Positions 1-64,000 of a DNA stretch of 64,000 bases are shown one piece after another. Position numbers and translations under genes: made by a program. Source of the stretch: an uncultured Verrucomicrobiae bacterium (GTDB lineage Bacteria; Verrucomicrobiota; Verrucomicrobiia; Chthoniobacterales; JAFAMB01); assembly GCA_963762565.1 (NCBI GenBank), contig CAVXLD010000001.1, forward strand, positions 448,001 to 512,000, written 5' to 3'. A model generated the notes under the pieces. The model searched no databases. It had not been told where the DNA came from and saw only the letters and a list, made by a program, of their open reading frames with translations. Every line of letters begins with the position of its first letter. Within the stretch, counting starts at the first letter, position 1.

Positions 1-313
1 GTTTCGGAGCCTGATCGTTTCAGCGACCCTCGGAATCGCGGTGGTCTACGGGTTGAATATGCTGCTGAGCATTTTCCATATGCCAATAGGCTTTGTCTCC
101 GGGTCTGGAACATTCGGGATTTTATTTAGCCTTTTCGTGGTTGTAATCGCCGCGATGAATCTCATTCTGGACTTCCAATTCATCGAGACCGGCATCGAGA
201 ACCGGGCTCCAAAATGGGCGGAGTGGTACGCCGGCTTCTCGTTGATGGTGACACTGATCTGGCTGTACCTGGAGATCCTTAGATTGCTGATGAACTTGGC
301 GCGGAGACGGTAG
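1..313 (+). CDS. Bax inhibitor-1/YccA family membrane protein (5' truncated by window edge)
   Basis: C-terminal motif LILDFQFIE..EWY.GFSLMVTLIWLYLEILRLL. Confidence 0.85.
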   Translation, partial: FRSLIVSATLGIAVVYGLNMLLSIFHMPIGFVSGSGTFGILFSLFVVVIAAMNLILDFQFIETGIENRAPKWAEWYAGFSLMVTLIWLYLEILRLLMNLARRR

Positions 314-364
314 GGGGCGGGCCTTTGGCACGCACAGCCGGCGCGCCGAATTTTTCGCCCTACC

Positions 365-928
365 TCACGCCTTCGCTTTCGCCGCCATGTGCAGCGCGGT
401 CTTTCGACTGCAAGAGCCTTTCTCGAGAAGATCGAGGCAGGCCGCCTCGATGCGAACCGTCAACTTCATCGGTTTAAAGCCGAGACTGTTCGCCAGGAAC
501 CGTTCTCGCAGGGTGATGCAGTCGTCTCGCACCTGGACAACCTCGTGACAGTCCGCGCAAACAATGTGAAACGAGGCCGGAGATTGTTCGCGGTTCACCT
601 CGTAGTACCGGTGCTCACGGTTCAGCTCCACGTCTCGGATCAGCCTGCTATCCAACAACATCGGCAAAGTGCGATAAACCGTGGCCAGTGAAATGAGCCG
701 GTCGTTCTGGCGGGCTCTCGCGAGAAGATCTTCGGCGTGAAATGGACCTGGGAACGAGATCGCCGCCCGAACGATAACTTCCCTCGGTTTCGTCACCCGG
801 AAGCCACTGGCTCGCAGATATCTCACCGCTTCATAAAACAGATCGTCAGGCTGTTTCTTAAGCCCTTCGACGCGTTCTGGCCGTTTGCCGGTGTTGGCAG
901 GGAAAGTCCATGGCGCGATCTTATGCAT
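365..928 (-). CDS. Fur family transcriptional regulator (start uncertain)
   Basis: R.T.PR, H.AEDL, ISLATVYRTL wHTH and HIVCADC motif. Confidence 0.85.
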   Translation of the reverse strand: MHKIAPWTFPANTGKRPERVEGLKKQPDDLFYEAVRYLRASGFRVTKPREVIVRAAISFPGPFHAEDLLARARQNDRLISLATVYRTLPMLLDSRLIRDVELNREHRYYEVNREQSPASFHIVCADCHEVVQVRDDCITLRERFLANSLGFKPMKLTVRIEAACLDLLEKGSCSRKTALHMAAKAKA

Positions 929-1045
929 AGCGCACTCTGTCCGTTCGAATTTCATGGTTGCCAACAACGACACTTATTACCCTAACCCTTATGCACCCGA
1001 TAGCGGCATAACGCAAACGCCGACAACGACGAACACACCCAAAGC

Positions 1046-1259
1046 CAACCGCAGATGAACGCAGATTTACGCAGATAAAGACAACTGCGAATGGAGGCGA
1101 ATTGAGAGGAATGACTGTCTTTTATTCGCGTTTGTTCGTGTCCATTCGCGGTTCATTCCTCTGTTTGCGGTTGCGGTTCCGCTGCGTTCTGAATTCTACC
1201 CGATGTTAAAGTTGGTTTTACGGGCCTTATCTGCGTAAATCTGCGTTCATCTGCGGTTG
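1046..1259. repeat. Nested inverted-repeat cassette (AACCGCAGAT family outside, GCGAATGGA/TCCATTCGC family inside)
   Basis: Perfect 33-bp IR 1046-1078/1227-1259; related arms at 35275-35397, 40392-40490, 53597-53818. Confidence 0.9.
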
Positions 1260-1266
1260 AAGTTCC

Positions 1267-2637
1267 CTAACCCGCTTTTACCCGCGTCCGCAAGAACGTC
1301 GGCACGTCAAGATCTTGTCCGTCGACGATGGTTGGTTCGCTTTTTTCGAATCTACCCCGAGAGACCGCATCAAATTGAAGCACCTCCTGCTTAGCCTCTA
1401 TCTTCTTCGGGGGAGGCTTCGGAGCTCCCTTACTTACTGGGACAATTTCCTTATTTGAGGCGTGATTCTCCGCAGGTTCTGAACTCTTCTCCGGCTTCGA
1501 GCTAAACACTTCAATCGCCCGCCCGTTGTTCGCCGGTTCATCACCAACCTTCAAATTATTCACCGGCTCCGGAACAATCGCCGTGGTTAGGCTTGGAACT
1601 GGTTCGAGTCGCTCAGGTTCCTGGAGGGCCGGGTAGGCGGTTTTCAAAGTGCCCTCCGAACTACCCCCCAACGAACTGATAATACTCACTGACAATCGCG
1701 ACCCCATACTCGAATCGATAGCGATCCCCATTATCAACTGCGTGCGATCACTGACATGTCGATTGAGCTCTTCCATCACGTTCCCGACTTCCCCCAGAGT
1801 CACATTTGCTGTGCCCCGGATCTGGATGATCACATTGACAGCATTCGCCAACATTTCTCCGCGATGCATTAAGGGATTTCGTAGCGCTTTCACGAGAGCA
1901 TCGTGAGCCCGGTTCTCGCCTTCAGCTTCTCCAAAACCGAACAGGGCGCGCGTATCGCCGTCTCGAATGACCGCGCAAATATGGTCGAACCCCAAACGGA
2001 TCAGGCCCGGTTGTAGAAGTAGATTCGCAATTGCCCTGATGCTTTGACTAATGGTTACGTCAGCCGCAGCAAAGGCTTCATGGATCCCCATCCTCGGCAG
2101 AGTAACCTCGGCCATGCGGTCATTCTCGAAGCAGATCACCGCATCAGCATGCTCCCGCATGAGTTGCAAACTTGCGGCGGCTTGCGCACAACGCCGTCTT
2201 CCCTCGAAAGTGAAGGGCATTGTGATAAGTGCTATTACTAAGGCTCCGGCTTCTTTGGCCAGCTTGGCAATAAATGGCGTGGCTCCAGAGCCGGTTCCAC
2301 CGCCCAAGCCCGCACATAGAAAAATGATATCGCAGCCGGCGATGGCCGCTTGGATTTCATCAGTGCTTTCTTCGGCCGCCGCCAATCCCAATTCCGGATC
2401 GCCGCCAGAACCCAGACCCCTGGTTAGGTTCCGGCCGAGTTGAATTTTCTGGTTCGTAACCGAGCCGGTTAAAGATTGGACGTCCGTGTTCACGGTCGTC
2501 AGCTCGACATGATCAATTCCATCGAGCATGGCGCGATCCAGAATATTAGATCCGGCGCCACCAACACCGATCACTCTGATCTTCCGGGTTTCGTCGGTGC
2601 TTTCTTCCCGGCGATATTGCCTATTCAATTGGACCAT
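1267..2637 (-). CDS. ftsZ: Cell division protein FtsZ
   Basis: GVGGAG, GLGGGTGSG tubulin signature, C-terminal DLDVPTFLR. Confidence 0.98.
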   Translation of the reverse strand: MVQLNRQYRREESTDETRKIRVIGVGGAGSNILDRAMLDGIDHVELTTVNTDVQSLTGSVTNQKIQLGRNLTRGLGSGGDPELGLAAAEESTDEIQAAIAGCDIIFLCAGLGGGTGSGATPFIAKLAKEAGALVIALITMPFTFEGRRRCAQAAASLQLMREHADAVICFENDRMAEVTLPRMGIHEAFAAADVTISQSIRAIANLLLQPGLIRLGFDHICAVIRDGDTRALFGFGEAEGENRAHDALVKALRNPLMHRGEMLANAVNVIIQIRGTANVTLGEVGNVMEELNRHVSDRTQLIMGIAIDSSMGSRLSVSIISSLGGSSEGTLKTAYPALQEPERLEPVPSLTTAIVPEPVNNLKVGDEPANNGRAIEVFSSKPEKSSEPAENHASNKEIVPVSKGAPKPPPKKIEAKQEVLQFDAVSRGRFEKSEPTIVDGQDLDVPTFLRTRVKAG

Positions 2638-2648
2638 ATGGGTGTTTT

Positions 2649-3866
2649 CTAAGTTCTAAAGATGCCGCTGAGCCGCTTCATCGTTCGGCTAAGAATCCCG
2701 CTCGTCATTGGGCGATCAAGGTGCACAAGGTGCGCGTACCGGACTAACCCGATAGCCGTGGAAAATTGTGGATGCTCAAAAGCAGAGGTAACTCCGGCCA
2801 ATGGCATAGGAGCCGTAGTCCGTGCCGGCATCCCGAAGACATCGCTGGCTAAGTGTTCGATCCCGCGCAGCTGGCTGCTGCCGCCCGTAATAAAAACCCC
2901 CGCCCCTAAGTAATTGAGGTTCTGATCAGCTGCGACTTGTCGCTCCACGATCTCGAGAATTTCGCGGACGCGGCAGTGAATAATTTGATTGAGGGTTTCC
3001 CGCTCGATTTCTTTGCCCGCAAAGCCGGTCTCATCTCGCAGCACGACCGTCTCTCCGGGGAAAGCGTTACCCAAAGTCACGTCTCCTTCTTCGATCTTAA
3101 GTTTCTCGGCGCGCGCGCTTGGTATTTTGAGACCGATGGACAAGTCGTTTGTGATGTGATCGCCGCCGACCGCGATGACACCGCTTTGCTTCACGGCGCC
3201 CTCGACATACACAACGAAATCGGTGGTGCCGCCGCCAATATCGATAACCAGAGCTCCAAGCTGTTTATAGTTCTTATCCAAGACCGCTTGAGCGGTAGCA
3301 AACGAGTTGATGACGACATCGGCTGTGTCTAGTTCGAGCTCTTTAACACAACGGATAGGATTTTGGATCCGGGTACGAATGCCGTAAACAATGTGGAACT
3401 CTGCTTCTAGCTTTTTTCCGAACAAACCCAACGGATTCAATACGCCATCCTGACCATCAACGTAGTAATGTTGGATGATAGTGTGAAGAACGCACTCCTC
3501 GATAGGTAGACTCACGTCGCGTGCATTGGTGCGAACGTCTTCGAGATCCTGCTCGTCGATCTCCTCTCTTCCCTCCTCTAACAAGACAACCCCGCGGTTG
3601 TTGAAGCTGCGAATATGCCCACCCGATATGCCAAGATAGACTTCACTAATCTCGACATCGCTTCGCTCTTCGGCATCCGCTATAGCATCATGGACGCAGC
3701 GTTTCGCAGTTTCGAAATCGACGATCTCGCCTTTGCGGATACCGCGAGAAGGTGCACTACCCACCCCTAATATCTTGAGCGTGTTATCATGGCGGGCCTC
3801 CGCCACAACCACGCAGACTTTAGTGGTGCCGATTTCTATTCCTGCAAAGATATTGTCTCTAGCCAT
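2649..3866 (-). CDS. ftsA: Cell division protein FtsA
   Basis: EIGTTKV, DIGGGTTD, ITGGSS motifs; position before ftsZ. Confidence 0.97.
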   Translation of the reverse strand: MARDNIFAGIEIGTTKVCVVVAEARHDNTLKILGVGSAPSRGIRKGEIVDFETAKRCVHDAIADAEERSDVEISEVYLGISGGHIRSFNNRGVVLLEEGREEIDEQDLEDVRTNARDVSLPIEECVLHTIIQHYYVDGQDGVLNPLGLFGKKLEAEFHIVYGIRTRIQNPIRCVKELELDTADVVINSFATAQAVLDKNYKQLGALVIDIGGGTTDFVVYVEGAVKQSGVIAVGGDHITNDLSIGLKIPSARAEKLKIEEGDVTLGNAFPGETVVLRDETGFAGKEIERETLNQIIHCRVREILEIVERQVAADQNLNYLGAGVFITGGSSQLRGIEHLASDVFGMPARTTAPMPLAGVTSAFEHPQFSTAIGLVRYAHLVHLDRPMTSGILSRTMKRLSGIFRT

Positions 3867-4971
3867 TGAAGGGCTTCAGTTCAGTACTTTTCGGTTTCTT
3901 GTGCGTGTTCTTGGTTTGGCTGGGGGATTTATCTGACTTGCGTCCCGGGTGGGTTACCGGCAAAGCCCGGCGGACAATCGGTTCCGGCGAAACCGCCGGT
4001 TGCGCCGGCTCCGCCGACCTCGTTGACTCCGCCGACCTCGTTGACTCCACCACAGGCTGAGGGCTCGCTGCGGCCAGGGCAGGCTCTTTGAATACCACGG
4101 GAATATTCCTTTCCGGCATCAGATTTGCCGACTCCAGGTCTCTGCCAGCGCGCTCGCAGTAGGAGACCAGCATGTCTAACTCCCGAAGCTCACGCATTAA
4201 ATCGTCGGGATCGAACTTTATCGCCACGCCCTGTTTATTAGTCGCTGATAAACAATATTCTTTTGAAACGTCAATCGTAGCAATTTGGTACCGGGACTTC
4301 AGCACATCCGGACAATCGCGGATCAGTTCAAGAGCCGATTTAACTGCATCATCGTCTATCGGCTGTCCAGCTGCGACCTTTTTGGTATCGACTCCGATGA
4401 TAATAGGTAGGGTCATATACTCGGGCGCCGAGCCCTTGGGTTGCAACGCGATCCCGCGCCGATCCACCAAAAGAGCGCCATCATAATTAAAGCCGGTTTT
4501 ATTAGCGTCTGCCGATGCGATCCAGGCGATCGGCCTGCGTTCCTGAATCACGATCACGAGTTTGTCCGGGAGCAGCCGTTGCACATCAACTTCTTCAACC
4601 TGCGGAAGCGCCCGCAGGCGATCTTCAACCGCGGAGAGGTTAACCGAAAAAATGTTGGTACCGTTCGCGATCTGGGCAGCTTGCAACACCGCGTCTCGCG
4701 CCAGATCGCCGTCCGTCGTTACTTCAACGGAATGAATAGCGTAATCGGGGTTAGTGAAGAAAACCGAATTGAGCAATCGCTGAGCGCCGAAAACGCCGGC
4801 ACCTAACAGTGAAAGGAGAATCAGAAGCAAAGAGAGAACAAAGAACCCCTTCTGGACCCGGCGGGCAGACGCTCGACGAGCGCGTACTTTGACGTCCAAC
4901 AGGTGCTGTTGCCGTCGCTGTCTCGACGTAGATAGTCTCCGGTTTTGCTTAGTCGGTCTTCTCTTGGTCAC
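3859..4971 (-). CDS. ftsQ: Cell division protein FtsQ/DivIB
   Basis: Basic N-terminus, one TM, POTRA-like LPQVEEVDVQRLLPDKLVIVIQERRP; dcw position. Confidence 0.9.
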   Translation of the reverse strand: MTKRRPTKQNRRLSTSRQRRQQHLLDVKVRARRASARRVQKGFFVLSLLLILLSLLGAGVFGAQRLLNSVFFTNPDYAIHSVEVTTDGDLARDAVLQAAQIANGTNIFSVNLSAVEDRLRALPQVEEVDVQRLLPDKLVIVIQERRPIAWIASADANKTGFNYDGALLVDRRGIALQPKGSAPEYMTLPIIIGVDTKKVAAGQPIDDDAVKSALELIRDCPDVLKSRYQIATIDVSKEYCLSATNKQGVAIKFDPDDLMRELRELDMLVSYCERAGRDLESANLMPERNIPVVFKEPALAAASPQPVVESTRSAESTRSAEPAQPAVSPEPIVRRALPVTHPGRKSDKSPSQTKNTHKKPKSTELKPFNG

Positions 4972-5504
4972 TGCTTGCTCACCACTCTCCTTTCCAGAGA
5001 TATCGTCGCAGCACGTCGTGGACAGTCAGCGCTTGCAACGCCCAAATTCAATCGGGGCAACATTATCCCGGCTGTTCTAGCAGCCTTCGGCAAGACAGTT
5101 TCGTTGTTGATAACAGTTCTTGCCGAAAGTTCCAAGCTTAACCCGCAAAAAACGCACGCACCCACAGGGAGGGATCGCGTCCTCGCGATCAGTTGTTGCC
5201 GAAGCCGAGTACGTATCTTAATCGGGGACGAAAATACGCCTTTAGGTCCTGGCACATTCTCGCGGCGCGCGGGAACGCGCACCCTCCCCGACAAGAGCAG
5301 TAATCCAAAACTCCAGTACTCCGACACTCCAATACTCCGGCTCGCCGAATTCGAGGACAGCCTGTCCGCCGTAGCCCACGGTGTATGTTGCCAACCGCTC
5401 GAAGTCGGCCTCGCAAGCGAGGCGCGCTCCACAACCAGGAGTCGGCGAAGGCGGAACGACGAGAACGAAGCTATCCCGTGTTGCATGTAATTAATACGTT
5501 TCAT
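4968..5504 (-). pseudogene. Probable degenerate ddl remnant largely replaced by REP repeats
   Basis: Sits at the ddl position; ETVLPKAARTAGI resembles the Ddl C-terminal TSLLPKAA.AAGI segment; overlaps murC/B stop and ftsQ start. Confidence 0.5.
5168..5467. repeat. REP cassette (GGAGGG-CGCG doublet plus GTGGAGCGCGCCTCG family arm)
   Basis: GGGAGGGATCGCGTCC...GCGCACCCTCCC also at 33060, 33852, 48139; second arm nearly identical to 21630-21760. Confidence 0.85.
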
Positions 5505-7791
5505 CGTCGGTCCCTACTACCTGAACTTCTAACTCAAGCTCGATCCCGCGCTCCTGTTTGGCAGTCTGCTGGATTTGGGCGATCAGATTCAGCACATCCT
5601 TCGCGCTCGCTGCGCCATCATCATTGACAATGAAATTGCCGTGAATCTCGGATACGCGCGCAGCGCCGACCTGCCGATTTTTTAGTCCCAGCTCTTCTAC
5701 CAGCTTACCGGCGGGACACGCCGCCGGATTCTTGAAAATGCAGCCTGCACTCGATGCGATGGGTTGCGAGTGCTTCCGCTTAGAGCTCGCTGTATCGAGC
5801 TTCGCATCGATCTCAGCTAACGTAGATTTCTGACCCTGAAACCGCGCAGAAACCGCAAAGCGTTCGCGCAATGTAGGAACATTCCGGTAGCGGATCTCCA
5901 TCATACCGGGAGTTAACACCTCAAATTCACCGCGCAGGCTAACCACCTGCACGCTTAGAACTTGCTCAAAGGTCTCTGCCCCAATTGCGCCTGCATTCAT
6001 TCGCAAGCTTCCACCCACACTTCCGGGGATGCCTTCCATCCACTCGAATCCTCCGACCTCAGCATTTCTCGCTGCGCCAACCAACTGCTTCAATCGTACA
6101 CCTGCGCCGGCCTCGATTTCCGTCCCCTCAACTTTGATCGCCCCGAAATCTCCTCTGACCAAATGAATGACACATCCGGGAATACCTCCGTCTCGCACCA
6201 GCAGATTCGAACCGCGACCGATTATCATCACTGGGTAGCGATTGGCCGAACAGAAAGCCAAAACATCTGCCAGGGCGCCCCGAGTCTCAGGTTCGACCCA
6301 AAACTGTGCTGGCCCGCCAACACGCAAGGTGGTGTGTCGAGACATTGGCTCGTAAAGCCGGACCTCGCCTACGCCCATGGCTTCGCGCAAAGCCTGAGCA
6401 ACCTCCAAATCCTGAACGAGTTTGCTGGCCTCTTCGTGGATATCACCAGCTCCAAGGCTCAGAATCACGTCACCTCTCTTTGCGATGCGGGCGAGTTCAC
6501 GATGGAGGTGCTGTCGGACCGGGACATAGGCTACGGAAGGATGTCCATGCTCACGAACCGCGTCAGCCACGGTCGCTCCAGTCACGCCAGGAATTGGTTG
6601 CTCGCTGGCAGGGTATACATCGGTGACGTAGACGACATCGGCGTCATCAAACGCTGCGCCAAATTGATTCCTCAGCGCCTGGGTCCGTGAATAGCGGTGT
6701 GGCTGGAACATTACCACCACCCGAGCTCCGCCCACGCCACGAGCCATTTTTAGAGTCGCTTTTATCTCCGTGGGATGATGCCCGTAATCATCGAAGACCT
6801 GGGCATATTCATTTTTGAGTTTGGCCTCGAACCGACGGCGCGCCCCGCGAAAACTGGCCAGCGCTTCGGAAATGTGGACCATTGGAACGCCTAGCTCGCT
6901 GGCCAAAGCGACTACCGCCAAGGCGTTACTAACGTTGTGTCTTCCCGGCACTCCCAAGTCAACCGAACCGAGCAGTTGGCCGGAGTGCCAAGCGTCGAAC
7001 CGGGAACCACTCGCCGTTAGCTGGATATTGCGAGATTGATAAGTTGCCTCCGCTGATTCACCATAGGAAATCGTTCTATCCCGCTCTCTGCATAGGTCAG
7101 ATGCATGCTCGTCGTCTGCACAATAGATGATGGAGCCACTCGTCTGGGCGATCAACTGGATGAAGACGCGATCGATAGCAGCGAGATCCCTATAGTAGTC
7201 GAGATGCTCTTCCTCTACATTCAGAATCACTGAATGCCGCGGCTGGTACAGGCAAAGAGTTCCGTCGCTTTCGTCTCCCTCCGCCACAAAAAATTTTCCT
7301 TCCCGGTCCCAATAAGCGTTGGTGCCAAGAATCGGGATCTCGGCGCCAACATAATGGGATGGACGGAGTCCGCCGATTCTTAGAACGTGAGCCGCCATGG
7401 CTGAAGTCGTGGTCTTGCCGTGCATCCCTGCGATCACGATGCCCTCTCGCGATTGCATAATCGCGGCTAGCGCTTCCGCCCTTCGCACCCGCGGAATATT
7501 CAGACGGACCGCCTCGTCGTAAGCCGGGTTCCCTTCCTTGATCGCTGACGAATAAATGACGAGGTCCGCACCGTAAACCGTCTCCGGCGTCTGGGGAAGA
7601 TGGAAAGTCAGACCTAAGTTTTCCAGGCGCCGAGTCTCGACAGAACTGACCCGATCGCTTCCACTGACGATATGCCCGAGTTCGAGCAGAAGTCCGGCGA
7701 TGCCGCTCATGCCGCTACCGGCCACCCCTATCAGATTGATCTTCCTGGGCGGATTCACCAGAATGGCTAAAGCCTGATCACTTGCTTCCAT
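5491..7791 (-). CDS. murC: Bifunctional MurC-MurB fusion (UDP-MurNAc-L-Ala ligase / UDP-GlcNAc-enolpyruvate reductase)
   Basis: GVAGSGMS, GMHGKTTTS, DDYGHHPTE followed in frame by HTTLRVGGPA, GIPGSVGG.L.MNAGA, SAGCIFKNP, HGNFIVN. Confidence 0.95.
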   Translation of the reverse strand: MEASDQALAILVNPPRKINLIGVAGSGMSGIAGLLLELGHIVSGSDRVSSVETRRLENLGLTFHLPQTPETVYGADLVIYSSAIKEGNPAYDEAVRLNIPRVRRAEALAAIMQSREGIVIAGMHGKTTTSAMAAHVLRIGGLRPSHYVGAEIPILGTNAYWDREGKFFVAEGDESDGTLCLYQPRHSVILNVEEEHLDYYRDLAAIDRVFIQLIAQTSGSIIYCADDEHASDLCRERDRTISYGESAEATYQSRNIQLTASGSRFDAWHSGQLLGSVDLGVPGRHNVSNALAVVALASELGVPMVHISEALASFRGARRRFEAKLKNEYAQVFDDYGHHPTEIKATLKMARGVGGARVVVMFQPHRYSRTQALRNQFGAAFDDADVVYVTDVYPASEQPIPGVTGATVADAVREHGHPSVAYVPVRQHLHRELARIAKRGDVILSLGAGDIHEEASKLVQDLEVAQALREAMGVGEVRLYEPMSRHTTLRVGGPAQFWVEPETRGALADVLAFCSANRYPVMIIGRGSNLLVRDGGIPGCVIHLVRGDFGAIKVEGTEIEAGAGVRLKQLVGAARNAEVGGFEWMEGIPGSVGGSLRMNAGAIGAETFEQVLSVQVVSLRGEFEVLTPGMMEIRYRNVPTLRERFAVSARFQGQKSTLAEIDAKLDTASSKRKHSQPIASSAGCIFKNPAACPAGKLVEELGLKNRQVGAARVSEIHGNFIVNDDGAASAKDVLNLIAQIQQTAKQERGIELELEVQVVGTDDETY

Positions 7792-8872
7792 TGCCTGCAG
7801 TTTCGATAAGTTGACTGATCTCGGTCGCAGCATCCTTGGTCGCTAAGCGGCGCATGTTGTTCGACAGCAATTCTCGTTGCTCCGGCTTTGCTAACAGCTG
7901 TTCGATCAGATTAGCTACGGTTTCGCCGTTGGCAGATTCGGCGTCGATTACCTCTGCAGCCGAGGCTTGCTGAAAGATCTTCGCGTTCAGGGTCTGATGA
8001 TCGTCGGCAGCGAAAGGATACGGGATCAAGATGGTAACGCAGCCGAAATATGCCATTTCGCTCAGACTGGCCGCGCCGGATCGAGCGACGACGACATCCG
8101 CAGCGGAGTAGACTTCCTCCATCCGATGATGAAACGCGGCGATGAAGGCCGGTACACCCTCTTTCTTGTAGCGATCATAAATATACTGGTGATCTTCTCT
8201 TCCGGTTAGATGAACAAATTGAACCGGCTTCATGGCAAAATGGGGAAGGGCGGCTGCGATAGTCTCGTTTATGCCGTGGGCGCCTTGACTTCCGCCGATC
8301 ACGGCAACGGTTTGCAGATCTGGATTAAGCTTTAACAACCGTCTGGCCTCCGCTTTCTTGATCTCAGTCTTGACGCTCTTGCGAATCGGAGTGCCAGTGA
8401 CTACGACGGGTTTCTCCGGAAAATAAGTCGCGCACTCAGCGAAGCCCAACGCCACCCGATCCGAAAAACGAGCATTGATCCGATTCGCTTTGCCCGGAAT
8501 CGCGTTCGACTCGTGAATCATGGTCGGGATCTTGGACCACCGAGCGGCTAAGATGGGGGCGGTGGAAGTGAAGCCGCCCATACCGAGAACTGCATTCGGG
8601 CGAAAGGTTTTGAATACCCGGCGACAAGCAAACAGCCCGTTCAAGAATTTAGAGGTGAACGTCACGATCTCGGGTGAAAACAACCGAGGCAGCCCGACTG
8701 CTGGGATCCGTTCGATTTTAAAGTCCGTCCGATCACGGACTGCCAAAGAGTCGATCTGTTTCTCGGAGATAAAAAGTAGTACATCGTGACCGCGGTCCCG
8801 AAGGACCTCGGCAACAGCTAACCCTGGGAACAGGTGTCCACCCGTTCCGCCACATGCGATCGCAACATTCAT
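7778..8872 (-). CDS. murG: MurG glycosyltransferase
   Basis: GGTGGHLFP, HESNAIPG, GGSQGA, RSGA motifs. Confidence 0.97.
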   Translation of the reverse strand: MNVAIACGGTGGHLFPGLAVAEVLRDRGHDVLLFISEKQIDSLAVRDRTDFKIERIPAVGLPRLFSPEIVTFTSKFLNGLFACRRVFKTFRPNAVLGMGGFTSTAPILAARWSKIPTMIHESNAIPGKANRINARFSDRVALGFAECATYFPEKPVVVTGTPIRKSVKTEIKKAEARRLLKLNPDLQTVAVIGGSQGAHGINETIAAALPHFAMKPVQFVHLTGREDHQYIYDRYKKEGVPAFIAAFHHRMEEVYSAADVVVARSGAASLSEMAYFGCVTILIPYPFAADDHQTLNAKIFQQASAAEVIDAESANGETVANLIEQLLAKPEQRELLSNNMRRLATKDAATEISQLIETAGNGSK

Positions 8873-8878
8873 GAGAAC

Positions 8879-10024
8879 TTAAAATTTTGAGAGGTGCCGC
8901 ACCCTAACCATCATTTCGGGTCGGTTGGCAGGCGCCTCTTCCTTACCACGCCGATAGATATTTATCAGCACCCCGACACAAACTAGGCAGAAAAAGAGGT
9001 TGGAACCGCCGTAGCTAATAAAGGGTAAGGGCGATCCTTTGTTGGGCAGCATGGAGGTAGTCACTCCGACATTAACCAGAGCCTGCAAGGCAAGCAGCGA
9101 AGTGCAGCCGAAACCAAACAGCATACCGAAGCGGTCTCTAGCGTTCAGGCTGATGAGTGTGCCGCTAGTCAAAATCAACAGGTAGCAGAAAACGATCACG
9201 AGTGTAACCCGCAGACCGAGTTCTTCGCCGACGACCGGAAAAATGAAATCCGCATAGGCGTATTCCAGGTAGAACATCTTCTGGCGACCGTTGCCAAGAC
9301 CCAGTCCGTCGATGCCACCGGACCCGAGCGCAATCAACCCCATAAACTGCTGTTGAGCTTCGCTATTCTGATATTGCTCAGGATGAACGAAGGCGAGCAA
9401 TCGACTCTGCCTTCCGGGAAACATCCAGGCAAAGGCTAAAAGTCCGACCAAGCCTGCAACTATGCTGGGTATCAGGAAACGCAGGTTTACCCCCGCAACG
9501 AACATTATCAGCAGTGCGGTAGCACCAATCATGGCCGTCGTACCAAGATCGGTCTCCTTCACTATTAGAGCCAGGATTCCGCCAACGACTGCAAATGGGA
9601 TCAACAAGCCCTTTACGATTCGATTTTGTTCGGATTCGAACCTGGCGAACCACCAAGCGACAAATACTACTACCGCGAATTTGGCGAGTTCAGATGGTTG
9701 CACGGTCACGGATCCGAGGCGGACCCAGCGGTAGGAGTGATTTATATAGAGCCCGAATGGCCGAATGAAGCAAAGGGCGAGAAGCAGGTAAGAGGCGGCG
9801 ATCAAGACGATCCAACCGCGTTGCCACCAGCGGTAATCAATCGTGGCGCACGCCACAGCGACTACAAAGCCGAATCCGAGCCAGAAGCCCTGTTTACGGA
9901 GAAAGCTGAATTGATCGCCATGACCGTCGGACGCAAATGCTCCGGCACTGAAGAGCATGACGACCCCGATCGCGATCAGGACGGCAACAGAAAATAGAAG
10001 AATGAAAGCGCTCTTTTTGTGCAT
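8879..10024 (-). CDS. ftsW: Peptidoglycan polymerase FtsW
   Basis: QPSELAK, GLGLG.G.QK, P.KG.PLPFISYGGS. Confidence 0.95.
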   Translation of the reverse strand: MHKKSAFILLFSVAVLIAIGVVMLFSAGAFASDGHGDQFSFLRKQGFWLGFGFVVAVACATIDYRWWQRGWIVLIAASYLLLALCFIRPFGLYINHSYRWVRLGSVTVQPSELAKFAVVVFVAWWFARFESEQNRIVKGLLIPFAVVGGILALIVKETDLGTTAMIGATALLIMFVAGVNLRFLIPSIVAGLVGLLAFAWMFPGRQSRLLAFVHPEQYQNSEAQQQFMGLIALGSGGIDGLGLGNGRQKMFYLEYAYADFIFPVVGEELGLRVTLVIVFCYLLILTSGTLISLNARDRFGMLFGFGCTSLLALQALVNVGVTTSMLPNKGSPLPFISYGGSNLFFCLVCVGVLINIYRRGKEEAPANRPEMMVRVRHLSKF

Positions 10025-10029
10025 AACTC

Positions 10030-10254
10030 AGCCTGCAATGTCCGGCAATCGTCAAAATTACCGGACATTGCAGGCTATGGCGGCAGAGCGCCCGGCTAAC
10101 GCCGGTCACTCTGCCGCAGTTAAGGGTTTAAAATTGTATGTCTTGAGAGCTGTTCGGCAGGCGGTGACGCCGGTCGAACAGCCACAGCCTGCGCGCACCG
10201 GCAGTTTGGAGAGAGGTTTGATACCTCCCTCGAAACTGCCGGTGCGCGCAGGCT
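10030..10254. repeat. Four tandem GC-rich hairpins inside the dcw operon
   Basis: Perfect stems 10030-10045/10061-10076 and 10186-10207/10233-10254, plus shorter stems at 10081-10116 and 10149-10182. Confidence 0.8.
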
Positions 10255-10936
10255 ATGGGATTAAAATGCGTTGGCCTACCTGTAGTTTCTTCGGGTCGTC
10301 AATGTTGTTAACTCGTAAAAGCTGCGATGCGGTTACCTTGAATCTCCTGGCGATCGCTGCTGGGTTGTCGCCACGTTGAATCGTGTAGAATTTTCCATTC
10401 TCACCGCCGCCTGCCACGGTCCGTCCACCGGTCTGGCGGCTATCCAACAATTTCTCTAGTTCTGCGCTTCCCTTCGCATTCGTGTGCTCAGGAATGACGA
10501 GCTCTCGTCCTATGGCCACGATCGTGCCCGGAGCTAGATTGTTGGTCGTTTCCAAATCACGCGCAGTCAGTCCGAACTGAGCGGCGACCCCCGCCAACGT
10601 GTCACCGGCCTTCACCTGGTAGACCAAGGTCTGGCCAGAAGAATGAGCGCGCCCGTTCGCGAGATTCGCTACCGGCGTCGAGGTCGGGCTAGCCGGTTCC
10701 GCTTGGTTCTTGACCGCGTTCGTCGATGACTGGCGGTCCTTCAATGTGCTGAATGCGAAGATCCCTCCGACCGCCACGATGTGTAGCAGAAGCACTACCA
10801 CAAAAGCGCGAGAGAGCTTAACGTTCGGTTCTTCGACGAAATATTCGTCTTCGTCGTAACGCGCGGATTTCCTTGCTGCCGCTGCTCTCAATTTTTTCCG
10901 CGGCATTCGCTGGACGGGACGTTTAATCATCTTCAT
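10253..10936 (-). CDS. Membrane-anchored LysM-domain protein
   Basis: TM segment plus two LysM repeats (YQVKAGDTL, YTIQRGDNP). Confidence 0.92.
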   Translation of the reverse strand: MKMIKRPVQRMPRKKLRAAAARKSARYDEDEYFVEEPNVKLSRAFVVVLLLHIVAVGGIFAFSTLKDRQSSTNAVKNQAEPASPTSTPVANLANGRAHSSGQTLVYQVKAGDTLAGVAAQFGLTARDLETTNNLAPGTIVAIGRELVIPEHTNAKGSAELEKLLDSRQTGGRTVAGGGENGKFYTIQRGDNPAAIARRFKVTASQLLRVNNIDDPKKLQVGQRILIP

Positions 10937-12255
10937 TTGGCAAGATCCTGGACCTGTTGGCGAAATTGGTTCCCCCGATCCGCATAGTTTTTAAACATGT
11001 CGAAAGAGGAGGTACCTGGAGAAAAAAGAACTGTATCGCCGGGTATGGCCTGGCGGCGGGCGGCGGCGACAGCATCAGCTAAGTCCACGGCCTGAGTACA
11101 TCGGACGACCGAAGACCAGGACCGCTCAATTCGCGCCGCCATCTCTCCGATCAAAACCGCGTGTTTTGTTTTTCTTTTAACTAACTCGGCGATGGAATCG
11201 AAAGGGAACCCTTTATCCTTTCCGCCGGCGATCAGTATGACCGGGTGCGACTGCGACTCGAGGGCTTTGGCCAATGCATCGAGATTCGTGGCCTTAGAAT
11301 CATTGATAAACACGACTCCATCGACTTCCCCGACCCGCTCGCAGCGATGCGGCAGAAGCCGGTATTCGCTCAACCCAGCGGATGCTTCTTTCCACGGGAC
11401 GTTTAGTGCATAAGCGACACCTAAAGCTGCCATCAGATTCTCGGCGTTATGCACACCGCTCAAGTTGGTGGACTTCATGTCGAGCACGGGTTCACCGTGG
11501 AACAGCAGCCGCTCACCCGACACGCAGAGATCGGCCTCTCCCGGATACACGTTAAAAGTGATCGTTTTTGATTTGAGCCCAGGAAGTTGATCTCGAGCAT
11601 TCACCACCGCGAAATCGCCCGCCTCCTGTCGCTCAAAGATCCGGAGTTTAGCGTCCCGATACTCTTGCATATCACGATATCGGTCGAGATGATCCGGCGT
11701 GAAGTTTAGCCAAACCGCGACGTGCGGCCGGAATGTCGATATGGTCTCTAGCTGAAATGAACTAACTTCGACGGTAAAGAAATCCAGCTCATCTTGGTGT
11801 TCGATCGCTTGGCAAAACGGCATACCGATGTTGCCGCACGCGATGGTGCGGACGCCCGCGCGCTGAAGCATTAGCTCTACTAACTGAGTGGTTGTCGTTT
11901 TACCGTTTGTCCCGGTAATAGCGATGACGGGTTTATGGCAAAACCGAAAAGCCAGCTCCAATTCACCAGTAAACTCCGCTTTTTGCCGGGCAAAATTTTG
12001 CACGAGCTCAACCTGAGGGTCGATTCCCGGGCTCAGGACCGTAAGATCGAAATTAACAGTGCCCCGTTCGGCATCTGCTCCCAAAATCGTCTTGATTCCT
12101 AGGGCGTCCATCTTCTGAGCGCGCTCGCGAAGCTGCGGCGTATCAGCGCTATCAAAAACCGTCACGTCGGCCCCTTCCTGCTGGAGAAGCCGGGCGGCTG
12201 CTTCTCCGCTGGTGCCTAATCCTAAGACGGCAGCTTTGGTCGCGTTAAGTTTCAT
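10933..12255 (-). CDS. murD: MurD D-glutamate ligase
   Basis: GLGTSG, TGTNGKTTT, EVSSFQLE, NDSKATN; ATGA overlap with mraY. Confidence 0.96.
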   Translation of the reverse strand: MKLNATKAAVLGLGTSGEAAARLLQQEGADVTVFDSADTPQLRERAQKMDALGIKTILGADAERGTVNFDLTVLSPGIDPQVELVQNFARQKAEFTGELELAFRFCHKPVIAITGTNGKTTTTQLVELMLQRAGVRTIACGNIGMPFCQAIEHQDELDFFTVEVSSFQLETISTFRPHVAVWLNFTPDHLDRYRDMQEYRDAKLRIFERQEAGDFAVVNARDQLPGLKSKTITFNVYPGEADLCVSGERLLFHGEPVLDMKSTNLSGVHNAENLMAALGVAYALNVPWKEASAGLSEYRLLPHRCERVGEVDGVVFINDSKATNLDALAKALESQSHPVILIAGGKDKGFPFDSIAELVKRKTKHAVLIGEMAARIERSWSSVVRCTQAVDLADAVAAARRQAIPGDTVLFSPGTSSFDMFKNYADRGNQFRQQVQDLAK

Positions 12256-13364
12256 CTGAGTTTCAATGTGGCCAGACCTAGCAACGCGAACATCAAGGAC
12301 ATGATCCAGAACCGCACGATAACGGTGTTCTCTTTCCAACCTTTCAGCTCGAAGTGATGATGGAGCGGCGCCATTAGCAGCACCCGTTTACCCCTGGTCT
12401 TGAAGCTGAATACCTGGACGATAACGGACACCGCTTCGATGACGAAGATTCCACCTACTACGGCCAATAGCAGCTCCTGCTTACAGCAGATTGCGACGAC
12501 GCCGAGCGTGCTCCCAATCGATAGGGAACCGGTATCGCCCATAAAGACTCTGGCCGGATGGCAATTGAACCACAGAAAGCCCAGACCTGCCCCGGCCAGC
12601 CCTGTGCAAAGAACTGTCAGCTCGCTGCTCTGCGGGTAGTAAGGCAACTCCAGATAGGTCGCTACAACCACGTTACCGGCAGCATACGCAAGGATTGCAT
12701 AGGTTGTCGCGACTGTGACCGTGCAACCGGTGGCTAAACCATCCAGACCGTCCGTCAGATTCACGGCATTCGAGGCGCCCACTACCACAAGCGCAAAGAA
12801 AAGAATGGTCAGCCAACCGAGATTGGGGATGATCGGCTCTTTGAAAAACGGGATGTAAAGCTCTTTGGCCTGGATCTCCAGAGACGGATTGGTGAGGAAG
12901 AACGTGGTAACGACTGCGGCCAGAAAGAACTGGCAGATCAGTTTTATTCGGCCGGGAACGCCATCCGATTTCTTTTTTGTGACCTTTAGATAGTCATCGG
13001 CAAAACCAAGGCCGGCGGTGAAAACAATGGTGAAAAGACAGAGCCAAATGAAGCTGTTGTCCGGTCGCGCCCAAATCAAGGTGCTGATGACAACGGATCC
13101 CATTAAAAGGACACCGCCCATGGTGGGCGTCCCTTTCTTCGAGCCGTGCAGTTCGTAAAGCCGATGCACCTCTTCGGCGGTGCGAATAGGTTGGCCGAAT
13201 TTGAGCGAGGTGAGCTTGCGAATGACCCAGCTGCCGCTAACTAAGCAAAGCAAGAACGCGGTAATCCCAGCGCAAACAGCCCGGAATGAGACATATTGAA
13301 ACACGTTAAAGCCGGTACTGACGGGATGTGGGCCCTGGCTCAGGTGATAAAGGTAATACATCAT
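12252..13364 (-). CDS. mraY: MraY translocase
   Basis: KGTPTMGG, NLTDGLDGLA, FMGDTGS, MAPLHHHFE. Confidence 0.98.
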   Translation of the reverse strand: MMYYLYHLSQGPHPVSTGFNVFQYVSFRAVCAGITAFLLCLVSGSWVIRKLTSLKFGQPIRTAEEVHRLYELHGSKKGTPTMGGVLLMGSVVISTLIWARPDNSFIWLCLFTIVFTAGLGFADDYLKVTKKKSDGVPGRIKLICQFFLAAVVTTFFLTNPSLEIQAKELYIPFFKEPIIPNLGWLTILFFALVVVGASNAVNLTDGLDGLATGCTVTVATTYAILAYAAGNVVVATYLELPYYPQSSELTVLCTGLAGAGLGFLWFNCHPARVFMGDTGSLSIGSTLGVVAICCKQELLLAVVGGIFVIEAVSVIVQVFSFKTRGKRVLLMAPLHHHFELKGWKENTVIVRFWIMSLMFALLGLATLKLR

Positions 13365-14749
13365 TGCGCCCTCCTTTGGCCCGAGGTTCGGGCCGCTTCA
13401 AGCAGCGGAATGATTTGATCGATGGCGGCGCTCCGGCTGCCCTTCAGCAGAAGAAGGTCCCCCGGCTCTAAAATTGTGTTCAGGAGATCGGCCGCTTCAG
13501 CGTTGCTTTTGGCCGTCCGACTTTCTGTCAATCCGGCAGCAAGGGCGCTTCTAGCAATCGGATACGCTGTTTCACCAACCGCAACCAGTACGTCAAATCC
13601 GTGCTCAGCCGCCGCTCTCCCTACCCTCTCATGGCCAACCAGGCTCTCTTGGCCGAGTTCACCCATTCCCCCCAGGGCGGCAACCCGACGACCATTTGCC
13701 GGCAGGCTCGCAACAGTCCTGAGCGCGGCAATCATTGAGTCAGGATTCGCGTTGTACGCGTCGTTAACGATAGAGATCCCCCCCAGTGCCTTTACCTGCA
13801 ATCGTCCCGATGGAAGGGCCGTCTTCGCTAACCCGGCGGCGCACTCGGCTAGCGACAAGCCAAACGTCAAACCGATTGCGACTGCCTGCAAAGCATTGAC
13901 CACCATGTGCTCGCCCAGCACCGGCAAATGCACTCGATGTTCCTCTTTTTGCGTTGCGATGGTGAATTCTTCTCCCTCAGGGCTATGCCTGATACCTCGA
14001 GCCCGGATTTGCCCTTTGTCTAATCCGACTGTCACGACCTGGGCCTGGCAGCGTCCGGCAATCCAGTCGGCAAAATCGTCGCTGGCGTTCAACACGACCA
14101 CGCCTTCCTTGAGGACGCTTTCTGCCAAAACAGCCTTTTCGCGGGCGATCCCTTCCCGGCTCCCGAGAAACTCGATGTGGGCAACCCCGATGTTCGTAAC
14201 GATTGCGTGCTGGGGTGACGCGATGCCGACTAAGCTGGCGATTTCTCCGGGATGGTTTGTTCCGTATTCGATAATCGCGACCTGATGGTGGCGCTCAAAT
14301 CGCAATACGGAGAGCGGCACCCCGATGTGATTGTTCATGTTGCCGACCGTCTTAGTGACTTGAAATTTTTCACTCAAAACCGAGGCCACCATTTCCTTGG
14401 TACTCGTTTTGCCGTTGCTTCCTGTAATCCCCACGATCGGGATCTGGAATTTTCGACGATAGTTTGTCGCCAAGGTCTGCAGACCAACCAACGAATCAGG
14501 CACCTCGATTTGCGGCAGATCCGGTAATGCTTGATTCACCTTTTCCACCAAAGCGGCAACAGCCCCTTGTTCGAACGCGGTCGCCAGGAAATCATGCGCG
14601 TCAAACCGCTCGCCGCGCAAAGCGACGAAGAGTTGGCCGGGCTGGATCGAGCGGGTATCAGTCGAAACTGCGGTAACCACTCCTGAGCCGGAGCCAAACA
14701 ACTTTCCGGAAGCCAAGCCGGCGATTTCAGCGACGGTGCTAGGTTCCAT
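13361..14749 (-). CDS. murF: MurF ligase
   Basis: TGSNGKTSTK, NNHIGVP, DAYNANP, KGSR. Confidence 0.96.
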   Translation of the reverse strand: MEPSTVAEIAGLASGKLFGSGSGVVTAVSTDTRSIQPGQLFVALRGERFDAHDFLATAFEQGAVAALVEKVNQALPDLPQIEVPDSLVGLQTLATNYRRKFQIPIVGITGSNGKTSTKEMVASVLSEKFQVTKTVGNMNNHIGVPLSVLRFERHHQVAIIEYGTNHPGEIASLVGIASPQHAIVTNIGVAHIEFLGSREGIAREKAVLAESVLKEGVVVLNASDDFADWIAGRCQAQVVTVGLDKGQIRARGIRHSPEGEEFTIATQKEEHRVHLPVLGEHMVVNALQAVAIGLTFGLSLAECAAGLAKTALPSGRLQVKALGGISIVNDAYNANPDSMIAALRTVASLPANGRRVAALGGMGELGQESLVGHERVGRAAAEHGFDVLVAVGETAYPIARSALAAGLTESRTAKSNAEAADLLNTILEPGDLLLLKGSRSAAIDQIIPLLEAARTSGQRRAQ

Positions 14750-16229
14750 ATTCCCCTAATTTAACTGGGTGGTCTTCCAATGCTCTCAGGGCCACCTCGA
14801 TGTCATCGAACGGCACCGTGTGATCTCGGAACTCTTGATATTTTTCGTGACCCTTTCCGGCGATCAACACAATGTCCCTAGGCTGGGCCAAAGTGATTGC
14901 GCGGCTGATGGCTTCCCGCCGGTCGACGATGATTTCAAATTTTCGTTTTTTGAAACCCGCTACGACTTCATGAATGATCGCCTCGGGATCTTCCTTACGC
15001 GGATTGTCTGAGGTCACAATGGAGTAATCCGCAAATTGATCGGCCACCGCTCCCATCAGCGGCCGTTTGGCCCGATCCCGGTCGCCTCCACACCCAAACA
15101 CCACGATCAGGCGGCCAGGATTCAGATCACGGCAAGTCTTGATCACGTTCAATAGCGCATCGTCCGTGTGCGCATAATCGACAAAGACTTGAAACTGCCG
15201 CTTGGCCGGAACCGCTTCCAGGCGCCCGGGAATTTGCGGGGCGCGAGCCAATGCTAAAACTGAGGACCGAATATCGATGCCCAGGGCAGACGCCGTGGCC
15301 AGCGCCGCCAACGAGTTATAGATATTGAATCGGCCGATTAGAGGAACCCGGACCAAATAGCTCTTCCCCTTTACATCGAGTTGATAAGAGGTGCCCGTAG
15401 ATTCGACTCGGTAGCTGCTTGCTCGGAAGTCAGCTCGAGCACCCATTCCGTAGGTCACCAAATTCAACCGATCAGAGAAACGAGCCACCAATTGCTGGCC
15501 GTAAGGGTCATCAACATTGATTATCCCGATCCCGGATTTCGGCGTCTCATCACTGATCTTTTCGAACAGCTTTTCCTTCGCTTGGAAGTACTCTTTCATT
15601 CCTCGATGAAAATCGAGATGGTCCTGAGTGAGGTTGGTGAAGACAGCAGCTCGAAACCGCATTTCGTCGACTCGGTTTAAAGCCAGCGCGATCGAGGAAA
15701 CCTCCATCGCCAGATTAACGCAACCGGCCTCCAAGGCTTGGGAAAAAAGTTGCTGCAAGTCGACGGACTCGGGCGTTGTCCGTTGAGCCGGCAAGATTCG
15801 TTCCCCGATCTGGTAAGAGACGGTGCCGATGACACCAGTCCGTTGCCCGGCTCGTTCCAGAAGATGCTTAATTAAGAAGGTAGTCGTGGTTTTACCGTTT
15901 GTACCGGTCACGCCCACCAGTTTTAGCCGGGTAGACGGATCATCGTAAAAAGTTGCCGCCAGACGTGCCAGCGCGTCACGGGAATCTTTTATCTGGATAT
16001 GGGTCGCTCGTGTTGTCAGGTGCGGTTTCTGCGAGACCACGGCGGTTGCCCCCCTCTCAATGGCTTGCTCGATAAAAGCATGCCCATCCACCTGGTTCCC
16101 TTCGATCGCACAAAACAAGCTTCCTGGAGCAACCTGGCGCGAGTCGTAACAAATAGCGGTTACATCTCGGGCAAGCGACCCGGTAACTAAGGGCTTTTCC
16201 AGACGACGAATTAATTTCTCCAGCTCCAT
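14739..16229 (-). CDS. murE: MurE ligase (meso-DAP type)
   Basis: TGTNGKTT, DYAHT.D, GCGGDRD, DNPR, AGKGHE. Confidence 0.97.
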   Translation of the reverse strand: MELEKLIRRLEKPLVTGSLARDVTAICYDSRQVAPGSLFCAIEGNQVDGHAFIEQAIERGATAVVSQKPHLTTRATHIQIKDSRDALARLAATFYDDPSTRLKLVGVTGTNGKTTTTFLIKHLLERAGQRTGVIGTVSYQIGERILPAQRTTPESVDLQQLFSQALEAGCVNLAMEVSSIALALNRVDEMRFRAAVFTNLTQDHLDFHRGMKEYFQAKEKLFEKISDETPKSGIGIINVDDPYGQQLVARFSDRLNLVTYGMGARADFRASSYRVESTGTSYQLDVKGKSYLVRVPLIGRFNIYNSLAALATASALGIDIRSSVLALARAPQIPGRLEAVPAKRQFQVFVDYAHTDDALLNVIKTCRDLNPGRLIVVFGCGGDRDRAKRPLMGAVADQFADYSIVTSDNPRKEDPEAIIHEVVAGFKKRKFEIIVDRREAISRAITLAQPRDIVLIAGKGHEKYQEFRDHTVPFDDIEVALRALEDHPVKLGEYGT

Positions 16230-16239
16230 ATCTGATCGA

Positions 16240-18033
16240 TTAACCACGCCCGGCCAGAGTTGAAGTCAATTTTTTCGGTGTCTCAACTAAACCAGGGGGC
16301 TCCACTGGTGCGGTTGGTTGCAATTCAAGATAATCCGCAGCTCGTTTGGCGATTCTAGCAAACACCGGGGCGGCTACCTTGCCACCGTACGCTCTGGGGA
16401 TGTCAGGAGCATCAATCACCACCAACAGAGCGAATTTCGGGTCGTCTGCGGGCAGGAATCCCACGAAAGAAACCACATACTTCCCCTCCATATAGCCGCC
16501 TCGCGGATCGATTTTCTGCGCCGTCCCGGTTTTGCCGGCAACCGTGAAGCCGGGAACCGCAGCGTCCTTCGCCGTCCCGTTTTTGCTAACTACGTCCTTC
16601 AGGGCCGAAACAATCTTTTTAGCCGTGTCGGCAGAAATGACTCGGCGGACCTGCACCGGGGAATAGGTCACCACGGGTCTGCCATCGGGGTCGTCGATCT
16701 CTGAAACAATCATCGGTTTCATGAGAGTACCGCCGTTCGCGATCGCAGACATGGCGCTAACGAGTTGCAGAGGGGTGACGGCAACGGATTGCCCCATAGG
16801 CACACGCGTAATATCTAGCTCGCTCCAGCGGTACGGCGGATTTACCAAGCCGGGAATCTCCCCAGACAAGGAAATACCCGTACCCTCGCCGAACCCATAA
16901 CGCCGAATGTATTGGTAGAATCGATCTTTACCGAGCTGGATTGCGAGCTTCGCGGCTCCGATGTTACTCGAATGCGCCAACACTTGATGCAGGGTCAGCA
17001 TCCCCATGGGCTCGTCATCGTGAAGAATATGGCCGGCGTAGAAATAAGCTCCGTTCTCGCAATAGATCTTGGTTTCCGGGGTCGCGACTTTCTCTTCAAC
17101 TGCAGCTGAGGTGACAACGATTTTAAACGTTGACCCCGGTTCGTACATATCGGTAATAGGGCGATCCTTTTGTTCGTCCGGAGTAGAGACGCCTGGGTTA
17201 TTACAGTCAAAACTCGGCCGGCTGGCCATCGCCAGGATCTCTCCAGTCGTCGGGCGAATCATCACCGCAGCTTCCATCTGGGGTTTGTATTGAGCCCAAG
17301 CGGCATCTAATTCGCTCTCGACGATGTTTTGCAGCTCCAAATCAATGGTCAGCCTGACATCGCAGCCGTCTTTAGCCGGGGTCTCCAGGCCGCGATACTG
17401 GACCAATTCATGACCTTTTTGGTCTTCCTCCAGATAGCGGAATCCGTTGGTCCCTTTTAGGAAATCTTGCATCGATCTTTCGATCCCGAGCCTTGGTTCA
17501 TGACCCGCATCGAGAAAACCGATGACCTGAGCTAATAAGCTCCCGTTCGGATAAAGCCGATCAAAATTGAGGTCAAAATAAATACCGGCCAGCTGCTTTT
17601 GGCCTTTAGTAATTTTGTCAATGTTCTCGTAGACCTCTTCCGAGACACCTCTCTTCAGGACCCTCGATTCCGTTTTCTTGTCCGCTATGGTTTTAGCGAC
17701 AACGGCTTTCAGCTTTGCTTCGAGCTCAGCTGGATCCATTTCCAACTGACCAGCGATTGCCTGCGCCAAAGCAGCCGGGTTCCGAATATGCGAACCGTCG
17801 GCAGCCACGTCGTAGATGCGCCGGTTCTCGGCGAGCGGTTCGCCGCGACAACCACGGATGACCCCGCGACGCGCGTAGATGATTTGCTTGTGGACATGCT
17901 TTTCCGCGGCAAGCGCTACATACACATCGTGCTGGATGACCTGGAGATAGATGAGTCTGACTGAAAACAGACTAAACACTCCCACCAGGGCGAAGCAGAC
18001 GATGGCAGCTCTGGCTTGCTCATTCCGATTCAT
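16240..18033 (-). CDS. ftsI: Class B penicillin-binding protein (FtsI/PBP3)
   Basis: STFK, SSN, KTGT transpeptidase motifs; dcw position. Confidence 0.93.
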   Translation of the reverse strand: MNRNEQARAAIVCFALVGVFSLFSVRLIYLQVIQHDVYVALAAEKHVHKQIIYARRGVIRGCRGEPLAENRRIYDVAADGSHIRNPAALAQAIAGQLEMDPAELEAKLKAVVAKTIADKKTESRVLKRGVSEEVYENIDKITKGQKQLAGIYFDLNFDRLYPNGSLLAQVIGFLDAGHEPRLGIERSMQDFLKGTNGFRYLEEDQKGHELVQYRGLETPAKDGCDVRLTIDLELQNIVESELDAAWAQYKPQMEAAVMIRPTTGEILAMASRPSFDCNNPGVSTPDEQKDRPITDMYEPGSTFKIVVTSAAVEEKVATPETKIYCENGAYFYAGHILHDDEPMGMLTLHQVLAHSSNIGAAKLAIQLGKDRFYQYIRRYGFGEGTGISLSGEIPGLVNPPYRWSELDITRVPMGQSVAVTPLQLVSAMSAIANGGTLMKPMIVSEIDDPDGRPVVTYSPVQVRRVISADTAKKIVSALKDVVSKNGTAKDAAVPGFTVAGKTGTAQKIDPRGGYMEGKYVVSFVGFLPADDPKFALLVVIDAPDIPRAYGGKVAAPVFARIAKRAADYLELQPTAPVEPPGLVETPKKLTSTLAGRG

Positions 18034-18392
18034 TTTCTAAAGGGCCGATTGGAGACAACACGGAGGTCGTCTCCATTCGGATAGTCTTGGTTAAGGCGAA
18101 CGACTTGATCAGTCGTAATCGGGACAAGACCAAAAGAGTTTTCCGCCAATTTCTTCTTTATCGCCGGCAAAGAGGTGAGGCTGTCGATCTGTAGCTGCAT
18201 GCCCTCGTTGTCCTTGCGGATTTCGGCCAGATCATGTTCCAGTTTGATCTGTTCGTCTCCCGAGAGCTTTAGCTGGTTCTTCAGGTAGACATAGCTTATG
18301 CCGGCGGATGCGATAAACACCGCCGCAATAATGACCTTACACAGAGATGCGATCCGTATGGATGTAGCGGGCGCCCGTCGGTAGGAATTCAT
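18030..18392 (-). CDS. FtsL-like cell division protein
   Basis: TM plus coiled coil, between rsmH and ftsI. Confidence 0.65.
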   Translation of the reverse strand: MNSYRRAPATSIRIASLCKVIIAAVFIASAGISYVYLKNQLKLSGDEQIKLEHDLAEIRKDNEGMQLQIDSLTSLPAIKKKLAENSFGLVPITTDQVVRLNQDYPNGDDLRVVSNRPFRK

Positions 18393-19360
18393 AGTGTGTT
18401 ACGCTCAATGACTCGGAGCTTGGCGCTGCGAGCTCGTGGGTTCCTCAGCTTCTCCTCAGGCGACGCCTCGATTGGCCTCGTCGTGATCAGCTTAAAATTG
18501 AATGCCGGATTGGGCCGCGGTGCAGGCCATTCCGGGCGATCGATCCATTCTTGCGAAACTTTACGAAAATAATGTTTTACAATTCTGTCTTCGAGCGAAT
18601 GAAACGTGATCACCGCCAGCCGCCCTGCGGACTTCAACCATCCCGCGAGAGCTGGTAACGCCTGCTCTAAGACCCCAAGCTCATTATTAACTGCGATCCG
18701 CAGCCCCTGGAATACTCGAGTAGCCGGATGTCGAGGTCCCCTTCGCGGAACGACCTCCTCCACCGCCTTGGCCAGATCTGTTGTGGTTTGAAAAGGCCGT
18801 TCTGAGCGCTTTCGTACCAAATGCCCGGCGATTCTTCTGGCCGCTGGTTCCTCGCCCAATCGGCGGAAGATATCGATCAATTCCTCCTCTGGAGCTAGGT
18901 TCACCAAGTCCGCTGCTCGCAGGCTAATATTTGGTCCCATTCGCATGTCGAGCGGACCCTCCTCTTGAAAACTGAAGCCGCGGTAAGCAGTATCGAGCTG
19001 GTGCGACGACACGCCGAGGTCCATTAAAATCCCGTCAAACGCTGCCACACCAAGCGCTTCGAAGTGTCGAGGCGCCTCCACAAAGTTGGCCCTGATCAGG
19101 TGCAGTCGAGAACCGAACTCCGCTAAATGACCCAACACTTCGGAGATGGCTTCAGGGTCCTGATCCGAGGCTACCACGTCCGCGCCGGCTCCCAGCAAAG
19201 CGCGGGTATGGCCGCCCCCTCCCAAAGTGGCATCAAAAAAAAGCTTTCCCGGACTCGGGTTCAGCAACTCGATAGTCTCCGCTAACAAGACTGGTTCGTG
19301 GAAAGGCCTAGGCTGTCCCGCGTTCCGCACCATGACTTCTTTTTCTAGCAAACCGATCAT
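18389..19360 (-). CDS. rsmH: 16S rRNA m4C1402 methyltransferase RsmH
   Basis: HEPVLL, DATLGGGGH, DLGVSS.QLD, FHSLEDR, RARSAKLR; GGAGGAG upstream of ATG 19360. Confidence 0.96.
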   Translation of the reverse strand: MIGLLEKEVMVRNAGQPRPFHEPVLLAETIELLNPSPGKLFFDATLGGGGHTRALLGAGADVVASDQDPEAISEVLGHLAEFGSRLHLIRANFVEAPRHFEALGVAAFDGILMDLGVSSHQLDTAYRGFSFQEEGPLDMRMGPNISLRAADLVNLAPEEELIDIFRRLGEEPAARRIAGHLVRKRSERPFQTTTDLAKAVEEVVPRRGPRHPATRVFQGLRIAVNNELGVLEQALPALAGWLKSAGRLAVITFHSLEDRIVKHYFRKVSQEWIDRPEWPAPRPNPAFNFKLITTRPIEASPEEKLRNPRARSAKLRVIERNTL

Positions 19361-19411
19361 GTTCTCCTCCGGACAAACCAAATTTTTGCACCAACGGGCC
19401 GGTTCTTGCCG

Positions 19412-19864
19412 TCAGATTCCAAGCACTCCCAACATGTGATGGAACGTTGGCGCGTCCTCTTCCCTTACCTTTTGCCATGCCCCTGGACTCCAAACTTCGA
19501 ACCGCGAATGGCTGCCCACTAAGATGACTTCCACTTTGAGGCCAAGCTGACGACAGTGCTCCTCGGGCAAGATGATCCGGCCCTGCTTATCTGTCGTCAG
19601 ATGTTGAGCTCGCGAATAGAACTGTCGAATGAATCGCTGAACATCCTGGGCTGAAAACCTAGAATCGCTCTTGGCCCGTGCTGCGACTTCGTGCGCCACC
19701 GCAATGGGCATCACCATTAAACAGCCATTCTCTGGATTAGGTACGGCAAAGAACTCATCCACCTCACCGCTCCGCCAACGCGCGGGGATAGTGACGCGAT
19801 TTTTCGCGTCCAAGGCGTGCCGGAATTCCCCGGCAAAGATTGGCTGAGAGGTGTTGGGATCCAT
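19412..19864 (-). CDS. mraZ: Transcriptional regulator MraZ
   Basis: LDAKNRVTIP and DKQGRIILP repeats; first gene of dcw. Confidence 0.95.
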   Translation of the reverse strand: MDPNTSQPIFAGEFRHALDAKNRVTIPARWRSGEVDEFFAVPNPENGCLMVMPIAVAHEVAARAKSDSRFSAQDVQRFIRQFYSRAQHLTTDKQGRIILPEEHCRQLGLKVEVILVGSHSRFEVWSPGAWQKVREEDAPTFHHMLGVLGI

Positions 19865-19884
19865 TGTTCAGCATGGCTATCCAA

Positions 19885-19928
19885 CCATTTTGAACCACAA
19901 TGCCCCACTTTTACCCACCAACCCCCAT
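19885..19928 (-). promoter_or_regulatory. MraZ binding boxes (five RTGG units at 10-bp period)
   Basis: CCAY on + strand at 19885, 19895, 19905, 19915, 19925. Confidence 0.8.
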
Positions 19929-20028
19929 TCGGGTCAATGAAATTCGTGCGGATTTAGAACATTTTGTGGCTTCAAGCGCGAGGGACCACCGTGCGCGTGG
20001 AATCAGGAACGCCCGCAGCGATGCGAAC

Positions 20029-20113
20029 GGATGGGACTTATGGGACTAATAGGACTTATATGCGGCCGATCGGCCCTGTCCTATAAGTCCCATTGGTCTT
20101 ATAAGTCCCATCC
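20029..20113. repeat. Inverted repeat built from ATGGGACTT 9-mers
   Basis: GGATGGGACTTATGGGACT... / ...TATAAGTCCCATCC. Confidence 0.8.
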
Positions 20114-20251
20114 ATGACCGGCATGCTAAACACCCACCATACGCCTGACGATTTCAGGCCCAACGGCCTCCAATTTTTACAAGAACAACCGATTTTTGAC
20201 GGGTAATTTAATGAAAATCGGCTGAATTCCCCTCGTTTTGAATACTTTATA

Positions 20252-20260
20252 TGCTATACT
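20252..20260 (+). promoter_or_regulatory. Extended -10 promoter element
   Basis: TGCTATACT ending 10 nt before ATG 20271. Confidence 0.55.
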
Positions 20261-20270
20261 GGAAGTCCCT

Positions 20271-20591
20271 ATGGCTATTCAGAAGAAAAACGCCTTCTCC
20301 CGCCGACTGCCAGATCTAGTGACCGAGGAGCTAGTCTCCGTTCTGTCGCAAAAAAAATCGTTCGAGTTCAAGCAATTGTTTGAAGTCGTTCATGAAAATT
20401 TACGACAGCGTAACGCGGCCAGCGGCGGTGAAGAGATGTTGCGTTTGAGAGCTTACGAAAAACTTCAAAATTTGGTGGCGCGCGGTGTTGTGAAAAAGAA
20501 CGGTAAAAGCTACAAAGGGGACGCAGCCGCATTAGCAGCGATGGCTGCAACCACAGCCCAGGCCGCCGCAGCTATCGTCTCCAAAACGTAA
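20271..20591 (+). CDS. Small basic hypothetical protein, possibly winged-helix-like
   Basis: Clean ORF with promoter, 9 nt from nuoA; LRLRAYEKLQNLV.RG.V.K pattern. Confidence 0.7.
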   Translation: MAIQKKNAFSRRLPDLVTEELVSVLSQKKSFEFKQLFEVVHENLRQRNAASGGEEMLRLRAYEKLQNLVARGVVKKNGKSYKGDAAALAAMAATTAQAAAAIVSKT

Positions 20592-20600
20592 TATCTAGGA

Positions 20601-20978
20601 ATGGCCCAAGATTACCTTCCGATCCTCATTCAAGTCCTTTTCGCGATCGGATTCGCCGGGTTCGCCTTATTCCTTAGCGTAGTCATCGGTAGGGTTGGTA
20701 AGCGAACCCCTATCAAGGATACAGCCTACGAGTGTGGAATGTTACCGGAAGGCGAGGCTCAGCCTCGCTTTAGCGTGAAGTTCTACCTGGTGGCGATGCT
20801 CTTTATCCTCTTCGATATCGAGATCGTTTTCATGTACCCGTGGGCGGTCGTCTATCGCGATTTCGTCGCCAAATATAGTGCCCTGCCCATCTTCGGCAGT
20901 ATGCTTGGCTTTGTCGTGATCCTGTTGGTAGGGTTCGTCTACGCGGTGAAAAAAGGCGCTCTTGAGTGGAGACGGTAG
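20601..20978 (+). CDS. nuoA: NADH-quinone oxidoreductase subunit A
   Basis: YECG, FYLVAMLFILFDIE, KGALEW. Confidence 0.96.
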   Translation: MAQDYLPILIQVLFAIGFAGFALFLSVVIGRVGKRTPIKDTAYECGMLPEGEAQPRFSVKFYLVAMLFILFDIEIVFMYPWAVVYRDFVAKYSALPIFGSMLGFVVILLVGFVYAVKKGALEWRR

Positions 20979-20987
20979 TAGGCCACT

Positions 20988-21248
20988 AGTAATCAGTAGT
21001 CAGTAATCAGTTTTAGGAGCTAGGAGCTAGGAGAGGCGCTGAGCGTATCCGAGCCGATTCTTCCGATTCGGCGCGTGCGCTTAGCTCGCCTGCCCTATAG
21101 GCCTCATTGGTCCTATAAGTGCCACCGGCGCGCAGGCCCAAACAGATACCAGAACCTTGTGCGCTAATACTCCCACGCCCCTGCTAGCTCCTAGATTCTA
21201 GCTCCTAGCTCCTAAACTGATTACTGATCACTCTTTACTGCTCACTGA
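20988..21248. repeat. Nested inverted cassette of 7-bp tandem units (AGTAATC, AGGAGCT)
   Basis: Left arm AGTAATCAGT..AGGAGCTAGGAGCT mirrored by AGCTCCTAGCTCCT..ACTGATTACT. Confidence 0.85.
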
Positions 21249-21251
21249 AGA

Positions 21252-21524
21252 ATGACTGCCAAGCGGGTCATCTACGAGGGCCGCGTCCAAGGCGTGGGGT
21301 TTCGGTTTTCGGTTAAGGAGATCGCTCACGGTTACGAGGTTGCAGGTTGGGTCCGGAACCTGCCGGATGGTCGCGTCCAGCTAGAGGCTCAAGGAGAACA
21401 GTCAGAAATCGACGGCTTCCTGCAGGGCATCGAAGACTCACACCTGCGGGCTCATATTCGGCGGAAGGTCGTAACGCCGATCGAGCCTGCGGGGGGACTG
21501 AAAGGATTCCAAATCCGCGCTTAG
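21252..21524 (+). CDS. acyP: Acylphosphatase
   Basis: GRVQGVGFR, GWVRNLPDGRV. Confidence 0.95.
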   Translation: MTAKRVIYEGRVQGVGFRFSVKEIAHGYEVAGWVRNLPDGRVQLEAQGEQSEIDGFLQGIEDSHLRAHIRRKVVTPIEPAGGLKGFQIRA

Positions 21525-21599
21525 GAGCGCTTTGTGCGCACAACTGCGTAGGCCGTTCGGCATCTCCAACCAGCTACGCGGGTGCTTTTCTTACTTGGC

Positions 21600-21860
21600 G
21601 TAGTACTCCAACACTCCCACACTCCGCGTGGCCGGATTCGAGGACAGCCTGTCCGACGAAGCCTATGCTCTATGTTGCCAAACCGCTCGAAGTCGGCCTC
21701 GCAAGCGAGGCGCGCTCCACAACCGGGACGTTGGCGAAGTCGGAAGGACGACGACGAGGACAGCCTGCCCGACGTAGCTTGTGGTCTGTAAGCTGCAACC
21801 CCTGTTCGGCAGCGAAGTCGGGAGAACGAAGCGCCTTGTGAGGAGCCTCGCCCCACCAAG
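21600..21860. repeat. REP arms (GTGGAGCGCGCCTCG family and GGAGCCTCGCCCCACC)
   Basis: Near identity with 5310-5467 and 30007-30143. Confidence 0.85.
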
Positions 21861-21937
21861 GCCTATATGCATTTGTGGACGCTAAACAGTATAAATCCTA
21901 GACGCTCTCCGTTTTCGGACCAATATTCGTGCGAAAG

Positions 21938-22660
21938 ATGCGCTTCGCGATTTTCGGCGACATCCACGCAAACTTTGAGGCGTTCGAGGCCGTTCTCGCC
22001 GATGCCAAGCGAGAAAAGTGTGACCGCTTCATTTGCCTGGGGGACGTTGTGGGTTACAACGCAGATCCTCAGGCCTGCCTGGCGATCGTAAGGGAACTTG
22101 ATTGCCCAGTAGTGAAAGGCAACCACGATGAGTACGCCTCCAGCCATTGTTCGCTAGAAACCTTCAACCCGTTGGCAGAATCGGCGATTCGATGGACGCG
22201 GGAGACCCTGACTCCAGCGGAGAAAGAGTTTTTGGGCTCCCTCCCCCTAACGGCCGATGTGGAATCGTTCACGATCGTCCACGCCACCCTGGATAGTCCT
22301 GGGGATTGGGGCTATGTCCTTAATCAACTGGATGCCGCGGCCAGTTTCTCGCGACAAGAGCGGCCGCTTTGCTTCTTCGGTCATACCCATTCCCCGCGCC
22401 TCTTTGTTAAGGACGGATCCGTCGTTGGATTCCCTCTTACTGAGGTCAAGATCGAGCCAAACAAGCAATATTTTATCAACGTCGGAAGCGTTGGTCAGCC
22501 ACGAGACGGGGACTGGCGTGCTGCGTACGCGATCTACGATCTTGGTTCTAAAAAGGTGACCCTTCGCCGTCTCAAGTACGACATAGAGAAAGCTCAGGCG
22601 AAAATCAGAAACGCCGGCCTGCCAGTAAAGCTAGCGGATCGGCTGTTTCTTGGGCGATGA
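21938..22660 (+). CDS. Metallophosphoesterase (calcineurin-like)
   Basis: DIHAN, GDVVG, GNHD, GHTH, NVGSVGQPRDG. Confidence 0.93.
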   Translation: MRFAIFGDIHANFEAFEAVLADAKREKCDRFICLGDVVGYNADPQACLAIVRELDCPVVKGNHDEYASSHCSLETFNPLAESAIRWTRETLTPAEKEFLGSLPLTADVESFTIVHATLDSPGDWGYVLNQLDAAASFSRQERPLCFFGHTHSPRLFVKDGSVVGFPLTEVKIEPNKQYFINVGSVGQPRDGDWRAAYAIYDLGSKKVTLRRLKYDIEKAQAKIRNAGLPVKLADRLFLGR

Positions 22661-23637
22661 CGCCGGATACCATTCTCCTGGTCAAGCCAAGCTCTCTCGG
22701 GGATATCGTCCACACATTACCCGCGCTGAGATTCGTCAAACAGTCGTTCCCGAGAAGTAAAATCTATTGGGTCGCGAACACAGAGTGGAGCCCGCTGCTT
22801 GAAGATAACCCGGACTTGGAAGGCGTTATCCGGTTTCCCCGAAGGAGTTTTCGCGGTCTTAGAGGGGTGATCCGGTTCTGGCAGTGGTGCCAAGAGTTGG
22901 GCAAGCTGCGGGCTGATCTGGTACTCGATTTTCAAGGCCTCTTTCGGAGCGCCTTGATCTCGCGGAGCGCGGGTAGCCGACTGGTATTGGGTTTGGCTGA
23001 CGCGCGGGAGGGAGCTAGATTTTTTTATCAAAAGGCCGCTCCCGTAACGCCGACCCAGCATGCGGTCTTGCGTTATCTGGCTCTGGCCGCGCTCGCCGGC
23101 GCGGATGTCTCCGGTCAAATCGAGTTCACATTACCCCAGGGCCGTCCGATACCAAATTTTGAGCTACCAAATCAGTTTGTCGTCCTTCACCCTTTTTCAA
23201 GGGGAACCGGCAAATCGTTAGGTGAAGCCGAGATTTACCAGTTAACCGCAGCACTGGCTCCCATTCCTGTCATTATCGTTGGGAAGGCTGACTCTCCGAT
23301 CTCCTTTGCTCGGAACGCAGCCTCACTAGTTAACCTAACCGATCTGGAACAGCTAATCTGGCTGCTGCGCAAGGCCGCCTTCGTAATCAGCGTCGATAGC
23401 GGACCAATGCACCTGGCAGCAGCCGTATCGCGCGAGATTCTATCAATCCATTTTTGGAGTGACCCCAGAAAAGTCGGACCATTCCGGCCGGACGCCTGGA
23501 TCTGGCAAGACAACAAGATATTACGTAAGGAAGAGCTGCCCGAAGAGTCACGAGAAGGAGACAGATCGGTGCGGCCGCGTCCGGAGCAGATCGCGTTGTT
23601 CATCCGGGAACGACTTGGAATAGGAGCTAGGAGCTAG
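22657..23637 (+). CDS. Glycosyltransferase family 9 (LPS heptosyltransferase-like)
   Basis: KPSSLGDIVH, DFQGL.RS, DSGPMHLAAA. Confidence 0.92.
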   Translation: MTPDTILLVKPSSLGDIVHTLPALRFVKQSFPRSKIYWVANTEWSPLLEDNPDLEGVIRFPRRSFRGLRGVIRFWQWCQELGKLRADLVLDFQGLFRSALISRSAGSRLVLGLADAREGARFFYQKAAPVTPTQHAVLRYLALAALAGADVSGQIEFTLPQGRPIPNFELPNQFVVLHPFSRGTGKSLGEAEIYQLTAALAPIPVIIVGKADSPISFARNAASLVNLTDLEQLIWLLRKAAFVISVDSGPMHLAAAVSREILSIHFWSDPRKVGPFRPDAWIWQDNKILRKEELPEESREGDRSVRPRPEQIALFIRERLGIGARS

Positions 23638-23726
23638 AATTCAGGAGCCAGGAGGGGCGGTGGGCCCTATCTTGGTAGATGCCATGGTGTTGTCAGGCTG
23701 CCGGATCAACAGCAGCCTGACAAACA

Positions 23727-24833
23727 ATGATTGAATACAAACTCAAGGCGGCACCGACCGCCGTAAGCCAGGAAAAGAACAGCCAAAAGGAAGCGAAGGC
23801 AAACCGGATCGTGCTGGGAGTCGATGCGCACCTAAAGAGCTATCAGGCGGCCCGCAAGATCGATAACGGGGCTGTGGGAGTAGCCCAGACATTCGGGAGC
23901 AAGGAAGCGTTGTTGCTTTACGTTGAGAAGCAGCGAGAGCAAGCCAAGGAAGTGGTGGTGGTCTACGAAGCCGGGCCGCTGGGGTACTCGCTGTATCGGC
24001 AGTTAAAGGCAAGCGGGATTGAGTGCCTGGTCTGTGCACCCCGCAGCGGAGAGCAGAAGAGGAAGCGGGGCAAGAACAACTCAATTGATGCGCGAACCTT
24101 AACCAGTGATCTGAGCAATTATCTCAATGGCAATGAGCAAGCGCTGCAACTGGTCAGAATACCGAGGGAGGCTCAAGAGCAGGCTCGAGTGGAAAGTCGC
24201 CAGCACGATGCGCTGGTGCAAGAACGCCAGCGCATCGGCGTCATGGGCAACTCCCTTTTGCTGAGCCAGGGCTACCAGAGCTGGAGCAATTGGTGGCGGC
24301 CCAAAGCTTTTGAGCACTTAAGCAAGGGGGTGGCGCCTTGGATTGTAAAACATCTTGGTCGCTGGGTTGGGATATTACGCGAGCTAGACCAGCAAATTGA
24401 GCAAGCCAAGGCAGAGCTAACCAAGCAGTACCAAGGCCCACGGCCAAAGGGGATGGGAGCTCCCAGCTTGGCGCAATTGAATGCTGAAGTACTGGATTGG
24501 AATCTTTACTCAACTGAACGCAAGATCGGCTGCTTAGCCGGGATGGTGCCCAGTGAATGGAGCAGCGGAGAGAGCCAACGCTTGGGTGCAATCACCAAAG
24601 TGGGACTACCGGCTCTGCGGCGCATCATCACCGAGATGGTCTGGCGGATGATCCTCTTCCAGCCCGAGTATAAAGCGGTGCAAAAATGGCGTGAGCTACT
24701 GGAGGGCTCTAACCGAGGACTGAAGAAAAAAGCCGTGGTGGCCATCGGCCGGCAACTGATCGTCGATATCTGGCGGCTACAAACCGGTCGTATTACTGCC
24801 CAGCAATTGGGTCTCATCATGATCGAGGGCTAA
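23727..24833 (+). CDS. IS110/IS1111 family recombinase (transposase)
   Basis: GVDAH, YEAG, KNNSIDA RuvC-like motifs; G..PSEWSSG...G.ITK.G catalytic-Ser region. Confidence 0.93.
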   Translation: MIEYKLKAAPTAVSQEKNSQKEAKANRIVLGVDAHLKSYQAARKIDNGAVGVAQTFGSKEALLLYVEKQREQAKEVVVVYEAGPLGYSLYRQLKASGIECLVCAPRSGEQKRKRGKNNSIDARTLTSDLSNYLNGNEQALQLVRIPREAQEQARVESRQHDALVQERQRIGVMGNSLLLSQGYQSWSNWWRPKAFEHLSKGVAPWIVKHLGRWVGILRELDQQIEQAKAELTKQYQGPRPKGMGAPSLAQLNAEVLDWNLYSTERKIGCLAGMVPSEWSSGESQRLGAITKVGLPALRRIITEMVWRMILFQPEYKAVQKWRELLEGSNRGLKKKAVVAIGRQLIVDIWRLQTGRITAQQLGLIMIEG

Positions 24834-24994
24834 AACCATTTTAGAAGTGACCCGAAGACTCGGGTTTTAACTTGGGGCTCTGCCCCAAACCCCGGTTCGG
24901 GGGAAACAGGAGCAAGCTGGCGCCTCTAAAGAGGCCCCATGGTTAAGGGAGAAGCTGACACAGCACTAGACTAAACATTTTAACTCTGGACTTT

Positions 24995-25145
24995 GGAACG
25001 GCGCGCGCTCGTGCTCGCCCCTGGGCTTTAAAAGCCCGTTGGTAGATTGGGCGCGCTCGTTCCTCTTGAGCGATGCGTATAGAGCATCTTGCGCTGTCAA
25101 ACCCTGACAGGCCGGATAGGAGGCTGCCTTGTCCCAATCGAGCTC
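24995..25145 (+). ncRNA. Predicted bridge/seek RNA core (target- and donor-binding loops); transcript ends unknown
   Basis: CTCGCCCC/TTGGTAG flank one hairpin, GCATCT/ATAGGAG flank a second; they match target and circle junction respectively. Confidence 0.8.
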
Positions 25146-25596
25146 GGAGACATGAGCCACAAGAGGAAACGTACCAACCGTCGCAAACCGGCTCGATCTC
25201 TGAACTAAAAATTTTGGCAACTACGTTGCTCTACAAAAGATGACAAACCGCTAAAAACACGCAGGGTAGCTTGACAACACCATAGGGGGGCGAGGCTCCC
25301 GGAGAGCCCTGCGATTCTCCAGGGTGGGTGGCACAAACGCCAAAATACAAATGCGCAAGGCCAAGGAAACGCGCCGAGCCGTACCCACAGTAAACCACGG
25401 CTCGGCGCGCTTTGAAGTGTAGCAACATTCTCCGGAGGTTTAATATTGGACGCTGCGCGATAACTTTGAGTTCTTTCGGGAGCCTCGCCCCACCAAGATA
25501 GGGCCCACCGCCCCCTCCTGGCTCCTAGATTCTAGCTCCTAGCTCCTGTTCTACTTTCCGCTTTAAATAACCCCAGAAGCATCTATCTAACACCAT

Positions 25597-26085
25597 ATGC
25601 CTTCGTTCGACATCGTGTCGGAAGTCGACAAGCAAGAGATCGACAACGCCCTCAACCAAGCTAAGAAAGAGCTGAGTACCCGATTTGACTTCAAGGACAG
25701 CAAAGCCTCGATCGAGCGCACCAGCCCCGACGTGCTTGAACTAACAGCCGAAGATGCCGCCAGATTGCGGTCTTTGATGGAGATCATGGTTGGCAAGCTG
25801 GCTAAACGCGGCGTCGATTTGCGCAACGTCGAACGGAAAGATCCGGCAATTTCCCCCTTAGGGCACGCGCGCCAGGAAATTCATATAAAACAAGGGCTCG
25901 AGGGAGATAAGGCAAAAGAGATCACCAAAGCGATCAAAGCTGAAGGAATAAACGTGCAGTGCCAATTACAGGATCGCCAGATCCGAGTCTCCGGAAAAAA
26001 GAAGGATGATCTGCAGACAGTGATCCAGTTTTTGCGGAAAAAAGATTTCGGCGTAGCGCTGAATTTTAAGAACTTCCGAGATTAG
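25597..26085 (+). CDS. yajQ: YajQ family nucleotide-binding protein
   Basis: MPSFDIVSEVD, RFDFK, RVSGKKKDDLQ, NFRD. Confidence 0.95.
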   Translation: MPSFDIVSEVDKQEIDNALNQAKKELSTRFDFKDSKASIERTSPDVLELTAEDAARLRSLMEIMVGKLAKRGVDLRNVERKDPAISPLGHARQEIHIKQGLEGDKAKEITKAIKAEGINVQCQLQDRQIRVSGKKKDDLQTVIQFLRKKDFGVALNFKNFRD

Positions 26086-26437
26086 GAGTTCGGTAGGGCG
26101 AGGCTCCAACAGACAAAGTAAGCAGTAAGCAGTAAGCGGTTTTAGGAGCCAGGATCCAGGAGGTGCTCAGCCCGGAATGCGCGGCGTATCAATCCGGGCT
26201 TTCTCCGACGCAATTCTTGCCTGAAACTCTGGAATCTGAAGAATCCTGTCCTTCCTCTATTAATTAATGACAAAGTGATTTGCTTTTGAAACCGGCGCTT
26301 TCGTCGGCTCAGCGTGTGGCCCAGCCGAAAAACCTCCTGATTCCTGGATTCCGGCTCCTGCCTCCTAGACTGCTTACTGCTTACTGCTTACTGCTTACTG
26401 CTTACTTTGTCCGCCGGAGCCTCGCCCTACCGAACTC
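26086..26437. repeat. Nested REP cassette (GTAGGGCGAGGCTCC outside, AGTAAGC and AGGAGCC tandems inside)
   Basis: GGAGTTCGGTAGGGCGAGGCTCC / GGAGCCTCGCCCTACCGAACTCC; (GCTTACT)x5. Confidence 0.9.
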
Positions 26438-27679
26438 CTACCCAAACGGACAACGCCTCGCGCTTCCCTCGGCCCAACGCTTCGGTTGCGCCAGAAAGTT
26501 CGGCTTCACCGTTCGGTCTTTGAACGAGCGGTGAAAGACTGGTGTAGTGGCCCCTGATATTGGAGGCACAATCCAGCTCCAATCCGCATAAACGCAGCGT
26601 CCCGCTTCCTTCTCTCTATTCTCATGAAGTAGAAACTGCTTGGTAACGGTGTGGTGATCGACCATCGCTACCCCAGCCTCGGCGAACGACCAAAGAACAG
26701 CATCGTTCAGCTCGATAAGAGCTCGGTCCTTCCATAGGTTCCGATTAGAGCCGACATCCATTCCAAGAAGTCTGCCAATCTCAGGCAAAACATTGTAACG
26801 GTCTATGTCCGCCAGATCGCGCGCACCGATCTCGGATCCGACGTACCACCCGCTAAAGGGAGCTGCCGGAAATGAAACGCCTCCAATTTCGAGAAGCATC
26901 CCGGAGACCGCCGGCAAGGCGAACCATTTTAAACCCATTTGCTCAAACCAGCCGTAGCGAGGGTGGCGAATCGGGACTTCCAAGACGTCATCAAACGGTA
27001 AATCAAACCAATGGACTGTGCTGTCCATCTCGATCACGATCGGCAGTAGGTTAAAACGGCCTCGCGGTGGTCCCTTCCAACCCAGCGCTTCAATCCGGTG
27101 GGTGAAACCAAGATTGATCGGATCTCCTAAGACCGATCCGTCGGCTTGTCGATATCCGGCGTAGCCGATCAACTGCCGGTTCCAAATCCTAACCCGTGGT
27201 TTTTCGACGGATCCGGAAGCGAAAACCGAGACCATCGGAACGATGCGCCCGCCGTTTGTGGAAAACTCAACATGGTCGACCAGCGCGGCAAACACCTCTT
27301 GCGGAGTATTTAGGTGCCTCAGGTCTCGAACCAACAGATTCTCCCACAGTAATCGGCCAACACACCGAGTGCTATTTCGCCAGGCTACTTTCGCTCCGTA
27401 TACCAGCTCCTCCCGGCTCAGGTAATCCAACTGGCCATCCCGAATTTGTTTCCTGACTTGTGCCCACCGCGAGTTGAAAACCTCGGATGAGCCGGAGCTC
27501 ATCCCTAACGTTTCAGAATAGAACTGGTCGAGCCATTTACGAGCCTCTTCCAGAAGAAGGGTCGCATGGGCGCCATCATTGACCTCGGCTGGATCATCTC
27601 GGATCACAGCCGCCTGCTTCCGAATTTGCTTCAGGCGGCGCTGCCCGATCATGGCGCGTGGATCAGCGTCGTTTTTCAT
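26438..27679 (-). CDS. nos: Nitric oxide synthase oxygenase domain protein
   Basis: AWRNSTRCVGR heme-Cys, GWY..SEIG substrate Glu, DHH, DWSWIVPP. Confidence 0.95.
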   Translation of the reverse strand: MKNDADPRAMIGQRRLKQIRKQAAVIRDDPAEVNDGAHATLLLEEARKWLDQFYSETLGMSSGSSEVFNSRWAQVRKQIRDGQLDYLSREELVYGAKVAWRNSTRCVGRLLWENLLVRDLRHLNTPQEVFAALVDHVEFSTNGGRIVPMVSVFASGSVEKPRVRIWNRQLIGYAGYRQADGSVLGDPINLGFTHRIEALGWKGPPRGRFNLLPIVIEMDSTVHWFDLPFDDVLEVPIRHPRYGWFEQMGLKWFALPAVSGMLLEIGGVSFPAAPFSGWYVGSEIGARDLADIDRYNVLPEIGRLLGMDVGSNRNLWKDRALIELNDAVLWSFAEAGVAMVDHHTVTKQFLLHENREKEAGRCVYADWSWIVPPISGATTPVFHRSFKDRTVKPNFLAQPKRWAEGSARRCPFG

Positions 27680-27685
27680 TTCGTC

Positions 27686-29044
27686 CTATGCTTTTGAAAG
27701 TTCCGTAACCGCGGCGCGCTGGCCCCGACTGTTTCGGCGGCGCTGCCGTAGCCGATCAAAAAATTGGGTTCGCCGCCAAGTCGCGAATTCTTTGTCGTAG
27801 ACCTTCGCCATCAAATCGCGGAGCCCGGTTTCCAGCGTCTCTACCGTCATCCTGTCGGGCCGAAAATTGACATCGAAAAGCGTACACCGATTCCACGCTC
27901 GCGGGTAAAGCAAACGACCCTCACGCTCCAGACGCTTGTAGAGGGGAGTTCCTGCGAACGGTGTCAGAACGGTCAACTGAACCTCGAAGAGAGCGGTTTC
28001 CTGGATAAACCGCCAAACCGCTTCAAAAGTCTCCGGACCCGACCCATCCAAGCCGAGGATGAAACAGCCGTTCACCGTAATACCATTGTCTTGGATCCGG
28101 CGAATAGCCGCACGGTAGCGCTCTACCTGTTTCACTTTCCAATTGGCTTTCTGTTCCAACCCATCCATACCCGCGATAACCGGGCTTTCCAGGCCTATCA
28201 AGATCTGGGAGCAACCGCTTTCCCGCAGGAGCCGAAGCAACTCCGGATCGTCGGCCACCGAGATATCCGTTTCGGTAAACCAATGAATATTTTCAGCGGC
28301 CAACGCTCGAACCAAATGCTTTCCCCGAGCCCGGTTCGCGAAGGTGTTGTCATCCGCTAGCTCGATAAAAGGATGGCTCCACAGCTTTTTGATCTGGTGA
28401 AGCTCAGCCACCACCCGATCGATTGGTTTAGTCCGGAATTGTGGCGCTATGCGGATCGACGCGGCGCAAAATTCGCACTTGAACGGACATCCGCGCTGGG
28501 TCTGCACCGTTATTCGGTTGTATTGCGCCGGATTGAGCAGATCGAAACGGGGCATGGGTGAGTTTGCCAGGTCGAATTGCGATCCCTCGTTCTTGTAAAC
28601 GTGCTGCATCCGGCCAGCTTCCCAATCCTCTAATAGCTTCGCCCAGACCGGTTCCGCTTCACCGATGACAATAGCGTCCGCATGTTCAAGGGCCTCTTGC
28701 GGCTCCGCCGACACATGCAGACCGCCCATGATCACACAACTTCCCTCGGTTCGGTACCGGTCGGCTAACGCATAAGCTTCTTCGACCTGTGCTGCCAGGC
28801 TGGAGATAGCCACCAGATCGAACGGACCGGGCGGCTTATCCAGCTTATTGATGTCAAAAACATCGTGATAAGAGATTTCGAATCGATCAGGCGTCAACCC
28901 TGCCAACGTTAGAAGCCCAAGCGTTGGTAATGAGGCAATCACCTTACCGCGATCGACAAATCCGGGCAGGGTCAGCCCTAAACTAATGAGCTCTGGGTTC
29001 ACAACGCGAACTCCGCTCATCGCAATCAAACCAATCGTTTTCAT
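27686..29044 (-). CDS. B12-binding domain radical SAM protein
   Basis: GG.HVS..P.E B12-binding region, RGCPFKCEFC, DD.F, GLES; ATGA overlap with upstream gene. Confidence 0.92.
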   Translation of the reverse strand: MKTIGLIAMSGVRVVNPELISLGLTLPGFVDRGKVIASLPTLGLLTLAGLTPDRFEISYHDVFDINKLDKPPGPFDLVAISSLAAQVEEAYALADRYRTEGSCVIMGGLHVSAEPQEALEHADAIVIGEAEPVWAKLLEDWEAGRMQHVYKNEGSQFDLANSPMPRFDLLNPAQYNRITVQTQRGCPFKCEFCAASIRIAPQFRTKPIDRVVAELHQIKKLWSHPFIELADDNTFANRARGKHLVRALAAENIHWFTETDISVADDPELLRLLRESGCSQILIGLESPVIAGMDGLEQKANWKVKQVERYRAAIRRIQDNGITVNGCFILGLDGSGPETFEAVWRFIQETALFEVQLTVLTPFAGTPLYKRLEREGRLLYPRAWNRCTLFDVNFRPDRMTVETLETGLRDLMAKVYDKEFATWRRTQFFDRLRQRRRNSRGQRAAVTELSKA

Positions 29045-29433
29045 GAGTGTGGCCAATGCCAGAGCAAAAGGGAAACCGACGTGCCCAAGCTGAGCACCGG
29101 CACCGGAAACAAATGACGAAGCCAGGAACGCCACGCCGAAAGGAAACAGCACACCGGCATCGTGACCTGACCGATAAAAAACCATCTTCCCGCCAACCGA
29201 ACCGTATCCGCATCGAGTGCCAGTTGGCGAACGGTGATTCCTAGTAAGACGCTTAGGATCCCGAGACCGAAGAAAGAGATATGACCAAGGCGAACCAATC
29301 GCCGGGGAAAGCTGTTGTAACCCCCGAGCCATTGTTCTTGATGAAAGAAAAGACCGATCACGGCGCCGGACACAATTCCGGCTACCATCCCGATCCAGCC
29401 CCAATAGAGGCTATTATAAGGTAACCAATTCAT
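29041..29433 (-). CDS. Small integral membrane protein
   Basis: Four hydrophobic segments, GGY.S..RRL.RLGH motif; translationally coupled to the radical SAM gene. Confidence 0.8.
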   Translation of the reverse strand: MNWLPYNSLYWGWIGMVAGIVSGAVIGLFFHQEQWLGGYNSFPRRLVRLGHISFFGLGILSVLLGITVRQLALDADTVRLAGRWFFIGQVTMPVCCFLSAWRSWLRHLFPVPVLSLGTSVSLLLWHWPHS

Positions 29434-29514
29434 CGTGCCGGATCCTAGTGTTGAATCCGGCCATTGCGGTAATTGAAGAAATTTGGTCGGTTATCAGGAG
29501 AATCGATGAGCGCA

Positions 29515-30199
29515 TCGGCGTGTGGGAGTGTCGGCGTATCGGCGTGGTTAAGGCCACAAGACGGTCGTTCTCGTCCTCGTCGTCGTTCTTCCGACTTCGC
29601 AAACGTCCTGGTTGTGGAGTGCGCCTCGGTTGCGAGGGCCGACCTCGAGCGGTTGGCAACATAGAACGTGGGCTTCGTCGGACAAGCTGTCCTCGAAAGC
29701 GGTTATTGGTTCCAGCGCCCGGTTTTGCTCCAACGCACCGGAGGGGAGCCGCCTTGCAGAATGGCTAGCCCTATGAGATGGCAACAAGCGGCTCCCGGGA
29801 AGAGCCCAGCGTATTCCATTACCGCTCGGCCTTTCGGAAATGGGGCTTGCAGAGCTGATAGAACAAACGCATCAGGGACCGTTCCCGAGAGCCGCCTGTC
29901 TACCCCGAATGCTTTCGGTGGCTAGCAACCGATAGAGCTTGCAGGCCTACAAAGCGGCTCCCCTCCAGGCTGCAGAGCAATTCGAAGCGCTGGGCAAGAA
30001 GACGTTTTTCGAGAACAGCTTGTCCGACGAAGCCCACGTTCTATGTTGCCAACCGCTCGAGGTCGGCCCTCGCAACCGAGGCGCACTCCACAACCAGGAC
30101 GTTTGCGAAGTCGGAAGAACGACGACGAGAACGAGAACGACCGATTCGCGAACCTGACCCACGCCGATACGCCGAAACACCGGCACACCCACACGCCGT
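29515..30199. repeat. Large nested palindromic cassette
   Basis: 137-bp IR 29562-29698/30007-30143 enclosing a 227-bp element; outer CGGCGT tandem arms. Confidence 0.92.
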
Positions 30200-30441
30200 C
30201 AGCCTCCCTGCACAGGAGGCATCAGCGAAATCATGTCCCCAGTCTTTAGTACATAATCCCGCGCCACATACTCAATACCCGCGGCAATCAGCAGACAGTG
30301 GTCCCATTGCTTGAGGCCCGGCAGAAGGCCGTAGAGCTTCTCCAGCAACCCGGCAACGGTAGTACCGGGATCCAGGTCCAATTCTTCGGGGCCTTTCAGG
30401 TCACGCAGTTGAGAGAAATATTGCAAATGAATCGAGATCAT
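30199..30441 (-). CDS. MoaD/ThiS sulfur carrier
   Basis: Small beta-grasp protein ending PPVQGG. Confidence 0.9.
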   Translation of the reverse strand: MISIHLQYFSQLRDLKGPEELDLDPGTTVAGLLEKLYGLLPGLKQWDHCLLIAAGIEYVARDYVLKTGDMISLMPPVQGG

Positions 30442-30968
30442 GGGTGTCGCAGAACTCCGATTAGAGGCAAATTCCGGTACCGTTCCTGATAATCCAATCC
30501 GTATCCGACGACGAATTCATCCTCAATATCGAACCCCACGTAATCCGCTTCGATCGGACGTGCCCGTTTTTTAATTTTTCGCAGCAGTACACAGCTCTTG
30601 ACGCTTAATGGACGGACATCCTGTCGGACGGCGCCGACGATGGCCGCCAAGGTATGGCCGCTGTCCAGGATGTCATCGAGAAGAAGCACGTGACGATCGC
30701 TCAGATTAGGTAAAGCAGCTCGATCAAAATCCACCTTACCAGAGGACTCCATTTTGTCGTAATAACTCCGCACCCGGAGACAATCGATCTGGAGCGGCAA
30801 CGGGACTCTGCGGAGTAAATCCGCCATAAAGATCAGGCTCCCGTTTAGAATGGCCAGGACGGTTAGATCCTTTCCTTCGTAGTCCGCAGTAATCTGGGCG
30901 GCCAGCGTATCAAGCCGCCTCGCGATTTCGTCTTCACGAAAAAGGACTCGATCCAGGTCAGAATGCAT
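30438..30968 (-). CDS. hpt: Hypoxanthine phosphoribosyltransferase
   Basis: LLDDILDSG.TL, FVVGYGLDY, YRNLP. Confidence 0.95.
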   Translation of the reverse strand: MHSDLDRVLFREDEIARRLDTLAAQITADYEGKDLTVLAILNGSLIFMADLLRRVPLPLQIDCLRVRSYYDKMESSGKVDFDRAALPNLSDRHVLLLDDILDSGHTLAAIVGAVRQDVRPLSVKSCVLLRKIKKRARPIEADYVGFDIEDEFVVGYGLDYQERYRNLPLIGVLRHP

Positions 30969-31039
30969 CGGAAAGCCTAGCCTTAGCCTGGATCAGCCAC
31001 AAATCGGTATGGCGAAAAACTCGGCGCGCCCCTGATCTA

Positions 31040-31376
31040 TCGTTCTCGTCCTCGTCCTCGAAAACCTTTGGGTTCCAGCGTCCGGGTTTGGTCTGCCGCG
31101 CCGGAGGGGAGCCGCTTTGCAGGATGGCAAGCTCTATGAGATGGCAGCAAGCGGCTCCCGGGAAAGACCCAGCGTATTCCATACCGCTCGGCCTCTCGGA
31201 GATTTGGCTTGCAGAGGTGATAGAACAAACGCATCAGGGACCGTTCCCAGGAGCCGCCTGCTAGCAACCGATAGAGCTTTCAGGCCGATAAAGCGGCTCC
31301 CCTCCGGCGCTGCAGACCAATGCCTTAGGCTGGGACCGAAACCGGAATCGAGGACGACGACGAGAACGAGAACGAG
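31040..31376. repeat. REP cassette with second copy of the GGAGGGGAGCCGC element
   Basis: 31103-31305 aligns along its length with 29740-29966. Confidence 0.88.
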
Positions 31377-31381
31377 GCCCT

Positions 31382-32005
31382 CTACGCCGCCACGGAAGGC
31401 AGATTCGCGGCCAACCGGCGACCATAACGCCGGATCGTTTTGATCAGGTGTGGCTTAGTTGTTTTGTCGGTGAAACGGATACCGTTGGTGGCTGCTAATC
31501 GACGTAACTCGCCAAAGGTTCGCTTAGCGATGGTGGTGGCGTACTCATCCTCCGACAAGCGGCCGAGCGCGTAGAATTCCTGCTGAAGTTGACCTTTCTC
31601 TTTCCCGGCCGGCGCAACATACGCCGCTTCAGCAAAGGCGTGCTTCAAGAACTTGGAAGCAGCGTCAGCCCGATCCTGTTCATGGACCGTTTCAACGAAC
31701 TCTCGTTTGGCCGCCACTAATTCTTCGGCCTTTAAACGTTTGCTGCAGGCCTCTCGCAAAGCCTTCCTTAGAAGCTCTAACGACAGATGTTTCTTCGCAG
31801 CGGGCGATCTTAGCAAAGTTTCTAAAAACAACTCGCCGGACTTCCGGCTGGCCAGAAACCCATCCAAAGTCGCGTCAAAGTGCTCGATATCGGTTGCCAG
31901 CTTTACCGCGGACTTGCCAATAACGTCACCTTCAAGCTTGTTCCCATGTTTTTGGAGCCTTTCGGCAACGTGAAGAAGCTTACCCGCTAGCTCCTGATAG
32001 TTCAT
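31382..32005 (-). CDS. Hypothetical helical protein coupled to ParA
   Basis: ATGA overlap with parA-like gene; 207 aa. Confidence 0.75.
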   Translation of the reverse strand: MNYQELAGKLLHVAERLQKHGNKLEGDVIGKSAVKLATDIEHFDATLDGFLASRKSGELFLETLLRSPAAKKHLSLELLRKALREACSKRLKAEELVAAKREFVETVHEQDRADAASKFLKHAFAEAAYVAPAGKEKGQLQQEFYALGRLSEDEYATTIAKRTFGELRRLAATNGIRFTDKTTKPHLIKTIRRYGRRLAANLPSVAA

Positions 32006-32898
32006 TTTCTATTCTGAAAGTGGGTTAGAAAGTTCTGGGTCAGATCGCTATAGTCCTGCGCCCCAATACACCCAGGCGCATACAATACCACTGGAAGATG
32101 CTCGCTGGTAGACTCCGCTACCCGGACACAATGGCGGATAAATGGCTGCAACAGACCCGCGCCCGACTCGAGAACGTGCCGATCTCTCAGTTGAGTCAGC
32201 ATGATTTCCAGCTCGTTAATCGCCAAACGAAAGACGTTCCCAGTCTGGCGATAGTGGCTGACCACTACGGCCCCCACATTGGGGTGCCGCCGTTCACCCG
32301 CAGAATCAGTGTATTTGCCCCGTAACTCTTCGATGTACTCAGCTAAAACCTGAAACCCGGCCATGGATAGATAGTCGGGCACATAAGGAACCACACAGCT
32401 ATCCGACAGAAAGATGGCGTTCTTAGTCGTAGTATAGAGATTCGGAGGACAGTCGAAAAAGACATAGTCATAGCGGTCGACATATTCTCTCAGCGCCCGA
32501 TCCAGGATCCGGTAGACCGCCGGCGGCCGGATCTCGTGGATCCGATCCTCGATCCGCAAAAGCTCTACCGAAGCCGGCAAAAGGTGCAATTGTGGCAGCT
32601 CAACAAAGCCTGTCCAAGTGGTCACCCCTTTTACAATGGACTCATCGAAATTGAATCGATCCTTTCCCTGAATGGCATCGTCAAAAATCTCAAATGTGGA
32701 GCGTCTGCCCTTCGCCACGTGTTCACGCCAAACCTCGGGCCGCATTAACCAAAGGCTAGAATTGGATTGCGGGTCCAAATCGACGATGAGGACTTTCTTT
32801 TCATGCAGCTTCGCGATCGTGGCCGCGATATTGACTGCACAGGCGGTTTTGCCGACTCCACCCTTAAAATTGATAAATGCGAGGACCTTTGCGCTCAT
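32002..32898 (-). CDS. ParA/Soj family ATPase
   Basis: KGGVGKT, DLDPQSN, DCPP. Confidence 0.92.
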   Translation of the reverse strand: MSAKVLAFINFKGGVGKTACAVNIAATIAKLHEKKVLIVDLDPQSNSSLWLMRPEVWREHVAKGRRSTFEIFDDAIQGKDRFNFDESIVKGVTTWTGFVELPQLHLLPASVELLRIEDRIHEIRPPAVYRILDRALREYVDRYDYVFFDCPPNLYTTTKNAIFLSDSCVVPYVPDYLSMAGFQVLAEYIEELRGKYTDSAGERRHPNVGAVVVSHYRQTGNVFRLAINELEIMLTQLRDRHVLESGAGLLQPFIRHCVRVAESTSEHLPVVLYAPGCIGAQDYSDLTQNFLTHFQNRK

Positions 32899-33059
32899 CG
32901 GCGTCGACTAATGAATATAACGCTCTTAAAACGTGCTCTGAATCAAGCCCTTTCTTTAACAAACAAGGCCTTTCACCCTCAGTTTGGCTCGTTTTTTGTC
33001 GCTTAGCACGTCAGAAAGCACTTCGCTCTCGTGCTTCCAATAAAGACGAGCCCAGCATC

Positions 33060-33178
33060 GGGAGGGATCGCGTCCCCGCGATCAGTGGTTCGGGGAGCCC
33101 ACGACAAACCCGATCCAGCGTCAGACTACATCCAAATTATAGACCTGGTTGCGGCGCGCGGGGACGCGCGCCCTCCCC
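33060..33178. repeat. GGAG-type REP doublet
   Basis: GGGAGGGATCGCGTCCCCGCGATC...GCGCGCGGGGACGCGCGCCCTCCC. Confidence 0.85.
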
Positions 33179-33261
33179 TTCGGCGCGCCCCGGCCGCCGA
33201 CGCGGGTTCGAGATGCTTACAAATTGCTTACAGAGCCGCTTTCTTCATGCTACTAGCCTGC

Positions 33262-33822
33262 ATGGATGGTTCTTATACGCGTCTCACTGAAGCTGATTAC
33301 GACAATAAACTGCGCGAAATGGGGAACTATCTTTGGGAGCTGGAACAAGACCTACTCACCGCTGACTCCCGTGAAGATGAGGCTAGTGCTCATCAAGCCT
33401 ACCAAAAGATCTCTAACCTAGCCGCAACGGCGGACCGGTACTTCGAGATACCAGGCACGCACCAGCTAGTGGCCGCGTACGTTTCAGGTCTCGGGCTGCG
33501 CATGATCGGCCAGTGGGCAGATGCCAGCGATCGGTTCCTTAACGTATTAAAGCTTTCTCCCACCAACGGTGAGGCTTGGTTGGAGCTTTCCTGGTGTTTG
33601 GCCGAAACCGAGCATTGGGAAGAATGCGAGATGGCCGCTCGCAGAGGAACTGAGTTTTTCCCAGAAACAGGCGCTGTCTGGGGGAATTTGGCTTTGGCTC
33701 TGGAAAAGCTAGGCCGCACCGGCGAAGCCCTCACCGCTGTACAAACCGCACTTCGCCTGGATCCAGAAGACATACGAAGCCGAGAGCTATTGGCTCGACT
33801 CGAGGCACAGGAGAAGATCTAG
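33262..33822 (+). CDS. Tetratricopeptide repeat protein
   Basis: TPR-like repeats (AWLELSWCL, VWGNLALALEKLGR..EA...ALRLDP). Confidence 0.85.
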   Translation: MDGSYTRLTEADYDNKLREMGNYLWELEQDLLTADSREDEASAHQAYQKISNLAATADRYFEIPGTHQLVAAYVSGLGLRMIGQWADASDRFLNVLKLSPTNGEAWLELSWCLAETEHWEECEMAARRGTEFFPETGAVWGNLALALEKLGRTGEALTAVQTALRLDPEDIRSRELLARLEAQEKI

Positions 33823-33851
33823 GGGTGTGTCGTGTGACCAGCCCCCGACAA

Positions 33852-33969
33852 GGGAGGGCGCGCGTCCCCGCGCGCCGTTAACAGGTCTGTAATATCGACA
33901 TAACCCAACGCTCGACCGGGTCTGTCCCGGGCTTCGATAACAACGGATCGCGAGGACGCGATCCCTCCC
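33852..33969. repeat. GGAG-type REP doublet (opposite orientation to 33060)
   Basis: GGGAGGGCGCGCGTCCCCGCGCGCC...GATCGCGAGGACGCGATCCCTCCC. Confidence 0.85.
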
Positions 33970-35261
33970 TACCCCCCGCACACGGCCTCCACAGCCTTCC
34001 AAACGGCCTCAATCCCAAACCGCACCTCGTCCACAGAAACACAAAGCGGCGGCATGAACACCACCACATCCTGGATCGGCCGAGTGAGCAACCCAAACTC
34101 TTTGGCAGCCAGACAAACCTTTGCCCCCATACGCTCCCGCCAATCGAATGATGTCCCATCGGCAGCCCCGAGCTCAATTCCGGCGATCATACCAACCTGC
34201 CGGACGTCCCGCACCCAGGAGAGCTTTCTTAACTCTTCCAACCCCTCCTTCAAGACCGGAATGACGCTGGCAACGCGCTCCAAAACCCTCTCTTCTCGAA
34301 ACACCTGGAGACTAGCGAGTGCAGCCGCACAACCCAAAGGGTTACCCGTATAACTGTGCCCATAAAAGAAGGCCCGCAGCTCTGAGAAATCGCCCAGAAA
34401 ACCGTTGTAGACAACCTCGGTTGTGAGTGTTGCTGCCAAGGGCAGGTAACCACCGGTCAACCCTTTCGCCAGAACCAGAAAATCCGGGACTACCCCTTCA
34501 TGCTCGCAGGCAAACATCCGGCCCGTTCTACCGAACCCGGTCATTACTTCATCGAAAATCAGAAATACCCCCCGCTCATCGCACCATTGGCGCAGGTGTC
34601 TCAGCATCCCGCTCGGCCAGGTCAGCATTCCAGCCGCCCCTTGAACGAGCGGCTCGATGATGATAGCCGCGAGAGTGCTGGTGTCTGCTCGATCGAGCTC
34701 TTCCAGATCGCTAACCCGGACAACCGGAAACTGATAGGCCGCGAATTTGTCATGAAAATTCGCGATGCCGCCCAGACTAGAAGCTCCCAATGTATCTCCG
34801 TGGTAAGCGTCGGAAAAGGCGGCAAACCTAGCCTTTTCCGGACGACCGGTCTGCCTGAAGTATTGGATTGTCATCTTGATAGCCACCTCGATTCCGGTAG
34901 AGCCATCATCGGAATAAAAGACACGAGTAAGCCCGCTATCCGGGAGCAGGTCTACCAGCTCTTTCGCTAGGCGCACGGCCGGCAAATGCGTGAGTCCGAG
35001 GAACGAGCTATGGGCAATTCGGGACAGTTGCTCGGTAATCGCACCGTTAATCCGCGGGTGATTATGACCGTGAATGTTGGTCCAAATGGAAGAATTGCCG
35101 TCCAGATACCGCTTGCCCGCGGAATCCAAAAGCCAAGGTCCCTCCCCGGAGACGATAAACAGCGGGTCATGGCCGGGAACAGTCCATTCCCGCATTTGGG
35201 TAAAAGGATGCCAGACATGCCGTTTCTCCCACTCCGCGGCTTGCTCGAAATCAGGTGTCAT
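33969..35261 (-). CDS. bioA: Adenosylmethionine-8-amino-7-oxononanoate transaminase
   Basis: WHPFTQM, YHGDT, DEVMTGFGRTG, AKGLTGGYLPL, GHSYTGNPL. Confidence 0.95.
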   Translation of the reverse strand: MTPDFEQAAEWEKRHVWHPFTQMREWTVPGHDPLFIVSGEGPWLLDSAGKRYLDGNSSIWTNIHGHNHPRINGAITEQLSRIAHSSFLGLTHLPAVRLAKELVDLLPDSGLTRVFYSDDGSTGIEVAIKMTIQYFRQTGRPEKARFAAFSDAYHGDTLGASSLGGIANFHDKFAAYQFPVVRVSDLEELDRADTSTLAAIIIEPLVQGAAGMLTWPSGMLRHLRQWCDERGVFLIFDEVMTGFGRTGRMFACEHEGVVPDFLVLAKGLTGGYLPLAATLTTEVVYNGFLGDFSELRAFFYGHSYTGNPLGCAAALASLQVFREERVLERVASVIPVLKEGLEELRKLSWVRDVRQVGMIAGIELGAADGTSFDWRERMGAKVCLAAKEFGLLTRPIQDVVVFMPPLCVSVDEVRFGIEAVWKAVEAVCGG

Positions 35262-35274
35262 TCATTTAAAGCTT

Positions 35275-35397
35275 AACCGCGAATGGACACGAATGAACGC
35301 GAAGACAACAGATTAAGACCAACCGCAGATTAACCCTCGATCTGTGTTCATCTGCGGTTCGCCTTTCTTCGATTCAGTTCGTGTCCATTCGCGGTTG
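35275..35397. repeat. Nested IR cassette (same two families as 1046-1259, nesting order reversed)
   Basis: AACCGCGAATGGACACGAA/TTCGTGTCCATTCGCGGTT outside, AACCGCAGAT/ATCTGCGGTT inside. Confidence 0.88.
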
Positions 35398-35415
35398 TTT
35401 TGGAGTTTTTCTCGC

Positions 35416-35676
35416 TCACCCCCGGTTCCGAAGACGTGTCAGCTCACGTTCCGCCCAGAGAACGTCCTCGTGGGAAGCGCGCCGGCGCTGGTATTTTCTC
35501 TGGAGCACGGAATGAAACTGCTCCAGGTCAGGGATAGGGGGTTCTTCGTAATAGGTCCAGTTTACGTCCTCGGAACCCTTGGCTTGGAAACGCCAGGTTC
35601 CACCAGACTTGACCACCCGGACTTCTCGTTTGGTCCCATCTTCGTTCCTCTCTACCCAGGCATGGCGATTATGCAT
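35416..35676 (-). CDS. Small hypothetical protein
   Basis: 86-aa ORF with protein-like composition, divergent from the CPBP operon. Confidence 0.65.
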   Translation of the reverse strand: MHNRHAWVERNEDGTKREVRVVKSGGTWRFQAKGSEDVNWTYYEEPPIPDLEQFHSVLQRKYQRRRASHEDVLWAERELTRLRNRG

Positions 35677-35718
35677 TCGTTATAACTTTAGTTTGCGTGA
35701 CTTGGCAGTCCACGCTAT

Positions 35719-36630
35719 TTGCTCGTTCCCTTGGCTACCGGAAGGAAGATTTTGGTTTTTCTCTTCGGCACCTTAATCCTTGGTGCCGCCCTGGCCCCGA
35801 TACTTTTCTGGTGCAGCCAGCCGTTGTCCGAGATACCAGGGCTAGGGTTCCTGAAAGACACCGATTTTTCCCGGTTTTTTGCCCGAGCCATCCTGCTAGC
35901 CGCCGTCCTGCTGGCGTTTCCGGTGACCCGATGGATCGGGATAGCTCAATTCCGTGACCTGAAGATAGCCTGGGCGTGGCCCAGGAGCTGGCAATTACCA
36001 TCGGGATTTCTAGTGGCAGGGATCGTTATCGCTCTGTGGGGCTGGTTCGCCATGAAGGTCGGCCTGGCAGAATTCAAGCTCCGGCCGCCCTGGAATCTAA
36101 TCCCCCAACTTTTGTTGACGTCGATTAGCGTGGCGGTGATCGAGGAATTTTTATTCCGGGGCGTTATCTTCGGCCTGCTCCGCCAGGCGAGGCCCACTTG
36201 GCTGGCGGCCGTCTTCGTTTCTGCCATCTTTTCGATCATCCACCCGCTAAGGCCAGGATCGACCGGCACGGCGCTTATAACCTGGCATTCAGGGTTCGAT
36301 CTGCTGTTTCAAGCAATTCAGCATTTGAGCGAGCCGCTCGACCTGATTGGCGGCTTCCTGACCATTTTTGTCCTCGGGCTAGTGCTAGCGCAGGCCACCG
36401 TAAAAACTGGTGCTCTTTGGCTACCCATCGGGCTGCATGCCGGAGTGGTATTCGCCAAGATGAGCTTTAATAAGCTCACTCACCACTTAGCCGATCTCCA
36501 GCCCTGGTTCGGACCGGACCTGGTCACTGGCTTTGGCGCGATTGCGATCCTCCTTTTGCTCTGGTTGGTGGTTTGGCTACTGTTCCCTCGTGCGAGCAGC
36601 TCTCAACACAGTTTATCAAACGGTGGTTAA
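35719..36630 (+). CDS. CPBP family intramembrane glutamic endopeptidase (start uncertain)
   Basis: EEFLFRG, F..IH, GLHAG motifs. Confidence 0.9.
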   Translation: MLVPLATGRKILVFLFGTLILGAALAPILFWCSQPLSEIPGLGFLKDTDFSRFFARAILLAAVLLAFPVTRWIGIAQFRDLKIAWAWPRSWQLPSGFLVAGIVIALWGWFAMKVGLAEFKLRPPWNLIPQLLLTSISVAVIEEFLFRGVIFGLLRQARPTWLAAVFVSAIFSIIHPLRPGSTGTALITWHSGFDLLFQAIQHLSEPLDLIGGFLTIFVLGLVLAQATVKTGALWLPIGLHAGVVFAKMSFNKLTHHLADLQPWFGPDLVTGFGAIAILLLLWLVVWLLFPRASSSQHSLSNGG

Positions 36631-37312
36631 CCTGTGTTATCCACCGTTTTGCATTTCCTGCCGCACAAGTTTGGAGCAGGGCTTGCTTTGCCGGGATTGC
36701 CTGGAATCGGCTGTAAGAATCAAAGCGCCTTTTTGCCAAATTTGTTCCCGGCCTTATACCGGCGAGTTCGGTGCCCCTTTCTCCTGTCCGGATTGCGAGG
36801 ATCATCCACCCGGGTTTGATTGCGTTGCGACTCGATATCAGGCGACTGGGATCGTGCGAGACTTGATTCATCGATTTAAATACTCAGGCGAATTTCACCT
36901 GCGAAACCTCTTGGTTAATTGGTTAGAGGAGGCGTTGAGCGATCCCAGGATCAGCCAGGAGCCTTTTGATGGCTTCGTTCCTGTTCCCCTGCATCCCACC
37001 AGAATCAGGGAACGCGGTTACGACCAGATCGCGGCCCTGGTCGAGTTATTAGGCAAACGGAGCCGGAAACCAGTGTGGCTGTGTCTTCGCCGGGCGCGCT
37101 ATACCGAATCGCAAACGCGGTTCTCCCGGAAACAACGGCTCCAAAACTTGCAGAATGCATTCGATTTGCGCAAAGATACCAGCGTGCTTGGCAAACGCCT
37201 GCTCTTAGTCGACGATGTTTTAACCACGGGATCGACGTTGGACGAATGTGCCCGAGTCCTGAAAGGACACGGCGCTACATCGGTCCGCGCCGTCACCGTT
37301 GCCCGCAGATAG
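36590..37312 (+). CDS. ComF family protein
   Basis: N-terminal Cys pairs, VPLH..R..ERGY.Q, VDDVLTTGST. Confidence 0.92.
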   Translation: MRAALNTVYQTVVNLCYPPFCISCRTSLEQGLLCRDCLESAVRIKAPFCQICSRPYTGEFGAPFSCPDCEDHPPGFDCVATRYQATGIVRDLIHRFKYSGEFHLRNLLVNWLEEALSDPRISQEPFDGFVPVPLHPTRIRERGYDQIAALVELLGKRSRKPVWLCLRRARYTESQTRFSRKQRLQNLQNAFDLRKDTSVLGKRLLLVDDVLTTGSTLDECARVLKGHGATSVRAVTVARR

Positions 37313-37316
37313 ACGT

Positions 37317-38159
37317 ATGCCGATCTTTCAGAAACCGACTCTCAAGCAAGGAACCAATCGAAAGCGCGAAATGCCGGAAGGTCTTTGGCAAAAATGCCCC
37401 GAGTGCGGTGAGGTAATCCACAACCTGGAGTTATCGCAGAATCTTAAGGTCTGCCCTAAATGCGACTATCACTTTACTTTCTCCGCCGGGGAAAGGATCA
37501 AGAACCTGATCGATGAAGGGACGTTCGAGGAATTTGACCAGAACCTCCTTTCTGTGGACGTCCTGAAGTTCACCGGGGTCGCCAGCTACTCCGAGCGGTT
37601 GCAAACCTATCGCGAAAAGACTGGTCTGTCTGACGCAGTCGTTACCGGGTTTGGGCGTCTAGGGGGCCATGATATCGGTTTGGCGGTGATGGATTTCAAT
37701 TTTTTGGCGGCTACCATGGGCTCGGCCGTCGGCGAGAAAATCACTCGTTTGGTGGAAAAATGCACCAAGGCAGGCAGACCGATGATCGTGGTCACCGCTT
37801 CCGGCGGAGCACGCGTCTATGAAGGGATGTTAAGCTTGATGCAGATGGCTAAAACCAGCGCCGCCTTGGCACGTCACGCCCAACTCCGCTTCCCCTATTT
37901 TGTTGTTTTAACTAATCCGACCACCGCTGGAGTAATGGCAAGCTTCGCTTCATTAGGGGACATCATCCTGGCTGAGCCAAAATGCATGATTGGGTTCGCC
38001 GGACCACGGGTAATTCGCGAGACAACCCATCAAGATTTGCCGCCAGGGTTTCAAACGGCGGAATTTCTGCAGCGCCACGGCTTCATTGATCTGATTGTTC
38101 GCCGGCCCGACCTCCTAACAACTCTTACACGACTGGTCAGTCACCTCTCACCTCGCTGA
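37317..38159 (+). CDS. accD: Acetyl-CoA carboxylase carboxyltransferase beta
   Basis: W.KCP.C zinc finger, GEKITR, SGGAR..EG..SLMQMAKTS, FAGPRVI. Confidence 0.97.
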   Translation: MPIFQKPTLKQGTNRKREMPEGLWQKCPECGEVIHNLELSQNLKVCPKCDYHFTFSAGERIKNLIDEGTFEEFDQNLLSVDVLKFTGVASYSERLQTYREKTGLSDAVVTGFGRLGGHDIGLAVMDFNFLAATMGSAVGEKITRLVEKCTKAGRPMIVVTASGGARVYEGMLSLMQMAKTSAALARHAQLRFPYFVVLTNPTTAGVMASFASLGDIILAEPKCMIGFAGPRVIRETTHQDLPPGFQTAEFLQRHGFIDLIVRRPDLLTTLTRLVSHLSPR

Positions 38160-38166
38160 GGCTGCC

Positions 38167-39378
38167 GTGCAGGAGTCGTACACAGAGGCCCTTCGTTGGC
38201 TTTACAGTACCCAAGCAGCCGGGATTAAACTCGGCCTTGAGAATGTTCGCCGCCTCTTGGATGCGTTAGGTAACCCGCATCGGCAACTCGCCTGTATTCA
38301 CGTTGCCGGCACCAACGGGAAAGGGTCCGTCTCTGCCATGCTCGATGCCGTAGCACGGGCTGCCGGGCTGCGAACCGGGCTTTTCACGTCCCCGCACTTG
38401 GTGCGATTCAATGAGCGTATCCAGGTTTCGGGCCAACCGATTACCGACGATGAAGTGCTGGCTGGACTCAGTCTGATTCGGGAAGCAATCGCGAAATCCG
38501 GATGCATCCCTACCTTCTTTGAGATCACCACGGCATTGGGGTTTCAGCATCTTTCAACCCGGCGAGTTGATCTCGCGATCATGGAAACCGGTTTAGGCGG
38601 AAGATTGGACGCCACCAATCTGATCACACCGCTCGTGTCGGTTCTCACTTCGATCGACTTGGATCACCAGAAAATTTTAGGCGATTCGAAAGCAAAGATT
38701 GCCCGCGAAAAAGCCGGTATCATTAAACCGGGCGTACCTGTGGTGTCCATCGCTCAGACCGCGGACGTTCGGGAGGTGATCGACGAGGTGGCAGCAGGTC
38801 TAGGCGCACCGGTCATTTACATCACAGAACCGATCACGGATCTTCAAATTGGCTTGGCCGGCTCTCATCAACGACTGAACGCAGCAGTGGTGCGAGAGAC
38901 GTTCGCAGTCGCCAAGCTTGGTATCTCTGCGGAAGCATTAAAGACTGGCCTCAAATCTGTATTCTGGCCCGGCCGTTTTCAGGCCCTCGGCGATCGGCTC
39001 ACGATCGACGGCGCTCATAACCTGGCTGCCAGCGAACGCCTGGTCCAAACCTGGACCGAATGTCATCCTAAGACCTCGCCGACGATCGTGTTTGGTGGTT
39101 TAAACGACAAAGATCTCAACCATATGGTCGCCGCACTGGCGCCGATCGCCGCCCGATTTTTTCTCGTTCCGGTGAAGAACTCGCGCAGTGAGGACCCGGC
39201 AAATATTAAGCTCCCGAGCGGCATTCCCCACACCGTCTTCGCCGGGGTACAGGAAGCAGTGGAAGCCGCTTACAAACTGCCGGAGCCGATCCTGGTAACC
39301 GGATCGCTTTTTCTCGCCGGCGAAGTTTTAGCGTGGCTACAGCCAGGATTCGGCAAGTATGAAACCAGCACCCAGTAG
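38167..39378 (+). CDS. folC: Folylpolyglutamate synthase/dihydrofolate synthase
   Basis: HVAGTNGKGS, TSPHL, ETGLGGRLDATN, DGAHN. Confidence 0.96.
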   Translation: MQESYTEALRWLYSTQAAGIKLGLENVRRLLDALGNPHRQLACIHVAGTNGKGSVSAMLDAVARAAGLRTGLFTSPHLVRFNERIQVSGQPITDDEVLAGLSLIREAIAKSGCIPTFFEITTALGFQHLSTRRVDLAIMETGLGGRLDATNLITPLVSVLTSIDLDHQKILGDSKAKIAREKAGIIKPGVPVVSIAQTADVREVIDEVAAGLGAPVIYITEPITDLQIGLAGSHQRLNAAVVRETFAVAKLGISAEALKTGLKSVFWPGRFQALGDRLTIDGAHNLAASERLVQTWTECHPKTSPTIVFGGLNDKDLNHMVAALAPIAARFFLVPVKNSRSEDPANIKLPSGIPHTVFAGVQEAVEAAYKLPEPILVTGSLFLAGEVLAWLQPGFGKYETSTQ

Positions 39379-39417
39379 CCGGTTGATAACATAAGAAATT
39401 ATTGTTATTGTCTTACG

Positions 39418-39759
39418 GTGTCCTTCTCATCCCTGATCTCACGTCCCGAGGACCAGACCTACACGGTCCATCCAGGCAGTGCGGCCGCCACCTCTTGCAC
39501 CTTCGAACTGCTTGCTCCCGTCCGGAGCAAAACCATCCCCTACGCTTACCTCCAGATGATCGATGTCACGGACGACCACACCATCTGCCTGCGTTATGCC
39601 TTCGCAGACGTCGAACTGCTCACAAACCGGACCTTTACCGCCAAACGCCAGTTCCTGGATGACCTAGCCAATTTCCGAGTCTCCACCGTCCGCGAAACCA
39701 ACCAGCTGAAAATCCGGATCCGCCTGGAACCCGAGAGCGAAAAGACGGAACTATTTTAG
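39418..39759 (+). CDS. Hypothetical protein
   Basis: 113-aa ORF after folC. Confidence 0.6.
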   Translation: MSFSSLISRPEDQTYTVHPGSAAATSCTFELLAPVRSKTIPYAYLQMIDVTDDHTICLRYAFADVELLTNRTFTAKRQFLDDLANFRVSTVRETNQLKIRIRLEPESEKTELF

Positions 39760-39828
39760 GAGGAGCCGAGCAGGACCACTAAGTCCACTGCGTCCACTAG
39801 CTCAGCGGCTCTCCACGGACGCCTCACC

Positions 39829-40380
39829 TCACCCGACCGGCGGATATTCCCTCGTTCCCCACCGATTCATTAACGCGTTATTAACTCCCCAACGAACAAT
39901 CGGGTGCCGGGCTGCAATCAGAAAATGAGCCCAAGGAGAGTTCTCACCGAGCCTCGATCCAAAGTTGCGTCGATGCTCGACGATGGCTTCCAATACGGTA
40001 TCGGCGAAGAGCGCCGTCTTTGCGGACAGCGCTGGGAGCGACTCGGCCGTAGACTCCGCGATCAATAGACAATAGCTGATCACCTTGGCCACAGTCCGAG
40101 CACTCAAATAGCCGGGCTCAGATACGCGTTCCGGATCGAGCACTAACGGGAAATTCTCGGCCGTGATCTCCCGATAGCTCCATTTGTCGCACAGGTCAGT
40201 CCGGGACATCGGGAACCGCGCATGGGACACCAAGTCCAAAAGGGTCCAGCTTATTTTCGGGTAAGGCGGCTCCGCAAAATCGTAACTGTAATTCAATGGG
40301 ATCGCCCGAATGGTCGAGGCTTCCTCGGGATACAATCCTAATGAGGATCCCGGGGCAGGCGGCGGCTGGTTGTCCCCCAT
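39829..40380 (-). CDS. Hypothetical protein
   Basis: 183-aa ORF downstream of rep. Confidence 0.6.
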   Translation of the reverse strand: MGDNQPPPAPGSSLGLYPEEASTIRAIPLNYSYDFAEPPYPKISWTLLDLVSHARFPMSRTDLCDKWSYREITAENFPLVLDPERVSEPGYLSARTVAKVISYCLLIAESTAESLPALSAKTALFADTVLEAIVEHRRNFGSRLGENSPWAHFLIAARHPIVRWGVNNALMNRWGTREYPPVG

Positions 40381-40523
40381 CTTAAAACCTTAACCGCAGA
40401 TTAACGCAGATGGACGCAGATAAAACGTGGCGAATCGTCTGACCACCGATGTTCTCCGGAAAAATATCTGCGTTTATCCATCTGCGGTTGAAGGTCTTTA
40501 TTCGTCGGCTTTCGCAGCCCAAC

Positions 40524-41258
40524 CTACTTCGAGACGGCAGCGCCGTTGGTCCGTGCCTTTTTCTTCTTCTCCTTGATCTCAAAAGCCAGCGACAACACGC
40601 GCCGGTACTTCGCCTGACCAACTGCCACCAACCGGATGCTGAGGTCCGTCTTCTCGTTGATTTCCTGCAGGGCTCTATCGATCGCTCGCTGCTTAAGGTT
40701 GGGCCAATGGACCAGGCATTTCTCGCTCACAATGTTTCCTTGCGCATCGCGAACCTCGTCGACTCCCAGCACCTTGCGTAGCTTCGGGATGGAAATGCGC
40801 TTGAGATTGACCTGCCGCCATTTCCACGCCCATTCATAAAGCCGGATCGAATACTGGCTCGCCAGCTTGACCCCCGCTCGTTCGGAGTCCTCCTTTTGAT
40901 GGTTCTTAAGGCGCTCCAGATGCCGGTACAACCCCGGGTCAATGTGTAGAACCATCTTTTTATCCACTACCGTGACCGAGCTGAGCCACCGGGCATAGAG
41001 GACGGAGTTCTGCTTGTCCCCATTGTGTAACACCAACCGGTGGTAGGTCAGGAGTTTCAGCACTGCCGGTTGTAGGTCGAAATCCTCAAAGTCATAGCCG
41101 GTTACGCCCGGCTTAAGACGGTCCACAATCGACATGACGACAGTCCGCTCATCTTTGGTCAGTTTATAGAACGCTTCAATGAGGTCGTCGCCAAAACCAA
41201 GCTGATCCTCTAGATCCGCAAGTGGTAACGTTCCAAAAATTCTGTTATTTTTACGCAC
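40524..41258 (-). CDS. Rep_3/RepB-like replication initiator (diverged N-terminus)
   Basis: L.SQYSIRLYE, ISI..LRKVLG, W.NLKQRAID.ALQEINEKTDL winged-helix motifs. Confidence 0.8.
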   Translation of the reverse strand: MRKNNRIFGTLPLADLEDQLGFGDDLIEAFYKLTKDERTVVMSIVDRLKPGVTGYDFEDFDLQPAVLKLLTYHRLVLHNGDKQNSVLYARWLSSVTVVDKKMVLHIDPGLYRHLERLKNHQKEDSERAGVKLASQYSIRLYEWAWKWRQVNLKRISIPKLRKVLGVDEVRDAQGNIVSEKCLVHWPNLKQRAIDRALQEINEKTDLSIRLVAVGQAKYRRVLSLAFEIKEKKKKARTNGAAVSK

Positions 41259-41328
41259 TTTACTTTGTGGGAATTACAGTGTTAAGACTTAATTAATAAC
41301 TTAAATTTTTTAAGAAAGAAGCACTAAA

Positions 41329-41766
41329 ATGGTTTCAACAAAGGAAACCCGGCCCATTGCGCCGGAAACACAGAAGTGGTCCTTTTCGGCGGACGGAAAA
41401 CCATTGGGCTTAGACGAGTTCTTGGAATCGTATAAGAAACAAGGCGTTTTCTACGAAGGAAAGGAGCAGTGGCTCAAAGGGGTGGTCAAAGTCTCTTGGG
41501 AGAACTTTTTCTTGATTTGTACCGAAGAACTGGATGACATTTCACAACGAGCCGCAAAAATGTTGGTTCAGTATTGCCTGGAAATCGTTGAAGATGTGGT
41601 CAGCCGGATCCGGGGCCCAGTCGACGCCACCAAAATCGCCGAGGCGATGAAACGGGAGTTCGACGAACAGTACGATAACCCGATCTATCAGTTCCAATGG
41701 GCTATGCGTCACGACGCAATTCGGGAAGCCGTCACCAACGCAGTCGCTAACCGCTGGGGGAAGTAG
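41329..41766 (+). CDS. Hypothetical protein
   Basis: 145-aa ORF divergent from rep across an AT-rich spacer. Confidence 0.7.
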   Translation: MVSTKETRPIAPETQKWSFSADGKPLGLDEFLESYKKQGVFYEGKEQWLKGVVKVSWENFFLICTEELDDISQRAAKMLVQYCLEIVEDVVSRIRGPVDATKIAEAMKREFDEQYDNPIYQFQWAMRHDAIREAVTNAVANRWGK

Positions 41767-41783
41767 CCGCTTCGCGGCGAACC

Positions 41784-42163
41784 TTGGTAGGGCGAGGCCG
41801 GCCGCTTCGCGGCGATGACGAATAGCAGATAGCAAATTTGGTTGTCGCTTGCAGAGCGCTGCCACCGATCTGGTGGGGCGAGGCTCCGGATTAGCCGGGC
41901 AAGACCGCAACGAGAACTGGCGTTTCGTCGGTATATCAGATGCGGTATCCAATAGCTGCCGAGCCGGGGATTGCGCGGACCACGGCTCGGCAGCTCTTAG
42001 TTATTGCACACATCAATTAGTGCATGGCTATCCGCCCTGCCTACCTCTTCACTCGTTCCGCAGCCTCGCCCCACCAAGCTGAGCGCGCGTGGCCTTCTGC
42101 AAGTTCTGGCACGTGCATTTGCTATTTGCTATCACCGCGAAGCGGCCGGCCTCGCCCTACCAA
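41784..42163. repeat. Doubly nested GT(A/G)GGGCGAGG REP cassette
   Basis: Outer arms 41784/42163, ATAGCAGATAGCAAAT/ATTTGCTATTTGCTAT middle pair, inner arms 41870/42077. Confidence 0.88.
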
Positions 42164-42229
42164 CGTTTAGGCCACTTTCTTCGATAAGTGGTTGCTCACC
42201 GCCACAAACTGTAATAACAGTATTACTTA

Positions 42230-44092
42230 ATGTTAGAAGTTCTCGCCCATGCCGGTTCCGGACCGCCCGACATCCCCCAGCCGGCGTTGGCACCTTCTTC
42301 ACCACACGATCCCCTCTCTTACCATTCGAACACCGGCACCGTCATTCGCCTCCCCAACTATCAGCCCGGGTTGCCGCCTATCGACCTGCTTGTTCACGGC
42401 GAATATCGTATCCGAGCCCGACCGATCGCACCAAATCGGCCTAGCCCACAAACGCAGGCTGCACCTCGATTCCAGGTCGATGTTTGCACACACCATCACG
42501 TGGTTCGCAGCGAGCGTTACGAAAGCGACGCAACCTCCTTGACCGATGCCGTCGATAAAGCCCGCGCCTGGATTCGGCGACGCCAGTCAATCGATCGTTT
42601 CGCCTTCATGCTTTCCCCCAACCTAATCCTGGTTTGGTGCCTGCTGATGGCCACCATCTGGTTCCTATTTCCACTGGTGTCCTGGGTCAGTTTTGCCCCG
42701 CTCTTCGTCTGTCTAACGGCCACCTTGGGCTGCGCTCCGGCCAGGCGTCACCGCAAAATTACCGCTCGTCTGGCTGGTTTAACCTGGGACCGAAACGACT
42801 TTTGCCGAGGTTGGTTAATCACCGGTGACACTGGCGCGGGCAAGACCTTCGCCATCAATGCTCTTTTACATTCGGTCTTTCAAAACGAGCCGGACTGGGG
42901 CGGACTTTGCTGCGACGAGAAGGGTATCTATCACGAAACCTTGGTCCAAATGACCAAGAAGTATGGCCGGCTCAACGATCTCCGGTTGCTCCAAACCAAG
43001 CCCGATGGCGCCGGAGCCGATTGGGAGCTGCCGGCAACATTCAATCTGCTTTCCGACGATTCGATTCCTGGATCGACCTATGCGACGGTCATCGTTGATA
43101 CGGCCTCCGCCTTAGCCGGAGGTGGCGAAGATAAAGGCTTTTTCAAGACTCAAGCGCACGCTCACATCGGCCGCGGGATTCAACTGTTTCGATTGCTCGG
43201 CTTACGGCCGACCATGCATCACCTATTAGAAACGCTGCAGTACCAACCGATTCTACGGGCGATGTTATCCCGCCTGGATCCGCTAGCCCAGGCCGGAAAC
43301 CGGGAAGCCCGGGAATGCAGCGATCACTTCCTAAACGGTTATCTGCGACAACCTCCTGAGCAATTGGGAGGTGTTATTTCCACTATCTACAATTACCTGA
43401 ACTACTTCACCAATCCTGACCTGGTCCAGGTATTCGGCGCCGAAGAAAACAGTTTCGAATTCTCCGATCTGGATGACGGCGCCATCATTTGCATTGCGAT
43501 GCCGCAGAAGTTTCAGACAGAACGTCGCTACGTCACCACCATCCTGAAGCTGTTGTTCTACACCCACGCCTTGCGCCGGTTCGATCCTCGGCCACCCAAT
43601 AAGCGCCCACTCTCAAGCGATAATCTGTTGATCTGTTGGCAGGATGAAGCCCAGCGATTTGTCAGCGATTCAGACGGAAATGTGGACGTTATCCGTCAAG
43701 CGAACACCACTACGGTACTGGCTGCGCAATCCAAGCTTTCGTTCATACCCCCGCTTGGAAACAAGGATAAAGCAGATGTGACCCTATTGAATCTGCGTAA
43801 TCGGATCATCTTTAAGGCAGCAGACCGCTCTTGCGCCGAAGGTTCTGCTGACTTCATCGGCAAAAAGCTAATCTGGAAAAAATCATACACGCGTGGAATG
43901 GGGAACCGGTCCACCACTCGATCGAGAGAAGAAGAGTACCGGGTAAAGCCATTTGAATTGATGGCCCTTCCGAAGTTCACCGCGGTCGTCAAACATTGCG
44001 AAAAACGTTTTCGAAAATCTCGCATTCATCCGATTGATCCGGATGGAAGAATTCCGCGCTGGTATCCGTGGTGGAGGCGCATTCTAAGATAG
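42230..44092 (+). CDS. Type IV coupling protein-like ATPase (VirD4/TraD-like; start uncertain)
   Basis: Two TM segments, GDTGAGKT, DEKG, QDEAQRF, AAQS, LRNRIIF, A...G....K.S.T. Confidence 0.85.
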   Translation: MLEVLAHAGSGPPDIPQPALAPSSPHDPLSYHSNTGTVIRLPNYQPGLPPIDLLVHGEYRIRARPIAPNRPSPQTQAAPRFQVDVCTHHHVVRSERYESDATSLTDAVDKARAWIRRRQSIDRFAFMLSPNLILVWCLLMATIWFLFPLVSWVSFAPLFVCLTATLGCAPARRHRKITARLAGLTWDRNDFCRGWLITGDTGAGKTFAINALLHSVFQNEPDWGGLCCDEKGIYHETLVQMTKKYGRLNDLRLLQTKPDGAGADWELPATFNLLSDDSIPGSTYATVIVDTASALAGGGEDKGFFKTQAHAHIGRGIQLFRLLGLRPTMHHLLETLQYQPILRAMLSRLDPLAQAGNREARECSDHFLNGYLRQPPEQLGGVISTIYNYLNYFTNPDLVQVFGAEENSFEFSDLDDGAIICIAMPQKFQTERRYVTTILKLLFYTHALRRFDPRPPNKRPLSSDNLLICWQDEAQRFVSDSDGNVDVIRQANTTTVLAAQSKLSFIPPLGNKDKADVTLLNLRNRIIFKAADRSCAEGSADFIGKKLIWKKSYTRGMGNRSTTRSREEEYRVKPFELMALPKFTAVVKHCEKRFRKSRIHPIDPDGRIPRWYPWWRRILR

Positions 44093-44123
44093 TGATGAGC
44101 AGACTCGGATGAGCGGAATCATC

Positions 44124-45173
44124 CTACCGGATGCTCGCATAGGTGCGAAACTCCGCCGGATCCAACTGACCTTGCACTTGCTTTAAGGCAGTCTGGAAAT
44201 CGACCATTCCCAATTCTCTTCCCGCCAACATATAGTTTTCTAGTTCTCGTTCGTTTCCCGATATAATCACCGCCTCGGTGTTAAGTGCGTGCACGCAGAT
44301 CTCGCGCACGGCTATTCTTCCTGAGGTTTTCCGTCGTAACAGCCGTTGATTCATCACTAACCGCATCGTTCGTCCGAAAACGTAACGCACCTCAGCCGCC
44401 ATCCGTTCGGGCGCCAGTAGGATCAAACGTCTGACCGTCTCCACCACACTGCTTGCATGCAGCGAACCGATCACCAGATGCCCAGTTTCTGCCGCTTGTA
44501 ATGCGGCTAAAACCGAATCTGCGTCCCGAATCTCACCCACCACAATAACGTCGGGATTCTGCCTCAGGGCTTGACGCAAACCTTCTGCATACGAGGGCAC
44601 ATCCCGTCCGACTTCTCGCTGAATAATTTCCGCTTGGTTTGCTCGGAAAAGGAATTCAACCGGGTCTTCGATAGTCACAACCTTTGCCGGCCGCGAAACA
44701 TTGATGGCTTCGATGATGGCTGCGATGGTGGTGGTTTTTCCTGAGCCGGTTGGTCCGGAGACCAAGACTAATCCATCCGTGAGCGCCACAACGAGGGCGG
44801 CGATGCGTTTAGAAATTCCGATCTCCAGAAGATCAGGCGGCTGTGCCGGCAGTGGACGTAGTGAGGCGAAGAGTTCCCCTTGCGCACGCCCCAGATTGAC
44901 TCGGAACCGAAGGCCGTTGATCTCGGCAGTGTAATCCGCGGCGCCCATCGGCCCGCTAACCTCAGGACCAGCCGCGGGATACAATTTTATCAGCTCGGCA
45001 ATGAGTTCTTGTACTTCACTCCGGGACAAGGCGCCGTCTTCGCTTAGGTGAACGACTCTGCCTTCGAGTCTTGCCGTAACGTTGGCTTGAAAGACAGAGA
45101 TGTCGCTAACCTGATTCGAGCGAACAAACTCCACGACTTGGGCCCATCGCTCTGCAGTTGTCATCGTAAACAC
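44124..45173 (-). CDS. PilT-like T2SS/T4P/T4SS ATPase
   Basis: RFRVN, GPTGSGKTTT, TIEDPVE, LRQNPDVIVVGEIRD, AAETGHLV.G.LH. Confidence 0.9.
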   Translation of the reverse strand: MFTMTTAERWAQVVEFVRSNQVSDISVFQANVTARLEGRVVHLSEDGALSRSEVQELIAELIKLYPAAGPEVSGPMGAADYTAEINGLRFRVNLGRAQGELFASLRPLPAQPPDLLEIGISKRIAALVVALTDGLVLVSGPTGSGKTTTIAAIIEAINVSRPAKVVTIEDPVEFLFRANQAEIIQREVGRDVPSYAEGLRQALRQNPDVIVVGEIRDADSVLAALQAAETGHLVIGSLHASSVVETVRRLILLAPERMAAEVRYVFGRTMRLVMNQRLLRRKTSGRIAVREICVHALNTEAVIISGNERELENYMLAGRELGMVDFQTALKQVQGQLDPAEFRTYASIR

Positions 45174-45176
45174 ACC

Positions 45177-45908
45177 TTAGTTATTCGCTGGAGACGGCGC
45201 CGCGCTCAGCTTCTGCTGATTTTCAGGGTGCTTTGGGCAGTAAACCTGCTGGGTTAAGCTAAGCAGGTTTTGGTAATTGGCGCCGGCATTGTCAGGGCAC
45301 TGGGGAATCCCAAATCTAAAGTATGGCTGAAAGTCTGGAATGCTGGGAACACTGGTCGCTCCGGGATGATCCCGGAGATATTCGTCCTTAGCCGCTTCAA
45401 TGGTTAACATATTGTTCAAGCAGACGCGCTGGTTCTGCTGATTGAGTGCGGATAAAACCGAGGTCGTGATCAAGGCCGAGACCAGCGCGATAATGGTGAT
45501 GACAACCAGCAGCTCGATTAAAGAGAGACCAGCGTGCCGCCTCCTTCTCGCTGTGAGGAAATACGTCCACGGCGGCGCATGCCCAGCGCCTGGAGGGGAG
45601 CCGCTTTGTCGCCTGGCAGTTCTATAGGATGGCTGCTGGCGGCTCCCGGGAATAACCCAGCGTGGTGCTTGCACCCAGCCTCCCTGTTTCGGCGCGAATT
45701 GATTCGGACGCCGCACGTAGAACCGCCCTACCCTGGGTCGTTCCCGGGAGCCGCTTGCTGCCAACTTGCAGAGCTGCCGAGTTGCAAAGCGGCTCCCCTC
45801 CAGGCGTTGGGCAGGTGCTGTATCGTATCGCCTTGCAATGCGTGTAACCTTTAGAATCTGAAGGAACCACTTCCTGAAACCTAACCGCGGCTCACCGGTA
45901 GGCCTCAT
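45177..45908 (-). CDS. Type IV prepilin/pseudopilin with repeat-extended leader (true start uncertain)
   Basis: RRRRHAG-LSLIELLVVITII cleavage motif with Glu5; Cys-containing C-terminus. Confidence 0.8.
   Translation of the reverse strand: MRPTGEPRLGFRKWFLQILKVTRIARRYDTAPAQRLEGSRFATRQLCKLAASGSRERPRVGRFYVRRPNQFAPKQGGWVQAPRWVIPGSRQQPSYRTARRQSGSPPGAGHAPPWTYFLTARRRRHAGLSLIELLVVITIIALVSALITTSVLSALNQQNQRVCLNNMLTIEAAKDEYLRDHPGATSVPSIPDFQPYFRFGIPQCPDNAGANYQNLLSLTQQVYCPKHPENQQKLSAAPSPANN
45592..45801. repeat. Third copy of the GGAGGGGAGCCGC element, inside the prepilin frame
   Basis: Terminal IR GGAGGGGAGCCGCTTTG/CAAAGCGGCTCCCCTCC and inner GCGGCTCCCGGGAA/TTCCCGGGAGCCGC. Confidence 0.88.
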
Positions 45909-46518
45909 AGTTCTCCAGGTCATCCTTCAACAGAAAATCGCGCAACACTTTCTGGGTCACCAGGTTAAGCGCTCTAAATACGTTCCTGCCAGTCACGCAA
46001 TCACCGGCCAGACGATCAACTTTCCGATCCGGTGCTCGTATTAGCAGATCGATCGCATCGGTCGGTGCTATCTGCTCTTCTGATAGATCGCGCTTATTAT
46101 AGAATAACATCCAGGTTAGTTGCTCAGGCTTGAGGTCAAGTGTTGCCAGATTTTCTTCCAGATTCCTAAGACTCTCGATATTGGCCTCCATTCGATCCCA
46201 TTGTGAGTCCACAATAAAGATTAGACCGTCGGCACCGCGAAGAACCAGTTGCCGCGTTGCGTTGTACATCACCTGGCCTGGAACGGTCCAAAGCTTGAAT
46301 CGCACTTTGAAACCTTTTACTGAGCCACCGGTAATCGGAAGGAAATCAAAGAAAAGCGTCCGGTCATTTTGGGTCGGTAATAAGACTAAGTTACCTCTAT
46401 CCTGCGCATCCACTCGCTCGTGGACATAGCCAATAGAGGATGTCTTACCACCCAGGGCGCAGCCATAGTAAACGATCTTAAATTCGACCTCACCCTTAAC
46501 GAAATTGATGAAAGACAT
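45892..46518 (-). CDS. mglA: MglA-family small GTPase
   Basis: MSFINF..KIVYYG...GKT, RTLFFDFLP, TVPGQV.YNATR, NKRD. Confidence 0.9.
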   Translation of the reverse strand: MSFINFVKGEVEFKIVYYGCALGGKTSSIGYVHERVDAQDRGNLVLLPTQNDRTLFFDFLPITGGSVKGFKVRFKLWTVPGQVMYNATRQLVLRGADGLIFIVDSQWDRMEANIESLRNLEENLATLDLKPEQLTWMLFYNKRDLSEEQIAPTDAIDLLIRAPDRKVDRLAGDCVTGRNVFRALNLVTQKVLRDFLLKDDLENYEAYR

Positions 46519-46595
46519 CTCCCCCAATGCTAGTATTGACCCAACGTATTCGTCGAATGTTTTTATATATAAAAATTTACAGCACTTAAATCGGA

Positions 46596-48065
46596 TTAAC
46601 GATCGGTTATGTCGCCGGCGGTCCGAAATCCGATTCGCTCATCGAGAGTATACGGCGAAAGCTCAACGACTCGCCGGGCTAGTTGCCCGTCTTCGCTCAT
46701 GAAATTCCCGCCTCGGACGACTGGCGATCCACTGCCATCATCACTGGCCGTCCACTCGGAAACATTGCCGGCGAGATCATGCACTCCATAAGGGCTGCAG
46801 TCGCCCGGGTACTGTCCCACTTCTGACCACCCGCCCGTCCGGCGCGCTCCACTATAAAGGTTGGCCGCGCCGGTCTTAGGTTCATCGCCCCAAGGATATT
46901 GTCGTCCATCACTCCCTCTGCCTGCCTTCTCCCACTCCATCTCAGAAGCGAGCCGCCGGTTCTGCCACTTAGCAAAGGCGTATGCGTCAAACCAATCGAG
47001 ATAGACGGCGGGAAAGTTCGGATTCAGACGCACCCCTTTGAACTCGGCCCCGGCAAAGGCGGCCTTGGCATACGCTTCCCAACTGGGATTCGTGTGGCGC
47101 TTGCCCACCCGTTGGTTGGGGTGATCATACTTGGTATTGTCTCCGGCGGCGTCCAGAAACTCCTGATATTGCCACACCGTGACTTCGGTGGAATCGATAT
47201 TAAACGCGGGCAAATCTACTTGCCGGTTGTCTTGAAATATAAATGGCCCCGCGGGGATTAAGATCCTGGAAGGAGTTAGTTTCTGCCAACCGGTTTGGAA
47301 CCCGAACGCCTTCTTTTTGTCGATCAAGTTCTCCCAAACCGCAGAACGGAAACTGTTATTGAGCAAAAGCCAAAGAAGTCCACAGGACACAGCAACAATT
47401 AAAGCGATGGAAACAGCCCGCTTTAGAGTCTGATGTCTGCGCTCTCGATCCTGCTCCTGCGCAATGCGCTGCAACAATTCCGTTGCCGCATCGTGTTCCA
47501 ATTGAGTTTCCTCTCCATTCTTCTCAGATCGCTTGTTCCCAGGCCACCATTTTGCGATCGGTCGCGATGCGGTGAGAAAAGACCGAGACGACATCCTTCT
47601 ACTTCTTCCCTGTCCCACCCTCTGGTGTTCCCACTCGTCGCGTTGGCGTACCGCGTCCATTAGAACTTGCTCCCAACGACCGAAGATGGTCCGCGGAGTT
47701 ACCTGTTCGGGCGGAATAGGCGCAAATTCGAACATCCCCCGCATCCAGCAAAGCACTTCAAGTAGAGCGGGTTCGCCGATCTTTGATTTGGTGACTGCGT
47801 GGATGATCCGCCCGTGTTGGAGCACAATCTCGCCGGTTTCCCCACGACGGCGCACTCTTAAGCGCCCGTCGCGCCGAGCGACACATGCCATCTGAATAAT
47901 ATCAAGGAGCGGGAAGTTGCGCAGTTTACCGCTAAAACCTGCAGCTCCGGCCTTTATCCTGATTGGTCCCGGCGTCGTATCGGTTGGAGCACTTTCCTGT
48001 CGTCCGCCACCACGCATGAGCTTTCGATGTAGACTTGTCCTTCGTTCGATCTGAACCCTAGGCAT
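46596..48065 (-). CDS. DUF4388-like N-terminal domain, TM and FGE-sulfatase (SUMF1) domain protein (start uncertain)
   Basis: FSGKL..F.L.DIIQM...G.IIHA N-terminus; TEVT..QY..F, EWEKAGRG..GR.YPWG, DLAGNVSEWT, IGFR. Confidence 0.85.
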   Translation of the reverse strand: MPRVQIERRTSLHRKLMRGGGRQESAPTDTTPGPIRIKAGAAGFSGKLRNFPLLDIIQMACVARRDGRLRVRRRGETGEIVLQHGRIIHAVTKSKIGEPALLEVLCWMRGMFEFAPIPPEQVTPRTIFGRWEQVLMDAVRQRDEWEHQRVGQGRSRRMSSRSFLTASRPIAKWWPGNKRSEKNGEETQLEHDAATELLQRIAQEQDRERRHQTLKRAVSIALIVAVSCGLLWLLLNNSFRSAVWENLIDKKKAFGFQTGWQKLTPSRILIPAGPFIFQDNRQVDLPAFNIDSTEVTVWQYQEFLDAAGDNTKYDHPNQRVGKRHTNPSWEAYAKAAFAGAEFKGVRLNPNFPAVYLDWFDAYAFAKWQNRRLASEMEWEKAGRGSDGRQYPWGDEPKTGAANLYSGARRTGGWSEVGQYPGDCSPYGVHDLAGNVSEWTASDDGSGSPVVRGGNFMSEDGQLARRVVELSPYTLDERIGFRTAGDITDR

Positions 48066-48138
48066 CGCCGGAAGCGTAGGCAAGTCTTTAGCCGCGACGA
48101 AATCGCAATCGTTCTCTTAATGACACCAGCCCATCGCG

Positions 48139-48316
48139 GGGGAGGGATCGCAGCCTGTCCGACATAGCCTTCCATCGAGGGTCTTTTCTTCTCAGCCCTA
48201 GCGACGTCGGATCCCCGCGATCCGTTATCGAAGCCCAGGGCGTATTGAATCTTCGGACGAAAATACACCCTTAGGTTGCGACGCGTTCGCAGCGCGCGGG
48301 GACGCGCGCCCTCCCC
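48139..48316. repeat. GGAG-type REP doublet
   Basis: GGGAGGGATCGC...GCGCGCGGGGACGCGCGCCCTCCC; interior resembles 5190-5290. Confidence 0.8.
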
Positions 48317-48360
48317 GGATTCGAGGACGAGCACGAAGCGCCTGACGAGCCTAAGGCGAG

Positions 48361-49530
48361 TCACCCCGGTAACGCCCCCACATACCGCGCTCGAGGACGG
48401 ATTAGATCGCCCTGGCGATGTTGCTCGATGGCATGGCCGATCCAACCAGCGACGCGGCCAAGAGCAAAGATCGTAACCGGCGAGCCCGCCGGAAGATCGA
48501 AGGCGCGAGCCACCGCCGCTAAAGCCAAATCAATGTTTGCAGGTTTTCGGAGCACTTGAGCGGCCTGGGTAACCCGCTTTGCTTGAGCCTCGCCTGCCCT
48601 GATTTTTCTTAGCATCTGCATGAGTGCTTTAGCACGGATGTCACCTCCCGGGTAGAGCGGATGCCCGAATCCAGGAATAAACCCTTTCTGTCTCTGCCAC
48701 TCTACCAGTGTGGTACGCAACGCCTTGCTGCACTCCAGCTCGGCGAGTAGTTGATAGCAGACCAGACTCATGCCGGCATGACGATGGCCTCTCAACGCAC
48801 AGAGTCCTGCCAATACGACTTCATAGAGACTGCTTCCAGCTGAGGCCACAACACGTGCTGTGAAGGAGGAAGCGTTTAGCTCGTGATCCATGCACAAGAT
48901 CAGCGCAGCGTTCAGCACGCCGGCCAGCTCCGGACTTCCGGGTGCCCACTTTTGCTGCAATTGTTCCGCCGCGGTCTCCAAGCGCACGTTAGAACGCCCG
49001 ATCAAACATCTTAGAAACAGCTCCAGGATTCTCCACCCAGTCGATAGCGCATTAGGCACGGTAAGATCATATCCGCCAACATCATGGTCGCTCAGTTCCA
49101 GCAGGGACCGTTGAAACTCTCTTAGCGGCGATGAACCGGGTTCTGGCTTGAGAGGGGGGCCGTCCGCAAACACCTCAAAAGGCTGATCTCGGTTCCAGAA
49201 CCATCGAACCGCCCTGGAAAACGGCTCCGATCGCGCCAGGTCAACTGCGTTGCGGCCTCGGTAATAAAGCTGTCCCTCATCAATGAGCGTCAACTCCGTT
49301 TCCAACAGCGGTACGCCCCAAGACAAAGCAGTCGTGAGTTTGGTCGCAGGCTCACGGCGGACTTCTTTCCGTTGCCGCAGCCGTTCCAAATCCAGTCGAT
49401 TGTATCGACGCGACCGGGAATTATCTCCGGCTTCGGATCGAACCCAGCCGCGACTCACATAAGCATACAAGGTCTGCCGCGACACACCAAGGTAGCGGGC
49501 GGCTTCGGCGGAGGTAAGGAGAAGGTTCAT
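48361..49530 (-). CDS. HTH-citrate synthase-like fusion protein
   Basis: EAARYLGVSRQTLYAYVSRG HTH; LYYRG, DHELNASSF, GFGHPLY, N.D, RPRARY. Confidence 0.9.
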   Translation of the reverse strand: MNLLLTSAEAARYLGVSRQTLYAYVSRGWVRSEAGDNSRSRRYNRLDLERLRQRKEVRREPATKLTTALSWGVPLLETELTLIDEGQLYYRGRNAVDLARSEPFSRAVRWFWNRDQPFEVFADGPPLKPEPGSSPLREFQRSLLELSDHDVGGYDLTVPNALSTGWRILELFLRCLIGRSNVRLETAAEQLQQKWAPGSPELAGVLNAALILCMDHELNASSFTARVVASAGSSLYEVVLAGLCALRGHRHAGMSLVCYQLLAELECSKALRTTLVEWQRQKGFIPGFGHPLYPGGDIRAKALMQMLRKIRAGEAQAKRVTQAAQVLRKPANIDLALAAVARAFDLPAGSPVTIFALGRVAGWIGHAIEQHRQGDLIRPRARYVGALPG

Positions 49531-49542
49531 CGGGGTCTGTCC

Positions 49543-49732
49543 GTGGAGCGCTGCCTCGCTTGCGAGGCCGTGGCGAGCAGGGCTGATGACGAGGCATATC
49601 GGCGGCTCCCCTCGTTCCCTCGCATGTCCCGGACTCGGCCTATGTACGACACAGTGCGCAGCACACAAAGCGACCTATATCATTTCGAATACCCTTGCTC
49701 ACCACGGCCTCGCAAGCGAGGCAACGCTCCAC
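49543..49732. repeat. GTGG-type REP doublet
   Basis: GTGGAGCGCTGCCTCGCTTGCGAGGCCGTGG / CCACGGCCTCGCAAGCGAGGCAACGCTCCAC. Confidence 0.88.
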
Positions 49733-49745
49733 AGTCAGCCATCAT

Positions 49746-49794
49746 ATTGATTTATCAATCAACATTGACGACATAACGAATCCGTTCTCATGCT
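49746..49794 (+). promoter_or_regulatory. Palindromic operator and putative promoter
   Basis: ATTGAT-TT-ATCAAT at 49746-49759; TTGACG 49765-49770; CATGCT 49789-49794. Confidence 0.55.
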
Positions 49795-49800
49795 AACCAC

Positions 49801-51126
49801 ATGACCGACTCTATGTCTCTCCCGGTTTTTGATGCCGGGCCCGATTATCTTGAGACCTATTTTCCCCAAGACGCTTTTCCAAAGTACGGCTGGTCGAGTT
49901 TACCATCCAACTTGCCGGCCCAAGCCTGGACCACCGAGACGACCCATCGAGATGGTCAACAAGGCGGGTTACCTTTCACCGCCAAACAGAGCGTCGAAGT
50001 CTACCAAATTCTGTGTGATTTCACCGGAAAATCCGGCGCCATCCGGCAAGCGGAATTCTTTGTTTATCGAGCGCAAGACCTGTCCGCCCTGCGGGCCATT
50101 CAAGAGAAGTATGCCGGCGGAGCTCCGATTGAGCCGACCACCTGGATCCGCGCTTCCACGACTGACGTCGCTCTCATTAAGCAGTTAGGCATCGCCGAGT
50201 CCGGCCTGCTAGCGTCGATATCTGACTATCACGTTTTTCATAAATTCCGACCGGCCGGCCGGCGTTCTGCCGCCTCGAACTATCTCGATGCTGTCAAAAT
50301 GACCTTGGATGCCGGTATCCGTCCTCGGTTACACCTCGAAGACGCTACCCGAGCGGCGCCTGCGTTTTTGGCCGGTTTCGTTGAAGCAGTAATGGAAACT
50401 GCTTCCAACTATCCACCAGCGCTTTGCCCCAAGTTCCGAGTCTGCGATACTCTCGGGCTCGGACTTCCCTACGACGACATACCGCTCCCACGCAGTGTAC
50501 CAAAGCTCATTCGGGAATTTTTCCGGATCGGTGTACAATCGCAAAACCTCGAATTTCACCCCCATAACGATACCGGCTTGGTACTGGCCAATTCCCTTGC
50601 CGCGATTCGCGCGGGATGCAGCGCCATCAACGGCGCCTGTCTGGGGAAAGGGGAACGAACCGGCAACGCGTCTCTGGAACTGATTTTGTTACATTTGATG
50701 GGGATGGGGTATTTCGGCGCCGAACAACCAGAATTTCGAGTACTCAACCGCTTAGTCGACCTATACGCAGACCTGGCACAACCGATCAGTGAAAAATATC
50801 CGTTATACGGCCGAGACGCCCATCGGACTCGAGCGGGAATCCACGCCGACGGCCTCAACAAGTTCTGGCTAATGTACGCTCCGTTCAATGTTCCCGCCCT
50901 CCTTGGCCGGCCCTTAGAGGTATCATTGACCAAAGATTCAGGGCTTGCCGGCCTGATCTTCGTAGTTAATCAACAACTCCATCGGCAGCTGGATAAGAAC
51001 GATCCCACGCTCTTGGAAGCGAACCGTTGGATTATGCGGGAGTTCGATGGCGGCCGCCAGACTGCCATCGAGTGGGAAGAGATATCACATTTTTTCAGCG
51101 GAATCGGAAATCATTGTGCCGCCTAG
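49801..51126 (+). CDS. DRE-TIM metallolyase, Re-citrate synthase/homocitrate synthase-like
   Basis: TTHRDGQQ, HLEDATRA, CDTLG, HPHND, GERTGN, AGIHADG. Confidence 0.82.
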   Translation: MTDSMSLPVFDAGPDYLETYFPQDAFPKYGWSSLPSNLPAQAWTTETTHRDGQQGGLPFTAKQSVEVYQILCDFTGKSGAIRQAEFFVYRAQDLSALRAIQEKYAGGAPIEPTTWIRASTTDVALIKQLGIAESGLLASISDYHVFHKFRPAGRRSAASNYLDAVKMTLDAGIRPRLHLEDATRAAPAFLAGFVEAVMETASNYPPALCPKFRVCDTLGLGLPYDDIPLPRSVPKLIREFFRIGVQSQNLEFHPHNDTGLVLANSLAAIRAGCSAINGACLGKGERTGNASLELILLHLMGMGYFGAEQPEFRVLNRLVDLYADLAQPISEKYPLYGRDAHRTRAGIHADGLNKFWLMYAPFNVPALLGRPLEVSLTKDSGLAGLIFVVNQQLHRQLDKNDPTLLEANRWIMREFDGGRQTAIEWEEISHFFSGIGNHCAA

Positions 51127-52218
51127 ATTCGCCGGAGGATCGCCCAAGTGAATTTTGCCGGTCTTGGATAACAGAACGGAGACCCAACGGGTTGCTCTAA
51201 AGTTAGCGAGTATAATTACGAGAATCACGGTAAGTGGGACACAGAGGAACGCGCCTACTATCCCCCAAACTGTGCCCCACAAAATCAAGGCGATAATGAC
51301 CGTCAACGGACTGAGGTTGAGGGTTTCACCCATGATATTTGGCTCCACAATATTTCCCATAAACATGGCGATGGCTGTGATACCGATGCCTACCGCCAAG
51401 CAGGGCCCAATATGATCGAACTGAACCGCAGCCAATAATGTTGGAAAAAGGGTTGCAACGATCACACCGATCGTCGGGATGAAGTGAAGAATAAAGATTA
51501 GCAGCGCCCAAAACTCGGCAAAATCCAGACCCACGATTCGCATCAGAATATACGCCAAAATCGCGCTGGTTAGACTGACCGCCGTCTTAACCCCCAGATA
51601 AGTATGAATATCCCGGTCGATGCGCTGCATCATCTGCAACACATGTTGCCGGCGTGACCGATTCGGAAACAGCGCAGTCAGCTTGGCGGGTAGAAACCTT
51701 AGTTCGATCAAGATAAATAACGAATAGAGGAACACCAAGACGGTGCTCTCGAGCACATCAGCGACGGATCGGGCCAAGTCGGTAAAAAATCCTTTCAGAT
51801 CCAGTGACCGGAACACCCCCAGGAGCTCTGGTGGTTCTTCCAAGCCGAACTGGCTGAAAACCTCGGTCTGCAGTTGTTGCAATCGAGCCTGATATTTAGG
51901 AGCAGCTGCAGCCACATGAAAAGCATTGTTCGCAACGATCGACGTCAAGGCGCAACCCACGCCGAAAATCAAAACGAACGAAACAATCACCGTTAACAGC
52001 TTAGGGATTTTATGCCCGGCAATCTGAACCCGTCCCACCAGCCGGCTGAGAATATCAACGAGGTAGACGACGAGAAACGAGATAACCAGCGGAACGAAGA
52101 AATGCCGGCCCAGGCTTAATATATAATAAAAGGCGATAGCGATGGCCAAGCCGCAGGCCGTCGTAATCAGGCGGCGAAAACCGCTGGATGATCGAATTGG
52201 AGCAGAGGGTTCACTCAT
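51085..52218 (-). CDS. AI-2E family transporter
   Basis: Multi-TM; FIP.IG, GN..EP..MG..LNLSP, WG..GAFL.VP. Confidence 0.9.
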   Translation of the reverse strand: MSEPSAPIRSSSGFRRLITTACGLAIAIAFYYILSLGRHFFVPLVISFLVVYLVDILSRLVGRVQIAGHKIPKLLTVIVSFVLIFGVGCALTSIVANNAFHVAAAAPKYQARLQQLQTEVFSQFGLEEPPELLGVFRSLDLKGFFTDLARSVADVLESTVLVFLYSLFILIELRFLPAKLTALFPNRSRRQHVLQMMQRIDRDIHTYLGVKTAVSLTSAILAYILMRIVGLDFAEFWALLIFILHFIPTIGVIVATLFPTLLAAVQFDHIGPCLAVGIGITAIAMFMGNIVEPNIMGETLNLSPLTVIIALILWGTVWGIVGAFLCVPLTVILVIILANFRATRWVSVLLSKTGKIHLGDPPANLGGTMISDSAEKM

Positions 52219-52349
52219 TTGAGTCCGGAGAATCATAGCCGGTATCGACTGGTCGGTTCAACCCCAGGTTGCATGCCGAGAATCCCGAATCCGCGCCGAT
52301 ACCAGAGAGACTCGCGGCTTGCCGCGATTAAGTGCTGTTGGGCCCAAGG

Positions 52350-52630
52350 TTGGTAGGGCGAGGCTCCGTTCGCTGGTGTTCACAAGGATGGGCCCCGCAT
52401 GCTATCAGGGATCTCCATTGGGCCAGAGAGACCGCCGAGTCGCGGTCTATCGTGTCCTTGCTCTGTGATGTCACGGGCCTGGATAAGCAACCAACAAAAT
52501 CTACGCCGTCAATAGGTGGCACACCATAGACCGCGGCTCGGCAGCTTTCTGGCCTGAGCACGTGACTTAGCCATTCACACCGATCGCCTCGCGAGCGTCT
52601 CGAGATCATTCCGGAGCCTCGCCCCACCAA
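52350..52630. repeat. GT(A/G)GGGCGAGGCTCC REP doublet
   Basis: TTGGTAGGGCGAGGCTCCG / CGGAGCCTCGCCCCACCAA. Confidence 0.88.
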
Positions 52631-52633
52631 AAA

Positions 52634-53542
52634 CTACTCCAACACCAAACATCCTCCGGTGGGATCAAAGCGGAAAACCCCGTGCTCAGGCGTTCGCCCT
52701 GTCAATGCCCAGGGCAAGCTGGCAGAGTTGAACTGTCGATCGACTTCCTGGCGCAACATACGCGCCCCAAACGCTCTGCTGTAACCTACTCGGAGTAGAA
52801 ACGCGGTCGCTGGCCCGCCATCGATCCCGAGCGCCCTCCCGAAGAAAATCGATAGTACCCCCAACTTTTGTCTGATCAGCTTGTACAGGATCGCTTTCTG
52901 TGTCTCCAGATCGAGCGGACGGAAAACAATTCGTTCCGAAATTCTCGCGAACAACTCCGGCCGCAACGATTGAGCAGCCACATCCAGCGCGACTCGCTCC
53001 ATGGTTGAGTAGGGAGCATTCTCCATTTTGGCAAGGTCACCGCTACCAAGATTGCTAGTTAGAACAACGTAGAACCGGTTCACCTTCAGCCTTTCCCCGG
53101 AAGGAGTCGTTAACGCGCCCTCTTCAAGAAGAGAAAGCAGCACATCGATGGTTCGAGGATGCCCTTTTTCTATTTCGTCAAAGAGGAGCGTGGTCCCCTT
53201 CGGATGCCGCCGAATTGCCATCTCACTTCGGTTAAAAAATTCAGTCAGACGCTGGTCAGACGAATATTCGTTCATAAAAATCATCTCGAGCGTCTCTTTG
53301 GACCCGAAGATCGCCTCGGTAAAACATTTGGCCGATTCCGTTTTTCCGACTCCGGTCGGCCCCAGCAAGAGAAAGCTGCCTTTTGGTCTAACGCCAGTAT
53401 CATTCAGACCCAACTCAGCCGCTTGCACCGCTCGACAAATGCGGGCAACCGCCAACCGCTGACCAACGATTCGCTCCTCGAGGATCCTCGGTAAATCCGC
53501 TAAACCAACCGCAGATAAATTGGACGTTAGTTGTCGCTCCAT
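52634..53542 (-). CDS. Single-domain ClpB/ClpA NBD2-like AAA+ ATPase
   Basis: RIVGQ..A, GPTGVGKTE, FDEIEK.HP, TSNLG, RPEL..RI, FGAR. Confidence 0.88.
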   Translation of the reverse strand: MERQLTSNLSAVGLADLPRILEERIVGQRLAVARICRAVQAAELGLNDTGVRPKGSFLLLGPTGVGKTESAKCFTEAIFGSKETLEMIFMNEYSSDQRLTEFFNRSEMAIRRHPKGTTLLFDEIEKGHPRTIDVLLSLLEEGALTTPSGERLKVNRFYVVLTSNLGSGDLAKMENAPYSTMERVALDVAAQSLRPELFARISERIVFRPLDLETQKAILYKLIRQKLGVLSIFFGRALGIDGGPATAFLLRVGYSRAFGARMLRQEVDRQFNSASLPWALTGRTPEHGVFRFDPTGGCLVLE

Positions 53543-53829
53543 TTCTCGGACTGATACGCTCCTGGACCTAAAAAAGTTTTCCGAGGCATTCAATATCCGC
53601 AGATTTCGCAGATTACTCAGATTTCGGTTTGGGGTCTGATATGCCAGGGAGTTATTGAACTGTGTCTTCGGGAACATCTTCCTTAGCGAGCTTCGCTCTC
53701 CGGTGGAAACCGTCTGCAAGCGCCACGTTTTTGCTACGTCCCTGACAGCGCCCAACCCCAAAACGAAATCTGCGTAATCTGCGAATATTCCTTTTCTTAA
53801 AATCAGCGATCCGCGGTTCAACTCTCCTC

Positions 53830-54486
53830 TCAGTTCCCCGGACGGACTACCACTCCGCCGGCGTCGGTTCGGGCTACGTTGTTATCTGCGGTTGGGCTCG
53901 GGCTAGCCGCGGGTTGAGTTTCCAATTTTTTCATTCGCTCGTTCAAAAGCCCAACTGCCGCAGTCAGTTTGCGCTGCCCATCCAACGTCTGCTCAGCTAA
54001 AGATTGGACATTGCTAGCCACCTTCTGCTGTCCGTCCCGCATCGACTGAAGGTCCTTGTTCGCATCTTGTAATCCCCGTTTGGCTTCTGCCAGATCCCGA
54101 GCTGTTTCACCGGGTTGAGGTTCAGGCGCATATTCCGGTCGATGAAGACCCAGAATCGGACCTAACAAAATTTCGCCGGACTGATTCTTGGATCGTGTAA
54201 CCCAGGCCGGTTTCTGTTCGATCCGGTAGATCGCGTGCCTTTCGTGCATGATCCGCGGATCAGCGGGATCGACATACCGATTCACTCCGTAGACCTTCAC
54301 CTGCTCCGATTGCCGCACATTGGTAACGGCCCCGATTAGTCCTTTTGGGGTGGCAGCTCTGGGAACAGAGTCCGATTGAACCAATCGACGACCTGCCGGT
54401 AACACGACGACCTGGGGTTCAGGTTCTGCACAGCCTGCCAGGAGCGAGGCGGTGAGCAGAAAAGGAAGTATTGACACTTTATACAT
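53830..54486 (-). CDS. T4SS-associated lipoprotein with coiled coil
   Basis: Lipobox LAGC; in operon. Confidence 0.75.
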   Translation of the reverse strand: MYKVSILPFLLTASLLAGCAEPEPQVVVLPAGRRLVQSDSVPRAATPKGLIGAVTNVRQSEQVKVYGVNRYVDPADPRIMHERHAIYRIEQKPAWVTRSKNQSGEILLGPILGLHRPEYAPEPQPGETARDLAEAKRGLQDANKDLQSMRDGQQKVASNVQSLAEQTLDGQRKLTAAVGLLNERMKKLETQPAASPSPTADNNVARTDAGGVVVRPGN

Positions 54487-54492
54487 ACAGTC

Positions 54493-55641
54493 TCATTTTA
54501 TGTTTTGATTTGTCGAACCAAATACGGGCAGCAGCGGGTTCAGCAGACTAGCCGCGTCCGCAGGTGACGCTTTGCGAACTTGTTCCTGAGCTTTCTGAGC
54601 TAGATCGGCCTGTCGGCGCGCCTCTCGTTCGTCGTCTCCTCCCACTCTCGCCCGATCGAGATCAATCGCTTCCATGCAGTAAACATAGAACTGCTTCCCT
54701 GCCGGGACCCGAACGAAGAAGCCGTCTCGTTCAATGGTTTGAGCGATCTGATCGGCGTATCGATCCAGCACACTCTGGGTAGCGCCTACCGCAGGATTGA
54801 CCACTCCGCCCTGAAGCGCGCTGAGACCGAGAGAGCTGCTGTTGGTATAGACGCGATTCCCAAGGACACCTGAACTTCCCGTGGAAAAAGCTCCGGCAAT
54901 CCCGCTAATCAACGACGCTGCGTACAACTTGATCACGTCGTTGTTAGCAGTTCTGATCACATCTCCCCTTAAACCCGCGCTGCCATCCGTGATACCATAG
55001 GTATCAAATTCATCGTCCTTCTCCATATCAAGAGCGATACCGCGCACCACCAGTTCTCGGCCTCTGCCGTCCGGTTCGTTCAAAACAAACGTGAACTCGC
55101 CTTGGCTGGCAATGCGTTCCCTCACGGTATCGACAGTGGCTACGCTATGCACTTCGGAGTTGGATCGGATGATCGTCTTGCCGTTCCAACACAGATCCTC
55201 AGTCACTAACCCAATGATGGGAGTCGTCAGATTACTTGAATCAACAGTGTTAACGAGTTGGCATTTAACCAGGCGAAATGCTGGCGCATAGTCGCCACCC
55301 AGACCGGCACGAGGTTTGTCTGGCTGCTCTTCTGCAGCAAATATGGTCAATGATCGGACCCCTGTAGCCTTGGACGGCTCCTGCTCGATCGAACGCGGGA
55401 GCGAAACTTGAACCGGGGCGGGGACTTCTCTTCGGGTCCGGATTTGGCTTGGTGCTACCGGATTGAAATTTCGCAGCGTGCTGGTCATCGGTTCAGTGAC
55501 CTTCACCAAGTCCTTCGTGACTTGAGCCTGGCGATTGGCAATTCCGGCAGGGCCGTTACCGTGCCACAGGGTATACATAAAGGTCCCCGCAATCGAAGCG
55601 AACGCGACTAACGTCACGGAAATTGTTTTTCTATTCAGCAT
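54493..55641 (-). CDS. VirB10/TrbI-like protein
   Basis: N-terminal TM, Pro-rich linker, DGSAGLRG, VRVPAG..FYVY. Confidence 0.8.
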   Translation of the reverse strand: MLNRKTISVTLVAFASIAGTFMYTLWHGNGPAGIANRQAQVTKDLVKVTEPMTSTLRNFNPVAPSQIRTRREVPAPVQVSLPRSIEQEPSKATGVRSLTIFAAEEQPDKPRAGLGGDYAPAFRLVKCQLVNTVDSSNLTTPIIGLVTEDLCWNGKTIIRSNSEVHSVATVDTVRERIASQGEFTFVLNEPDGRGRELVVRGIALDMEKDDEFDTYGITDGSAGLRGDVIRTANNDVIKLYAASLISGIAGAFSTGSSGVLGNRVYTNSSSLGLSALQGGVVNPAVGATQSVLDRYADQIAQTIERDGFFVRVPAGKQFYVYCMEAIDLDRARVGGDDEREARRQADLAQKAQEQVRKASPADAASLLNPLLPVFGSTNQNIK

Positions 55642-56710
55642 GCTGAGCAACCTGGTTGGCCGCCGGTGACGGGGTGGGATCAGGCGAATTTTTCGATTCC
55701 TTACGAACCCGATGGAGAGTTCTCTTACCCGAGGAAGACTTAGGATGGCTAGCTCGATTGCCTTCGTCACCGGCCGAATCCGATGTACCGGACTCTGCCG
55801 TCGGTAAAGTGCTGGGCGGTTCCTGCCATTCGGCCGACCGCTTCTTCGGATCGCCTTCCTGGATTTGCCGGAGAACCACTTCAAACTTATTGGTTACGGC
55901 AAGATCGTTTCTGCCGCCGGTTGCACTTCCCGTTACGATAAAAAAAGCGGTCTGCGCTTTCCCGGCTGGAACCAAGCCACCCGCGTCCGATACGGATTGT
56001 TGATAAACATCATTGCCAACCCGAACTCCGAATCCTTCGGGATCATAAAAGAAATCCTTGTCCGTCTTGTTAGCGAGTTGAATCTCGAAACCCAGCGAGT
56101 CCAAGGCATCATCTCTGATAACTCGCCTTACATTGACGTCGATTCCGTCAGCTCCGGAATTAGTGTTGGGCTCAGCCACGTCCATATTCTGGTAAACTTC
56201 GGGCGCACTAACTTTGAGCGTGGGAAACGCCTTCACTTTGTCCAGGAAACCTAACAAACGGGCCGGAGAGACCTGCTTCACCGTTTGCTGCGGGGTCCGC
56301 CCGCCCGCATCTCCGGAATGCCCGCCTTCGCTTTCCCGAAAAATGACCACGAAACAAGGATCAGCCGCCTCTTTACAATATAGGGCGTAGACTTTCCCTC
56401 CCAGCACAACGGTTAGGTTGCCTTCCACTCCAGTGCGGACCGCTTTCAACGATAAAAAATTAGTCCCTTTGTTAAACGAAATCTGAAACAGATCTGGACC
56501 ATCCGGAGCCGGATTAGTGTTGAATCCAAATCCGTCCAAAGCTTCGATTTTCTCAGGGAATTCGACGGTCGTGATTCCGTGAGTGCCAAGCCTGATCTCA
56601 GCGGGTTGGTCTTGGCTCAGAGATAAACGAACCACTTTTGAGGACAGACTATCGTCTGCAAAAGCCAGCAGCGGTATAACCCCGCCGATTATCGCTAGAA
56701 TCAATCGCAT
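55631..56710 (-). CDS. VirB9/TraK-like secreted core component
   Basis: Signal peptide, TTVEFP.I motif; position between VirB8-like and VirB10-like. Confidence 0.6.
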   Translation of the reverse strand: MRLILAIIGGVIPLLAFADDSLSSKVVRLSLSQDQPAEIRLGTHGITTVEFPEKIEALDGFGFNTNPAPDGPDLFQISFNKGTNFLSLKAVRTGVEGNLTVVLGGKVYALYCKEAADPCFVVIFRESEGGHSGDAGGRTPQQTVKQVSPARLLGFLDKVKAFPTLKVSAPEVYQNMDVAEPNTNSGADGIDVNVRRVIRDDALDSLGFEIQLANKTDKDFFYDPEGFGVRVGNDVYQQSVSDAGGLVPAGKAQTAFFIVTGSATGGRNDLAVTNKFEVVLRQIQEGDPKKRSAEWQEPPSTLPTAESGTSDSAGDEGNRASHPKSSSGKRTLHRVRKESKNSPDPTPSPAANQVAQHAE

Positions 56711-56711
56711 A

Positions 56712-57509
56712 CTATTTATTTTCTGTGGTTTGCACGCTTAGTGTCTCTGGCTGTCCGAAAGCATAATCGACGACAGCAAAGGGATACCGTTGATTTCTCC
56801 CTAGAAAAGGATTGCGCACGAGCTTCAGGTTGAGAGCAATCGGTTGTGGCTGATCCACCTGTTGGTCACCGATCTGTGCCTGGGTCAGGATTTGCCCAAT
56901 CACTCGACTCATTACAATACCACCCCCGATTCGTTGCAGGTCTATCCTAGCAATCTCCAATTTTTGATGAATACTTTTTTTCTTAAATTCGTCTGCGAGG
57001 CCTTTAAATTCGTTCTTTGCCTTCTCGGCAGCTTCGGGCAGGAAGACTCGGTTAAGGGTGTCGGGTGCATCGAATCCCTGCGGATCGCGATCGAGGAAGG
57101 ATTTAGCGGCCCAGTACGAGACGGTGTTCAAAATCTCGTCGCTCTGTTCCACCGGCACCAAAGGAGCGATGATAAGCGACTCGGTGCCGTCCATGAGAGC
57201 GACTTTTTCCGGTTTAGTCATCGCAGTGACCAGGTAGATCGGCACAATCACATGAGCGATCAGCGACAAGATCAGGGCTATCCAGAGCAAGCGAGTGGTT
57301 CGGTTAGCAGCCGCCAACCGATTCGCCGCATGGTTACGTTGCATTGCAGCGTCAGCTCTGGCATCGCGGCTAACCTCCGTCGCCTCTAACGACTCCTCAT
57401 CCAGGCCCATCGATCGAGTCCGATTCATGTCAGACGCCGGCGTCTCTTCCCGCGCCGGGTCGATTCGGTTCTCGACCGATGTCTGGGCGTTTTCAGGTCT
57501 CGCTTTCAT
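56712..57509 (-). CDS. VirB8-like bitopic protein
   Basis: Single TM and periplasmic domain ending RNP..G.N.RYPFAV; position. Confidence 0.6.
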   Translation of the reverse strand: MKARPENAQTSVENRIDPAREETPASDMNRTRSMGLDEESLEATEVSRDARADAAMQRNHAANRLAAANRTTRLLWIALILSLIAHVIVPIYLVTAMTKPEKVALMDGTESLIIAPLVPVEQSDEILNTVSYWAAKSFLDRDPQGFDAPDTLNRVFLPEAAEKAKNEFKGLADEFKKKSIHQKLEIARIDLQRIGGGIVMSRVIGQILTQAQIGDQQVDQPQPIALNLKLVRNPFLGRNQRYPFAVVDYAFGQPETLSVQTTENK

Positions 57510-57537
57510 ACGAAACTCGTAGAGATCACATCAGACC

Positions 57538-59004
57538 TCAGGGAGTTGACTGGTTCTGTTTCAAATAGTTTGCAGCCCGCTGAGAGGATCGATTTGGTGG
57601 GTTTCGCTTCACCTGCGGCAAAGACAAATATCTCTCCGGTCCAATTCGGTTACCGCTCGCGTCCGCCACAAGAGCGCCTAGCGTACTTGCCATGTTGCCC
57701 GCCGTCCTCGAGACAAACTCGCCGGCTCCCATGACCTTTGCGATGCCGGTGTCTAAGGTCCGCGCTTTGTCTCCGGTCACTGCGTCCGAACGTCCGCTCT
57801 CTTCGATCCCGCGGTACCCAGGTAAGAAGTAGTCGAGCCATTCGTCACCGCTTGCTCCCTGCTGCCCGCCGGACCCATTTCCCTGGTTACCAGTGTTATT
57901 AATCGATTGAGACCCAGAGTTCCCCTTGCCGCCGGTGCTCTTTATAGCGCCGACGGGTTGGTTTGCTCCCCTGGCGAGACCAAACCCCAGTCCGAAGACT
58001 GAACCACTCACCCCACCGACCGCCGAGATCATGGCGCCGACGAAGCCCTGTATCTCCGCCCCGCCGCGGACCACTATCTTCTGAGTGTAGAACGGTGCTA
58101 GGACATGGCCAATCATGACCCAAAGAAGAACCGGAACGCACCAAAGAATGGCGATGAGCAATTGGCCCAGGTTTTCCTGGTTCGGCGCAATCAAATTCTG
58201 GCAAAGCGCAATAGTAACGACGTTAACAAAAACCCAGCCAATCGGCCAACATTGCACACCAAGATAGGTCTTGAAAAACGCTTCTGCTTGGCCCCGTAGA
58301 CTTGGAATGGAGAATTCAGCAAAACCAATCGGCACATACAGACCGAGAAAAACGAGAATGCAGCTCTGCAGTACTTCCATCAAAACTACGATCAACTCAC
58401 AAAGCAAGAGAGCGAGTAAGAAGATTGTATATAAGACTGCGCACAATGCGTGCGTGACAGTCGATAGAGCATTTTGCCAAACCGCTTGGCCGGATTGCTG
58501 AAGCTGACTCACCGGGTTGAACCAATTTAGTAACTGCTGCAATCCACCGGATGATTGAGCCTGCGAATTCGCCGGCTGTGTGCTCTGACCTTGCACTGGT
58601 GCTGTTATGGAGGCGACAGCCTTTGACTCGAGTAGCTGTGTCAGGGCGCCAATATCCATCCTGGCACTGGTCGTCATCGTTTTATTATTCGTAAGGGCTC
58701 CGAAATTGGCCGTGATCTGCAGGCTGCAAACAGCGTTTACCGCGTTACTGACTATCCCGGTAACCAGTGTCCAATTCCCAATCAATAAGACCAAGATTAC
58801 GACTCGTACCAGGTTTCCGAAAAAATGCCGGAGATCATTTTGCATAAACCCGCGCATTGTTCCGAAAACCAAGAGCACAAACGCCACACAAAGAAAGATG
58901 GGCTCAATCTGGTTGGCTACATTTTGCATCCCGGTCACGATCGCTGTCAGTCCCGTCGCGAAGGAGGCCACGGAAGATAACATTGACGAAAACGGCGTGG
59001 GCAT
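57538..59004 (-). CDS. VirB6/TrbL-like polytopic membrane protein
   Basis: Multiple TMs and Gly/Ser-rich tail; follows VirB5-like gene. Confidence 0.7.
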   Translation of the reverse strand: MPTPFSSMLSSVASFATGLTAIVTGMQNVANQIEPIFLCVAFVLLVFGTMRGFMQNDLRHFFGNLVRVVILVLLIGNWTLVTGIVSNAVNAVCSLQITANFGALTNNKTMTTSARMDIGALTQLLESKAVASITAPVQGQSTQPANSQAQSSGGLQQLLNWFNPVSQLQQSGQAVWQNALSTVTHALCAVLYTIFLLALLLCELIVVLMEVLQSCILVFLGLYVPIGFAEFSIPSLRGQAEAFFKTYLGVQCWPIGWVFVNVVTIALCQNLIAPNQENLGQLLIAILWCVPVLLWVMIGHVLAPFYTQKIVVRGGAEIQGFVGAMISAVGGVSGSVFGLGFGLARGANQPVGAIKSTGGKGNSGSQSINNTGNQGNGSGGQQGASGDEWLDYFLPGYRGIEESGRSDAVTGDKARTLDTGIAKVMGAGEFVSRTAGNMASTLGALVADASGNRIGPERYLSLPQVKRNPPNRSSQRAANYLKQNQSTP

Positions 59005-59017
59005 AGCGCGAAGCCTC

Positions 59018-59857
59018 TTACTGGTTCGCCGGGGCAAACATGTTTTTCGCCGCAGCCTGCATCAACATGTCGTCCTCTAACGCTTGTTGCTGCCACTGCT
59101 CTCTCTGCGCCTCTTGCACGCGGGCGGCGTCGTTCTGGTTAGCCGCGTGTTGCACCACTATCTTCTGAGAGTACATGTTTAGCCGCGCCGTCGCGTTGTT
59201 GATATTCGCTTCGACTGCTTGCAGCTGAGATTTCAGCTTTTCAGTCTCAATCAACGAGCTAGCTGAATTTAATTGCTGTAAAATCTGCTGTTTCTGTTGT
59301 AACAAGCCGGCTAAAGCTTGGTTCGCTTGAGTCATTTCAGTGTTAAACGATTGGTACATGTTCTGGACCATGGCGAACTTCGTGAAGTTGTTGGATTGAA
59401 ACTGAATAGGATTACCAAACTGATCTTTCAGCTGACTGAGGTCCTGGTATAAACCGTTCGCTGTATTTTTTAATGCCATGAACCCGTTAGCCGTTTGTTG
59501 AAACCCTGCAACGGAGGTCCCCACTCCATTCATTGTCCTCTGGATATCCGCCACGATCGTGTTGAGCGACAGCATGTTCACGTAAGTCGCCGGATTTCCT
59601 AACCGCTCGAGTGCTTGCACGTTCTGACTGATCATGGCTGTCAACTGGGCGATCTGTTGCGTCTGGTTCTCAATCATCTGCACGTACTTCGCCATGTCCT
59701 CAGCATGCTGCGCCGCTTGCACCACTCGATCGACTACCTGCTGAACCACGTTTTCAGCCGTATTGATCGCGTCATAGACGCTAATCATGGCGTGAGCTGA
59801 ATAGCTGCCCGATACAACGAAGATGACTACTAGCAAAGACTTCAGAACTGTTTTCAT
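59018..59857 (-). CDS. VirB5/TrbJ-like protein
   Basis: Signal peptide, V.D..N motif, Gln-rich coiled coil. Confidence 0.7.
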   Translation of the reverse strand: MKTVLKSLLVVIFVVSGSYSAHAMISVYDAINTAENVVQQVVDRVVQAAQHAEDMAKYVQMIENQTQQIAQLTAMISQNVQALERLGNPATYVNMLSLNTIVADIQRTMNGVGTSVAGFQQTANGFMALKNTANGLYQDLSQLKDQFGNPIQFQSNNFTKFAMVQNMYQSFNTEMTQANQALAGLLQQKQQILQQLNSASSLIETEKLKSQLQAVEANINNATARLNMYSQKIVVQHAANQNDAARVQEAQREQWQQQALEDDMLMQAAAKNMFAPANQ

Positions 59858-59858
59858 G

Positions 59859-60221
59859 TTATTCAATGATCGGAATCACGACATCTCGCTGCACTCGAAT
59901 TACCCCATCCGGATCTTGATGTTCCGGAATGGTCGCATTGTAATATTTCATTTCTCCCTCGTTTTCCGCTTTACTGGTTTGCTGACTTTTCTGTTGAGCC
60001 CAGTACGTCCGCTTAACTTGATCGGAAATGCCTTTTGCATAGCCCTTAGCAAAATCGATCGGCACCTTCCGCTCATCGTCGCCGGTCCCCATTAATGGGT
60101 CTCCCTGGTTAGTTAACGCTTCTGAGCCTCTCCCCTGCACAGTGAGTTGACCTTTGGGCACGGTCGGACCAACAGTACAACTTGCTAGAATCAGACTGAC
60201 TAACAAACCAAGGCGCTTCAT
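59859..60221 (-). CDS. Small lipoprotein of the T4SS operon
   Basis: Lipobox LASC; ATGA overlap with virB4-like gene. Confidence 0.72.
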   Translation of the reverse strand: MKRLGLLVSLILASCTVGPTVPKGQLTVQGRGSEALTNQGDPLMGTGDDERKVPIDFAKGYAKGISDQVKRTYWAQQKSQQTSKAENEGEMKYYNATIPEHQDPDGVIRVQRDVVIPIIE

Positions 60222-63067
60222 AAGATTGGTTCGGTTGCAGATTCCTCTTTGGCAGAAGCGATGGCTCCCGATTCTTCGATGATCCCGGTGACAATGTCGC
60301 GGTATTGGGAAAGGGCCGATTTCCGTTGATCGAACGTCTCGTTGTCGCTAGAGGCAGCATACAGCAGTTCCCGAGAAGCAACGTTTTTCACGGTACCGAC
60401 CAACCGGCGCATCCGGTCATTAGCAACATAGGTAAACGCGCTGAACCGCTCCCTTGGATCCATTAGCTCCGGTAAAGGATAGTTATTGATCGTCTCTATC
60501 GTTTTAGGAGAAAGGCTGAGTGCTTCCCCGATCTCTTTAACGTCTTCCCGGCTCTGTTGAGCCGTGATCAGAAACATCTTCGAGTTGCCGATCATGGCCC
60601 CCCTCACAGTTGAATCTTTGATGATGTCGTATTGCTGAACTACCGCCAAGATGTTGCAGCCGAATTTTCGCATCTGCCGGTAATATTCCTGGATCATCTT
60701 GGTGCCTCCCGGAATATCGAGCGTACGCGCGGCTTCTTCGAAAATGGCGATTTTCGGGGCCGACCTGGGCATAGAGATGATCTTCTGGCGGCCATAGTTA
60801 GCGACCAGAAAGTTGGCGGCGGCTTTCAGCTCAACCGCATGTTCCGGGATTTGGCCGAGCTCGAAATGAGCTACCCGGCCATCGATGCGGATATTGCTAA
60901 CTCCATCGAATAAACACCCTTTTTCTCCGTCTCGGCTCCAACCGCGCAGCAATTTCCCAACCCGGTCCGATTCCTCTTTCTCTCGCGAGCCGCCCCTGGG
61001 ATTGTAAAGCAATTGTTCCATCAAGGCGCTGTGGGTAGGAAACTGCGCAGATGAAAAACCGGCGAAGGCTAAATCGCGGACTAACCTTTCCGTCGCTCGG
61101 TTCTTAGCGAATTCCGCTACGGTCTCTTCGCTGAGGTCCTCGATAAACGAGTTGGCTTCATCCGGGTTCCGTTGTTGCCAATCTCGGAAGGCGGCAAAAG
61201 CGTCATCGAAACCGAGATGCGTCCCTTTCATGCGGGTGCGTAGATACTTGTCGATAGCGCAGGCTAACCAACGCAACTCTTCGGCCGTCCCTTCGTTGGC
61301 AACGCTCCAATCCGTGAACACATCGGTATAGAGCTGTTGCAGATTCTCCACGATCATGGCGTGGCGTAAGGCTCGCCTCTCTGCATCAAGGCCTTCGTTT
61401 CCACAAAATAGCAGGCAAAGTCCCGCGCTAAAGGCGAGGTGCATCGGCGATAATGGCGAGCCATGAGTGTCTAGATAGTTAATGGTTAGGCTCCCGTTCT
61501 GACTAATTACCACAGGCTCGCATCCCTGAGTCTGAGTCATGACGCCGTGGGAAAGACCTTCTTCCACAATGAGCCTGAACCCGAAGCGATGTCCTATCTG
61601 AGCAAGCAGATCACTCACAATCACCGACTTGCCTGCGCCGGTCATTCCGAACAGGACGCCGTGTTGAGGCGTATTTCCGATCCGCGTTCTGATCCCGACC
61701 AGATTTCCGCGAGCGCCGTTATAAATGGCTTCGGCATCTTTCAAATGGCCGGTAAAAGTTGCGGACCACGGAATCAGATCTGCTAAATAAGCGTCTTCTG
61801 CCGCCAGGTCGAACGCCCGGTAACGACCGTAGGTCCACCCTGGCCAGGTCTGATAAAAGAGCTGGCGAGCGTTCTCCGGAATAGTGGCATGATGAACGAT
61901 CGCGCCACCCATCGCAGTGAAAGCGTTCCGCAAAGAAGCGCACCTAGCGGATAATACATCCGCTGACCGGTGCCAGAGCCGCACGATATACAAGCAGCCC
62001 AATGGAATGATTTTGCCCTGTTGTAGTTCGGTAACCTTGTCTTGCTTGGCCTCCAGGTCTGTCGCTAACGATTGTTTACGCTCAGAGGCGGCATCGATTT
62101 GCAAACGCTGAATATGACGTTCTTCCTTGTCGATGACTTTATCGACGGCCTTAGGATAAATGTTCATCGTAATCGCGTATTCCTGAAACCCCATGCTAGT
62201 CAGAGCAGAGATAATTCCGGGGAACGTTCGACGAGGCCATTGCCGAACCGCGAAGATGGCGTGGTAAAATCCATCGAAACATAAGGACACACCCGGCAGG
62301 GTCGATACGCCAGCGCCATCGGTGTGGACACAATTCTGTTGAATCGATCCGCTAGGGTCGAACAACTCCATCGGGTCTGTGATCCCCGTTTGCAGGTTGG
62401 GGTTTAACAACCGGTAATAGAAAAGAAAGTGATCCTGATCCTGCATCGGAATGATCCGGCAATCAGAGAATAGTCGACTTAGCGCCCCCAAGGCGAAGTC
62501 TTGGAGGGAAAGCGCTTCCTTTCGGGAGAGCGCATTAAAATAGTCGGCCACGGCCGGCCCACGAGTCATGGGAACCTTGGTGTCGATAATCCTGGTGAAG
62601 AACAGATTGAGCCGTTCCCGCCGAAGACGACCCTCCTGCATTGCCGCCACATAACGTTCGTACCGCTCAGCTCGAACAAAAACCCCGAACCTGCCATGCA
62701 CCGGTTCTCGGCGGCGCAGTTCCAACGTCTCCTGGTGATATTGCTCGAGTTCCCGGCGGTAGTCGCTATCGATACTCCACTGAACTTGGAGATGGTATTC
62801 TTGCCCAAGCATTCCCAGCATGATGCGCAGCTTTTCATGCAGCGCGTTTAACTGGCGCACGCTAAACGCATTGATTTCACCCGGCTCGACACTGAATCCG
62901 CGAGAGATTGCGGTCTTACGGGAAGCACCGTCTCCGAACCAGATCAGGTTGTTGATAAAGAAGCCGTTGGGCATCCCGAGCCGAGACACGCGGCTGCTGC
63001 GTTTCCCTCTTCCACCGGAAGCGAAATCGACGATTCCAGTGCAGGCATTAATCATAGCGTCAATCAT
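60218..63067 (-). CDS. virB4: VirB4-like ATPase
   Basis: 949 aa; H...FGMTGAGKS, IFEEA, YRQMRK, VVQQ. Confidence 0.88.
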   Translation of the reverse strand: MIDAMINACTGIVDFASGGRGKRSSRVSRLGMPNGFFINNLIWFGDGASRKTAISRGFSVEPGEINAFSVRQLNALHEKLRIMLGMLGQEYHLQVQWSIDSDYRRELEQYHQETLELRRREPVHGRFGVFVRAERYERYVAAMQEGRLRRERLNLFFTRIIDTKVPMTRGPAVADYFNALSRKEALSLQDFALGALSRLFSDCRIIPMQDQDHFLFYYRLLNPNLQTGITDPMELFDPSGSIQQNCVHTDGAGVSTLPGVSLCFDGFYHAIFAVRQWPRRTFPGIISALTSMGFQEYAITMNIYPKAVDKVIDKEERHIQRLQIDAASERKQSLATDLEAKQDKVTELQQGKIIPLGCLYIVRLWHRSADVLSARCASLRNAFTAMGGAIVHHATIPENARQLFYQTWPGWTYGRYRAFDLAAEDAYLADLIPWSATFTGHLKDAEAIYNGARGNLVGIRTRIGNTPQHGVLFGMTGAGKSVIVSDLLAQIGHRFGFRLIVEEGLSHGVMTQTQGCEPVVISQNGSLTINYLDTHGSPLSPMHLAFSAGLCLLFCGNEGLDAERRALRHAMIVENLQQLYTDVFTDWSVANEGTAEELRWLACAIDKYLRTRMKGTHLGFDDAFAAFRDWQQRNPDEANSFIEDLSEETVAEFAKNRATERLVRDLAFAGFSSAQFPTHSALMEQLLYNPRGGSREKEESDRVGKLLRGWSRDGEKGCLFDGVSNIRIDGRVAHFELGQIPEHAVELKAAANFLVANYGRQKIISMPRSAPKIAIFEEAARTLDIPGGTKMIQEYYRQMRKFGCNILAVVQQYDIIKDSTVRGAMIGNSKMFLITAQQSREDVKEIGEALSLSPKTIETINNYPLPELMDPRERFSAFTYVANDRMRRLVGTVKNVASRELLYAASSDNETFDQRKSALSQYRDIVTGIIEESGAIASAKEESATEPIL

Positions 63068-63401
63068 GGGAGTGCCGAACTGGGTGCAACGGTTGACGTT
63101 TTGCGGCGTGAAACCACCGGCCGTTTGCTAGAGTGGTTAACAAGTCGAGGTCGTAACGGGGCGGCCGCCGGTGACGAAATAAGAGAAGGTAAGCGCCAAC
63201 CAGGAGAGTCGGTAAACCCGCCACCAGGAACTTAGCAGGGATGGGCAAAGGATTATTGGCGTGAAACAGCATGGTCAAGATGAAGACTGAGACCATGGCG
63301 GCAACGATCAGAGCCATTCCCAGATTACCTTCGAACCCGAAAGCATGACCTGTCGATTTGGCTCGGGGCCGGCTATCAGTGTAAATAAGTCCTTCTTCCA
63401 T
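63060..63401 (-). CDS. VirB3-like membrane protein
   Basis: Two TMs, immediately before virB4. Confidence 0.6.
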   Translation of the reverse strand: MEEGLIYTDSRPRAKSTGHAFGFEGNLGMALIVAAMVSVFILTMLFHANNPLPIPAKFLVAGLPTLLVGAYLLLFRHRRPPRYDLDLLTTLANGRWFHAAKRQPLHPVRHSHD

Positions 63402-63455
63402 AACCAGAAGTAGAGTGGTTAGGGTTCAGAATTGGGCGATCAGTGCTTTTATCAT

Positions 63456-63815
63456 TCAGAATTGACCGATGTACTGCGCGCTGTTGTTGGTCCCGGCGAA
63501 CAAGCCGAACATCGCTTTCATTAGAGCGACAGCGCCGGCCACGCCGACTCCATAAATCACGGTCATCTTCCAATTTTCGTCTCGCCGGGCGTTGAGAAAG
63601 CCACCGATAACCATGGTGCACCCAGCGATAAAACCAAACGCAGTAATCAGGTTTAATCCTTGAACTAAACTCGTGACGAACCCGCTGATAGAAGCTCCAC
63701 CGGAGGACGTTTGCGCCTGCGCTGGGCTAAGCAACAACGTTAACGACGTGCTCGCCAGCCATAGCCGTACCCACCAGCGGGCCCACGGAACACTCTTGAG
63801 GTAGCAGTATTTCAT
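63456..63815 (-). CDS. VirB2/TrbC-like pilin
   Basis: Signal peptide ending AQA and two hydrophobic helices; first gene of the operon. Confidence 0.62.
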   Translation of the reverse strand: MKYCYLKSVPWARWWVRLWLASTSLTLLLSPAQAQTSSGGASISGFVTSLVQGLNLITAFGFIAGCTMVIGGFLNARRDENWKMTVIYGVGVAGAVALMKAMFGLFAGTNNSAQYIGQF

Positions 63816-64000
63816 AACACGAGAATAATATGTTTCTAACGTCGACTACGCAACAAAATATTATGAAGTTTGTATAGTCACACACCGCCCTCTCGCGAAG
63901 GTTGAGTATCTTCCTCGGTGGGGTACGCTTACCGGGTGATATTTCCGGTTGACCCTATTCAAAATGCCCTGGCCGAAGACATCGGTTCCGGCGATCTGAC

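Follow-up and report, generated by a model that had tools for sequence, protein, structure and literature searches.

An IS1111-type insertion sequence of a soil Verrucomicrobiota lineage with a predicted bridge/seek guide RNA at its 3′ non-coding end

The window analysed here, a stretch of 64,000 nucleotides from an uncultured Verrucomicrobiae bacterium, carries an insertion sequence with a long non-coding 3′ end. This raises the question of whether that end encodes a guide RNA that directs the element's own recombinase. A first-pass annotation had proposed a bispecific bridge/seek RNA there, programmed both for a host repeat and for the junction of the circularised element. Our analysis supports the proposal, as the guides vary together with the flanks across relatives. 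We consider it very probable that this is an IS1111-type element whose 3′ non-coding end encodes a bridge/seek guide RNA for its recombinase. By analogy with the published family, the stretch would be transcribed, bound by the recombinase and able to steer the reaction. The features on which the argument rests are listed below in window coordinates, with guides named as in PMC11208160, where the left guide pairs with the bottom strand, the right guide pairs with the top strand and the core lies within each.

23672..23678, plus strand: left junction, TTGGT (left half of the target) and core AG, identical to the left-target guide at 25039-25045
23677..25288, plus strand: insertion sequence of the IS110 family, IS1111 type, placed by four genomic copies, flank divergence and contig ends
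23684..23702, plus strand: left subterminal inverted repeat, 19 nt, 89% complementary to the right arm
23727..24833, plus strand: recombinase gene, 368 aa, with a Tnp domain and a probable RuvC-like domain (Pfam, NCBIfam, profile alignment)
24995..25166, plus strand: predicted bridge/seek RNA of about 170 nt (block conserved across 58 distinct relatives; stem covariation)
24997-25061, plus strand: target-binding stem-loop of the predicted RNA (stem covariation)
25014..25021, plus strand: predicted right-target guide CUCGCCCC, complement of the top strand GG+GGCGAG at the right junction
25039..25045, plus strand: predicted left-target guide UUGGUAG, equal to the top strand of the left target plus core, which would pair with the bottom strand
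25062-25166, plus strand: donor-binding domain of the predicted RNA, with closing stem CCUCUUG/CAAGAGG
25084..25089, plus strand: predicted right-donor guide GCAUCU, complement of AG+ATGC at the left end
25116..25122, plus strand: predicted left-donor guide AUAGGAG, equal to the right end ATAGG plus core AG
25265..25283, plus strand: right subterminal inverted repeat, containing TTGACA at 25271-25276
25287..25294, plus strand: right junction, core GG and GGCGAG (right half of the target), identical in four of four copies
25484..25496, minus strand: unoccupied 13-nt target TTGGTGGGGCGAG, G variant, on the opposite arm of the same palindromic host repeat

To delimit the element, we searched the 6.1-Mb genome with a 1641-nt query spanning it and aligned the flanks of the copies found. 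There were four, all reported at 100% identity and each surrounded by the host repeat, and the sequences diverge beyond the limits. Counting one core dinucleotide as element, its length is about 1610 bp. Metagenome contigs of the element end at 23672 and 25297-25301, which are the limits of the shared host repeat. The left junction reads ..TTGGTAG in all four copies, followed by ATGCCATGGTGTTGTCA.. (ATGCC) in three of them, while the right junction reads ..TGACAACACCATAGG-GG-GGCGAGGCTCCC (that is, ..CCATAGG/GG/GGCGAGGCTCCC) in all four, with divergence after it. The same right junction was found in 25 of the 26 rows of the window's clade (rows are defined below). The copies thus bear out the junctions that the first-pass annotation had derived independently of the guides. 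In the fourth copy (L004, G000:C9) the left end is TTGGTAG-AGCT-GTGTTGTCAGG instead of TTGGTAG-ATGCCATG-GTGTTGTCAGG. Because this end mismatches the right-donor guide, the copy may be immobile or may be the outcome of an aberrant event.

Several properties of the element agree with those of IS1111 elements in PMC11187229 and PMC11208160. Only 48 nt of non-coding sequence precede the start codon (23679-23726), against 455 nt 3′ of the stop codon (24834-25288), so the longer non-coding region lies 3′ of the recombinase gene. The 19-nt inverted-repeat arms, in which 12 nt are perfect, begin 5 nt in from the left end and stop 3 nt short of the right end; IS1111 elements have subterminal inverted repeats of 7-17 bp or more. 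Insertion is specific in site and orientation and without target duplication: the four copies and the relatives occupy the same point of their repeat in a single orientation. The element is flanked by ORFs of 326 aa (22657-23637) and 162 aa (25597-26085), which are neighbours in sister species too. No gene is interrupted by the insertion, which is intergenic.

The host repeat is nested, and it occurs in the window at 23624-23678 plus 25287-25310 and at 25470-25545. Its inner unit, ..TTGGT-R-GGGCGAGGCTCC, has about 480 copies, and its outer inverted pair, GGAGCTAGGAGCTAGAAT.CAGGAGCCAGGAGGGG, is present in many copies in the own genome and in the sister species. N-GGGCGAGGCTCC has 480 genomic copies; its variable position, with GGT before it in nearly all of them, holds G 243 times, A 229 times, T 5 times and C 3 times. 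The corresponding 13-mers TTGGTGGGGCGAG (G variant) and TTGGTAGGGCGAG (A variant) have 208 and 119 copies. Excising the element together with one core dinucleotide restores the 13-nt repeat word. The target therefore reads TTGGT-RG-GGCGAG, and the joined ends of an excised element should read ..CCATAGG-core-ATGCC...

We next compared these sequences with the 3′ non-coding end. The four words named in the first-pass annotation are where it had placed them: CTCGCCCC at 25014-25021, TTGGTAG at 25039-25045, GCATCT at 25084-25089 and ATAGGAG at 25116-25122. In the 434-nt tail that separates the stop codon from the right inverted repeat, each is present exactly once. When this tail was shuffled 20,000 times with dinucleotides preserved, CTCGCCCC appeared in 1.3%, TTGGTAG in 1.0%, GCATCT in 1.2% and ATAGGAG in 5.2%; both target words appeared together in none, both donor words in 13 and all four in none, which excludes chance for the window itself. 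The two target guides (8 and 7 nt) overlap on two target positions. They would read opposite strands, share the core and lie in one internal loop of a stem with compensated changes, the arrangement described for seekRNAs. A second predicted loop holds words for the joined ends, with one co-varying position per guide. In both loops the complement of the top strand comes first (25014-25021 before 25039-45, and 25084-89 before 25116-22). This is the order of IS1111 seekRNAs and the reverse of the IS110 type as described in PMC11187229 (Siddiquee et al. 2024), where the order stated in the first-pass annotation is indeed given. A search of Rfam at a permissive threshold returned only Ysr251, with an E-value of 0.13 and far under the gathering score, so no family matches.

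If the words are guides, they should change with the flanks in homologous elements. Relatives were collected by a protein search of 61 related genomes (E ≤ 1e-30), which gave matches in 13 including the own genome, by a scan of one genome per species (11 loci, mostly from Verrucomicrobiae or Verrucomicrobiota MAGs) and by a scan of metagenome contigs (78 loci, protein identity 51-89%). The RNA region was matched by blastn in 94 of 123 loci, and merging identical combinations of site and guide reduced these 94 loci to 81 rows. One locus, L038, lies on a contig of a MAG labelled Solirubrobacterales; its element and flanks are nearly equal to those of L035/L007 of a Verrucomicrobiae MAG, which suggests a mis-binned contig and not inter-phylum transfer.

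The right-target guide matched the element's own right flank at eight of eight positions in 55 of the 67 readable rows. The covariation across homologues that had been put forward as a check was thus found for the target guides: there were 12 distinct right-target words, nine of which had at least one perfect flank, as follows.

guide CUCGCCCC, right flank GGGGCGAG, 25 rows
guide CUCGCCCU, right flank AGGGCGAG, 6 rows
guide UUCGCCCU, right flank AGGGCGAA, 8 rows
guide CACGCCCU, right flank AGGGCGTG, 1 row
guide CCCACUCU, right flank AGAGTGGG, 9 rows
guide CCUACUCU, right flank AGAGTAGG, 1 row
guide CUCUCCCU, right flank AGGGAGAG, 1 row
guide CUCACCCU, right flank AGGGTGAG, 2 rows
guide CCCGUCCC, right flank GGGACGGG, 2 rows

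Because the rows are related by descent, independent events are fewer than these counts suggest, and the variety of words is a better guide. Mean identity was 6.95 of 8 across the 19 distinct pairs of guide and flank, a value reached in none of 10,000 permutations of the flanks. The 12 imperfect rows of the 67 match at two to seven of eight positions, and some of them are decayed copies (for example L023 and L036). In 65 of 69 rows the left-target guide and the sequence leading up to the element end in the same five bases, GGTAG in 56, GGAAG in 6, GCTAG in 2 and TCCAG in 1; the remaining four rows differ by one base. Further upstream this match is loose, so that effective left recognition comes to about three bases (GGT) plus the core in most insertions. 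We also built a covariance model (R1) from the 190-nt RNA block, which matched in seven of 151 sampled genomes of the phylum, the own genome included. Two of the six distant hits add to the 67 rows as further cases of guides that vary with the flanking target: in L127, guide CUCCCCUCCU agrees with right flank AGGAGGGGAG at ten of ten positions, and in L128, guide UCUGAAG equals all six visible bases 5′ of the element.

The predicted RNA also shows conserved structure. The fold of 24985-25150 has a minimum free energy (MFE) of -73.1 kcal/mol and a z-score of -2.7, and stem covariation was read on an alignment of 58 distinct RNAs. In the closing stem of the first domain, one pair is split evenly between G-C (28 sequences) and A-U (28), and a second pair has six double changes; in the hairpin of the loop, one pair is U-A in 22, C-G in 17 and U-G in 13. 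Both annotated stem strands, GGAACGGCGCGCGC (24995-25008) and GCGCGCTCGTTCC (25051-25063), were found in place, as were the hairpins GGGCT-TTAAA-AGCCC (25023-25037) and CTGTCA/TGACAG (25094-25099 / 25105-25110). The closing stem that the two strands had been taken to form is borne out, but in a slightly different register: covariation supports AACGG/UCGUU plus GCGCGCUCG/UGGGCGCGC, with C25002 bulged and not a U. The second domain is closed by CCUCUUG (25062-25068) and CAAGAGG (25160-25166), which become CCUCG/CGAGG in the L012 group. RNAalifold, run on a MAFFT alignment, instead paired CUUU of the 5′ flank with AGAG. We rejected this pairing in favour of the CCUCUUG/CAAGAGG stem with its compensatory change; it arose because the L012 group was misaligned at the 3′ end.

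Burial of the guides in stable stems had been named as an observation that would speak against the proposal. The target guides sit on the two strands of the internal loop; MFE folds pair some of their bases with each other, and such pairs are lost where the guides differ. MFE folds pair the left-donor guide with CCUUGUCC, and they pair GCAUC of the right-donor guide with GAUGC at 25072-25076, so this guide is possibly held in a 5-bp stem. Two mutually exclusive helices can form around it, GCGUA/UGCGC with the guide in the loop and GAUGC/GCAUC with the guide buried. The share of paired cells is 95.6-95.9% for the two, their covariation is equal, and L127 retains only part of the pairs of each.

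This bears on a narrower reading, in which the first domain (24997-25061) is the sole guide, the donor words are chance or structural and the protein reads the element's ends through the subterminal repeats. The published 82-nt ISEc11 seekRNA with target matches sufficed for transposition (PMC11187229), and the right-donor guide is short, variably complementary and maybe stem-buried. GCAUCU (37 rows), GCAUCA (25 rows) and GCAUAA (4 rows) all stand opposite AGATGC, and complementarity across relatives spans just 4-6 nt. The donor ends, and the left end in particular, hardly vary, and so offer few independent tests. As read from these rows, the right-donor guide is otherwise weakly constrained. 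Against the narrower reading, both donor words co-occurred in only 13 of the 20,000 shuffles, and the donor guides do change with the ends, at one position each. Left-donor guide AUAGGAG goes with right end ..CATAGG in 65 rows, but AUAGCAG goes with ..CATAGC in two groups, the L012/L011 group (2 rows) and L125, L127 and L128, so that ATAGG has become ATAGC in guide and end together. The left end is ATGA instead of ATGC in L125-L128, where the first base of the right-donor guide is U and not G. Moreover, the entire second domain is conserved and its closing stem has a compensatory change. We therefore regard a sole guide in the first domain as unlikely.

Two further explanations do without a guide RNA altogether. 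The words might be fragments captured from the host repeat or remnants of old insertion sites, with their likeness to the flanks due to descent and not function. The repeat is abundant, such repeats are often taken up by mobile DNA, and the two target words are merely 17 nt apart. Yet the words are not a contiguous copy of the repeat, as one is reverse-complemented and a conserved hairpin lies between them, and the donor words match the element's own ends and not the repeat. Relatives in unrelated targets (AGAGTGGG, GGGACGGG, GAGGGGAG) bear matching words at the same two positions of the scaffold. Such co-variation of guide and flank contradicts capture, which we consider scarcely credible. 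Alternatively, the conserved block might work as DNA, for instance as internal recombinase-binding sites or a synapsis enhancer. Sequence alone cannot tell DNA-DNA from RNA-DNA pairing, but the compensatory changes between G-C and A-U and the tolerance of G-U in the stems fit a folded single strand, and the homologous region of four IS1111 elements yields an essential RNA that co-purifies with the transposase (PMC11187229). A DNA role instead of a guide RNA thus seems very improbable, though a little less so than capture.

With the two-domain guide RNA as the preferred reading, the element at 23677-25288 inserts into the host repeat ..TTGGT-RG-GGCGAGGCTCC in one orientation and without target duplication. 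Its 3′ non-coding end would give rise to a two-domain structured RNA about 170 nt long. The first, a covariation-supported stem around an internal loop, would hold the target guides, and the second, closed by CCUCUUG/CAAGAGG, would recognise the joined ends of the excised circle. The RNA-bound recombinase would bring the circle junction and the host repeat together and exchange strands at the core.

The recombinase scores 46.4 bits against Pfam PF02371 (Transposase_20; cut-off 21.3), and slightly under the cut-offs of Pfam PF01548 (DEDD_Tnp_IS110, for the N-terminal RuvC-like domain; 28.3 bits, cut-off 29) and NCBIfam NF033542, 'IS110 family RNA-guided transposase' (134.7 bits, cut-off 140). 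A single-sequence search of solved structures gave no match; a profile of the recombinase and its relatives aligns with the IS621 and ISCro4 transposase structures, with an E-value of 3e-6 for IS621 over the Tnp domain. IS1111 transposases are described as having a G--P----S(T)G motif (PMC11187229), and the C-terminal Tnp domain here contains it, with the catalytic Ser, as GMVPSEWSSG, whose G272, P275 and S280 align with GLTPRRYESG of IS621. D33, E81 and D121 are invariant across the alignment with relatives. Asn118 (codon 24078-24080) occupies the profile-aligned position of the first Asp in KTDTVDA of IS621, the third DEDD residue. This Asp is D102, which Hiraizumi et al. count among the residues forming the active site (PMC11208158), and it is replaced by Asn in the entire clade. 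K-x-N-x-x-D was found in 93 locus records of the clade (L007, L011, L012 and L046-L123, same-site duplicates counted) and K-x-D-x-x-D in 11 locus records, comprising distant paralogues, L083 and L129. KTD is present in every one of the distant RNA hits L125-L129. The four identical copies argue for recent mobility despite Asn118, and the Asn-bearing clade nevertheless looks mobile.

The core was another part of the first-pass annotation that needed revision. It had been given as AG, which holds for the left junction; the right junction is GG, so the core is not simply AG. The left junction is AG in all rows and every left-target guide ends in AG. At the right, the junction goes with the two bases at the end of the right-target guide: where the guide ends in CC the right junction is GG (28 of 30 rows), and where it ends in CU the junction is AG (36 of 37). 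The CC-ending guides occur in the window's clade and, independently, in the CCCGUCCC group. In the window's RNA, the left-target guide and both donor guides spell AG and the right-target guide spells GG.

Two models fit these sequences. In model 1, the donor core would be AG and the target core would be GG, chosen by the right-target guide; the crossover would lie before the first core base, with both junctions keeping what lies 3′ of it, and 27 of the 28 guide bases would be Watson-Crick paired. In model 2, the target core would be AG and the donor core GG, with the geometry of IS621, where top-strand cleavage falls 3′ of the core (PMC11208158); this would leave 25 of 28 guide bases paired plus one wobble. 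In two rows, L099 and L080, the guide ends in CC yet the right junction is AG, with a second right-target difference in L080; these rows lean towards model 1. A preprint (10.1101/2025.10.25.684509) proposes that integration proceeds mainly via top-strand transfer, which would make a fixed junction outcome natural under either model. A literature search on junction-specific cores found nothing relevant.

An empty site could have shown the core before insertion, and we sought one at the orthologous locus of five sister species. The gene at this locus was present with 75-85% identity in four of the five, and the fifth gave repeat matches only. At the three loci inspected the inner repeat was absent, so the pre-insertion core is unreadable there. 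The orthologous locus in the sister species has the outer pair only, plus AGTAAGC-type tandem repeats. Contigs of four soil DNA runs contained the element but neither the circle junction nor the empty site; two apparent joints among them proved to be cross-matches between the two arms of the host palindrome. Nor do the A and G variants of the repeat type the occupied sites, as the only positions linked to the variant are the two bases read by the left guide, which confounds such typing.

We tentatively propose, at somewhat less than even probability, that the donor and target cores of this clade differ by one base (AG/GG), that the RNA is programmed for this difference, and that this works with Asn at the position of the third catalytic Asp. 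If so, the right-target guide alone would read the base by which the host repeat's two equally common variants differ. What the fixed outcome would record is either an effective crossover of both strands to one side of the first core base or the transfer of a single strand. Natural insertions would then provide a readout of the geometry of strand exchange for IS1111 elements, in which the guides come in the opposite order to those of IS621.

How does the element compare with known systems? Judged by its sequence, it belongs to the IS1111-type bridge/seek RNA systems that were first described in 2024 and would work as they do. The first-pass annotation had called the recombinase uncharacterised; this is right for the element itself but not for its kind, which is known and common. 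Durrant et al. predicted bridge RNAs in 93% of the IS1111 elements in ISfinder (PMC11208160). By published description (PMC11187229), the element shares with the seekRNA systems of ISEc11, ISPa11, ISKpn4 and ISPst6 the non-coding region 3′ of the gene and the subterminal inverted repeats, the top-strand match 5′ of the bottom-strand match, a long RNA form (145-170 nt in those systems) and the overlap of the guides at the core. It differs from them in its host, a soil Verrucomicrobiota, in the length of its recombinase (368 aa, where PMC11187229 gives 330-350 aa for IS1111 transposases), in Asn for the third catalytic Asp, in having readable donor-matching segments and in a core that differs between the junctions.

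With the IS621 bridge RNA, as described in PMC11208160 and PMC11208158, the predicted RNA has in common two loops, each with its own left and right guide, and a repetitive extragenic palindrome as target. In IS621, by contrast, the RNA is encoded 5′ of the gene, the left guide comes first, the CT core is the same in donor and target, and the inverted repeat is very short; the two recombinases are related at profile level only. ISPpu9 and ISPpu10 of Pseudomonas putida (PMC12288879), the latter also named in PMC11208160, are likewise IS110-family elements that sit in repetitive extragenic palindromes and have the gene of a small RNA downstream of their transposase gene; by their description, host and repeat differ from those of the window.

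Among the papers covered by a literature search, none joined bridge RNA with Verrucomicrobia. The locus offers a clean natural example of RNA-guided recombination, as predicted here, from a soil lineage of this phylum. The nine guide words with perfect right flanks amount to natural reprogramming and form a ready test set for the specificity rules of IS1111-type elements. Small but testable leads on strand exchange come from the fixed AG/GG asymmetry and from an evidently mobile clade having Asn in the place of a catalytic Asp; apart from these leads, the element is an ordinary member of the family described in 2024.

Other signals within the element concern its expression. A promoter scan of 23600-25350 found no sigma-70-like site, and a search for sequencing runs containing the stretch listed no run of RNA. 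A promoter formed at the junction after circularisation was considered and rejected, as the TTGACA of the right repeat would be combined with ATGGTG 17 nt away, a poor -10 box. At 25217-25229, just within the right end, the minus strand reads as a terminator-like hairpin, GCAACGTAGTTGC, with CAAAATTTTT after it; this is kept in relatives as GGCAACTTCGTTGC and could block transcription coming in from the right flank. Between the stop codon and the RNA, at 24845-24905, are three short GC-rich hairpins, ACCCGAAGACTCGGGT, TTGGGGCTCTGCCCCAA and CCCCGGTTCGGGG, which are partially conserved in relatives (86-92% over about 40 nt) and for which a role in processing or attenuation would be a guess.
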